64,000 nucleotides of DNA from Trichoplax adhaerens (Eukaryota; Animalia; Placozoa). Shown piece after piece: positions 1 through 64,000 of the stretch. The stretch spans positions 2,167,836 to 2,231,835 of the forward strand of contig NW_002060949.1 of assembly GCF_000150275.1 (NCBI RefSeq), read 5' to 3'. Position 1 is the first letter of the stretch, and every line of letters begins with the position of its first letter. The notes under the pieces were generated by a model. The model worked only from the letters and a program-made list of their open reading frames with translations. It searched no databases and was not told the DNA's origin. Made by a program: the position numbers and the translations under genes.

Positions 1-270
1 ACCACGTAGTGACGTTAATATTCTGTATATCTACATTTCAGCTAGGTCTAGAATGCTACAATTCATTTTTATCATATATTACAATGTAGAAGTATACAGG
101 TATCAAACTTTATAAACATGGAAATTAAAACACAGAAGGGTACTTCGACTAAATATTAGCGATCTACTCTATTACTGCAAACATTAGTGTCGTAAATACT
201 ATATATTGAACGTATATGAGATGAAAAGTTGACCAAAAGCGCGAGTCATAGTGCCCAAGAATTGATAATA

Positions 271-347
271 TAAACTACAGTAGTCATCGGTTATACATTT
301 TGCCAATATCAAATGGATTTCAAATGTACAACTTCATTGGTAGTTTA
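271..347 (-). promoter_or_regulatory. SECIS element (form 2) in the 3' UTR of the PRXL2C-like gene
   Basis: Minus strand reads TAAACTAC-ca-ATGAA-GTTGTACATTT-gAAAtCCAtttgatatTGGca-AAATGTATAAC-CGAT-gactact-GTAGTTTA. It has an 8-bp helix I, an AUGA (337-334) / GA (288-287) core, an 11-bp helix II with one G-U pair, unpaired AAA and a CCA/TGG apical ministem. It begins about 80 nt after the TAA stop. Confidence 0.92.
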
Positions 348-426
348 TCATTAACAACACATGAGCGTCCGCTTTAGGCAACAATAATCAAGTGCTGTAA
401 GAGCAGTAAACTCAGTCTTTGATCGA

Positions 427-3400
427 TTAATGTTTTTTAAATTCAACATTTGCTACATCGGCCATACTGAGTAATTTGTTAATTGGGGTGTGATCAAATG
501 TACCGCCATCAATATGGAGGTATTTCAAAACATTACCTGAAATAGTAGAAAGATCCGCATCATGAACATAGCAATTTGTCAATTTTACTCTAAGATGATA
601 CATGATCGATACTATAGCTCACAATTAAAATTACGGTGGCATAGTTACGAACAATTGTTGAAAGAATTAATACAAATTCAACCTACCAGGTCCAACTATA
701 AGTTGTCCACCTTGCTGCTTAACATCACCTTGAGAACTCATTGATTTCATAGTTCGCCATAACGAATTTGCTAAGCCTGATGCAACAGATGATCTGACAT
801 GTTCTGATCCTATTGTCAAGATCAATTTCTTATTCGTCTATTTTATAACCCATATCTATGCTATTAGGCTACTTAAGGTTTACTGGCTATCAATTGATGG
901 TTCACTTTGGTATTTTATTACCTGATGCTCCAGTAGAGAGAGTTCTTATCATGCCTAGTTTGGAATAGACGGTCGTCTGTGGATCGCTGTACATATCATG
1001 CTGATAGCCAGTTACCTTACGAAAGTTCTAGTTATTGTAGAAAAAATACGTGATAGCTTATCAAATTTGAGCCGTTCGTGAACAATTTGTACAAATTGAG
1101 TTACAGTATTACAAGAGCATAAGTTTAGAGGTGTTATTGATCAATCACCTTGATGAAAGTGTGTTTGGCACATCCAATCACAGCAAGTCGAACGTTGGCT
1201 TTCTATAGTAATGATAATATAATCTTTAGAGAAGCGAAGTTTGTTGCAATGTTCATAGGTAGCACAAGGCTTTCATTGGAACAGTAGCTCATGGTATGGA
1301 TGAGGAAGAAGCAACTGTTTTACGTTCCCCACGCTGATTAGTACACACAATACCAATTTACAAGCAATCTTTCGATCAATTGGTGGATAGTATTATCAAA
1401 AACACTTTCGATCTATTTCATGATAATCTACTTGTATCATTCATTTGTGATAAATGTGTTTGTTAGTTAACTAATGACTAGGATAGTTAATCATTTTCTC
1501 TTATGCAACACTATGATGGTTTATACTTGTAAACACTAAAGTGTTGTATTCATTTAATTATTAGAATACAGGACTCGCGTAATAGACTAGAAGCAAATTT
1601 TGTACCTATCAAATATAGAATTTCAGTCGATACATAATCGTAAGAATAAATCAAAAATATTCTAATCAAGTATTTACACTCTATTGCCAATAACTGGATT
1701 ATGCAATATTAGTTTTACTAACCGCTAAAGATTCTTGCGGTATTTTAGCCAAATCTATTAATAAAAAAGAAGAAATAAAAATGTGATTTTAAATACCAAG
1801 AGAACATTGCAGTGCATTTATGAATACAGTCTTTGCAATCACGTATAATAACTGTTATTGTTGAATACGAGTGTACTGTATATGTTTCTTCGACGACGTA
1901 AAAAATACAATGATTTCTATGCAGTCATTGTTTATCATTGATGAAAATTAATTTAAAATTTAATGCTGTAAGAATTGATATTTTTTTAAAGACAAATTAA
2001 AGTTAACTAGGGGAACAAATGTGACGTTCCTTTTCTTATGATAAAGAATTTAAAAAAATGAATTAAGAAGAAGAAAAAATAATACGAATATACGTTCAAC
2101 TGTCAATGAGATCAATCAACAGCTAGATTTCACATTAATGAAATGCTGGTATAATGGATAATTAATGATCGTGATTAGTACTGTGTAACATAATTTATAA
2201 AACGTTTGCTAAGTTGGGACGATTGTACCATCAGAATATAATTTGAATTAGTACTCATTGTTGTATAAATTAATTAAGCAACGTATCTCACAAAAAGTGA
2301 TGACTAGACGCCTTATGAAGTTGAAAATGTATGTTTGTGAATGCATCAAGGCGTAATGTGAAAACATCGCAGCAATTACTATTGAGTAGAGACTAGAAAA
2401 TGATTCATAATCAGAAAAACAATGATTCCTCTATTTTTATATCATTTCAAGATTTACCTTCGACATATTCTTTGCATATGTATCAGAGGAAATGCTATCC
2501 ATGTTTTTTCATAGATATAGTCAAAAAGAAGTATATAGTTATAAAAGAAATTTTCAATCCAAAGTTCTGACATGTACAAAATTACATACAACCAAATGAA
2601 TACTTCAAGTTATTATATTATACTACAATATCTTTCCCATTTATCTTGCAGTACGTATTACAATTAGTTCCATTAACATTGATGTATTTGGTTTGTCGTT
2701 GGTTACATTACTGTACAGCACTTGAAAGGAAAGTGCTAAGAATTTAGGAATAGTACAACGAGATAACTACTGTATATTCTTAAAGTTGTTTGTGCCTGAG
2801 GATATCCCGGTAGTGGTTAACCCTAACTGTTGATGGAATTCTTTCTAGGTATCCTCCATGCTTATAAGGTTTCATTATACTGTACCGCAATATTATTATT
2901 TTATTAATGTACCGTAGAATATAGTGTACGTTGTATGATCGGTCTCTAGGTCAATAAGACTATCAAGGAAAAATATCGTAATTTTGCAGTGAAGAATTTT
3001 GAAAACCACAAGCACTCGTTCAACAATTATAATTCTTTATTAAGCGCCAACATGCTGCTGCACAGTATGCATAGTCCTGTTTTAACGATGAATGAATCAA
3101 TCAATACCGTGCACGCCTGCCGTTCTAACCCATGCCTAAAAGTGTATAATAATAAGCTTATGTACACGTAATACTGTACAGTGTACATGATATGCCTATT
3201 GGGTAGTAAAAGTATTCTTATTTTGGACTGGAAATGGCGATGTTGTCGATGGATGGGCGTATAGTCATGCAATAATGATCAGCAAATGCATCGTTGTCTT
3301 GTAAAGAAAACAAAGCCGCTTTGTGCTTAATCATCCATCTCTTTTTCACATGATTTACTACGCATACCTACGATATACAGTCCTAATTATTAATATTAAA

Positions 3401-3639
3401 TTACTAGTTTATACTCAAAGAGGCTAAAAACGGCACTACTAATAGAAGGGTGGAAGTTGATCTCGGAATAAACTTACACGAACAAAAACGATGATCGTTT
3501 TTTGATTCTTGTAAAGATCTCCAAAGTTGAGGGTAGCGCCATTTTCGTCAAATACTTGCAATCCATCCAGATCAGACCATTGCAATTCCTTCTCGCTCAT
3601 GACATCGGTAGCTATCTGATTGGTGTCGACATCGGCCAT
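427..3639 (-). CDS. PRXL2C: Peroxiredoxin-like 2C / AAED1 (AhpC-TSA_2, thioredoxin fold) selenoprotein, 207 aa, Sec58 in a UxxC motif
   Basis: Seven GT-AG exons splice in phase: 3478-3639, 2458-2494, 1723-1754, 1149-1202, 922-1027, 687-809, 427-536 (624 nt). Translation: ...LYKNQKTIIVFVR|HFL(TGA)YICKEYVE|DLAKIPQESLA|KANVRLAVIGCAKHTFIK|NFRKVTGYQHDMYSDPQ...QGDVKQQGGQLIVGP|GNVLKYLHIDGGTFDHTPINKLL...*. This matches vertebrate AAED1 (HFLCYICKEYVEDLAKIP, QGDPAQQGG, DHKPIN). TGA at 2483-2485 replaces the first Cys. Confidence 0.93.
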
Positions 3640-4656
3640 TGCTGAAAATAGCTCAAACTGAGCCCAGTTCGATGTATTCGACTTGAAATAATTTCAATTT
3701 ATCGATTGGATCGCTAACGCTTTACCCAATCGATGTCGTCAAAATAATTTCTTACGCCGGTAGCGGGGCGAGATCTTCAAATGATGAAAACTTTGCCAGT
3801 ATCGCTCAATATGCTAGGTCTTGTATGACAGGGTAGTGTCCAATATAGTAGCCCATGTGTATAGAGTACTGTAACAGGCCATTGCCATTGGCGTGCAAAT
3901 GTATGGCTGTGTGGATGTCCAAATTAGTGTCACTCTCAATGGTAACGTCATCTCCATTTTCTTACCGCAATGGATGTTGGGATCATGATGGAGGTCAATC
4001 GAGGTGACCTCTGTACAGAAGTAGGCTACAATACAGTACACTGCTGTACTGTACACTGTAGACTGTACACTGTGTAGACGTCCTACTGCAGATTGATCTT
4101 GAGTTCTTTCATGTTAGTTAGGGATGTTATTGGTCTTCTTTTCTGGGAGTAATCATGCTCTGTTCACTACTGTACTGACAGGGACTACTGACAGGAAACG
4201 ACCACAGCGTAAAATCAATGTGCAAGCTTATCATTTTTTTATACCATGCTGCACAAAACCAAGCTAGCAGGCTAATAGCAGCTAATTTAGACGTCAATCG
4301 CAGACAGTATCGTGTACCATTATAGATGTGCGATACACTTGAAATAACCAGTGAAAGAATCAGCCTGTTAATCCCTGTTATTACACTCCCTCACAAAATG
4401 ATCCCTTGCGCATGCCCCGTGGAAGTCAATGGATTTTGCCGGGTGTAATTAAAAGCCTAGCTAGCATTTAAATTGACACTTCTGCCAAATTACAGAAGAG
4501 CGAAATCTGGACGTGATACAGTGGTTTTCAAGTAAACGGTTATAGAACAAGTTCAACGTCTTGAAAATGAAAGACGTGATACAGTTTTCAAGTTTACATG
4601 GTTTTCAACGTTACTTTTCAAGCGTCAATTTGATAGCTATGCTTTAATCATACCTA

Positions 4657-4931
4657 GAAAATCGATCGACTTGCACAGGGCATGCGCATAAGTTCATTTT
4701 GTGCAGCAGTGGATTATTAGTAATAGCGAACAAGCGGTTCCTGTCCATGCTACAGTATATGGTATACATATACAGTACTGTATATGTCATACCCCGAGAA
4801 ATCGATCGACCTGCACAGGGCATGCGCATAAGTTCATTTTGTGCGCAGTGGATTATTAGTAATAGCGAACAAGCGTTTCCGGTCCTTGGTACAGTATATA
4901 GTATACATATACTGTACAGTACTGTATGTGT
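4657..4931. repeat. Imperfect tandem duplication, 2 x ~140 bp
   Basis: ATCGATCGAC(T/C)TGCACAGGGCATGCGCATAAGTTCATTTTGTGC...GAACAAGCG... begins at 4661 and again at 4801. Confidence 0.95.
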
Positions 4932-4974
4932 ATTAGCGTATTGGGTTGAGAATCCTTTCTCTGTGTAGCAGTAT

Positions 4975-4998
4975 CTCCCTCTCTCTCTCTCTCTCTCT
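4975..4998. repeat. (CT)n microsatellite
   Basis: Near-perfect CT dinucleotide run. Confidence 0.85.
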
Positions 4999-5118
4999 TT
5001 TGTACCTGATAGACTTAGAGTAATAAAGTTCTCTTCTGTGAAACAGCTCTCTCTCGTCTCAGTTTAGAAGTAGAAGTAGACATATCATTACACTGATATC
5101 CGAAAACAAAAGAAATTG

Positions 5119-5154
5119 CACTGTACGTCACACTGTACGTCACACTATACGTCA
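5119..5154. repeat. 3 x 12-bp minisatellite CACT(G/A)TACGTCA
   Basis: Copies at 5119, 5131 and 5143, each with an ACGTCA CRE/ATF half-site. Confidence 0.9.
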
Positions 5155-6898
5155 GAGTACGTGGCGCGTATTTCAGTCCGTCAAAAACAAATGGCCGAAT
5201 TTAGAACATCTATTGGACGTTGCGTCAATTCGTCTTGCGCGAGTACTAAAAGTGTGTAAATTAACAAAATTTTGAAATATTGTCGGTGTGCAATAGTTAA
5301 CATCTCAGTTGAGAGGGGGTAAGCAATGATTCCAACAACTTTTGCTATTCTCCTATGGTCTACTGTACAGTCATCGGTAGTATCACTATAAAAGTCATAT
5401 CAAGTTTACTAAAATCGTACAAAAAAGAGAGATCTCTTCGCAATTTGATCAGTGTTATAAAAGTCTTTCATTGCACTGCTCTGTCATGGACTACAAGTCA
5501 TACTGGGATACTAATATTAAGATTGAAACTCAAATTTTTCATGTGCTCCACTGTATCTCTATGGCTAGCACATGATGAAAACGTCAACTTTTAAAATAAT
5601 TGCCATAGTTACATGTTTGCACAGGCTAAGATCAATATTGTAATTGAATATTCTCACAGGTGCAGGCAGGGACTACTCAATGACACCGCATCTAACAGTC
5701 CTTGGTGTAGGTAGATATCAATCAGTAATGAAATCAATCCTATTCCGTACGTGAGAAAAGACCTTTAGCACCTCGCTATAGCTGATATTGTAGAAATGGC
5801 ACTTGTGCTGTAGACCATAATAAAAATAATACTCCAGTATTATACAATCATAAATACGTAATTTTATTCTTATGTTATAAACATGAAAATGACCATGTTA
5901 CTTGCCTACAATCATCATCAAGTTGTGATGTAAGCTATAAATTATGGATATATACAGTACAGTATATATAGATATACACTACACTGCATACCAATAAACA
6001 TACAGTACAACAATATTGATGGATCATACTGTAATAAAGTACCATATCGATAAATTTGTAGTAGAATATTTATACTCTATCAAATATCCAAAACGTACAG
6101 TAGAATAATATTGTAGATAAAAATGATTATAGACAGTAGAATAATGATTAAAAGACATCTTGATCGATCTGTTTGAAAAATCAAAGTAGCATTGGAAACA
6201 AAGACCATGTAATTTGCATTGTACAAGCTGTAAATGGACGTATAGTAACTAAAAGTAAACTACGAGCTAATCTAAATATTCCATAAATAAAATGCTAAAT
6301 TTGGTGTCATGTAACAGATTGTGTCCATCCATGGTTACAGCTTGCTGAAATGAATTAGTAATGACAGTTTTCTATCTCTTGATGATTATACAACAAATGA
6401 ATCTAGGCCTTCAATTTGTAACGAAAATACGTATATCTCTAATAATAATTTATATCTTTAGAATAGCACAATAAGAGAATAGCAACAGCGATAAATCTTC
6501 ATTTTTTAACCTATCATTCAGAAATGATGAAAAATTTTTGCATTACAGTTACAACACAACGTTTTGATGACACAATTATGATCGCCGAATGACAAGCCTC
6601 AGACTTGGCTGTGCAATGTATGCAAATTATATATTGAATGCACAGTTGGGTGTGTGGATTCGGCTTATACCTTATAAAGAAAGAGGCCAATCTAATGCAA
6701 CAAGGATTTAGATTGTTTTTTGACGTTGTTTCCTACGATATTGCATATAAAATATAAACGTATATACTGTATATATATATATATATACATTAGGTGAGTA
6801 CACCTACATATAGAATATAACCGGATCAACTACATTATTACCCGTAGTTATTTTGTAACGTGATCAATAACCAGTAATAACTATCGTCTTAACTACTA

Positions 6899-9800
6899 TT
6901 ACACATAACTATCCGATTCATCATCTGAATCGGTATCATTAAAAGATGGAATTGTTGCAGCTTTTCCATCCTTCTCTTTTTCAACTGTTTGCGTGAACGG
7001 TACTTTTCCCTTATCCATATATTCACTCCATACTTGTAATATTCTCTCTAAAATGATAATATGCTGTCTAAAATCTTGCGTTAATGATTGCAATGGAATA
7101 GACCTATTTACTGACTTTGAATCAATACCATTGGTAGTATCTTTACTAGAACACATTAAAACTGGGCCAAAACAGATAGCCAAATTATGAAAACTCATTT
7201 TATTACTATCCTCGAACTTTCCAACACGAACTAAATGGTCCAAGATGAATGATAATGTTGAACGATTTGGTTCAGGTAATGAGTTCATTAAGTTTAAGAT
7301 AGTCGCGTCGCAATCTTTACTCTCTAAAATACATGGATTATCAAATAAAGTAGGATACAATTCATTGGTTAACAACGGCTCTGGTAATTCGCGTAAGTAA
7401 TCTTTCAAGACACCAGTCAAAACATTAATATCTGGATATCGTTCAATATCAGCTAAATTGACCGACATGGCATTAAATTCAAATTCTGTACGTAAAGTTT
7501 GCTTCCTTTTAGCTGATCCACATAAGCGGTATAAGCCAACAGTATCCATGCCACGCTCTTCAATAGCAGCTATACATTTTTGAACAATTTGAGGTACTTG
7601 ATTACCTTCACGTTGTGTTACCGCTGCTAAATCAACACCAAAAACTCCAGCAGTTCGTGCTGATGGGCGCCGCTGGAACGTTGATTCTTGTCCAACGAAA
7701 TTAAATTTAGCATAGATGACACCGAAAGGCTTAGTATGTAATGCCAATTGATGATTAGGACCATAAGTATGGATCAATTTAGCAAAGTTCACATTGCCGC
7801 TTACAAACAAGGATTTATTATGCAATCTTGTACTTTTACTATTGCCAACAAAGCACTTAAATGAGACATATTGACAACAATCTAAATCAATCTCGAACGA
7901 TTCATCCCATTCGAATAGAGTGGTGCCACGCTTACTATTAGTTTTAGCTTGAATTTCACCATCTACTTCAATAATGCAATAGACATCACGTTGTTTGCAA
8001 TTATTATTATTACCATTATCACTTGATGTCATATCTTTACCACATAACAGATTGACACTTAAACGACCTGATAATAAGGCTTCTTTACCATCCACTGATG
8101 GAGGGCTAACCCTTAATTCTTTGGCTTCACTAAAATGAGCAATAAAATCATGATCTAATTCATATTGTGTATAACTTGGACAGCGTTGCGATTTCTTATT
8201 ACTTGAGGTTGTATTGCTATTACCAGACATGCCCAGCATACCAGAGACATCCAATATTTGCTTACGTTGCGAGGATTTCGGGCTAGCAAACAACTTCTTT
8301 TTACTATATGTCGATTTTGTCTTTGTCGATGATGGCATATTATCGGATGGCATACTGGATGCTTGGGCTGCAACTAATCCCATGCCAACAATAGCTGAGA
8401 GCGATTTAGAACGATTACGTTTATTTGAGAACTTTTTCTTCCCTTTACCATTTAATACTGGTGTACCTACTGGTGGAGGGACACCTAGCAAATCAGTTGT
8501 ATTTTTAAATCGAAATCTTTTCTTCTCCTTTTTCGCTAGATTAGCACGAGCTATACCAGGCGTTAATGTCATTTTTTTGGTATCTAAGACAGGCTTATCA
8601 TTTTGACTATTGGGTATTTCATCATCGTCAGCGCTATAAGACCGTTCTCGTTGATCCGAAGATGGAGGATTTTCGATACTCATCGTTAAAGGAGATGGTA
8701 CGCCAATAGGTGACGGGCTTGAGCGATTAGATGGTGGTGTTTCTAATACAGGTGTTGATGCTCCTGAATCAGTACAATCGCTATCGATAGCGATGATAGG
8801 TAATGTAAGCTGTTTACGGATATTCAATTGCAATGACATTTTTTGAGCCAAGCTATTGGCCATTTTGCTGGAGTCATCTTCGTCTGAACTAATCGAAGTA
8901 TCTGGCCGCACTGAATCATCTGAACTTTGTATTGAACTATTATCAGCTTCAGATTGCGACGAAATAGTCATAACAATATCGTCATGATCGCGTTCTGATG
9001 TTGATTCTGAGTTTTGTCGAATAACTTGTTGATCCGGTAATGTAGCAGCTGGTAGTATTGGCGATGAATGGCGGCGATCTTCATTACATGGTAGCGATAA
9101 TAGCGAGTGAGCAATATTCTTGTCGGCTTGATTGATATCATCACCATGTCGACGTTGACTATCCGACTGACGGCTTCTCCAGGTTCGATTACTTTTTGGT
9201 GATGGTATAGAATCTTGTTGAGTATCTGAATCTTCATGATTGGAATTAGGATAAGAATCGGAATTATAATTATAATTTTCACTGGTTGAATCGTAGGATT
9301 CGGTAGCTGAAAAATACGAACTATCGTTCCCTGTTTGATAAAAGCGAGTGTTAACAGGTGAGATCATTGGAGTACGATTACTAGAATGATTTGTGCCACC
9401 ATAATCGATGATGGAACCTTCATTTAATATTTCTAGCGATGATGGTATACCTTTTCTAGATACAGGGAATTGATCAGAGCTTCGCCGATTATTTTTTGTA
9501 CGCGATGGAGCCAAGAGTTGGTTTGTTGTTGAACGATGATTGGACATGGATTGATGAGAATTATTATGACTTGATAGAAATGGTTGCTGAGGATCAGAAT
9601 GCCGATGTCGTTGTTGACGTGGATAATGATTATGATTGCTACCACTGTGATCTAATCCTTTCGATGATGATAATAATTGTTGCTGTTGATGATAACTTGT
9701 GTAGCGATTTGTTTCTAAATGCTGTGGGCGATTGATAAATTCAGTAGGCGAATTACGACATGATGTTGAAACTCGTCGTTTTAGTGTCAAGGATAATTTA

Positions 9801-10366
9801 GTTGGATTACGTAGTAAAACAACGACATCATCTAATGTCATGTCAGCAACACTGACATTATTAACATTGAGTAATTCATCGCCAATTTGAACTAAATTGT
9901 TCACATCGACAACACTACCTAGAGCAATTCTAGATACAAAGATTCCATCCAAACGATCGAATCCATCGCCATTACGGATATAAAAACCAATGGATACACC
10001 GGGTGTTTTCATTAATTCTACCCTACTAATACTATATGCTCCACTCTCATCGCGGATATGAGTAACCGACGTAATGTTATATGAATGCTCAGCGGCGCTT
10101 TCTTGGCCATTTTCATGCAATCCTGGATCCGCATGATGAAGTCGATTGATACTGTCATCGCTAATATCACTTGCACGTCTTTGCATAAATTTCTTAGCAA
10201 TATTTTTCTTGATCAGTTGACTATATTGCTTTTTAATACCGTTGCTTTTGCGAGGATTAGAAGGGCTATTAACTAAATTAGGATTGTCTTGCGGCCATAT
10301 TGCTTGATTATCATAAGTGTAGCCAGCTGGCACCGATTGTTGATTGACAAACTGTTTATCAGACAT
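6899..10366 (-). CDS. SYD1: Syd-1 / RhoGAP100F / SYDE-family Rho GTPase-activating protein (PDZ - low complexity - C2 - RhoGAP), 1155 aa, single coding exon
   Basis: PDZ (PGVSIGFYIRNGDGFDRLDGIFVSRIALGSVVDVNNLVQIGDELLNVNNV), C2 (LSGRLSVNLLCGKDM...DVYCIIEVDG...FEWDESFEIDL), RhoGAP (VFGVDL...VPQIVQKCIAAIEERGMDTVGLYRLCGS...LKDYLRELPEPLLT...NKMSFHNLAICFGPVL). An in-frame upstream TGA supports this ATG. Confidence 0.92.
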   Translation of the reverse strand: MSDKQFVNQQSVPAGYTYDNQAIWPQDNPNLVNSPSNPRKSNGIKKQYSQLIKKNIAKKFMQRRASDISDDSINRLHHADPGLHENGQESAAEHSYNITSVTHIRDESGAYSISRVELMKTPGVSIGFYIRNGDGFDRLDGIFVSRIALGSVVDVNNLVQIGDELLNVNNVSVADMTLDDVVVLLRNPTKLSLTLKRRVSTSCRNSPTEFINRPQHLETNRYTSYHQQQQLLSSSKGLDHSGSNHNHYPRQQRHRHSDPQQPFLSSHNNSHQSMSNHRSTTNQLLAPSRTKNNRRSSDQFPVSRKGIPSSLEILNEGSIIDYGGTNHSSNRTPMISPVNTRFYQTGNDSSYFSATESYDSTSENYNYNSDSYPNSNHEDSDTQQDSIPSPKSNRTWRSRQSDSQRRHGDDINQADKNIAHSLLSLPCNEDRRHSSPILPAATLPDQQVIRQNSESTSERDHDDIVMTISSQSEADNSSIQSSDDSVRPDTSISSDEDDSSKMANSLAQKMSLQLNIRKQLTLPIIAIDSDCTDSGASTPVLETPPSNRSSPSPIGVPSPLTMSIENPPSSDQRERSYSADDDEIPNSQNDKPVLDTKKMTLTPGIARANLAKKEKKRFRFKNTTDLLGVPPPVGTPVLNGKGKKKFSNKRNRSKSLSAIVGMGLVAAQASSMPSDNMPSSTKTKSTYSKKKLFASPKSSQRKQILDVSGMLGMSGNSNTTSSNKKSQRCPSYTQYELDHDFIAHFSEAKELRVSPPSVDGKEALLSGRLSVNLLCGKDMTSSDNGNNNNCKQRDVYCIIEVDGEIQAKTNSKRGTTLFEWDESFEIDLDCCQYVSFKCFVGNSKSTRLHNKSLFVSGNVNFAKLIHTYGPNHQLALHTKPFGVIYAKFNFVGQESTFQRRPSARTAGVFGVDLAAVTQREGNQVPQIVQKCIAAIEERGMDTVGLYRLCGSAKRKQTLRTEFEFNAMSVNLADIERYPDINVLTGVLKDYLRELPEPLLTNELYPTLFDNPCILESKDCDATILNLMNSLPEPNRSTLSFILDHLVRVGKFEDSNKMSFHNLAICFGPVLMCSSKDTTNGIDSKSVNRSIPLQSLTQDFRQHIIILERILQVWSEYMDKGKVPFTQTVEKEKDGKAATIPSFNDTDSDDESDSYV

Positions 10367-13300
10367 GATGTGATTTCGATTCAGTCTGCCTTCCTGACGA
10401 GTACTATTCTTAGCGATAGCCGATGATTGAGAGGATATAGTGGATATTCTATCTATCCAACTCTCCGGTCACTCAAATCATTGCTTGAAATGAATCACTT
10501 GCTTTATATTTTTGCGGGGTTGAGCTTTTTGACTTGTATTCTGAATATAGATAAATAAATCAATGGATCGATTAAATAAAGTCCGCTAACAACCTCAATA
10601 ATATAGATTGAGTTACGTAAATTAAATATCATGGAGTGCTATTTATTCTACTAAAAGCTCGTGATCATAAATCGTTGTAATAAAAAATATTCTGGTATAT
10701 GTATGTAATGTAATTGAGTAAGAAAAAATTGGTATAAAATGAATTAAAAATCTCAGATTCTGTTATTATGTGAAAATCTATCTTTATCTTAAACGAATGC
10801 GAAACTCATATCGAAATTATTTCTTATTACATCTCTGCTTCGCTAAAATACTATTTTCGTAGAATTGAAAATAAAGCGAAAACATCAAGCCTTTATCATA
10901 AGACAGCAATGTAATTGAAAAAAGGTTTACTATTATTTCTATCTGTTCCGGTAGAACTTCACAAAGAAATAGGCCTTCAATGTTGGATAACGTCGGGAAG
11001 ATGATGAACAAGATGGAATTTATTAAAAGTAGACAGTGAGGTTCTTTGACGTTATATCAACATAACTGTATGTCGATTAAATTAGAATCTATAAATGAAC
11101 TCGATACGAACGGAATAATTAACCTATAAGACAACAAGAAACTAGTAAGGAAGTTTTCAATCTTAATTAAATGTTCAGCACAGAATGGACCTATGAATAA
11201 ATGCTGATAATAACGAAACGGAAATTAACCTTATTTTGTGTATAGTACGATCGCATAATTCTCGACGTACGCGTATTCTCTATTAATTAAATCCTCATCA
11301 TACGTAAAATATAAAGCATTGAAGAAAATGAACGGAAATTAAGTCCAAGTAAATGAGCTGTATATGAAGTAATTTTAATCAAAGTTTCCATGACATACTG
11401 TCTGTATAGGATATAGAATTATTGTTTATAAAGATTGAAGTAAAAATAGATGCATTAATTTTAATTAGGTAGCTAGACATTATTTTCAAATAATGTTACA
11501 TTACCCATTGTGCCATGGAGTACTAGTAGCACCTGGATTAAGATGTAGCCGAATTATAAAAGTATAGTTGTTTTAATTCCATGGGTTTAAATTAAACTAT
11601 TCAAAGCTATTTACTAGTTAAAGAATCTAATTATAAATATCCTATTCAGGTTGAAATCGTTTTACTTACAAGAGTATTAGCACTAGAGATCCTAGAGTCT
11701 CTAATTATCTTTCTTTTTAGCAATTTATGCCCTAGTTTAGGCATAGTCATAGCATTGTAGTGTAAATGGTGACAGAAAAACTTCCTAAACTAAAAAGGAC
11801 TCCTGATCACTATCCTAATGTTTAGCCTATTCTATCGAAGCCAACCAAATTAATAACAGCTGTAGTGTAATTAAAGCAATTCACTGTACACCATTACCTA
11901 GATTTTATTCAGTATTCAACTTTTTTTTTCCTATTATTCTCTCATTAAATGAAATGAAACAGACTCTGATCTAGATTTTTTAATCCAACTTCTACGGTAC
12001 TAGACGTTATCACAGGACTATTCATCATATTTAAGATATACTAATTTTACGTATAGGACATAATCTAAGCTAGCGGGAACCATGACCATCAATGATCAAT
12101 GAGAAATTAAGAAAGAAAATCTCATCAATACTAAACACCCGTAATTCATAAATTTTTGACCTTTATGAAGTCGCATTTTTAATCTGAATTGCCTCGATAA
12201 TTTATGAGACCATATGCCCTTTAATTGATCTATCATTTCAAGATTGACTAGAAATGATTACAAGAAACGGGTATATTCATCTATCCTTTTTTCCCTTTAA
12301 TTGCGCTATCACTGTCAAGATTATTACAGATACTAACTTGAAAATTCTCCATCGAAAATCTTTAAATTTTGACGCAAAGAGTTATCACACTCCTTTACTA
12401 TGTTTGCACTAAAACTATAAGATTGCAGTCACATCACAATGAAGAATACACCAGCAGCTTTTTAAATTATATTAAAGTTATTTTTTAGACTGCCTTTAGT
12501 GAATTGTATAGCTTGACAGGATAAGCTCTGTACGGAGAAATAACTCAATTAGATTTTTGCTAGCGACAGCGACACTAATTAATGGCTAACAGCAATAATA
12601 ACGAGTCTGTATGAAACCTAAAAGCCAGAAAGTTAAAAAAATTGTTATTTTAATCTTTCCTAAATAGTACAATGACTATAGAGTCAATGGAGGATTTTCG
12701 CTAATGACGACTAATTATTTCTTTCTATTACTTGAAGTAAAGTTTGTCAATAAATGACTTGTATTTGAAGAAGGGCAAATTAAAGTCATAAAATCATAAA
12801 ACATCTATTTTAGAGTTATAGTAGCAAAAATATGCGAATTAGCAGCGTTGGAGATGAATTACTGTAGTACAGTCGGAATTAAACAAAAGCTCTTAACCGC
12901 ATTTATTTTATGACATAAAAATGGGGTGTTAACTATTTCATGAGTCATAAAATTCTTCAGCCAATAGATAGTAAGTGAGAATATTCAAATTGAACTCAAC
13001 CTACTCACTAATAGGCTAAGATAATATCCGATAGCAGCGATCGAAAGGGAAATTTACTATCATCATGACTTAACAGAATAGTATCATGTGATAGGCACCA
13101 TCTTGGTGAAGCTCAATCCTAGGATACTATCAATTTTTACCGGAATTGTCAAGTATTTAACTGTAATTAACTACAGACTATTGCTAATTGTATTGATAGA
13201 ATGTGCTATATTGTACATTCTATTTATATCGATGAAATTCACATTATAAAATGGTAACACAAACCCGATCGATATGGCTACTTTGCAGCATTTTCTCAAA

Positions 13301-16300
13301 TGCTCACCGATATAGAAAGTAAGGATTATGCACTAGAATTATCTACGCAAGGTAGAAATCCACGCTGGTAGTGGTTGACTAACGCATGGATTTAGTGTCG
13401 AAACGGTGATTAACTTAAAAATGTAGTCAATTAAAGAAAAAATATAGAATAGCTAGATGCAAACCTAGACAGTTCATCATATCTTAAACTTTACAACCAT
13501 ATTAACAGACTACTTCCTTAATGTTAATGCTTGGATACGTGCTGTCGCTTTTTTGCTGACGAATCAAAATGCGTAATAGCGTATTTTTGGATTACCATAA
13601 TTCTATAGTAGGTGACTAGACAGAGAACAATTTTGGATAATATACTATGCACTAGACTATAAGACGATATTCTACTGATATTTAATGATATATGTTTCAA
13701 AGAGGAAGAAACGGATCCAACTTACAAAAAGTATGATCTGATGGTGTATCCAAGTTGAAGATTTCTTTACCGGAAGGACTAAATCGTTCGTAGAACACGC
13801 AATTAATGAATCGAATGGTCCTTTTTCTACGAGAACAATTTATTGTAAATTTTCAACCTTCAAATTCGGGAGCTTTTAATTAGTGTAAATAACTTTGAAC
13901 ACTTCACTTTACCTTGACGCGTTGTTAGCGTTAGCTTTAGGCAGTTTTAAATCGTTGTTGTACAACTTTAATCGCCAGTAAGGTGAAAGTACAATTTATC
14001 AAATGAGAACGTGATCAAAAAGATCCAATGATGTATTAATTCGATCTCCTACTTCAAGTCAAGAGTTGGGCAGTTCTTTAATAGATAGATTTGAAGAGAA
14101 TAGAAACAGTGAATAGCTACATTACAACATGGCCTGAAGGAAGAAAATTGACAAACTAGCATTGAACCAATTCTATGCTGGTACTTATATCTCACTCTTA
14201 TAGCATAAAATGATGATGGATAGAAATGCTTATCCGCTACTATTTTATACTGGTTGGGGAAGTCCTTAACTTTTATGCTATTTATTTTTTAGCTTTTGTC
14301 AACAGCTGGAAAGTTATGTCAAACAATACTAGCAAGATGAATAAATCAGATAGCAAATAATAGCATGAGGAAGGTTTACAACACGGATGCTGAGTCTATA
14401 ATTGACATCTGCAAACCATTGATTGATCGTTGACATAATCTTTTATTAGCCATAACATTACTAATCAGCATATTCTTCTAATTGGTTGCTAGGTACCATT
14501 CTATGCAAAGCAACTAAGCATCAATAGTTTACTCTATAGCCATCATTATTTTTACCCTTTATTGATTGATTGTTCCATTATTGAGGAACGTGATGTTTGT
14601 GTAATGGCATCTTGTTGACAAATCTTCACCTTATTTTGTGTTAGCGTTCTTCATAGTTTGCCGGTAATCAATGCAAGAAGAGTATAATTAGTTCTAACTT
14701 TTGCTAGGCAGTTGACTCATCTCCTTATCATATTATTAGTTACAACATTGAGTTGGATAATATCGAATTTGCAATATATTCAAATCTTGAAAATACTTAC
14801 TTGTAAATGCTATATGACTTCTCTAATGGGCCATGGCCAAAGACCTGAATTCCATCTTAACTAGAGCGTGTAGTAATTAGAAAATTAGAGTACAGTAGTC
14901 TATTTCTTTTCTAGCATTATTGGCTAAAAAATTACCGTCTAATTAACAGTCTAATAGTATTGCAAGCCTATATCCAACATGATCAATACGCTTAAAGGCA
15001 GCAAGACTATCTACAGAAAGTAAATGATAACAGCAAATATTTCTTGCCATCAATTGAATACAACTAATCACGTTTCCAACATGATGATAGTGATTGTCTT
15101 ATACTTCATTTTTGCACATGGATCATGACATATATGTCGGTCAAAGTCCTCCCACATATGTTTTATTTAACATCCGCTAGCGAAACAACGATGAGTAGTA
15201 GTACTATGAAGGCTAACTGTCGGTATATCTAAGAAGTTGAGTAGAAATCAGCTTGTAAAATTGCTGCTATGTTGACTTTATAAAGTTAGTGATAATCCTC
15301 TTCTAACGTAGTCATTGTTAAATACCGCGATTCATGCTATAAAAAGGTTGGCATCTATTATCGTCTCATTTCAGATAGCTACATTTCGTTAGGAAGAGAT
15401 TTCGTACACCTAAGCTTGCATAATCATTGGTTCAAGCTATCTCTAGATAGTCTATCATGATACAGTGACAGCAATATTATGTTGTGTTAAAAGTTGAAAT
15501 TGATCAGCACAATCATTGTAAAGATAGCAGCTGAATAGAAGGTAGTATCAGTGGTAGAAGTAATAGTACATGCAGAAAAAAATGTATACTATTTGCAGAT
15601 GCTTTATACCTAGCATAGAATTTATCTATCAGGTTAAGATACGATAGGACTTAGAATAGAAAAACTACGTGGGATAATTGGTTAACAATTACAATGATTC
15701 AATGTTATCCAAGATTAAAATAAGCTAATACAATATTGATGGTGGGAACAGAATATGATTTAATGAATCGTTCAGCTTGATTAATTTTATCATTTCACAA
15801 CTTCCTACAGAATTTAATAAAGGGATGAGAAAGAATTTTCGTTTGCAGTTGGATGGCATAATGTTGATAATCTACACACAGCATGACTGATACAAGTTTT
15901 CAAGCCCATTAATTTGCTATTTTATAATTTCTTACAGAGTTTAATGGAAAAAAATTATTTTTTTAAATAAGTTAAAATTTCCCAGTTTCATCGTAGACTG
16001 ATAGTGTATAAGAATTTTACTCCTGTTATTAATATTCCTCAAATGAAAAATGGAAGCATTCAAAATTTATAGCAATTTTTTCATGGTTAAGCTACCCAGT
16101 TTTCAACAATAATTGGGCGATTATCCCATCTAACAACTTAAATTAATGCAATAGTTTATTACAGGAAGGTACAATAAGTATTTAAGACAAATAATTGATT
16201 TTAAAAAGTTACATCATATTCTTATATAGCTATGACGTAAGATTGAACTATGTGAGAAACGATAGAAATAACTATTCTATTTTATATAGTCGTTGCAAAA

Positions 16301-19300
16301 TTGATGAATCTCTCTTTACCCTCTATAGAATTGAGTATTATTTAAATAACAAATTCTTTCGTGACATCAATTAGAAATTAATTATTGATTCCTAATAAGC
16401 GTAAAATAATGCTAGCAATTTTAATAAAAGGAAATAATGTCATAGCTCCAGATATCCCACCCTATAACTATCCTATCCTATCAATATTTAATCTGGTAAA
16501 TTATTTCTTATGGCCTTAATTAATCTCCTTTTATATCTAAAAATTGAGATCATTTCAAGTTTATTCTGAATCGAATTCTTTTTTGTCAGGACAAACGAGT
16601 ATAATAACATATTGTGCGTCATTTTAATCGTCAATCCCGGCAAATGGATAATATCACTATAAGATTTATAATGAAACGTCAAAATGACATTTTTTCCATT
16701 TAAATAGGAATGATAAGGCTCTCCTAATGATACAGATTGCAATTTAATCACTTAAATTATTTATCAAAGAATGAAGATATGGCTGCGCCTAAGCTGCCAT
16801 TTTCTCCATCATTATGAATACGATGATACCATTTTTGGTGCCGTTGTGTCCCACAATTTTAATAATACTGATTGTTTATGTAGATACTAAACATCTGTAA
16901 GCATCGTCCGCCTGCCTTCAAGTGTATCTGTACTTTGCTGCCACTTGATACGATATTTACCTCCATCGTTATGAACTATTCTAAGTTTAGAAAAAGAGCT
17001 CACTATCGCAAATTTAGTATAGAGCTTGACTTGTTTAAATTCAGACTAAGAGCAATATCTTAAATTTACATAACCTGTTAACATACTTCTTTTTACCTCA
17101 TGCAAGACAAATTTGACTATTACTTTCAAAATTTTATTATAGATGACGGAGAATTATTTTAGATTGACAACATGTTTTAACATTCATCATAAAAATTAAT
17201 TTGACGCCAGCCTAAGACAGTATTATATCGATAAAGATGAGCTAAAACTGAACGATAAGTCCACTGATGAAACACTCAATGGATTGTTCTGCAAATAATA
17301 AATTTCAAGTGTTGTAAAAAATTTGAATATTTACTGTTTTCCTATCATTTAGTCATAATACAGTATTAGCAGAAACGATAATCATTATGTTATTTACTTC
17401 CTGCATTAAATTTTTTATTAGCCAGGCTAATCGATAGATAATGATCAAATTTATTTTTATTGTAGCTCATTTTACCCTATATCTTTAATTAAGAGATTAA
17501 TCTACTTTATGCATGATGGTAGAGAGTCATTACTATCCCTAAATCGTATCAGGTTTTGCTCAACTAATGTATGGATGAATAAAAAAAATTTGGGGGCAAT
17601 TTCTTTCAATTCTAAGATTTACAACAAGCATAAGATAGATGGTAATGACAACAGTTGTTGTTCATCTTGGTGAACAACAACTTCATTCTTAGTAAGGAAT
17701 AACTGCATTGGTTGTTATTGAATTTGGTCATAGCGTATTAGCATCATATTTTACAAATGTACTTACAAACTGTTTTATTAGATGTTCAAGGACAAAGCCA
17801 TGAAAGAATTAAGCTGACCAACACCCAATTTATTCGCCTACCATGAATTATGGATACAAGAAACTTGATTATATGATATTATCGATCTATTCTGTCAATT
17901 AATCTGCTCCTGGCTATCAATGACTGATGATGTCACATTAATCCTCTAAATTATGCCACCTTTTATTTATTTCTACCAGTTATTGTTGCTATTGCTTAAG
18001 ATAGACAATACATCATTTTAACAACATGATGTTTTTCTAAATTTTTCTTCTCTTTGGACAATAGCTATTATTCAACATTATCAGAGTCATAGCTTTTAGC
18101 TTCGTCAGATGATTTGTATTAATATATACAGCATAGTCTAAAATGACAAATAAATACTATTCGCGTGTTTTCTAAAAAAATTACTTGGATTACATCATGT
18201 GCTGTAATAAACACAGGCTTGTTTAATCAAGCCCAATTTCTTCTCTACTATTATTATGAGATATAAAGTGGTAGATGAGATCAATAAAGGTTGCATATAA
18301 GCATTGAAAGGTGTTACTTGGTAAGATATTGAGCAACTTTAGATGTATTCCAACGTGCAATATTTGAAAATAGTATGAAGGTAGTAATTAAATCAAGTAC
18401 AGTAGAATTGATAGAACGGTACTGTCATTTTATTAGTAAATCTTAGTCGAGGCCGAATGATAATATTATCAAGGGAACTCTAATGGTGTCTTAATATTTC
18501 TTAAATTCAAATCTTGCGAAGTCTTCATATTTCGAATACTTCCTAAAATATGGATTTTCTACTGCATAAAACTACCACTTATATAGTTTGAATGGAGCAA
18601 TTTAATATCATCGATGCAACTGGTGCTTTATGGTCTTATTTCGTCATAAAACCTGATAACTTTACATTTTCACTCTTTACACTAATTTCAACCTTTACCG
18701 CATCTTTTTTTTTACTGTATTGTAAAAGTTATTTCTACATAAAACTGCTGCCTAACATGACTACCACAGTAAATACAGAGAAATAGTATAATATTGCAAC
18801 GTGGTCTTTAGGCTGATAATTGCTACATCTAGGTACCATAATGATGGTATTTATATCTTATACGATTAATGACTGAGAAAACGGCAGATATCTATTCCTA
18901 TAACCTCAGTGTAAAGTAACAGAACAGAATAACCGATGATATTTTTAAAGTACTTCTTGAAAAATGTTAACTGTTATTCTATCTGTAAACAGGGGCACTC
19001 GATCTTTATAAAAAAATATGAATCAGCGAAATAATAGAAGCGGTCTTTTTGATGTAGTAGCGAGTCTAAATATCAATTCGGGTGTTTGGGGTTGATTTTG
19101 GTCATAGTACGACTCCTAATGTTTTAAGATTATTACAGATAAGGTCAAAATTTTCACAATGGTCTATTTGAATGATCTAATCGATATCATAACCTCGTAA
19201 GCTGATTGATAAACTGCAATAGCACATATTAGCCTATATGCCGATGGGCATATTTCCGTCATAGATTTCGGATTTAAGCGTATAAACCAGTGTTGTGCGG

Positions 19301-21750
19301 TTTATCTATAATTTGTTAATGTGGTACATGGTTTATAAATACTTGATATCCACCCTCTAATTTGCCACGTTGGCATTAATCTCGTTCATACTAATAACAT
19401 TTTACGATAAGAAATCTATTTCTAGTTATACGATGATAGTAATATCTTGGAAGAAAGTCTCAAGATCTGAGTTTAGAGTTGTCAGATATTCAATCTTGCC
19501 TTGTTAGGTAATAAAATATGAAACAGTTACCATATTTTGTGCTATTAAAAGCACCACTCTGTAGCAGCAAAATCAAGATGACCTCTGTATAGTATAGCAT
19601 GCAGTATTGCATTTATTTTGGATATTAGTCGGCTTTTTTCCACTCCTACTTTTAAGTCAATATTGATTTCTTTCTTTCCTATCGATAGCATTACTCATCC
19701 CATGTAAATTTATTCCTTCCGTATTTTTTTAATATATCACTTTGTAACAAAATAACCACGATAAAATAGCTTTACTTAAAACATAAAATACGAAATTTAC
19801 TCCAGAACAAGTTGAAGCAGAAACGAAATGCTTAGGGTTACTAAATGCATAATTTATGTAATTGGATAATGAAGCAGAATGAGTTTCTTAAATTAACGAA
19901 CACATATGCAGTACCAATTTAACTTAACATACGATAAATTTTATACGATGATAATTTTAATTTTTTAGCATATAAGATCGGTAAGAAAGTAGGTTAGAAA
20001 TGTTAATATTGATAAACAAATTAAAAACGTTTAAAGATGAAACCGCCACCGCTAATGCATATTTATATTCTGAGCTGGAAGTTTGACAAAGCTAAGCGCT
20101 TTCTTATAGTGGCTAAATCAGCAGATCTATATTTAAATTAATTATGTTGTTATTGTGATGTTGTCTATCTTCTGATATGATTCAAATGTCAATCATTTCA
20201 ATCGCCTTTCTTGCTAAATGGATTTTATAATCTCACTCAGCTTAAAATAAACTTTGATGCTTGTGCCTACATAAATAGATTAATTGGCTAACATGTAAGA
20301 TGAAGCATAATGATTACCGTAAGTATTGTATGCGTAAGATGATTAACTCTCTAGACAGATTCCTTATATTCCTCATTATAAAATTAAATCTAATAAATCC
20401 CATTACATAAAAAGCGATTAGATTAAGACTAAACTTTAAATATGTTAATAGCTAGAGACTGGAGCAGAATGAGCGTATTGATTAGTAAGCTAAACAGGAT
20501 AGACGAACTCAAAGTAGACATCCCTCGAATTACACAAGCATTCTAAAATACCTTCAATTCTCACACTGCATTCTTCTGATTCATTATCTAGACCATATGT
20601 GCACACTTTAAGTCCAGCATAAAAGATTTTAAACGATATAGCGATACAAACTATGATCTCTAATATGCAAAATAAAGAGGATTCTTGAACTGAAGAGTAG
20701 ATAATTACCGCACTAAAAGATAATAGCGACCTCTTTAAATTGATAGCTGATTTCGAGTTTATAATTTCGTTTTAGTTTATGGATCTTATTCGATTAGGAG
20801 TTACTTCAACTGTTTAGTTTTTATCTCAGAATTGATGATTTAACACCAATAAATCCACAAATATCGCCCGCTTCTAATAATCGTAGTATAATCGAAAGAT
20901 AATCCTAGACAGATAAGTGAACGATCATCTGAAAGATGATAATGGCAAAATACGTCTATAGGATCTAACAATGGATTATAAACTTACAACTTTCGAGTAT
21001 TTTGAAACATTTAATGATATATATGCAATAAATTATTAATTGCATTTTATTTTATGGCATTTCTATTAATTAAATTAAGGCAATTAGGTTAACAAGTATA
21101 AAAATTCACCGTTATAAAATGTAATACATAATTAATTCTACCAGTTAAGACGTTGTTAAAATATAATATACCGTATACCGTATAATTGACAAGTAGTCTG
21201 TGATGAATCGATCATTTTGGTAACCTTGGAAGTATATTACAGTTTAAAGAATGTAGGCATATGGATGATTTCAAAAGTATTTTGTATTTGTAGCAAATGC
21301 AATTGGTATCGTTCGCAGAATGTCTGCGAAGAATATATGAGAAATAGTCAAAGAGCTAATAAATCCTGGGATCTAAATGTTTCATTTACATTCACAACTA
21401 CGTAATACAGTATAGAATAAACAAATGCATAAGACCTTGTACCTATGATAAATATTGGATAAATCTAACGGAACAATTGCACTTTACACTATTATGATCC
21501 TGCCTTATTATACTTATACTCTAAAAAATAGATATACTGGCAGGTCAATCAAGTCCCTAATATTGTGTCAGAAACAAGTTGGGAAATATTGTTATTTATG
21601 TACAAAGCTCAAGCTTTCTCTATTAGACAGTAAAATATTAGAACGTCAAGATTTGACCTACTGTACGTAATCATAGTTGTTACTATAAAATAGATATAGC
21701 CTCTAGAATACGAAATTTATTTTTAAACAGCATCAGAGCTTTATTTCATT

Positions 21751-24102
21751 TTAAGAATAATTTGGCCGAGGCTTCGTTCCTGAACGTTTTGTCGTTAAAG
21801 GATTGCCTGCTTCCTTCTTCTTTAGAGCATGATATCGCCAAGCATAGGAAATATGTTCAATCTAAATTAAGACATAATATTATGATTAGTATAACAAGAA
21901 ATAAGTTAAGAAATACATACCATAGTTTAACACTTTCATTGAAAAAGACTATAGTTTAATCTGCTGTTGTTCATCAAGCAATTCCTTACCGGTATTAAAC
22001 GATCCGCTTTATTATCAGCTTCTACTACGGTTAGTTCTTCTGGAGTCAGCAATGGCAGTCTTATATGTTTGATTATGCCAAAAGCTACTTCAGATACCTT
22101 CTTATCCAAGACCACCTAGTAAATGTGTGGTATAAATGAACTAAGATCAAATTTCATTCTTGGACTGTATATGTTATGTTAATCTATAAACGAGTTAATT
22201 ACTAACGACTTTATAAGAGCATTGTTTACTATGTCTAATTGTTAGCAGCAAAGCTGACTTACAGAATTAACGGTTGCCCATTCTCGAACAGCTTTAATAA
22301 TATCTACTTCATCAATATTCAGATTATTACTTGCAAGAGCCACAGCTAAAGCTTCATCTGACATCTCATGGAATCCTTTGGTCTTGAATACAGCCTATTT
22401 TAAGAATATTTTACTGATTATTGAGTTCAAGATTCATTTTAGGTAGGATTCCTCATTGCTGCATGGTATTAAGGTAGATTCAGGTTGAAAATACATAGCA
22501 TGCAAAAGCTATTATCTTTACAGTATGTAATTACAGTGTACCTTAGTATTGGATTCGATAAAACTTAGGCATTTCTTTTGAAGTTCGGCTTGGCCATAAG
22601 TGACTGCAGACTAAAGCGATATCGTATTTATTATATATTAATATGCTCAATATATACTATAGGTTACTTAATGTAAGCGTAGTCATGTTACCCATCCTGT
22701 CATTAAGTATAGTATCTGCTTACCTGCATAGTTTCACATGCATTGTCAATAGTGATGGAATCGCTCATGAAATTAACACATATCTAGAATAGATTTAATA
22801 TTATCGATGATATTACATGACAAAGGAAGGCAAACACTATGTCTTACAAGGATTAAGTTTGTCCCAGCTAAGGCTGTACTTACCTTTGCCAAATCACGCA
22901 AGCCGTATTCAATGGCTGATGCTAATACGTCAACAACCTTCATAAATTGAGTTGCAACGCATTAGTATTAGAAATATAAGGTAGTAAACGTCACATCTAC
23001 CATTATATTTATAAATAGATACCTAATCATTATAACTATTTTAAAAAATAAGTAAACCTTACAAATATTGTATTTCATTATCTGAATTTAATGCTTGTAT
23101 CAACTGTAAGTTTCTTACGTTTTTATCAGTTAAAGAGCAGCAATTGGTATAAATAAACTCTAACACAGCTAAAAAGGAATCAGGTTGTACATCTGATAGG
23201 ATGTAAGGAACATCGTTATTTTCAATGGCTACGGAATTATCGTGAAACATGGTATCAAATACGTCACATCTATGAAAAAGCATAACAGATAGCAGATAAT
23301 ACTTAGATATTTAAGATTTAAAGTACTGTTAAATATGAAAAATTACGATACAGTTTAGTTACGAACAAATTTTAGAACTGAATAAACTATCATATTTGTA
23401 ATAATTTGATAATGAACGATAAAAAGATCAAGTTACCAAGCTTATTGATAAATGGTTTTACCTTGCAGATAAAATGCTTCTATGCGCATATATCATTTGT
23501 TTGGTATCCCCAACTATAAACTTGATATCACTATGAAATAATATGAACAAAATTGATTAAATATAAAATTATACAACAAATCCTACACTTAGAAATAGAA
23601 TGCATAAAGCAAGAGATTGGAGTGAATATGCAATTCTAGAATTCCGATGTTAATACATCTGCATATCTTGGAAACTAAGAAAACTTAATGCAAACATTAC
23701 AGAAATTCTATAATTTCATTTACAAAATGATGGAGACAGCAGTAGTTTCTATCGCTAATATGGATATATTATACACTGTACAGTATTTAACTCTAATTAC
23801 AGACATGAGCTAGTAACTGAAAGATAAATAATCGAGTAAACTAGCTATCGCCATGATTATGAAATCACGACTAAATATCGTTCTATTTCTATTACTAATA
23901 CTAACATATTTTGGCATTGTGTTATCATGAAATTGTAATTATAATTATCATAGAGCATTAAGTGTTATCAACAATTTATTAAGGATCAGTAGACTTACCT
24001 ATACTCTGACTTATTGACTAGCTTTTTCATTTCGGCTGCAAATCCGATAGGATTGCCGTACAAACCTTCGCCTTTCTGGCTATTTGTATTATTTTCCGTC
24101 AT
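21751..24102 (-). CDS. BTBD19: BTB/POZ-BACK domain protein 19-like, multi-exon
   Basis: Spliced translation MTENN...GNPIGFAAEMKKLVNKSEYSDIKFIVGDTKQMIYAHRSILSARCDVFDTMF...FLAVLEFIYTNCCSL...VREWATVNS...HIRLPLLTPEEL...IEHISYAWRYHALKK...RSGTKPRPNYS*. The BTB plus BACK domains and the C-terminal AWxxHAL...RxGT tail are typical of BTBD19. Confidence 0.85.
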
Positions 24103-24747
24103 TTTATTAGTCCTACTAGACGAGGTCCTATGTATTTGATAAGCCTTGGAATGAATGTTACTATCACTGTAATTACCAGCAGAGTTAGTAAAAATTGTCG
24201 TCCTTTCTGGCACTATCAAATCAGATTGATGTATGTAATCAGAAATAGGAGAGATTTAATCAACGCTAAGTTATCTTCTTCGTCTATTAATGCAAGGACT
24301 CCCTAGTAGTATCGTCTGTTGTCTTGACAACATGAGTTCAAGAAACACGCTACCTGTGCGCATGCGGAGTTCTCTAAATAGTCGATGGTTCATTCTATAG
24401 TGGTCAGACAGCTTTATCAAAGCAAGGTCTTCTACTATGAACTATAAGCTATGTTTGAGCGTCCACACTATCGCTGCTGGCTTGAGCTGTACAATATTAT
24501 CATCATTTCAGTGCCATCTTAATTAATGAATTGATTTATAAACTAGTTTTACCATTTGTTATTATTTTCTGCAAATATGCAGTACGGTATAATGGCATCA
24601 ACATGGAGAAAAGTAATTCTATAGATAAGAAGCCCAGCTGCACACTCTGAGGTCATCATCATGATACAAAAACATAATCTAAGACGTAGAAACGAACTAC
24701 GATGCACAAAGTTTACTCTGGATCCATTTCGAATACTAATATTTTAA

Positions 24748-25220
24748 AGCTTACCGCCTCTAGAATGAGCAGTACACATCACATGGTATGTAGTAGCATA
24801 GACTACTAGATATATCAAGATGCATCTAGTAAGTCCATGGCAGTAGAGATCCAATCAATGTAGTTATACTAAAATATCAAATGTGTACTGTAAGTAAGTC
24901 TACCAACGAAATCGCGAACTACTGATTTAAATACAGCTACAGCCTCTGGAACGAGCAATACACCTTACTTGATGTGCAGAAGAGATCCGATCGATGTAGT
25001 TATTCTAAAGTATCATATGTGCACTATAAGTAAAAGTCTATCTACTACTAAGTCGCGAACTACTGATTTGAATAATAATAATATTATGTAGCTTACAGCT
25101 TCTAGAATGAGCAATACACCTTACTTGGTATGCAGTAGAGATCCAATCGATGTAGTTATACGAAAGCATCAAATGTGTACTATAAGTAAACTCTATAGAC
25201 TAAGTCACGAGCTACTGATA
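24748..25220. repeat. Degenerate tandem repeat, ~3.3 copies of a 136-156 bp unit, between divergent BTBD19 and AOPEP
   Basis: GCAG(T/A)AGAGATCC(A/G)ATC(A/G)ATGTAGTTAT... at about 24840, 24976 and 25132. The segment CTCT(A/G)GAA(T/C)GAGCA(A/G)TACAC recurs three times. Confidence 0.9.
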
Positions 25221-25540
25221 CAGTAGCTATTTAGCACGGTGCTACTGTTTACATAAGTAAATGCTAATAGGAGGCGTTGCTCTCACTCTGGTGCAGGATG
25301 CATAAGATTGGATTCAGTTATTGTGCAGCAATTATTTTAATCTCTAGTAAATGGGAAAGTTAAGCAAGCGATCGACGAACTACCTCGAATGCCATGATAA
25401 AGAATTGAGTATCTCTTAGGAAGATAATGTAGAGGATAGATAAAGTTTGCATACAGCAAAACGCAAGTAGTTATACATTGATTAGTACGGCATGACTGCC
25501 GCATTGCTAAACGACAATTTGATCGTATAGAATTGCAAAA

Positions 25541-28500
25541 ATGGCTGACAACAGTCAAGATTTGGGAAAGGATTTGCCATTATCATCTAACGTTGATCAG
25601 ATATTAATCCATCATTATGTATTAAATTTGGAAATTGATTTTGATAGTCGTATTATCCATGCTTCGGTAATTCTTGTATTGCAAGAAACTAGCAAATTGA
25701 AAGCTCTCAATGTCCCATTACAGAGCATTTCTTTGGATTGTAAAGATATCAAGATTGAATCCGTTTGGGAAATTCATGACTATCCCACAACCATTATCGA
25801 TCACCTATGTTCTCCTATACCGTGCTATCAGCGTCGTCAAATGAACTCAGATCAATTTAATAAGTTATATCGATTGTCGAACGATGCCAAATTGAAAATA
25901 CGGCTCAATTATCACGTAACAAAATGGTCTATAAATATAATGCCCAAGACAGACTGTGGATACAATTTACATGAAAGACAACCTTGGCAGCCTCGATGTA
26001 TTTGCATTAATTATGAAACCAACCCTCAAGGTGGATCATTAACATGGGCTAAGGATCAGAACGAAGGGTAATCTAAATTACCTTATACTAAATACATGTA
26101 GAATAGGTCATGCAGACACTCTATTATCGTCATGTATTGTAGAATAGATATCGACAGGGTATAACTGTAAATTAATCCAGTGTTAATCCCTAATGTTACG
26201 CAAACCTTGGTAGTCCTTGTGTCTTTAGCCAAGGTGCAGCTTTCAACAATAGATCACTTTTTCCATGCCAAGATCATCCTACAATAATTGCTACGTGGCA
26301 GGCAAGTGTAAAAGTAAAGTCAAACTATACTGTGGTGATGAGTAGCAATAACGTATGGAGTGAACAAGCAGAAGGTTTGTACTCTCACTAATATACATAC
26401 ATGTATATTGATTAATTGTCATGATAATAACTTCATTCATACACGTACTTATAATTACTTTATAGATTATACGATGTTTCATCACATCATGCTTTTGCCA
26501 GTGCCCTGTTCTGTCATCGCTTTAGCTGTTGGTTCGTTTGCATCAAGTTTGATCAAGGTTGTGGACCGGCCAAACATAAACTACAATGATCAAGCTCTAA
26601 ATTCTAATTCGCATCAAAAATACACCCCTGAAAACAATCCAATAATCTGCAGAATTTACTCAGCTCCCATATTAATTGATATTGCATATGAGAAACTACT
26701 AGACTCAGCTGCTAAATACTTAGTTACTGCACAAACGATGCTACTAAGCTATCCCTTCGATAAGTTAGATATAGTTGTCTTACCGAGATGTTTTGGATGT
26801 CTTGGATTAGCAAGGTATACACTCCAACCATAAACTATTATTTTTACATTAGAATTTTAGATATTACTATATATACATTGTTAGGGTGCATAACTAAATC
26901 TTCTACATTTTAATCCAATCATGGTCAACGTTAATTTACTATGTGTTTGAATTTACATAGAGCTTTGTATTTTATATGTTATATTGTAATTTTGATTAGA
27001 TGCTCTTATTTCAGTCCTTGCTTGATTATGGTGTCTCCGTCATTGCTTCCTGGTGAAGAATGCCTTAGCTATCGATTAGCTCATGAAATTTGTCATTTCT
27101 GGTTCGGAATTCTTATTGGTCCAACAGATTGGACTGAAGAATGGTTTAGTGAAGGCTTTGCAACATATCTAGAAGACAGAGTTCATTGTAAAGCATGTTT
27201 GGTGCGTATGACCTATCATATACTCCTACGCGCTCTCTACTTCAATTAGCTTTTATAAGTTGGTTTAAATTTATTAAGTCTGCCAACCATACGGTACGTA
27301 TAAATACTAACATATTACTACGATTTGGTCCCATGCTATACAAAGATGTCCGAGCAACATACTTTAAACTATATCGAAATATGTTGTAATTTGAGATATC
27401 GCAGTCTGAAATCTGAACTTGAAAATACGGATTTATCACTTCAAGAATTACGGTAAATGGTTATTACTTGTTAGAGATATACGTAACTTCAATTGACTGT
27501 GCAGTCATTTAGCAGATGCATAGCGTATGATAATAAACTCTTGATTTCAAAAACTCTTGATTTCAAAATCTTTAGACCCAAAACAACAATGATGAATGGA
27601 AAAGGTATAGGTATAGAACTAAAGTTCAGTCTAGCGTATCACTTCAAAATGCAATTTGCAATGACGTTAAGATTTATCTATTGGAACCTTTAGATTCCGT
27701 AACTGGTATCATAAAGAGCGCATTGGAACCTGTTAAATCATTTCTGCAAGTGCATTACCTAAAGGTATAGCAGGAATAATACTATTACTTATCCTATTAA
27801 TAACTCAAATTTTTAATAAAGATATACATTTTTAGAGAGCTTTCAACAAAGTTAATTTCCTCATAGTCATCTAATGTTGTCATCTTTCTAATATTGGCCG
27901 TTCATACGTACACCCTAAGCCAAAGCTTAGGCCCTATCTTACGCTTTTAAAATTCGAGCTCACCTAATACTCCAATTTTTAAGAATCGCTTCATCCGAAA
28001 ATAATTTCAAGTTATTAAAGTTCTTGATTGGTTTTGCTAGGGATATTTTCTACTCTATTATCTGTCAAAAATTGTTGGACATAATCAATTTGATGACTAT
28101 ATACGTTCTTTCGTAAATAAATACTGTTTTCAACATGTTAATTGCAAGGTAATTTATAGAACGTGAACAACTTAATCTGGCAGTTTCTATCGTGTACTAA
28201 TATGGATTGGTTAATGAGTTTTCGATTAATTTATCCTGGTTCTTAATTTTTTATATTTTTTAGGAAGTTTTTGACCATTACTTCGATTTCTTTCCCAAGT
28301 TGAGGTTAACTAATCGTCGCATTACCTGTAATACTAATTTAAAACTAATATGAACATAATGTTATTAACAAAGTTATATTTTAAACTGTACTTTAGAAAT
28401 CAGGAAGTTACTATACGTGCTACTATTAAAGAATGGCTAGACAATGCTGGACTTCCAGAAGTAAATTTATTACAATTTAGAACACATACGCTTAAGAACT

Positions 28501-29610
28501 ATATTTTAGGATTACAAAGTCCTGATTAGGTGAACTACTTTGTTGTAGCAAATAAATCTTCAAAATTTTGAATGTATGGGAAATAAACTTTATTTGCAAG
28601 TTCATGACGAGGTATCTATCTCATAATTATTCTGCATTGTACCTAGAACTGCCGTTAATGCTTACGGATATTTAATTACATAAGAGTTTACAATTGTAAA
28701 TCTTTGAAATTTTCAGTATAAAAGGTGGATTAGATTAAATGAATATAACAGACGAAAACCTCGTCGTATCTATCGTGGCAGCCGAAAACGTCGAAAAGCC
28801 TTAGCCGATAACTTACCATCTATAGCCAATGTAAGTAATATATAAAAGCACCTTAATAATTCATAATCATGGAAAGACATAGCTATGTTTCTATTCGAAC
28901 AAGATTATTACTAGATTGTAGCAGAATGGATTTCACCGACGTCCACTTCTATAAATTTTAAAAATATTTATAGCTGCCACAATACTAATATGTTTTTTAT
29001 AATGTCTTTTTTAAAGTTATCAACCAAGCAGATTATCTTGCTTCTTGAAATGCTATTAGAAATTGAGTGTTTAACTATAACGACATTAAAGAAACTTTGC
29101 CAGTATTATCATCTTGAAAATGCAAACCCAGAAGTATCTACTTAATCTCTATTCACTTTTGGTGTTGTTTTTTGCTTTGTAGTACTGATTTTCTTTTATT
29201 GTAATACTAGATTCGTCATAGATGGTGCGAACTAGTCATTAAACATAGGTAAAATCTCTTTTTATAGTCATTTATGTATTAGTTCAAATAGTTTATACAC
29301 GCTATATTAACTGCATGTTTCATTTATTAATTATTCTAGATACATCAATGGATACAAAAACATCGAAAACTTGCTAATAGAAGATCAGGTAAGTCAATCT
29401 CTACGCTTATAACTAAATTTGTTATAACTGTTTGCCAAAGTAAGGCGTTGCAATACTAAATTATTCTTTTAACAGGGAATGGGGATATATTTATATGGAG
29501 AACTGGTCCTATACGATCTTAAAGATTTAGCCAGTAAAATTTATGTAGGTATACAACACGAAATGGATCGAGATGCTACAGCTATAGTTGCTGAACTCTT
29601 ATCGTCATAA
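25541..29610 (+). CDS. AOPEP: Aminopeptidase O (M1 zinc metallopeptidase), multi-exon
   Basis: N-terminal DLPLSSNVDQILIHHYVLNL, NNRSLFPCQD, the non-GAMEN exopeptidase motif CLGLASP, HEICHFWFG-x-TEEWFSEGFATYLE (HExxH...E), catalytic QVHYLKG, basic patch RRKPRRIYRGSRKRRK, and C-terminal EDQGMGIYLYGEL...ELLSS* (TAA 29608-29610). Confidence 0.9.
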
Positions 29611-31560
29611 TTTATTTCTCCTATGTCTGAGAGTACTATCAATATTTTATTCGATACATTTAAGAAACGTTAAGATGTATAGTTTAAATTATCATAATAT
29701 GATACTTTATGTCATGCCAATTCTAATAATAAGGAATTTAGGTAATAAATGCTTATGTATACGTTTGAAAATCGATTAAACTTAGAGTGGTTGCTATACA
29801 GAAGCTGATGACATCTCTATATGTATAACAAAATTTTTAATGTATGCTGTTCATTACATACCGTAGCAAAAGATCAAAAGGCATATGCTTGATACTTGTT
29901 TTTCAGGAGTGTTGATTTAAAGAAATAGTTTTACTATTTTTGATACTATGCCTGGGTTTGTCTAGACTCAAACAATTAGCCTATGCTGAGTATTTAATAA
30001 TGCATTAAGCTACTGAATTAAATGCAATAGCAGCTGCTCTTAGTTAATTCTCGATAAATACTTATTTTGATACAGTTTGTTTTTTAACCGTAAATATTGG
30101 GTAAGGATTGGTATTCGATAAAAGTTATGCAACGGAGCCTCTGTCTAGAATAATGGGTCTTGTAAGTCGATAGTAGTTTTGCAACAGTATCTATACTGAT
30201 TGATTGGGGATATATAGTAATGGCATTATTTACCACTGGTTTTAGACATCAGACTATTGAGTTAGATAGGATATTGATTCGTTCCCTGTTTAAATAATGA
30301 TCACCACTAAATGGTGCTCCACAATATCTATACGTATCTATTGACTACATCACTTTATAGAATATGCTTATACCGATAATGATTTCACGCTAAATGAACT
30401 ATTATTTACTGAGATATTTACATATATTTGAATAGCAGAACTTACTTCAGGATATTTTGTATTTATGCTACTAGCAATATATCACTTCACAATAATTTAA
30501 GCTATCTCTTTATTAAAGCTATTCATGTAATAGTAACTTGCAAAAAGGCTTATAATATATGAAATATTGACATAAACATCCATATAACTCAATCTAATCG
30601 CTTATATAAGCTATACATTAATCCACTAGAAACATATGAGAATATTTAGGATATGTAGAAAGTTAACAAACGCGAGATGTTGCTATACCAGTCGTAAACG
30701 CCCATATTCTAATTTGTCCGAAGCACAGTCAAATTTGGTGCTTCCATTTCCGATATTATAAAGAAGGCAATTTGTACTCCCTATGTGGTCTGTCTACTCC
30801 AAAACAAAAAGTTATTGTTGTAGTAGTAAGAAAATCGTGGTGGTAATGGCAATATTATATTCTAGCAGAGTACCGCAGAGACATGGCGACACCACTAATT
30901 AAGAATAACGTCAAAATACTACATATATGTATAGGTGAACTTATATCAGTGTTAAGAATATTTTGATAGAAAATATCAAGAAGTACTGTGAATGCAGCCT
31001 AGATAATGATGTTACAGACTGGCTTTGATTGTATTGATGTTAATTATTTGCTATAGTACGGTACTTAGGCAGGAAAATGTTAAGTAAGTAGGAGAAATAA
31101 CTCCACCGGCTAGTCTTAACTGAAAGGAACTTAGTCATAGGTTATAATTGCTGCCCTTCTTTCTCTTAATAATTTAAAGTATAGTGCACTCGAAGTACCA
31201 CTTATTAACTTCTCATTAATCAAGCAAAACATTATGATACAAATATAACGAACTAAAATCAATGTAATCGACTTTCATCCGTTACAATCGCTGTTCTTCT
31301 CCTTTGATAGTTTGAAATTAACATCTGAAAGTACTGCTAACTTATTCGTAACCAATTTCGATCGCTTCCCTTAAAGTTATTATTCAATAAAAAAGCAGAT
31401 CTACCAATATAGTCCTTATAAAGAAACGCTAACGCAACATTGTGTAGTAACAATTAGACCAACTTCATTAACTTTTCAATATCAGCCTTTAATCACTTGG
31501 AATATCTACTATAGGTTTACTTTTTAGATCAATTTATACCATAACAACTTGGATTATATC

Positions 31561-34500
31561 ATGATTTCGGATCAAGATTTATGTAAAGTTCGCGATCACT
31601 ACCCTCCACTCAAAAATGATCTTATTTTACGTGTAGCCCGTGGCCAACATACCGAAGTTATTCCCGTGTGGACGATGAGGCAAGCGGGTCGCTATTTACC
31701 TGGTGAGAATGTTTACGAAGCATGCAATATCGAATACTAACTACTGTTATTATGTGGAGTTCTACGTTGATATCTTCATTAGCTTTTATCGCGTCATGTT
31801 TTAAGATATTTGATACTTTTTGCTATGCAAAGTAGCATAGTAAACATTAGCTTGGATTCTTATTAACAGTTACTTGCCTTATTTGAAGAGATTAATAATA
31901 TAATCTGAAGAAAGAGACTAATCTTTTCCATACCATCACAGAGTTTAATATTCTATTTATGTTCATAGTACAGGGGAAGATTCAATAAATAGTTGTCACA
32001 AACGATAATGTATATACGATATAGAGCTAAAACTAAGAATTTTGTCACAAAATCTTGCGATAAAGACTTTTCCATTTATTACTTGGAATAAACATATTCG
32101 AAATCTTAATATTAACGAATTTTCAGTGATTAGTTAATCATCATCAGCAATGTTTGGTTGATATATATGTAGCCAAATTACTACCGTAACTTATTAAAGG
32201 GTTTGATTTCATTACCTTCTGATGCTTAATAGCGTTTATATATTTTGACTAGAGTTTAGAGAAGTCAGGAGTCAAAATGACTTTTTCACTGTTTGTAGAA
32301 CTCCATCTTTGGCATGCGAAGTTACTTTACAGGTAAATGGAAAGGGCTTTGCTCTATTTTATGCAACTCCAATCGCGATACAATACATTATGTGCAACGT
32401 TAAAATATTCATCGTGAAATTTCTATAGTAGATTTATGAGAATGTTTATTTAATGTCAATATCTATAGTAGTATTCATTTTAACAAATTGTAGATTCGTA
32501 GGTGCAAGATTATAGAGACTTCATAGTGCATATGTTGAATTAGCACAGAGAAATAAAACATAGCAATCGATCATTGCCGAGTTAATTAAGCAACTATGTA
32601 ACAAAATTCCATGGCTTTCTTCCTTTATTAGCCAATCAGGAGATTTAACTTAGATGCTGCCATTATCTTTTCGGACATTCTAGTAGTTCCTCAGGTAATA
32701 CCATTCTATCTTAGTGTAGTATAATAAAGAACTATCATGACATCTATGGCTGTTAGGCTGTTATATGTAGTAATCTCAATATATAGAAAATCCAAATTGA
32801 TAGTTTCTCTAATTGATTAAACATAAGTAAATCAGTAATAACAGCCTGATGTTACGTATCTTAGGCTTTAGGGATGAATATTGAAATGATACCTGGCAAA
32901 GTAAGGGAGGCAAAATGTCCTATTTTACTTTCAATTATAATTCGTATAAGTACCGTAATCAGAGTAGTTACATACAATTAATTATTTATACTGTCGTATG
33001 CATGGATATGTAGGGCCCCATTTTTACAAGTCCACTCGAATCTCCAGACGATTTAAAGGTTTTTTTATTTTTGATCTATTTCAAGTTTCTATTCTATTAA
33101 CAGCAAATTGTTCAGCAAACAAGTTGTAACTTAATATAAACTATAATTTAGAAATATTAAACTATCGTAACTAAATGACATGTGGTATTACTCAATATTT
33201 ACTCATATCTTAGGAATTAGATAGGAATATAGACGTGGATGAGAGACTTGGCTATGTCTTTGACGCTATTACATTAACTAGACATAAACTCAAAGGTCAA
33301 GTGCCATTGATTGGATTTGCTGGAGGACCTGTAAGACAACTATATCTACTCTTCTATCGATATTAATGAGTGATTAGTAATATTTAGATTCATCCTAGTA
33401 ACAATTGCTAGTTTATGTTGTAGTGGACATTAATGGCGTATATGATAGAAGGCGGTGGTAGTTCTACAATGTCTAAGGCAAAAAAGTGGCTATATCGCTA
33501 TGAAGAAGCAAGTCATCAGCTCCTTCGCCTTCTAGTCGATGTAATTGTAGAGTATCTTGTTGGCCAAGTCAAGGCTGGAGCGCAGGTAGTACATGATACA
33601 ATGATAATTTTACATTATTTAGTCCAAATTTAAGATGAAAGCTTAAATTCCTTCCGTAGCTTCTTCAGGTTTTTGAATCCCATGCCGGAATCCTCGGTCC
33701 AGATATGTTTGATAAATACTCCCTAACTTATTTGCAGCAAATATGTCAAAAAGTAAAGCACAACTTGGAAGCAGCTAAACTTGAGGTTGTGCCTATGGTA
33801 TGTAGTTACTTATTAGGCTTTGACAATACAGATAAAAAATTTAAAAAGTCATAAAGTTCGCTATTGCATGTTTCAGATTGTGTTTGCCAAGGGAGCGCAT
33901 TATGCGCTTCATCAGTTATCTAACATTGGTTATGACGTAGTTGGTATGGATTGGACAATTGATCCTGAAGTAGCAAGGTAAAATATAAGATTTATTTTAC
34001 TATAGCAGTAGTCGGATGGAGATATCAAGCATTTTATGACTGCACTGTATATTTCATATATCGCATAGAACATAAATTTAAAGAATATTTTAGATTATAT
34101 CAGATACTCGAAATTAATTAAAGCCTAAATAAACGGGTATACAAGTACGCCAAGTAATAATAAAGATTACTTTGAGACAGAGATCCAAACAATTCGTTAT
34201 TTTTATAATCAAAATTACATTGAAGCTTTTTTGATATAATCAACAGAAATAAAATAGGCCATGAAGTAACAATTCAAGGCAATCTTGATCCATGTACTTT
34301 GTATGCTAGCAAGGTTAGTTATAATTTCAATTTACTATTTATTGCATATGTTGTATGCAGATAACTATTAAGACATATAGAAGAAACGATATTACGTTTG
34401 AATAAACTACTTAGCGTCAGTCCGCTGATAAGTTATCAGCGCTGCTAAATTCATATTTCTATTTTACTTTATAGACTGAACTCGAAGAAAAAATACAAAA

Positions 34501-34636
34501 GATGGTTAAAAAATTTGGCGCTCAACGTTACATTGCTAATTTAGGACATGGAATTTATCCAGACGCTGAACCAGCGCAATTAGATTTTTTTGTAAGAACC
34601 GTACATGAATATTCCAAAAAACTTACAAACACCTAA
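31561..34636 (+). CDS. UROD: Uroporphyrinogen decarboxylase, copy 1 (11 coding exons)
   Basis: [71 protein letters not shown]. All introns are GT-AG and in phase; TAA at 34634-34636. Confidence 0.96.
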
Positions 34637-34878
34637 CGCAGAAGTCTAGATTTGTGATTAACTAAGGAGTGGTATTTACAATATAAATTTTGGCCTCGAA
34701 GAGCGTATCTTATCACACTTGTTTATACCTTAAATTAAACAATTGCATTAAAAGGGGAAGCGAACAAATTCGATACATCAATATACTGCATTACATAAAG
34801 TTTCCAGGTTGCAGTATCAACAGTAATATCAATGCTTTTGCTACACGTTTAGGTATGATATAGCAGTATTACTCATCA

Positions 34879-37305
34879 CTAGAAATAGTCCTTATTATTT
34901 CAAATGTGCCGCATTTTTGCTCTGCTTCCCAATCAGTTTGTGATTTACTTAAGTCGATATAATCGTTTTTTTGCACTGGAGAATTCTTTACCTGCGACGA
35001 AATTTAATTTTAAAAACGGAATATATCCATAATAATATATCTATAGCTTACTTGAGGCGAATATGAATTGCATTTATTACATACCGTCAATATTGTATCA
35101 GATGCTTTCCGATCAATTTTGATTAACATTTGCTATAAAAGAAAAGAAAGATGTTAATAATAAAAGAGCTAGGACGCACTAGATATAAGTAATTTACTCA
35201 CTGATTGTATTTGAAGTTTCTTATTTTGCTTTTCAAGTTCTGCCTCCATTGAGTTCAATTGCTTCTTAATCGGATCAGGTAGCTCGATATGGCTATTTCT
35301 TTTTATATTAGTAAGCATCCGTATAGCAATTACAATGCATGCAATCGGAAGTAGTGAGACTACAATAATAACAAAAATGAAAACTATTGCTATTACTGGC
35401 TGCCATAGAGGTGGAATTTTTCCTAGCAGTGGCGAAAATGATTCACCCATCAATTCAATCAAGATTCGAAAGTACTCAAATGTAGATCCCCATATACAAG
35501 ACCACAATGCCTATCGTACAGATAGCAACGATAAAAAAAGAGGCAAATAGAGTTAACTGACGTTATCAAGTATAGTTACAATTATAATTACGGTATATAT
35601 TATCATTAATACAGGAAATCTGATAGATTACTACGCACGTAATAAGCAGGGGTAATATATTTGAGCGTTCGAGAATTGTAGACATTTAATACCATCATGC
35701 GGTGTGTTAACATATAGAAATTATTTAATGAATTTAGAGTAATTACTCAATAAATGACAATTCTAAATATTCCGTTGTAAATACTTGACCTTAGACCAGC
35801 AAATAGAGTAGTTTCGGAATAATTTAATTAAATCAACTCTGCTTGCTAAAGTCCTAGGACAGAGCAAGAGTCCTTGAAATGGGATTTGTTATTTTGTGGA
35901 CATCATTTATAGCATGTGCACAGTACCATAGAACTAGCAATCATTTTGAAATAAATATTTAAGATGTTTTGACTAAAAGTACCGGTATACTGTAGATAGG
36001 TAAAGGTAGGGTGATAATAATTTATTAATTACGGGGCAGAATTAGCAGTCGAGAACAATGAGTCATTATGCTGAGCATTTGCAAGAACCTGTTGCAGAAA
36101 TATGCTACTGGATTAGGATTTAAAGTAATAACTGTAGAGCAATGTCTAGGTACCAGTACCTTGTTAGGTGTGACATCAAGAAGAGCATCTTTCATTACGT
36201 ATTTCATATTATCGGCGCAGGGATCACTGGAAACGAATAAAAATTCATACATATACTTTCCGATAGTGCCTGCAAAGGATCGTTTTAGCTCTGCTTCGCG
36301 ATATCTTCGGCACTCAGTCTCTAGGCGTGAATTCAGTAAACTTTTACCTATAGCTTCTTTATATAATCGTAGCCATTCCCAAGGCCAACTGAGTATGAGG
36401 CCAAAAACAATAAAGTAAACTACTAATGATATATAATTACCACGACAAAGAAGGAGGATAGTTGAAAATATTGCTGCAAGAACTATCAGCAATACAACTT
36501 CAGACTTTACGTAAGAGTCAAGCATAAAACCGGAGTCTACATTAACAAATGAGAATGATTGTGGTTGTGTCCTGTCGACGATAATATTCATAATTTCATC
36601 AACACGATCTAGGTTACTGATATCGTCAATTAGCATTTCGAGTGATAGAATTTCCGATGTTTTGATGGAAACTGATAGTGTAACCTCTTCATTCGTAGTA
36701 TTTATTTTTTTAAGAACATTTATTAGGCGTTTAACAAAAGTTTGATAATAATTTGAATGCAAATATTGATTGAGAGCTGCTTGCTTGTTTAGTGGATTAC
36801 GATTACGTGAAGGTGAGTCTATATTTAAATCTGATTTGATGGATTGATCGTCAATAATGTTTAATTTATTATCTAAATGATTAGCATCTGCATGTCTATT
36901 TCCTTCCAGCTTGATTGGTTGATGGTTAGTTGCTTTGAAGTTATTATTTTTAAGATCATTTGAAGTAGAATCCTGTTGCCTATTTCTTGAGATCTTTGTT
37001 GATTGATCGTTGATTGCCTTGACATTATTTTTGACATCATTTTCAGGTGAACCTTTGAGCTCTAAATTTTTGACAGCAACATGTGCAAATTTATCTCCTT
37101 TAGCTGTATAATCAGCAATACCATCAAATTCATTATCTAAATTATCCCAAATTGGTTTATTTTTCACCTGTGATTCAACTAATTGCTGATTGATAGTATC
37201 GAAGTCGTTGTCTAATGATGGTACTTTCAATTCATCGTCAGCAATAGATTGTTGAGGCAAGCCACAAATTATAGTGAATAAAAACAATCGATGGAATAAC
37301 ATCAT
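34879..37305 (-). CDS. CLCC1: CLCC1/MCLC-like ER membrane protein (4 coding exons)
   Basis: Signal peptide MMLFHRLFLFTIICGL, a long lumenal region, two TM segments, then SWPWEWLRLYK...DPC...DVTPNK|ALW...KIPPLWQPV plus a TM and a coiled coil. This resembles CLCC1 (WNWMYLYK...DPCQKY...VPPTKAL...EIPALLHLPV). Exons approx. 36160-37305, 35202-35510, ~35085-35132, 34879-~34991. Confidence 0.72.
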
Positions 37306-38490
37306 TGCTTTGTGTCCAAAAGTTAAATTTGAACAGATAATATAGGCTATCGTCAAGAATTACTACCCTACCGAGATATTCGCACAGATGCAATACGCTG
37401 TAATAGAATGTTCTATTCGAGCTAGATGCCGCTTTTGAAGTATTACCAGTTTAGCCTAATTGAATAATTCACTGGCGAGGAGTGCTGCTGCAATGATATA
37501 ATCTTCGTGTCAGCAACAACGGATGGTTCTTGTCTTGACTATCTTGTAGAAGATACTATAGGGAGTAAATTTACAGGCCACGAGAGATATCATTAGCCAT
37601 AGATAGTCCTGAATGAAGTGATGAATAAAGCTATAACAGGTTATAACAATAATCTATCCGAGATTGCCCTGAATACGCTCTTGATTAATGAATTTTAATC
37701 AATGTTCTTCGAACGCCATTGCCACTCCATCAAGCTGCTTGGGCAAAATGTGTTGATTAGTATGATAGAAAAGTTAGTTTAGTACACGAAACTATAGACT
37801 GTGTGTTAGCATTCTTGCAAAAAAACGTATAGCGATAGTAGAGCATGTTATATATCGTGGGTTTACGCTATGGAGTATCTCTCTTGCGACACAGTACAAA
37901 CCATTACAGTACAATATACTGTAAAAGGGGCAAGGAATTCACACAGTGACATTAGTTTTGGTAGGATAATGTCGGTTAACAAGGTTGTGTCGTATTTGCG
38001 CTGCCACTACAGTCTATGTTATATAAATCGTAACAATGAATGCGCTGTATCTGTGATGTTTGTTCTACTGGCAAAAACGATGCCACCTTACTTACAGTTG
38101 AAAGTGGTCGCTACACGTGACATTATTTCAAATCTTTTTTTTTTGCACTGTAGACTGGCGAGTGAAAGTAGTGTCACCCTTATAACAGTGTATTCAATAC
38201 ATCTTGCGACATTACTTTTGTTGCTAAGTACTACAGTATTGAATGTACTAGCGGTAAGGCAGTCCATGATGCAATCATCCAATAGGAAAAAATTTCAGCC
38301 TTTCAAGACTCTTACTAATACCTATCTCAGGATCGGCTGTATGAGTAGTCCTGTCGCAGACGCCAAGATGCACCTAGATCGAAGCTTTTTGACCATTTTT
38401 ACCCCTCGCATCAAGCGGCTACGCGACTGCGTTTTCACAGTTACTTAGACTGGCGTCGAGGTAGGATTGCAAGATTAAAGACAAGGAAAC

Positions 38491-39949
38491 ATGCTATCGG
38501 CTCGCTTAACAAGGCAATTAGTCCGATTTAATGGACGTGTAGTGTTACAACAGAGTAGGAATTATGCTGATGCAGCACCAGCTAGCCAATTGCTGTTAAC
38601 ATTTGCTTCTCCCAATCAGGTAATCAATTGAACAACGTTTCTTCGCTAGCTCTTTCAATATGGCGGCTTAATCGACTCCGTATGGCGTTATTCAACATTC
38701 TTATTTCCTTTTCATTAGGCCTTCTATAGCAAACAAAACGTCAAACAAGTTGATGTACCTTCATTTAGTGGTAACTTTGGTATCTTACCTAGTCATGTTC
38801 CTACTATTGCCGTTATCAAGCCTGGAATTGTAACTGTATATGAAGAAGATGGAACGACTTCCAAGTATTTCGGTAACTTTCTATTAGCAAACAATATCGA
38901 CTCATAAACATACTTGATTTACTGTACTAGATAGAACAGATAGGCAAGATGACATTGCTTACTCACGAAGAATGTAGCGTCTATTTTACCTTTATACGGT
39001 AGTACTAGTAATTCGATAGACTAAAAGTTAACACAGTACTTAAAAACTGGAGATGGATGGCATTTGTCGGCATAGATTGACTGTATCGGATACTAGTGGA
39101 TTACGTAGTACAGATAGACACAAATTTAAATTCGATGTTGTTATCAAATGATAAATTGAATGCGTTTTACTTCTTTTATCCAATATAGCAAGCAGCGGTA
39201 ACATTTCCGTCAATGCAGATTCAACTGTTCAAATTCTTGCTGAAGAAGCTTGTCCATTAGATCAGCTAGATGCTCAGGTACAGTAGTATATAGACATACA
39301 CCGGTATAGAATCCTTTTTCAACCTATTTGTGCTTGACGAATTGTGTTAACGTAAAGTATACTGAAATCATGTTGTATTACTGTGTAAACCTATTACTGT
39401 ACTTAGATGCTCAACTACAGTAGTATACAGACATACACGCGTATACAATCCTTTTTCAACTTGTTTCTACTTAGCTAATTGTTAACATAAAGTATACTGA
39501 AATCAGATTGTACGTGTATTACGCTATAAACCTATTACTTAAAAATTTCCATTAAGTTAAAACTAATTTCCTTTTTTCATAATGAATATAGAAAGAGTTA
39601 ATAGCTTAATAGGATAAATTGTTGATAAAATTGTGACAATATCGACTAAACTGACTAGGTTTACAAAGTCAATGCTATCCCTATTGCTATCACATTTATT
39701 ACGTCAGTGTCAGTAAATAGCAGGCCCTTAGGAACGAAGTTCTATCTATAAATATGTCAAGTTGTATCCGACTTTCACCAACAGTCACAATTCTTATCGT
39801 TTCTACTCTAACATGTGACAATCTAGGCCGCGAGAGAAGGTTTAGAGAAAGCTAACCAACAGGTTACATCGGCATCATCAGATGAAGCTAAAGCAGAAGC
39901 GCAAGCAGCCGCCGAATGCTATGAAGAAATTATCAAGGCTACTAATTAA
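38491..39949 (+). CDS. ATP5F1D: Mitochondrial ATP synthase F1 subunit delta (4 exons)
   Basis: Arg-rich presequence MLSARLTRQLVR...RNYADAAP, LTFASPNQ|AFY...VKQVDVPSFSGNFGILPSHVPT, SSGNISVNADSTVQILAEEA, and a C-terminal helical hairpin ending IIKATN*. Confidence 0.96.
39267..39539. repeat. Tandem duplication 2 x ~137 bp spanning the ATP5F1D exon 3 / intron 3 junction
   Basis: TAGATGCTCAggTACAGTAGTATA...AAACCTATTACT at 39267 is repeated as TAGATGCTCAacTACAGTAGTATA...AAACCTATTACT at 39404. Confidence 0.92.
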
Positions 39950-40949
39950 TTAATGTTATCGATGTAAAATTTTGTAATGAAGGCTTACCAAAGTACAAAT
40001 TTAAGATACAATTTTAACGAACATTTAGCTTCAACTTCAATAAATACCTGAAGAATCTCAAAAAGCTTCTATTACAAATTTGTCAATACCAGCGTAATAT
40101 CATGGGCTGATATTTTAGCAAGTACAGTAGGTACAGGCATATTTTTGAAGACCAATACTTAGCCATGCTACGCGTGTGTGAATCTGTTTTAATCAGAACT
40201 GATCAGTTACTCATGAAATAATGGAGGTTGCTACTATACGGTCGATCCAATTCGTAGCTTCGCCAATTAATCCATAACAGATATTAGAGATACACAATTC
40301 TTTCCTAATATATATTTTTGAACTTCATTATCGTTTATATTTACTACAGTACAACTATTCAATAACGAGAATAGATCACTAACATTAGGAATTTCTTTCT
40401 ACCCTCACTGTGAAAATTATCAGCTTGCAGTAGTAGCTGTCAGTTATATTATACATATAGAAATAGCTAGCGTGCTCATACGATTTTCGTAAATTGTTAA
40501 TCATTAATTCTTAGGCATTGAAGCTACATTAACTTTTTCAAATTTTATTAATTAATTTAATTGCTTTAAAAGTTGATGGTGAAATTATATAAAATATTTC
40601 AAGTATATCAAAGTATTCAAAATCGCAATATTTACAGTACACCGTGTCCGAATTGGTAGTCACGGTAATGATGCGATCAGTTCACAGAATTGTATAACCA
40701 TTATCAACGCTAACAGATTCTCTTTTTAAAAGCAAAACGCATTTAACAAAATTTCAGTGCGGATTACACAGGTAGATAAATTACTGTATACAGAGGTAAC
40801 ATGGGAAGATATAGGATGCATATAAAAATGCGATAGCTATTCGTACCGGTATTGTAAAAACATTTGTTACGGCGCTAAATATCAAGAGTAAAAGAACAAA
40901 GATCTCTTGATTTCATATTTTACAAACATTACCAAACCATATTGAGTTT

Positions 40950-43900
40950 TTAGACAGCTGGCGTCTCCATTCCCTTTAACTGCATGAACGCAACTGTAGC
41001 CGGCTTCTTTTTGGAAATATTCTTTATATTGTAAGTGTTACCTATGCAAGATTCAGTATTGAAAAGTTTAAAAATCCTAGTTAAGTCTATATCAAATCAT
41101 GTAACTCAAATATCAACATTGAAATATTTATACCGACAATTACAAACAACTAACCTTCAGGTACAAAAAAGAAACTTCTTTCATTTAATATCGTCTTCTT
41201 TCGACCGATATCAACTGCTAGCTTTCCTTTTAAGATCACGAAGTACTGTAATAAAAGAAAAAGTAATTCATCATGTAATAACATTTGATCCTAAAGCTGA
41301 TGCCTACTTACTATATACACTATATACTTACCATACGATCTTTTCGAACAAACTGTGTTCCCTTTTCCTTTTCCGGTGCTATTTCTAAAAGGCCAATTGC
41401 TCCTCGATCATTCGTCCAAACCTTAGCCATCTTCAAAGGATCATTTTCAGTGGCTACCTCACCAGCAGGGTTTTTTAATGTTAGCATCGACTCGGTTGCT
41501 ACAACAGCTGTAAATGCAAATATCATACAATCGCCTTAATAAAGGTGAGAATGGAGGGGTATGCCCAGAACCTAAGGCGTTATTCAGTAAACTTCTTTCT
41601 GTAATTCTGTCAGGAAGTACATATAACTCACTTGTAAGCACTTCTTTACTTTGCGAAGAATTAAAAACCACACCCGATGGTGTTGCTGTGGTTTCATAAT
41701 CGTCTAAACTTTCAATCTGAAGAATAAAGGAAAGAGGTTAATTTGACCCATCTCTTAGTATAATAGTGAAAAATATTTAATATTAATATAACAGCAAATG
41801 TATTTTTGAATAGATCACCTCATCTTCGCTGGACTCTGTCTTGATATCACAGTCTATGAAAGAATGAGTTAAAAAAAAGCTGAGACATAATGACAAAATA
41901 TGACAAATTTTAACCTAACAAAAATATTGCTTAAAATAAGGCGAACCATATTCATCGGATAAGACTCCTCCTTCGCCCATTTTTCTTATTCCAACACCAT
42001 TATGGCGTATTTTCTTTGATACATGAGGGCTTATAACTCCTCCAATTTGTAGTCCTGCCAATGGTATAGCATTCGATGAGTTAGCATCAATTGTAACATA
42101 TTCTAACTGAAAATCAGACACATATTTATGCGTACTATCGTACCAGACGTATTAGCTTTATATTGAATCCTTTCGCCACGCCAGTATTCTAACGTGCGTA
42201 CTCTCTTGCGATTACTTCTACGAACACCAGGAGTTCTTTCATTTTTAGGTTCGACTAATGCATCGAATGAAAACGTTAGTAATTTTTCACACAGCATAGC
42301 AATGAGGAAAAGGTGCCAGGTAATAAATTACTTACTGATTTTTTGAGGCTTTATAAATACTTTTTTGGCTAAATCTAAAAGCAAGGCATCATAAATTGAT
42401 ATTTTAACCTACTGCAATACGATACACAAATTAAATTAATATAGTATCTAACCAAATGATTTCTTAGGCCCTGTCGAGATATGAGATGATCGATTAATGT
42501 TCTTCTTATCTAATTCTGATGATATTACAACAGACTCATTGGTAAATACACTCGAATTAGATAATGGTATGGCAAATTTATGTCGTTTGGCTTTTCTAGT
42601 ACTATCTTCTACATCTGGTGAAACTTCCACTGAACATTCCATATTATTTTCTTTCTCTGTAATACAGTATCAGTAATGATATTGATAAGCTCCATATTCA
42701 GCAATGTTTATATATCACGATTTTAGTATCAAATACGTAAATCATCTATCTCAATTCAAACTGTCTCATACAATGCATACCGTCGTCGATATTGTTATCT
42801 ACGGTAATTTCGGCAGTTGCAGCAGGGTGTACAGAAATATTGTTTTCGGCAATGTCCACATTAACAACTTCATCGTGTGTAATGTTGTCGCTAATATGCT
42901 CAATTTCTATACTTTCATTACTATTAACAGGTATTTCGTCTATAACATCGACTTCTTCAGTCATACTTTCGTTGCAAGGTCTATCTTCCTCAATTTCTAC
43001 AATAGGTGAAGGTGCTTCATTTGATAAAGTATTGTTCTGCCCATCCTCGTCACAAGAGGAAAAGCTAATATCATTATAAGTCCTTTAAAAAGGATTAAAT
43101 AAGAATTCCATTAGAATCTGCACAGGTTACATATAATACTACTGTACTTCAACCATAGCATTGAATGATCCATATTAGCGAGTACATCTCTCCGCGTAAC
43201 TAAATTTGAGTAAAATACAGGATTCGGATCTTTTTTCTATTTATTACTAGAACATTGCTACGAAATACTACAGTGCCAATAGGATATAAAGTATGCAGAG
43301 ATCGTGTATCATTACTAAATATTAGCTTAAGTAGCTAACCGTAAGCTTGTGAATTTGTCGTTGTCTTCAATTCCTACAGAAATACGTACAGATTGTCAGT
43401 AAGTACATGTATTAGTTCAAGGTGCATAGTCTTTAGAAATACTATAATTGTACAGTATACAGTAGTTTTACTCAGCTTTAAAAATTAAACTACATTTAAC
43501 AAATAGTTATATTTAATAGTTAATTTTAAGTATGGAATGTCTTTATGTACAGCAGTTGTAGAGTGTACACCATATAGTAGCACAGTAAAGAAATAATCGT
43601 AAAAAGATAATAATTTATAAGGCTTACTCTTCATAATATTCGTCGTTTTGGGCGTACTTTGAGCTCTACTATTCTTTTCATTATCGCGAGTAGGAGTAAC
43701 GGTGATATTATCTTCTATGAAATCGATATGGCTGTCACGTAATCCCGGGTCACTTTGATGCTTAGGAGTTGTTGTTAAATCAGGCAGTATTTGAGACTTC
43801 AATTTACTACTTTTAGGAGTTGCATTGGACAGGACTGAATCGTCTATTGAACTTTCTTGTACTTTATAGCAAAATCGTAAAGAATTAAAAATAGTAAGCG

Positions 43901-46101
43901 ATATACTAAGCTCCAATTCTTCATACATAGACATCAAGGATAAGGAACGATAGAATTGATTAAGAACTAGAGAACTGCTGGTGAGAAATTATGAATCAAT
44001 CATACGTATTATAGAATATTGAATGCATAAGTCACTAGATGTGAATTTTAAATTATGTTCCAGCTGCCTTATTCATACACGTATTATAATGTTAGATTTT
44101 AATCAACGAAGTAAAGATTTTTTATTACGACATGGCACATACTTGAATCCAAATAATCTTCGAAGAATTCAAAGCCAGCATCATCACGCCGGACTGCTTT
44201 TTTCAGACGTTTGGGTTGAGAGCTGATTAAATTAAGGTTATCATTTACTCAATCTCAATATTATTGTCCATATTCAGAATTCAGTGTATATTAATGCCCA
44301 AAAAAAGTAATTTCGAGCAAATTTCTAGTATGATACTGTGGAAATAAAACACGCATTAACATGATACAGATGAAGAAAACTTACTTAGCATTTAGCAATT
44401 TTCGCAATTTTTCTGGCAATCCTAATGATAAAGGGCCTACATGATCGAAACGTGACTAAAAAATAGTAATATACAAAATTAAGGATTTCTATATATAAAA
44501 TTCTATCTCTAACTTCAACTATGCCAAAGATCTGTAGAATCTATTGTATATTATGGTAAAGGATTACATCGTTTTACTTATTATTGTCAATAAGAATTCT
44601 TGATATCATTGATATAATAAGACTACAAGGGTTTGATACAGATATTGGGATATAATAATTGTAGATAAAATCTGCTACACAATGCCTTCTAGTGCTCTAT
44701 CAAAAAGCCTCTAATGCACGTCCCTGTAATACAGTATTGCAATTTCTTTCCATACAAATAATATATGCGTAGTCCAGAGCCTATTATTAGCATCTTTTCA
44801 GGTGCAATCGCAGGTACATCTAAAAGTCCATGGCAGTAGTTATGTACAGCCATAGACTATCTAGTAGCGCATGATAAAGCCTACGACGAATTCGATATTC
44901 TAATTATTCTTATTACGTCATGCCATCAGCAGTGTACGAGTACATGCTCAAGTCTAATGAGGATCAAACGAAATTACCTCATTAATAAACTACAGTATAT
45001 CTAATCAATCAGTCAATACGTCAAGTTGTAGTAAGTCTCATAAATGTTACTTTCAGATTAATTTCAATAATTCTATTTTGGAATCTCTATCCAACACTTC
45101 ACTTTGGAGATGGCGAAGGATATTAAGCTTCCGATCAATAGCTATGAGTGACTACTGTAATCAATGAGGGTGATGATAACATCTACATGTCAATCCTTCT
45201 GTAGCAAATCAAGTTCTTAAATTATCGCCGCTATTTTACTACCTGTACGAATACTAGTATATTCTACAGACTGATGTGAATACAGGATGATAGGACTATT
45301 AAATTATCGAAATCTGTCATCAAGAATGGTATATAATCATATTAAAATGATAGTAAACAAATATAAAATATCCTCTTCAAGTTCATTTATTCTATAGTAA
45401 ATATAGTCAATACAAGGAAAGTGAGGTATAATGATGACGTCGACCAGTGCAGTACGGTACAGTAGCATAGATGATTGCTGAATAGCAAAGAATTCTTGAA
45501 GGGCTCAACGTTACAAAAGAATGATGAAAGACCTCCAGAGTAAATTTGGATAAGTTTGTATCCAATTAATCTCAATCTCTGGAAGAGAAAATCTTCTCTA
45601 TGTTACTATTTCTATTTTAAAGTCGTCATTTCTTAAAAGTATCCGGATAGAGAAGTGAGCGGAAGCAGTTTAAGAGCACTGTTGTAACCGACAGGAAAAG
45701 TACACTACCGTACAGTTACTAAGTTTTGAGCCATGGAGAATACTATCGTCTAATCTACTTTCTATTTGAAATTGTACTTAGTGCAATGAAAACGAGATAT
45801 CATCGTCAATTTTTCTTATGGATTTAAAATGGAGTTCTTATTACTGCCTTTACTAAGATATTCAGCTTCAATGAAGGCAAGAGTCATCATCAAATAATTA
45901 TCAACAACAAGTATCTAGGCCTACAATAAGCACTAAGAAATACCATCCACTTGTCCAGCCTCTTATGGTGAAATTCAATTTGCCTCATTTTGATGATAAA
46001 TTAACCATCAAGAACTAGTTGAATTATTCTATTTTTTCTTGCAATCATTTATGTATTCCTCTTACCGGGCGACTACTTTGGCTTCGCTTTTTCTTGGGCA
46101 T
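40950..46101 (-). CDS. CENPC: Centromere protein C (CENP-C/Mif2), multi-exon
   Basis: CENP-C motif TPGVRRSNRKRVRTLEYWRGERIQY (~42160-42235); C-terminal cupin (GAIGLLEIAPEKEKGTQFV...YFVILKGKLAVDIG...SFFVPEGNTYNIKN...VAFMQLK, TAA 40950-40952); Mif2_N-like VRRDDAGFEFFEDYLD (~44143-44195). The start exon MPKKKRSQSSRP (ATG 46101) and the middle low-complexity exons are less certain. Confidence 0.88.
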
Positions 46102-47373
46102 AGCAATTGAATATTGAAAGTTTAAATGGTAGGAAATAAACTGTTGATTTTTTGAATCAAGGACATGAAGAATGATTTGATCAATCTTGAGACGAGGTGA
46201 GTGTGTATCCGAGTTTGACGCCTTGGTTTAGTCGATTTAGTCTACAGTATTACTATGATCGCAGAGGCTGTTTTCAGCGAACTTTGTACTATAGAACATT
46301 TTGTGACATCCATAGTATTGCATAGTGACCCATCACCCTGTAGCGACAAACTACAGTACGTCACCTGGACTCTCCTACAGTACTGTAGAGTACAGTGCAT
46401 TGTACTGGCGTAACCCAGCCATTCAACAATGGACTCCAGTACAAAGTAGTGTAGCCTACAGTATTTTTCAAACGGCTTTTTACCTAACTGTCAAAAGTGG
46501 AGAATGACAATGCAATACAATACAATTGTGAAATTTGAATTCTCTTCGGCGGCGTTTAGTTGGCTGACGTCGCTGGTGGTGGAACACACCATTGCACAAG
46601 TGAAGTCAGTAAATACAGTCACAGTATGCGCTTCAATCTAGCTGTGAAACAGCGACCAAGCCAATGAATCGAGCGTTAAAAAGGCAAACTACCCACATAC
46701 TGAATATTGTAAAGTGTTGTGATTAGTGTTAGAATGCGACTTATGATTACAGTAATTTTCTATTCTACCAAGCAAAATGATCTTCTCAATGATGAAATGT
46801 TGTAATCCTATTGGAGTTGATTTACAGTTCAACTTGTTTATAAACTATACTAGTGTCGTGTAGGCCAAGAATTTGGAAGAGCCGTGCAATTTTGCCTTTC
46901 ATCGTTTTCAATTTTGCTTTTTCTTTGTTGGAGGAAAGGGGATATACTGTACTGTAGCTACCAGTATACTGTAAATTCAATCAGAATTACTGCTTTCAAA
47001 TGGTGCGAAAAATTGGATCTTTTTTGGCTAATGAGTTTGCGCTTGATCCAAACTCAACGCTACACGTAGTAGTTTCAACAATTGCCATCATTCACTGTGT
47101 TACAAAAATTGCCCATGCCGGCATACGTGTAACACATGATCGTCCGTAGAGATAAAATAAAAAATATCAAGCATTAAAGTTTGCTTTTCACTTTTTCCCT
47201 ACACAATACCTTACAAGTACAGCATTATAACTATTATTATTGTACAGCGGTATACTGATCAGGATATCTACTGTATTCAGAGGCTCATTTTCTGAATGAT
47301 TGTGATAGAGATGCGAAATTTAGATTGGCCATGCAGTAGCCATTATACGTATATCGATTATAATTAGCAAAGA

Positions 47374-47779
47374 ATTTGCTATCTAATAACGAATAAACTA
47401 TCGCTTTATACGTTTATGTGACACATGAGAGATTAAAATCACATATTATTTCTCATACAGTACTGTAAACTTGGTCTATCGACATACAATAAAATAATGA
47501 ACAACATCAATTGCTATTCAGAATAGTTAATGAATCGACTTTATATTATTTGCTATCTATTAACGAATAAACTATCGCTTTATACGTTTATGTGACACAT
47601 GAGAGATTAAAATCACATATTATTTCTCATACAGTACTGTAAACTTGGTCTATCGACATACAATAAAATAGTGAACAACATCAATTGCTATTTAGAATAG
47701 TTAATGAATCGGCTTTATATAACATCTTTTTTTTACAACATCAATTGCTATTTAGAATAGTTAATGAATCGGCTTTATA
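47374..47779. repeat. Near-perfect tandem duplication 2 x 174 bp plus a partial ~45 bp third copy
   Basis: ATTTGCTATCTA(A/T)TAACGAATAAACTATCGCTTTATACG... at 47374 and 47548. ACAACATCAATTGCTATT(C/T)AGAATAGTTAATGAATCG occurs three times. Confidence 0.96.
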
Positions 47780-49737
47780 CTATTATATCAATATGATTAA
47801 GATTAATATATAATTAACTGTGAATTTAATCTACAGTCTGTAAATAGAACTATAATAATCATGAATCCTTATACGGAATACAGTAGGTTTATTATCGCAC
47901 AATTCAGTTTAGTCACTATAAATACAACTTGATAAGCCTTTAAATTGCGTACAGTATATACTCTACAAGCAGTAGTGAGAGATTATCCTTCGATGCCTGT
48001 TACAAATAATAATAAAAAACGATTTTCATAATGCTCACATTCATTACTCTACCGTAGCAATATCATCTTGAAAAGACGTATAACCTAAATCCTTGATAAT
48101 GCTACGATAACGTAACAAAATTTCAATCTAGATAATCAACAACTAACGAACCATTTATATCTGAGGCATTTTTATGACAGGATATAAGATTTTCTTAAAT
48201 GAAATCAGATTAACTTTTAATTATGAATGCTTTTAGCGCGTTGCTGTGTCCGGTATACTGTACATCTAGGTTTGATATACGCGTAATGAATGTTTTCGAT
48301 GCAGCAAGCTGCCGATGGTAAAGTGCTTATCTATCTATCTGATCATTGTCTTCGATATCTACTACTGGGTCGTTCTTTTAGATATTTAAAGGATTTCCAC
48401 CAACGCATATACTCGTATATTTTACTCAATGGTGATCATTACAGTTTTGTCGATTAATGAAATGCACTTGTTTATTTCCTATAAGAATTCCTTTAGCTTA
48501 GAATTTGTTGCTATAAACAAAATTTGATTTATTTACTAAGTTGTCATAATGTTAGTAAATAAAAAATTAACATGAATCATTCATTATACAGTATTAATAA
48601 ATATCGAACGTAATTGAATCATTTTAAGGTAGTGCACATGGGCAACAAATGCAAGTTCCAAAGCAGCTGACTACCTAACACTAATGTTTCGAAAGCTTAC
48701 ACAGTACTGTATAGTGTACAGTATGGAATTCTACATATTAAACGACTGAATTCGATATCAAGTACAGTGTAAAACCAAACGTCTGCTAATTTGTTTCTAT
48801 ATGAAAGGAATCAATAAAATTTTAGGACTGCAATATTCACAGAAAGCATATCATTTTCCCAGTAATTCTAATTATTGTACTATACAATGCAGTCATATTA
48901 ATACTGCAATAAAGTCTATATTATTAACGAGCAAGTTCGCATTGAACAATTTGGCATTCCGATGAAATTACACAGCACGTAAGCATATGCCCTTTAAGTT
49001 AGGCATTGCAGTGTACTGTGGACCCGCGTTAGTAATTCACTATGGACTTTAAAGGCAAACCATATAACCTTTGATTGAATGCATATATATAAAAAAAGCG
49101 TAAAATTGTTAACGTCTACAGTAGTAATCAAATTTGGAAAGAGTAATGACAATTTGAAATGTAAAAAATGGTTTCATTACTTTTAGTGCAAGCTGTGGAT
49201 ATCATCTTTCTCACAGTGTTAAACTTGTAATATAGACCCTGTTATTTCATGGACATTTCGATGTACACTCGCACCGTTTCATTCTTAAATGTTTGCTACT
49301 TTTAGAGAGTCAGGTAAACACAGAAATTACAAATTTATATCAAATTCTTGAATTTCAGCAACTTTGCTCAATGCTATTTTGCCAGTGTGGCAATATAGCT
49401 TATACCGATCCACAGTCTACAGTACATACAGTACAGTAACATACGGTGCACTATACTTACTACTGTATACTGTACTGTAAAAATACGGTACTTGAGATAC
49501 CCAATGGGATTCTGTCACTACAGCATCAGGATTACGTTACTGCACACTGAGTGTAGACAGAGTAACTGCAGCTGTGGAAAGGATTTGAACAAAATTGACA
49601 CTGTTATTAATAGAGTCTACCAGCTTATCGTACAGCTAAAACCACATCCAAGTTCAAATCGAATTTATTATTTACTGTAGTGTATAGCTACAATTGATAG
49701 AGAACTCTGAATTCTAAGCTTATGCCATAGAATCGTT

Positions 49738-52700
49738 ATGACTTCTGATACAGAATTATGCAAAGACCGAGATAACTTTCCTCCATTAAAGAATGACCTC
49801 ATCTTAAGAGCTGCTCGTGGCGAGTATACAGAAATGATCCCGGTATGGGCAATGAGGCAGGCTGGCCGCTATTTACCAGGTATACACTACATAATAATGA
49901 ATTTACTGCAATAAAATTGCAAAATTACCATCTTGAAATTGACTTTGTGCAGTTGACCAGAGTATAAAATGTCCGGCAAGCTTAAAATATTATACTGTTG
50001 ACTAGTGAGTGATGTTAAACTTTGTAAAATTAGAATGAAACGCCGCTGGAACGATTGATGAAATTCAATGAAATCAATTTATTAGTGCGATAATGTCTCT
50101 AGTGTAGGCTTTAAAGCAGGATCTGTTTTTCTTCTGATATCATGTACTGTAGTCTTCCAGAGCACTTTTAGCCATAAGGTAAAACGGTTTCGTGTGTTGG
50201 GGCACAAACTAACTTCCAAATGTAGATTCTTCATGGGAGCATCACTACTGTACATTCCGGATTTACATGATGTATCATTTTTAAAGGATAATAATCGTAT
50301 TTTGTCTCATTTTAGAATTTAGGGAGGTTAGGAGCAAGCATGAATTCTTCACCTTATGTAGAACTCCATCCTTGGCTTGCGAAGTTACACTGCAGGTAGA
50401 CCCTATTGCTAATTTCATTAGCTTGCTTACACTTTGGCCATGAGCTACTTATAACAGCATCCCTGGATAATTACGTATAATCGCACCTATAGTTAATAAA
50501 GAATCGAAAGTAGCCCAGTTATATCGTGCTACACATTCTCTTGAACTCTCTTGCCTATTTACCCTTGAAATGTTAAGTTTGCAGAGAAGAGCTTTTATTA
50601 ATCATTATGCCATAATGTTCAGATTAGATATTCAAGATCGTTGTAAACTTGTCTACATGTACTGTAAACTGATCTGACTGTTATCAGGTTGTACTCCCTT
50701 CCTACGGTTCAGCTGGAATGCGAAAGAAGCCAAACACATTTGTGAACTAAACTTACCCAAGGCAAAAAGCACGATATTATGGATAAGTCACCAATGACGG
50801 TGAACTACAGGCTGCGGCATAAATATTATTTACCAATTACGACGGGCTTTGAATCAAACAAACTTCCTATTTGGTTATTTGTATTTATAGGCCTCAATTG
50901 ATCTACGTAAATCTCTCAGTGTCAAGTTATTACAACTGTAGCCATAGATTGTAAATTGCATATTTTTCTTCAATTATGCAATTAGCTACCATCATTGAAG
51001 TACCGCTGTTTATTAAATCCTATACGTGAATATCAGCCGATTAATACTCTACTTTAGCAGACGTGAGATCATCAAAATATTTTGTATGCTAATTGATGCT
51101 GTAGTATACGCTTACATTATGAAGTTGACCGACACATCACGGGCCAAAGTTTACCTAGTAGCTCCTTACATAAAGTATTTTAATTTTCGATGACAGTAGT
51201 ATCTCATCACATAATAATTATGCACTTGTGTATCGCTAAAGATACTCATTGTATGAGATATGCTTTCATTTACATAAACATAGACCTAGATATCAAAGAT
51301 GATCTAATTACTGAGATATAAAAATTTTATTAGCCAATTAGACGATTTAATTTGGATGCTTCTATTATCTTTTCGGACATTCTGGTTATACCTCAGGTAA
51401 TTAATACCTTTAATTTCGTGAAATATTATATCACGGTTTAGCTAAAACAAATGATACACCATGTTACATATGATGTATACTACTATAATGAGACCTTAAT
51501 TAATTAACTTTTTTTCCTTCATTCAATAATACAGGCTCTGGGAATGGATGTGGAAATGATTCCAGGCAAGGTGACAAACTAAAAAATAAATTTAAAACTT
51601 CAATTATAACAACCTGTGTTTACAGTAATTATATAACAAGATTTTCGTTATAATTCTGAGTGCTGTTACATTTTACAGGGTCCTACTTTTATCAGGCCAT
51701 TAGAGCATCCCAAAGATCTGAAGGTATCCAAGACAACTGTACTATGGATTAATAACTACTGATTTAATACTGAATTAACTGTAACCGTTGTAATATGTTC
51801 TACGCAGGAATTGGAGCACGATGTTGATGTAGATGATAAGCTTGGCTACGTATATGATGCTATCACGCTAACAAGACATAAACTCGAAGGTCGAGTACCT
51901 CTGATTGGATTTGCTGGAGGACCAGTAAGAAATCTTGTATACTCTACTTGCAATATTTCTATACTCCTACACGAGTGTGTTAAAACAATACCTTATTTAT
52001 AGTGGACTTTAATGGCATACATGATCGAAGGAGGCGGAAGCCAAACCATGTCGAAGGCAAAACAGTGGCTTTATCGATATGAAGATGAAAGTCATCAACT
52101 CCTTCGATTGCTTGTCGACATCACCGTCAAATTTTTAGTTGGTCAGGTTAAAGCTGGAGCGCAGGTGAAAAATTTAACAAAACTAACATCCGAAGAACTT
52201 GTTAGGGAATACTGCATAAATAACGCTATCGTTTACCTATCTTTATACTGATTTAAAGTTTCTCTTTATTAAAGCTTCTTCAAGTATTCGAATCCCATGC
52301 GGGATACCTTGGGAGAGATTTATTTAATAAATATTCTTTGCAGTATTTGCGCGATATCTGTAAAAACGTTAAGAGGGAACTCGTTGATGCTAAAATAGAT
52401 CCTGTGCCCATGGTATTTCAATTTTACAAACGCCTGATTGGGTTTGTAGCAATGAAAAGTTAAAATATCTGTTTATCAATCTTACAGATTGTATTTGCGC
52501 GAGGAGCCCATTATGCCTTACAAGAATTAGCTAGTACTGATTATGATGTGATTAGTGTCGATTGGACTATTGATCCAAAGGAAGCAAGGTAATTGCACAG
52601 TCTATCCGTTCCATAGTACATATGTTACTTCATAATGCAGCTAGAGAGGTGCTATATTCTAGTGTCGTCCAACCAGCTACTCGCTATAGTAAATTTTTCG

Positions 52701-53225
52701 TCTATGATGGGAGAGACTGTTAGGGCATAAAATTTCATTTAAAAATCTTTCTACATAATATAATATTGTTATAAGGTAAAAGTGAATTATTGTACTGTAT
52801 ATTTATCCGCACAGATATCGAGGTGATGTTTATAGCCAATTAATTATCGGTTAATTTAAATTCAGCATAGTCAATAAGATGCTATCAATCTACAGAGCTA
52901 ATTGCTATTTCATTTCCAGAAATAAAATTGGCGGACAATCGACAATTCAGGGCAACCTTGATCCTTGTGCATTGTATGCTAATAAGGCAAGTAACTTTTA
53001 GTGACGTATCTCTGGTAACTCAATGGCACAATTGGTATCTAATTCTTCGAATTATCCTTTTAGGTTGAACTAGAAAAGCTCATAGGGAAAATGATAGCAG
53101 AGTTTGGTACACAACGCTATATTGCCAATTTGGGGCACGGCATATATCCAAACGTTGAGCCATCACAGCTGGACTGTTTTGTAGAATGTGTGCATGCATA
53201 CTCTAAAAATCTTAATGCTACCTGA
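49738..53225 (+). CDS. UROD: Uroporphyrinogen decarboxylase, copy 2 (11 coding exons, last intron GC-AG)
   Basis: [67 protein letters not shown]. Intron positions match copy 1; TGA at 53223-53225. Confidence 0.95.
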
Positions 53226-54283
53226 GTTATCGTTTTAATGAACAAAGTTTTTATTTTTTTAATCGTATCCTCCGATACCGGTAGTAATTAAAATTAGATG
53301 ATTTAAAGACAGTTATACACGTTCCACTAAGCGTAACTTAATGATAAACAGACCTATACTCATATTATAGAACTTGCGATATGTAACTGAAATTAAGTTC
53401 TTATGTCAATGAAAGACGTTGTACGATGTATATTCGTTCTGCTTAATGTCAGCTATCTATGCACAATACGAAATAAGAATAACCCATGTTATAATAAAAA
53501 CTATTATACTGTACAGTAATTATTGGCATAAATGTAATTTTAGAAATTACTTTGTCTAGTGCATCCATTTTACGTAACGCCACACCATAACTATAAATTA
53601 CTGTACTGTATTATTGAATATTCGAGGATCTGATCGCAGAGTTCAAGCTTAATAACTACTGGCTTTACTATAGACTGAGTACGGTTAATATGCAGTGTTG
53701 TAGACGTAAACGATGTCCAACAGCTTATACCGAACTAGATACTGGAGTACAGTATATTACATCGTGACCGTTAGTATGTACTACTAGTACTGTATATTGT
53801 CATGGTAAAGTCTAATTTCGGAAACTTATCTAAGGTGATTAATATAACATCACCAAGTTCACTCGGGACTACGGACACTCTTTACATCTAAGAATAGTCC
53901 TTGGTGCTATACTATACATGCAATGCACTTGTTTAGGATCTCAATTACACTTTTAGTCAAAATAAAATACACAATGTGTTAAATAATTCGAAACCAGTCT
54001 GAAGTTGAGAATATTTACTTCGTAGATCATAAAGTACTAGAATACGATATACGAGGATTAACGTTCAATGTTGAAGATTCGAATACAACTTCTAAAGTTT
54101 ATACAGTATTCCGTAGCAAGTCGATAAGATATCGCAATACAATACTAATGTAATCGCCATTACAGTCAATCTTCAATGCTACGTGGCAATCATCTACAGT
54201 ACTTCGAGCACTGGAGCAAAGAGAGCACATCTCACAAATAAACAATGTACAAGGTTTCGGATAAATTTTCTTTATAAATTTAT

Positions 54284-54299
54284 GGCTTTTAAAAAAGCC
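54284..54299 (-). terminator. Histone mRNA 3' stem-loop, followed by a purine-rich downstream element
   Basis: Minus strand CCAAC-GGCTTT-TTTA-AAAGCC-ATAAA gives a 6-bp stem and 4-nt loop about 60 nt after the stop codon. AAAGAAA follows about 10 nt further on. Confidence 0.9.
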
Positions 54300-54361
54300 G
54301 TTGGTAGACTCAAATGCTAAACATTCGAATTATAGAGTAGTGGATTTAGTAGTCCATGAAT

Positions 54362-54736
54362 TTACTTGCTGCTGGTGTATTTGGTGACAGCTTTGGTACC
54401 TTCGCTGACGGCGTGCTTAGCCAATTCACCGGGCAAGAGAAGACGAACAGCGGTCTGAATTTCCCTGCTGGTAACGGTAGAACGCTTGTTGTATTGAGCC
54501 AAGCGGGAAGCTTCATTGGCGATACGTTCGAAGATATCTTGAACGAAAGAGTTCATGATGCTCATGGCCTTGCTGGAGATTCCAGTGTCGGGGTGAACTT
54601 GTTTCAAAACTTTGTAGATGTAGATGGAATAGCTTTCCTTTCTTTTCTTTGCACGCTTCTTCTTTTCAGAAGCTGCGGCGGTGGCCTTGGCTTTTCCGGC
54701 CTTCTTTTCTCCCTTCTTGCTAGCTTTGGCAGGCAT
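54362..54736 (-). CDS. H2B: Histone H2B, intronless, replication-dependent type
   Basis: [35 protein letters not shown]...[34 protein letters not shown]. Confidence 0.99.
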
Positions 54737-54814
54737 GTTTCAAATGAATTACTTGGTGTGTTTATACTTCAATAGTCAAACAGACGAAGATGTGATTGGA
54801 AACTGCTCGCTGCA

Positions 54815-54950
54815 GCTATTTATTACATCCTGGGTGGATCGAGGCTAACCAATCACAGTCCAGATCATTGAAATAGTGGGATCCAGTTAATGCTTGCGAT
54901 CAGGTCCGCAATTAGGAATGGCGGGCAAGTTAAATTATTTGATTGGTTAA
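54815..54950 (-). promoter_or_regulatory. H2B promoter
   Basis: TATA-like TAATAAATA (54817-54825, minus), a GATCC pentamer just upstream (54836-54840), and CCAAT boxes at 54849-54853 (+) and 54942-54946 (-). Confidence 0.6.
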
Positions 54951-56835
54951 GCTTTGATCCGGACTTGAGTACAAGATATAGTACTTTGTATCGTATTCAC
55001 AGTATAAAGTATTGTAATATTGTCATTCTTGCACTCTATCGTCTACCGTGCAGCATCATGGGCCATCGCCGCAGAGTCAGTACGGCTACAGTCATGATTT
55101 ATGTTACGGAACTATGCCTTGGTACCTGTTTCCGAGTAGTGTGGTTTCGAGCAGTCGATATTCAAACAAGAATTTGATAGTAGGAGGATCTTGCACTCCA
55201 TGATTCCCTTACAACAAGCTACAGCCTGAGAGTAGATTTTGTTTCTGCTAACAATCCTTCGGAATGGTAAATCACTAGCCAGAATAAACCCTAACAATAA
55301 ATCACGGTCTACGAGTCCAATAGTATTGAACTACTGTATTTTGAAGGTTTCAATGCGCCACAATACTAATTCATTCGCCAAGCTCCTTCCTTTTGCAGCA
55401 ACCTTGACTAATATACTATTACGGTATACAAATTTCTTGACATCAGATCTGCTATGGGGTGCTCGCCTTGAGACGATAAATAAGGCATAACTACAGTACT
55501 GTATTTTTGAAAGTGATACTTTTCCACGGTACTCTTTAATCATAATATGATGTGAGTATTGTTCAATAAAAGATTGCATTTAGCAATCGGGCCTCAATTC
55601 TTGCATTAATAATATTATTACTTTACTGTATGGTTAATAGTGTTGAGCTACGATTCATCAATGAAAGCTCCCCCAGTTACAAGTAGAATCTAGCGTCTAT
55701 CTGACTATTGGATTCGCAACACTGTAATTCTTTCTTTACAAATTCTCTATACAGTACTTTATCATCAACCTATTCAGTCAAGTTATCATTCAATTGACAA
55801 CATAATTTCAATATGACTCAATTTATTACATCATTTCTTCATTTATGAAATGCATGGAGAATAGAATAACTAAGTTAGTACAAGTGCTAAAATACTACAT
55901 ATTCATATCATCAGATATGAACAGTTTATCTTCTATAAAATAAGGACATCGAAACTTTTCAAAGCTAATGCAACAATAGTACCACTCAGGAGAGTAATAA
56001 AGTTCCATGTAGGCTTCGACAATTTTAATATTTAAACTAGGAGAAATTTATCCCATATATAATAAAAAACATAGGAGACACTGTACTGCATACCAGCAGT
56101 ATAACATGATTGTACATCATATTTTAACTTAAGAATACGATATGATGTCAGATTGATAACGTCACTTCAATGACAGCAACATAAATAAACTTCTATACCA
56201 GTTGGCTTGTAAACTTATTAAAATTATTGGCAAAATTGAGTACTGTAAAACAAGTTTTATCAGCATAGATTAATTACTTAAAGAGCAAAATAATAACGTA
56301 GACGAAAATTTTCAAAACATTCTGGTATTAACGATAGACAAGTGTTCATAATTAATAATACTGATAATATTATCTCCATTAAATCGGTTTAACTCAATTG
56401 AATTAACCAATATCTAATGTAGAAATAGCACTAAAAATGATTAACAATCATTGATCTAAAATTACACATACAGAATCATATAAACACAGAGTGATAATAT
56501 CAAATTACTTTACTATACCGTCACAAGACGAGAACAAAAAATGCCATCCACTAAGTAATTATTTTCCATACTATCAGTTATCATGGCTGTAGAGATAGAA
56601 TACGGCGTTCTTACTATCCTGATAGTATATGAATTATTTAATTAAGAGATAGCACAGGGTAGATCGCTAGATATCTGGAAAAGTGTCGATCATTCTACTT
56701 TTCAAATCGTAGCTTTCATACTTATCAATTAATCCGCTGTTGAATAATCAAATTACCATCATATATTTATGAATAAAATATGACTTTGTATGGACCTTTT
56801 CTAATTAAGTTTTTGTATCATACGCTACAAATATT

Positions 56836-59800
56836 TTAGCAGCATCTTTTAGCCAAAGGATTTTTATACTTGTTAAAGCGACGACGGCGTTGATCTCGTT
56901 CTTTTAGTATCTTTCTTAATTCTGTCATTTTTGTTCGAGTTATTTCGTTTTGATGTTTCGATTTGTCGATATTGTTATTGCATATTGGTATTCCATGATT
57001 GTTAACTGTCTCATTAGCTGTAGAATTGCAAGAATTGTTCTTATCGAACAACGTATGACCTTGCTGTTTCATTGTTGCTGCAATCAAATCGTTGAGAATA
57101 TGGCGAACGGTTGTAGCATCACGCCTCAGGCATCCTCTGTTATCAAAACAGCACGATTTAAATCTACCGGAAAATTTACCAGCATAAATTCCATTATCTT
57201 TCTTTTTGATATATATGTTCGTATTACTGGATGAGGGCATCACATCATCCTTAACTTTGCTAAGCTCATGAACTATTTTCTCATTGCATTCTGTAGACAA
57301 AAAATAAGTGTTAAAATTCATTTAGTAAATCTGTGATCAATAAACGCTGCTGAAAAATTACGCACTAGCAAGCCTAATGACGGTCCATGTACTGCAAATT
57401 ACATGATGACCATATACTATAAATGTAGGTTACTTTACAATACTACCCCAATATTAAAACGACCTACTAACACTTAATGAGTAAATATGCACTGTAATAT
57501 GGATTTCAGCACGATAAAATATCAATTTTTCTTTAGTAATTCATATTTTATCGTCATCTAAACTTATGCAAAACATAAAATATCGTTTAGACTATAACAA
57601 AATTAATCAGTAAAGTAGTAATGCAATATATTTTTGCAATAATGCTTAATCATGCCACTAAATTGAGAATAGAGATTAAACAATAATGCCTTATGTGACG
57701 GCCATTATCGCACGATATACAGCACCATATTTTAGTAAAAATAATTACTTCCAATATAATACAATAAACTTACAGGGTTTATATTTTGATATAGAAAGCA
57801 AAAGTATGACTAATATAACTTATTGCCAAGTAACGCCAGTTTACACATCAATGCGTAGGCAATCAAATTTACCTGCTGTCATATGCCTCGAACAAACGCG
57901 TGGGATGGAAGATAACTGTATTTGTACCAAAACTAAGCGACCTTCCAGTTGGACTGGCAATGTCAATAATTTCCTACCGCACAAAAAGGCTTCGACCTAT
58001 AACCACATGTTCAAAATTCACGTCGTTAATAACATTAGGAATTTATTGTATGTGAATTACCAATAATATAACTGAAAGCCTTAGTCATTAAAAATTTGAT
58101 TCTTATTGTCTACAATTTGATATTTTGTTATCTTTGTAAAATACCCAATATAATGCCTGAAACGCCTTCTAATATACAGATTACAGTCTAGACGATCGTT
58201 TATAAAGACTGTCACTAAGTGTTAAGATTAGCCTAAGATAACCATTTTTTATTACATTTAAGTGAATACTTTTTTAAATATGGTAAGTAAACGTTATAAT
58301 CTGGGACTCTTATAATGATAACGTACACGGTAATCCTCACCCCATAATGCTATAACGAAAATAAAATGATCTATAACGTATAAAAGAAATCATAGGAGGA
58401 AGAACTTATTACTTTATACCATATACATAAATATAGACAATGCTCAATCAAACATATTTAGGTATCACTTCCTATTAAATTAACTATGAATCCATCATTT
58501 CAATTTATCCAGGTGCATAACGATCTACAATGGATTCAACTATGCAATTACATGGATGAGTAAGTACATATAAAAGCCCTTTATATTATATTATAGTCAT
58601 GTCGTAATTAAGTCAAATTAATTATTTTACCTGCTTTATGATAATAGATAATTAGAGTCACGTACATTATTTATATGATTTCAACAGTATCGAAATGATA
58701 CTTCTTGATCAATATGTATAACGCAATGATAATACATGAATGAGTGAACCTATCCTACTGTATATTAGATTTTACGTAAAACAAGGTTAGTTGACTACCT
58801 GTAGCAACTACTACAAATGAAATTTGTCTTAATGACATTAAACTTTATTGAAGGCTAATAAACTGCAATTTTTTTAGTTTAAAAATGAGTCACTTTGTCG
58901 TGTATAAACAACGCACGTCAAGGAAGTAGTAACATATTAAAGCTAGGAGTATGACCAAGAATTAAATCAATTATGATACGAACGCTAGCAAAAATTACCA
59001 TAATGTAAATTATTATCCCTTTATCGCACTTAATTGGCAGCAAAAGATGATAAAACGGGGGGGGGGAATAGTAAAGCAAACTCAAGTCTTAGAATCACTT
59101 TTTTAAATATTGATTGAATAAAAAAAGGAGTTAGAAATTGTAACGGTTCAATACAATATTTGATTCTCATGATACACGTGCAAAATAGGAAGATCCATTG
59201 AAAATTATTATTGATACTGCGACTTCCTCATCTTGACGATGATGATGCTGATGAGTAAACAAATATTACAGATTGGTTACAATGAATACCATTCGAATAA
59301 GCAAAGACAACTCTCAGACGCATTTGTCTACATCGATTGCTATGTAAATTCTATTACGGATGTGTTGGTATGACGAGAAGTAATTTGCAACTATATTGCA
59401 TCATTGTACAGTAATAAAATAAGTTATTTTATCCTTTATGAAAATGTATAATTTCTTTTACAATCAGGATAATGCTTTCATATTGATCGAGTATTTATCA
59501 TTACGTTCTGCAACGATAACTATTTAAAGAGTAGCGATCAAATGACGCATAAAATAATATCTATGGAATGGTCTTGTATAACAACAATGAAATTAGATAT
59601 AATGGCTCGTAATTCTAATAGTTCTGAAACTTATGTCATAATGAAAGGGGTATCATCTTTTTCCTCTATTATTTGAATACATTCTAAATTGACTAATTTC
59701 TGATAAAAGCATCAATATTCTCATGACAGAGAAAGAAATCATTAATAACCAGCTTCGTTCATCTGGTATGACTCATGCATGATTATGAAGTTGACAGAAA

Positions 59801-62800
59801 CTGCTTGAAAATGTAAATGAATAAAGATAACGTTCATGATATACTATTCATGTTACTTTGTTTTCTATATACAGACACTTCTACATACTGCATGTAATTC
59901 ATTAAAAATGTACAGTATACTGTAGAAACTATGATTAGTTTGAGATTTGTTGAGAAAACTTATACAGTATGTGCATTACACACTGTACTAAATCTAGGAT
60001 TTATATATTTGATGATTCTATTAAATTACCATAAGTAAAAGATAATTATTAACCGATACCTTAGTGCACTCAATCAACTGTCGTCCGAAGTTATATGTAC
60101 TGATAATACAATGTAACATTCGCATTAAGGTTATCCTACATGCTGCAATATAAATGACGTACAGTGCCTATAAACTAAATCGTCATATTAATAGTACTAT
60201 CTGTAAAGTGAAAATTTATCAGACAATAGTAGAATGGAAAATGGACAACGTCCGATTAAATTTGTTTAGGGCGAGTGCAGAGAAAGTAAAGAAAGAGCGT
60301 GCGTGATATTACTCCGACAGTGGAAACCCTTTACTGTTCAATTCAATCATGATAAATTATCAGTATGGACTATCACGGCAACTACAATGATAGTCTATCC
60401 AAATTGAGGGTATTAATACTGTAACACTAGCAATGATAGGAAGTGACGAAATCACCATCTCCTACTATGTCTTGTGGGGCTATTGTAAATGAAAGAACAG
60501 TGTAAATAATTTCTAAAATAAAATAAAAAATGACTTTTGTACTTGTACCTTAGTTTAGTACCTGCTACAGTAAATTGTCAAAGACGCGTTATGTACCTAT
60601 CATGACCATTAACAAGTTATAATTCTGTGTTATCCCTCATTTGATTTACAATCGAATGCATTAAATTAAATCTAGCCTACATACTGTAATATACGTTGGC
60701 ATTTGTGTGGTATTTTGATAAAAAATTAAATATCTACCATGTCATAGTTTTACCCTTTTAAAATGATAGCTCTTAAGATATCAACAAGATAATTTAGTAA
60801 CAGTATCAAACCGCCAATATATGGAAAAGTAAAATTTTATGCAATAGATATAATAGGACAATAAGAAAAATATTGAACCAAATCAATTAATAAGAGTCAA
60901 GAAGTTGATTCAATCTTGAAAATCTAAACAATACCACAAGTAATACATATGCATCAAAATTTTATCGACTATCATCATTGTTCCACTATGTGAAAATTTT
61001 CACTAAGCGAAGGACGCAATAACAGGCGAAAGAAAAGGATAGGAACTGAAAGTTGAAAGGCAAAATTTAAAAGTAACAATATCATAAACTACGTATAATA
61101 AATTGCTGAAAATCTAGACTATTATCGCATGGAATTTGATGCTATGAAAGGGTTGGCTATAAGTGAAAAGAATAATACAGTGGCAAATGAAAGGGTACCT
61201 ATCATTTGCCAATTATTTGATTATGCAATCAATTACTTCCTCCCTACGACCTAATAAAGTTGTCATCATGCATTAAGAAAAGCCACTGAGACAAAGATTT
61301 GCGTGAAAAATTAAAATTACCAGTAATCATTAATTAATTAATACTGCCATTGACTATTTCAATCTTGCGTAGCATGTCTCTGCAGTCACCTTCATCTTAA
61401 AATTAAACCAGACACTAACGGCTGATGTATAGATTCAAATAATAATTTTTTCCTACTCAATACAATCGCTGATGAATGTTATTGAAACCTCAAGAGAAAA
61501 ATATTGTAATAATCTTTACATAGACTTTTATGTATATGCACAAGTTGCGATTTACCGTATAACATCAAAAATAACAATGTCATGACCCATACTGTGCTAG
61601 TATAACTGATATCGTAAAAATGGCAGACGCTATATTGAAAGTACATGTAATTTCGAGATCTAGCTAGGTTTGGGTACGATAATAAGCGTTACAAATTCTA
61701 TTGACAACTACAGCTCTAGGTACTGTACTGTGATCATGTTGTAAGCCAATAATGTTTTATTCATCATGTTGATGAATTAGTAACTAAAATACATACGATA
61801 TGTAGGAAAATGATATTAGGATAAGGCAGTCAATTTTAAACTATAATATGTCTTATATGAACAAAGCTATAGCTATTGCACGTATACAAAATGGTATACG
61901 GAATGAATAAGTCATGAATCAATATAGCTACATTATGTATGTATTAATTATCATGTTTCTAAGAAAAAGAAAATTACCGTTTAAGGTAAATATTTTATAC
62001 TTTATAAAACTAAAACTAAAATATTGTAATTTGTTGGTAAATATGGACTAACTTTGAATAGGTGAGGGTAAGAATGAATGAATGGCTTTAGTTCTGACGT
62101 ATGAATAAGATAGTTAAATTTTAATTACTTTGGGAATAACATAAAAAATGATAACATAAAATAGTAACGGTAATATCATATTAATGTACTTAGTTTTTGT
62201 GCAACATCAGACCTGTAAAAATATTGTTACCAATATTGTTAATGCATGAAACCGATACTAGCTAGGTGCAACTTGGCGAGAAAAGTTATAGAGTGCAGAG
62301 TAAAAAATAACAGTAGTATGGGGGTGGTAACTTATAAAGTTCATGTAAAGGTGAACTAAGCTGCCTACATCTAATTTAAAAACCATCTATTGATATAGTT
62401 GATGGGTGGAGGAGGAGGAGGAGGTGGAGATGAAAGATACAGAAAAAAGTGATCACCATAGATTTTGTTAGTCAACACCGCCCATTATTTTTTCCCGAGG
62501 TGTTTATTTTTAACAAGAACTATTCTAATCCATCATAAACTTAGCCGCCAGTTGACAGGCGCTATAATTTAATCTGTACTTTTTGGTCAGCTAGAGTTTA
62601 CGAGAATTTCATGCGACAACATTATATCGCGATATTTATTTTATGACTATCTAAAAAAACACTTAATCTACTTTGATAATAATTATTATATCTATCATCC
62701 TTGAAATATCTACACTAAAAATGAAAATGGTCAATCGATCAATATCTTATTTCAGTCATGCAGACAGATAGGCAATGAAGCTTGATTATAACTTGCAAAA

Positions 62801-63854
62801 TAATAGCAAATTGCATTCTACAGTAGCGTGCACTAGAAGGAAATACATGCAAAAGAGACATAATAACATTCTATGACTTCATAATTTTGCGTAATTACTC
62901 ACGAGAACTAACTAAAAATAGATAAAGATTACAATATTTGACTCTAAGAAAGAAACATTGTTTCAACCTGGATATAACAGTAAAGAGGAAATGGACAATC
63001 TTGCTATAATATTATATCAATGAGCAATTAACTAATATATCTTTCTAACGTAATACCCTATTCTTGACTTGAAGTAAATATTGCCAATATTGTCAATTAT
63101 AGAAAAATTATTAGTATTATTGCAAATGATGACAATTTGCAGTATGGAAAAAACTCCATTTGTTATCTTACAAATTTGATATCGTATAAGTAGATTCAAT
63201 ATCAAAAAGGTATTACTATAAAAACTAGCGTAGCAATTAAAAATGTTGAAGTAGGGAAATGATTGCAACAATACAGGATGAAGGAAGGGTAAATTATTGA
63301 TTTGATATACCAAAGAATAAAATTCTCCCCCCCCCCGTATTTCAACAACAGACAATAATAAAGCAGATATTTTTATACATTGACAACTAGGTAGGTTTCG
63401 TGGTGGTCGAGATAGATGCGTTCTGTTCTCGAATATGGAGGTATCAAAAATGTGTGAAAGAGCAAAGAATAAATACATAGAAAACAAAGAGCATGACTAA
63501 AATAGAATAACTTTAAAACGAGCCGGAGGAAAGAAGGAAACCCGACTAACAATGACATGAAAACAAAAAACAAGATGTAAGATTGCATAAAAATCTCAAA
63601 ATAGATTGCAAATTTGACTCTCATTTCACAGTACAACCCTGTCATTAAATAAAATGATCAAAGATGCGGCTATGATAAGGTTACATTAATACTATGGTTT
63701 ATGAATGAAATCTCGAACAACAACACTGTATTTCAATGTTGTCCAGCAAATAAAAGATGATAGGATAATATTAGATTATACGATTACTTACTTGTGCATC
63801 TGATAAGCAATCCAGGCTTCTTACTGGTGTTGTACTACAAGGGCTGTGCCAATT
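56836..63854 (-). CDS. MIDN: Midnolin, 3' part (Catch1, Catch2, C-terminal helix); the 5' Ubl exon(s) would lie beyond the window
   Basis: Exons 63792-63854, 57873-57996 and 56836-57290 splice in phase. SLDCLSDAQ|VEAFLCGRKLLTLPVQLEGRLVLVQIQL resembles MIDN [77 protein letters not shown] resembles [65 protein letters not shown] resembles ENRATRCKVERLQLLLQQKRLRRK. Confidence 0.88.
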
Positions 63855-64000
63855 CTAATCGTTTAATAAAAAAATGATCATATTAATACCATACAACTAG
63901 GTAATACGCAATTTGAATGATGACTATTAAAATTCTGCTAGTGTGAAGGTACCAAAAAGAATGAAAGCAATAGAACGCATTTATGAACTACAGCAGAAAA

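What the first reader, a model, noticed from the sequence alone, without database searches (positions are those of the whole stretch)
271..3639. Hidden selenoprotein: PRXL2C/AAED1 homolog with in-frame UGA in a UxxC redox motif plus a SECIS
Seen: the 37-nt exon 2458-2494 encodes H-F-L-TGA-Y-I-C-K-E-Y-V-E, five further exons stay in frame and conserved to the normal C-terminus, and the 3' UTR holds a complete SECIS. Known: vertebrate PRXL2C/AAED1 has CxxC here (HFLCYICKEY) and is not a selenoprotein; Sec typically replaces the first Cys of thioredoxin-fold CxxC motifs. Inference: UGA is recoded as selenocysteine (Sec58 of 207 aa), so the AAED1 lineage may have been Sec-containing early in animals and converted to Cys later. 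Standard gene callers would truncate or skip this exon. AhpC-like selenoproteins have been predicted computationally in some invertebrates, so the family may not be new, but this locus is likely mis-annotated and uncharacterised.
Basis: partly seen in the sequence, partly recalled or inferred. Interest (0 to 1): 0.92.

Follow-up and report, generated by a model that had tools for sequence, protein, structure and literature searches.

The report
Known Trichoplax selenoprotein SelU2/PRXL2C gene
This is a real, expressed selenocysteine-containing PRXL2C/AAED1 (SelenoU2) gene, almost certainly of the placozoan Trichoplax, but the gene and its evolutionary reading were published in 2012, so only the public gene models need correcting.

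Summary
A seven-exon minus-strand gene (3639..427, all introns GT-AG, 207 codons) has TGA as codon 58 in an H-F-L-U-Y-I-C-K box. A form-2 SECIS hairpin starts 78 nt after the stop.

Contigs from RNA runs show all six splice joints, include the TGA exon, and show no variant at the TGA. A tandem paralogue 5 kb downstream, just outside the window, keeps the TGA, all splice sites and the SECIS. Its dN/dS is 0.32 and one SECIS pair has changed on both sides.

The same codon is TGA in Trichoplax sp. H2, Salpingoeca rosetta and three metagenome contigs. It is Cys in named PRXL2C/AAED1 proteins. The genome has tRNA-Sec and SepSecS.

It is not new. Jiang et al. 2012 (PMC3473315) list Ta.SelU2_a and Ta.SelU2_b on the minus strand of scaffold_7, where SelU2 means C9orf21-like, i.e. 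PRXL2C. They already infer an early Sec-to-Cys change. Mariotti et al. 2013 (PMC3753652) describe UxxC 'AhpC' selenoproteins in choanoflagellates and basal metazoans.

What remains useful is that two public models are wrong. The Trichoplax sp. H2 model skips exons 2-3, and the S. rosetta model hides the TGA in a false intron. The scan has noted other selenoprotein genes elsewhere in this genome.

The parts
3478..3639 (-). Exon 1: ATG at 3639, codons 1-54, ending ...IIVFVR; donor GTAAGT
   Evidence: joint 2494/3478 in run X4; aligns to named PRXL2C proteins
2458..2494 (-). Exon 2 (37 nt): H-F-L-U-Y-I-C-K-E-Y-V-E plus the first base of codon 67
   Evidence: joints 1754/2458 (X8) and 2494/3478 (X4); Cys of PRXL2C relatives aligns to the TGA
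2483..2485 (-). In-frame TGA, codon 58, read as selenocysteine; Cys61 is the likely resolving residue
   Evidence: No variant listed here in four runs that cover it. TGA at the same codon in the tandem paralogue, Trichoplax sp. H2, S. rosetta and three metagenome contigs
1723..1754 (-). Exon 3 (32 nt): (D)LAKIPQESLA
   Evidence: joints 1202/1723 and 1754/2458
1149..1202 (-). Exon 4 (54 nt): KANVRLAVIGCAKHTFIK
   Evidence: joints 1027/1149 and 1202/1723
922..1027 (-). Exon 5 (106 nt)
   Evidence: Pfam AhpC-TSA_2 PF13911, E 2.8e-4, 21.7 bits for this exon alone; joints 809/922 and 1027/1149
687..809 (-). Exon 6 (123 nt), with the conserved QGDVKQQGG..VGPG block
   Evidence: phmmer of this exon finds AAED1/PRXL2C relatives; joints 536/687 and 809/922
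427..536 (-). Exon 7 coding part, TAA stop at 429-427
   Evidence: joint 536/687
270..348 (-). SECIS element, form 2. AUGA at 337-334, helix II 5' arm 332-322, unpaired AAA at 320-318, mini-stem 316-314/305-303, GA at 288-287. It starts 78 nt after the stop, and the core is 89 nt after it.
   Evidence: fold; own pattern scan, 1 hit in the window and 0 in shuffles; 87% identical to the paralogue's hairpin against 62-64% for the flanking UTR, with one AU-to-GC double change; inside spliced RNA contigs that run past 250

Best explanation
This is the Sec-containing PRXL2C (AAED1, C9orf21, SelU2/SELENOU2) gene of a Trichoplax genome. It is one of a tandem pair already published as Ta.SelU2_a and Ta.SelU2_b. 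The mRNA carries UGA as codon 58. I infer that the 3' UTR SECIS recruits SBP2 and eEFSec with Sec-tRNA(Sec), so the ribosome inserts selenocysteine and goes on to make a 207-residue thioredoxin-fold protein. Sec58 would sit at the start of the helix after the first core strand, with Cys61 as resolving partner (U-x-x-C). That would make it a selenol/thiol oxidoreductase of the Prx-like-2 type. Shown here: the gene structure, splicing, transcription through the TGA exon and the SECIS, purifying selection, conservation of the TGA, and the presence of tRNA-Sec and SepSecS. Inferred: actual Sec insertion, the catalytic role and the substrate.
For: Structure and reading frame: all seven exons are GT-AG and total 624 nt. 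RNA contigs from two studies show all six joints. Spliced contigs have depth 48-282 against 6-20 for intron contigs, and none shows a variant at 2483-2485. A DNA-like run from a third study agrees at the TGA.

Paralogue: the tandem copy keeps the TGA, every splice site and the SECIS. dS is 0.55 and dN/dS 0.32. The SECIS is an island of conservation with one compensatory pair.

Other species: TGA sits at the same codon in Trichoplax sp. H2, S. rosetta PTSG_04672 and three metagenome contigs.

Family: named AAED1/PRXL2C proteins align in order to every exon, with Cys opposite the TGA.

Machinery: tRNA-Sec scores 78 bits and ARAGORN calls it SeC with anticodon tca. A SepSecS gene is present.

Literature: PMC3473315, PMC3753652, and PMC13134290, which equates SELENOU2 with PRXL2C.

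Fold: a model of the Cys homologue P0013 puts CxxC at the strand-to-helix turn. Its best structural match is human prostamide/PGF synthase, PRXL2B.
Against: No Rfam SECIS model matches the hairpin. The same model also reaches its cut-off nowhere in the 105-Mb genome, which has 28 published selenoproteins, so this says little. Only exon 5 gives a Pfam hit, and it is below the cut-off, because exons had to be searched singly. All reads evidence comes from assembled contigs, which hide rare isoforms and cannot measure read-through. No protein-level evidence for selenium was available. I found no SECIS in the S. rosetta or metagenome homologues.
Confidence: 0.93

Rival explanations
1. Pseudogene: a PRXL2C copy inactivated by a Cys-to-stop (TGY-to-TGA) mutation.
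For: A single in-frame TGA at a Cys codon is what such a mutation would give. The Rfam SECIS models are silent.
Against: The TGA is shared by a paralogue that has diverged to dS 0.55 while keeping dN/dS 0.32 and all splice sites. It is also shared with a choanoflagellate and with metagenomic homologues. The mRNA is spliced and abundant. A conserved SECIS follows both copies.
Confidence: 0.02
2. Assembly or sequencing error: the true codon is TGC or TGT.
For: Nothing beyond the prior that single-base errors occur.
Against: Four runs from three studies cover the site with no variant listed. The independent Trichoplax sp. H2 assembly has TGA. The paralogue has TGA.
Confidence: 0.01
3. The functional product avoids the UGA: exons 2 and 3 (69 nt, in frame) are skipped, as in the 184-aa public model, and the hairpin is incidental.
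For: Skipping both exons keeps the frame, and a public annotation uses that form.
Against: No 1202-to-3478 joint appears. The joints seen are 1202/1723, 1754/2458 and 2494/3478. Skipping would delete the whole conserved RHFL-U/C-xxC-KEYVEDLAKIP active-site segment, which is 92-100% identical between the paralogues. Contigs can hide a rare isoform, so a minor skipped form is not excluded.
Confidence: 0.03

Closest known systems
Ta.SelU2_a / Ta.SelU2_b of Trichoplax adhaerens (Jiang et al. 2012, BMC Genomics 13:446, PMC3473315)
   Same: Same scaffold and strand: the window is contig C1408, which is scaffold_7 if contigs are numbered in reverse, a rule that also fits the paper's GPx_a, GPx_b and SelU1. 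Same family (C9orf21-like = AAED1 = PRXL2C), same Sec form, and two copies. The own-genome PF13911 search finds exactly two such loci on that contig, both on the minus strand.
   Different: Nothing biological. The paper's coordinates are in figures that are not held as text, so identity rests on scaffold, strand, family and copy number. Added here: RNA joints, dN/dS, SECIS covariation and the wrong public models.
Eukaryotic 'AhpC' selenoproteins (Mariotti et al. 2013, NAR 41:e149, PMC3753652)
   Same: Thioredoxin-like protein with Sec in a UXXC box that is CXXC in vertebrates. Reported in choanoflagellates, protists and basal metazoans. The S. rosetta homologue found here has H-F-L-U-F-Y-C at the same codon.
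   Different: That paper does not name Trichoplax in its main text, and its supplement is not held. That its 'AhpC' family equals PRXL2C/SelU2 is my inference.
Vertebrate and invertebrate PRXL2C / AAED1 (Cys forms)
   Same: Collinear over all seven exons. Shares the RHFL-x-xx-CK(E/D)YVEDLA signature and the QGD..QQGG..GPG block.
   Different: Cys replaces Sec in Priapulus, Patella, Pinctada and Lineus. Eight of 14 relatives sampled have Asp there, seven of them without the second Cys either. No SECIS is expected in any of these.
Human prostamide/prostaglandin F synthase, PRXL2B (PDB 9us9, 9usa)
   Same: Nearest solved structure to the Cys homologue, by sequence (E 0.0035) and by fold (Foldseek E 1.4e-10). 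It is a CxxC Prx-like-2 oxidoreductase.
   Different: A different SELENOU subfamily (SELENOU3), about 18% identity, and its substrate is not known to be shared.

Membership tests
Eukaryotic selenoprotein gene (UGA-Sec plus SECIS) | In-frame UGA aligned with Cys, or with UGA, of homologues | tested here: met
   Cys of four named PRXL2C proteins aligns to the TGA. TGA at the same codon in five other loci.
Eukaryotic selenoprotein gene (UGA-Sec plus SECIS) | Coding conservation continues downstream of the UGA | tested here: met
   dN/dS is 0.32 over all exons against the paralogue. Exons 3-7 align to PRXL2C proteins.
Eukaryotic selenoprotein gene (UGA-Sec plus SECIS) | 3' UTR stem-loop with an AUGA...GA quartet, a helix II of about 11 bp and unpaired AA | tested here: met
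   Fold. Own pattern scan is unique in 64 kb with 0 hits in 40 shuffles. A relaxed version finds like hairpins 3' of GPx_a and SelU1 in the same genome. One compensatory pair against the paralogue.
Eukaryotic selenoprotein gene (UGA-Sec plus SECIS) | Match to a curated SECIS covariance model (Rfam RF00031) | tested here: inconclusive
   No hit at E up to 10. The model also finds nothing over its cut-off in the whole genome, so it is insensitive here.
Eukaryotic selenoprotein gene (UGA-Sec plus SECIS) | Sec machinery present in the genome | tested here: met
   tRNA-Sec at 78.1 bits, ARAGORN SeC (tca). Multi-exon SepSecS gene.
Eukaryotic selenoprotein gene (UGA-Sec plus SECIS) | Mature transcript contains both the UGA exon and the SECIS | tested here: met
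   All six joints are seen, and spliced contigs run through 250-533 and beyond.
Eukaryotic selenoprotein gene (UGA-Sec plus SECIS) | Selenium actually incorporated at the UGA | not testable with these tools
   Needs 75Se labelling or mass spectrometry.
PRXL2C / AAED1 / SELENOU2 | Collinear similarity to named PRXL2C proteins, including the RHFL-[C/U]-xx-C-K-[ED]-YVEDLA signature | tested here: met
   The Trichoplax sp. H2 orthologue is named 'Thioredoxin-like protein AAED1'.
PRXL2C / AAED1 / SELENOU2 | Pfam AhpC-TSA_2 (PF13911) domain over the curated cut-off | tested here: inconclusive
   Exon 5 alone scores 21.7 bits against a cut-off of 27, and other exons give nothing. The joined protein was not searched, by rule. 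The H2 model and relatives carry PF13911.
PRXL2C / AAED1 / SELENOU2 | Thioredoxin fold with the redox box at the N-terminus of the first core helix | tested here: inconclusive
   Shown only for the Cys homologue P0013: strand 76-81, C87xxC90, helix 88-98, core pLDDT 85-95. Best matches are PRXL2B, ResA and Bcp/PrxQ. This protein itself was not folded.
Typical AhpC/Prx1 2-Cys peroxiredoxin | Peroxidatic Cys in a PxxxTxxC motif, with a distant resolving Cys | tested here: not met
   The sequence shows V-R-H-F-L-U-Y-I-C, a CxxC-type box with no PxxxT. 'AhpC-like' is a name for the fold, not membership of AhpC proper.

The most novel reading that the evidence does not exclude
Three published labels describe one orthologous group: the 'AhpC' selenoproteins of choanoflagellates and protists (2013), 'SelU2' of Trichoplax (2012) and PRXL2C/SELENOU2. 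That group was Sec-containing in the common ancestor of choanoflagellates and animals. It then went Sec-to-Cys in most animals, and further to Asp, losing the redox box, in many molluscs. A 2026 vertebrate-centred study states that all Sec genes it detected in the SELENOU family lie on the SELENOU1 branch, so the Sec form of SELENOU2 seems to have dropped out of view.
Probability: 0.55. Interest if true: 0.3.

Novelty: already known. Interest (0 to 1): 0.15.

Why it matters
The gene is a clean, fully supported example of UGA recoding in an early-branching animal. It shows that PRXL2C, a poorly understood human redox protein, descends from a selenoenzyme. That point and the gene itself are already in the literature. 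The practical value is in annotation. The Trichoplax sp. H2 model RDD47937.1 lacks the active site because it skips exons 2-3. The Salpingoeca rosetta model XP_004994762.1 removes the Sec box as a false intron. Anyone using these models for PRXL2C evolution or structure would be misled.

Tried and rejected
- Rfam cmscan on 1-4500 and on 230-430 gave no SECIS hit, only weak snoRNA noise. RF00031 over the whole genome had a best score of 32.5 bits, below its cut-off of 35, and that hit lies elsewhere. I therefore treat the Rfam negative as uninformative.
- Pfam on exons 1, 6 and 7 gave nothing. Exon 4 is too short to submit.
- PF10262 (Rdx) in the own genome gave no match, so it could not serve as a SECIS control.
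- The SECIS search in the S. rosetta locus and the metagenome contigs found nothing, with my strict and relaxed scripts and with Rfam. L016 and L017 end at or near the stop. Sec use in those homologues therefore rests on the conserved TGA and reading frame only.
- A paper search for 'AAED1' plus 'selenoprotein' gave 0 papers. The older names SelU2 and C9orf21 were the key.
- Pseudogene, assembly error and exon skipping are each rejected under the rival explanations.
All searches were exon by exon, by reference. dN/dS was counted per exon and the counts summed.
- Whole-protein Pfam scoring, a phylogeny against PRXL2A and PRXL2B, and a structure of this protein itself were therefore left out.
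Full report
**Observation**

The gene lies on the minus strand. Translating 200-3700 and locating splice sites gives seven exons: 3639-3478, 2494-2458, 1754-1723, 1202-1149, 1027-922, 809-687 and 536-427. Every exon has an AG acceptor and a GT donor. They total 624 nt, which is 207 codons plus TAA.

Exon 2 reads H-F-L-TGA-Y-I-C-K-E-Y-V-E. The TGA is at 2485-2483 and is codon 58.

**The hairpin**

The minus strand of 348-270 folds as a form-2 SECIS:
- a 9-bp helix I;
- an internal loop carrying AUGA (337-334) on the 5' side and GA (288-287) on the 3' side;
- an 11-bp helix II;
- unpaired AAA (320-318);
- a 3-bp mini-stem.

Its MFE is -18.6 kcal/mol, z = -2.97, and no shuffle out of 200 folds as well. 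The hairpin starts 78 nt after the stop. In the spliced mRNA the core lies about 540 nt after the UGA.

A SECIS-pattern script of my own finds this one site in the 64 kb on both strands and none in 40 Markov shuffles. Its thresholds were set after I had seen the hairpin. A relaxed version gives 2 hits in the window against 1.4 expected. That relaxed version also finds hairpins of the same build about 320-340 nt downstream of two other published selenoprotein genes of this genome, GPx_a and SelU1.

Rfam's SECIS model does not match the hairpin. It also reaches its cut-off nowhere in the whole genome. The negative therefore says nothing.

**Genome and Sec machinery**

The assembly has 105.6 Mb in 1414 contigs, and the window is C1408:2167836-2231835. 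It has:
- a tRNA-Sec scoring 78.1 bits, which ARAGORN calls SeC with anticodon tca;
- a multi-exon SepSecS gene;
- two GPx genes with in-frame TGA.

Size, contig count and gene positions fit Trichoplax adhaerens. Numbering contigs in reverse gives C1408 = scaffold_7. The same rule puts GPx_a on scaffold_4, GPx_b on scaffold_9 and SelU1 on scaffold_8. Strands agree too, and all of this matches Table S1 of Jiang et al. 2012.

**Expression**

Contigs of four public runs were laid on 250-3700. Joints match all six predicted introns, once the tool's stated cut offsets are applied: 536/687, 809/922, 1027/1149, 1202/1723, 1754/2458 and 2494/3478. All have CT..AC ends on the plus strand, which is GT..AG on the gene's strand.

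The runs behaved as follows:
- X8 and X9 are RNA by record. Their spliced contig has depth 282 and 267, against 6-20 for intron contigs.
- X4 shows the same spliced form.
- X1 covers exons and introns evenly and runs on into the neighbouring copy, so it behaves like DNA.

No run lists a variant at 2483-2485. No joint skips exons 2-3. Spliced contigs run through the SECIS and beyond position 250. These are assembled contigs, so rare isoforms and expression levels cannot be judged.

**Tandem paralogue**

An own-genome search with PF13911 found a second hit 5 kb away on the same strand. I fetched it as L012, where L012 position 9837 equals window position 1. It has the same seven exons with every splice site intact:
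- Exon 2 reads H-F-L-TGA-Y-V-C-K-E-Y-V-E.
- Its own SECIS lies at L012 4955-4905 on the minus strand.

Codon counts, taken exon by exon and summed, give dS 0.55, dN 0.18 and dN/dS 0.32.

The two SECIS elements are 87% identical. The UTR on either side is 62-64% identical and the introns 55-73%. Helix II carries one A-U to G-C double change and one G-C to G-U change.

Loose ends carry the paralogue's exon 1 and exon 2 sequence, so it is transcribed too.

**Relatives**

A phmmer search with exon 6 alone against 1.84 billion representatives gave 20 hits.
- P0001 is RDD47937.1, 'Thioredoxin-like protein AAED1 [Trichoplax sp. H2]', 184 aa. It joins exon 1 directly to exon 4, skipping the 69 nt of exons 2 and 3.
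- The H2 locus itself has the TGA exon and an identical SECIS.
- P0007 is Salpingoeca rosetta PTSG_04672. In the DNA the frame is unbroken and reads ...V-F-V-R-H-F-L-TGA-F-Y-C-K-Y-Y-I-E-D-L-A-K... The public model removes this stretch as an intron.
- Three metagenome contigs read H-F-L-TGA-Y-V-C-K-E-Y-V-D (two of them) and H-F-L-TGA-Y-A-C-K-E-Y-V-E, with the frame conserved after the TGA.
- P0013 is Priapulus 'thioredoxin-like protein AAED1'. Its relatives are named peroxiredoxin-like 2C.
- Four of these named proteins align in order to every exon here. Three place Cys opposite the TGA, and the Gigantopelta one has Asp there.

**Fold, by proxy**

A model of the natural Cys homologue P0013 has core pLDDT of 85-95 and places C87-x-x-C90 between strand 76-81 and helix 88-98.

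Its best solved matches are human prostamide/PGF synthase (PRXL2B), then ResA and Bcp/PrxQ peroxiredoxins. This supports a CxxC-type, Prx-like-2 oxidoreductase rather than a typical AhpC. The PxxxTxxC motif of AhpC is absent.

**Mechanism**

Shown: the mRNA contains a UGA inside a conserved redox box, and a conserved SECIS, in a genome with Sec machinery. The gene is under purifying selection on both sides of the UGA.

Inferred from established knowledge of eukaryotic Sec insertion: SBP2 binds the SECIS kink-turn and brings eEFSec with Sec-tRNA(Sec) to decode the UGA. Sec58 attacks the substrate, and Cys61 resolves the intermediate as a selenenylsulfide. The UGA is in exon 2 of 7, so failed recoding should expose the mRNA to nonsense-mediated decay, as in other selenoprotein genes. 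The substrate is unknown.

**What is already known**

Jiang et al. 2012 (PMC3473315) list Ta.SelU2_a and Ta.SelU2_b, both on the minus strand of scaffold_7. They define SelU2 as C9orf21-like. [quoted passage not shown]

Mariotti et al. 2013 (PMC3753652) describe 'AhpC' selenoproteins with a UXXC box in choanoflagellates, protists and basal metazoans, with CXXC in vertebrates.

A 2026 paper (PMC13134290) equates SELENOU2 with PRXL2C. It also says that all Sec genes it detected in the family belong to SELENOU1. That statement holds for its own vertebrate-centred data set.

**Verdict**

Interest is low. The residual value is the correction of two public gene models, and the likely identity of the 'AhpC' and 'SelU2' selenoprotein families.

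**Limits**

Whole-protein Pfam scoring, a tree against PRXL2A and PRXL2B, and a structure of this protein were therefore left out.

Noticed in passing
L012:5043-8668 (-), i.e. G000:C1408 about 2163042-2166667, just below window position 1: Tandem paralogue of the gene with the same seven exons, TGA in H-F-L-U-Y-V-C-K, and its own SECIS at L012 4955-4905. About 70% amino-acid identity and dN/dS 0.32. Presumably the other of Ta.SelU2_a/b.
   Followed up: yes
L019:3001-6213 (Trichoplax sp. H2, NOWV01000001.1) and L015:4001-4546 (Salpingoeca rosetta GL832964.1): Both public gene models are wrong at the Sec site. RDD47937.1 skips exons 2-3. XP_004994762.1 removes V-R-H-F-L-U-F-Y-C-K-Y-Y-I-E as a false intron from what is a single open frame with one TGA.
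   Followed up: yes
Alignment A3 (PRXL2C relatives P0013, P0021-P0033): Eight of 14 PRXL2C proteins, mostly molluscan, have Asp at the Sec/Cys position (H-F-L-D-F-I-A/T-K), and seven of these also lack the second Cys. The redox box seems to have been lost in these lineages.
   Followed up: partly
window 3367-3478 (-): Low-depth alternative joint in run X4: the exon 1 donor joined to an acceptor at 3367 inside intron 1, at depth 5.7 against 56 for the main joint. A minor isoform or noise.
   Followed up: no
window 6899-10366 (-): Single open frame of 1155 aa with PDZ, SYDE-type C2 and RhoGAP domains (RhoGAP E 9.6e-42). A SYDE-like Rho GTPase activator, apparently without introns over this stretch.
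   Followed up: partly
window 13027-13066 (-): Weak SECIS-like hairpin that passes only the relaxed pattern (7-bp helix II). About 1.4 such hits are expected by chance in 64 kb, so it is probably nothing.
   Followed up: no
L011 (G000:C1414:5973028-5973246, -) and L009 (G000:C1413:4362937-4363113, +): Two further weak AhpC-TSA_2 matches in the genome. L011 has E 0.67 and two TGAs inside. L009 has E 0.01 and an open 111-aa frame. Neither is in the 2012 list of Trichoplax SelU genes.
   Followed up: no
G000, whole genome: Rfam SECIS_1 (RF00031) reaches its gathering score nowhere in this 105-Mb genome, although 28 selenoprotein genes are published for it. The curated model is a poor SECIS detector for placozoan sequence.
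   Followed up: partly
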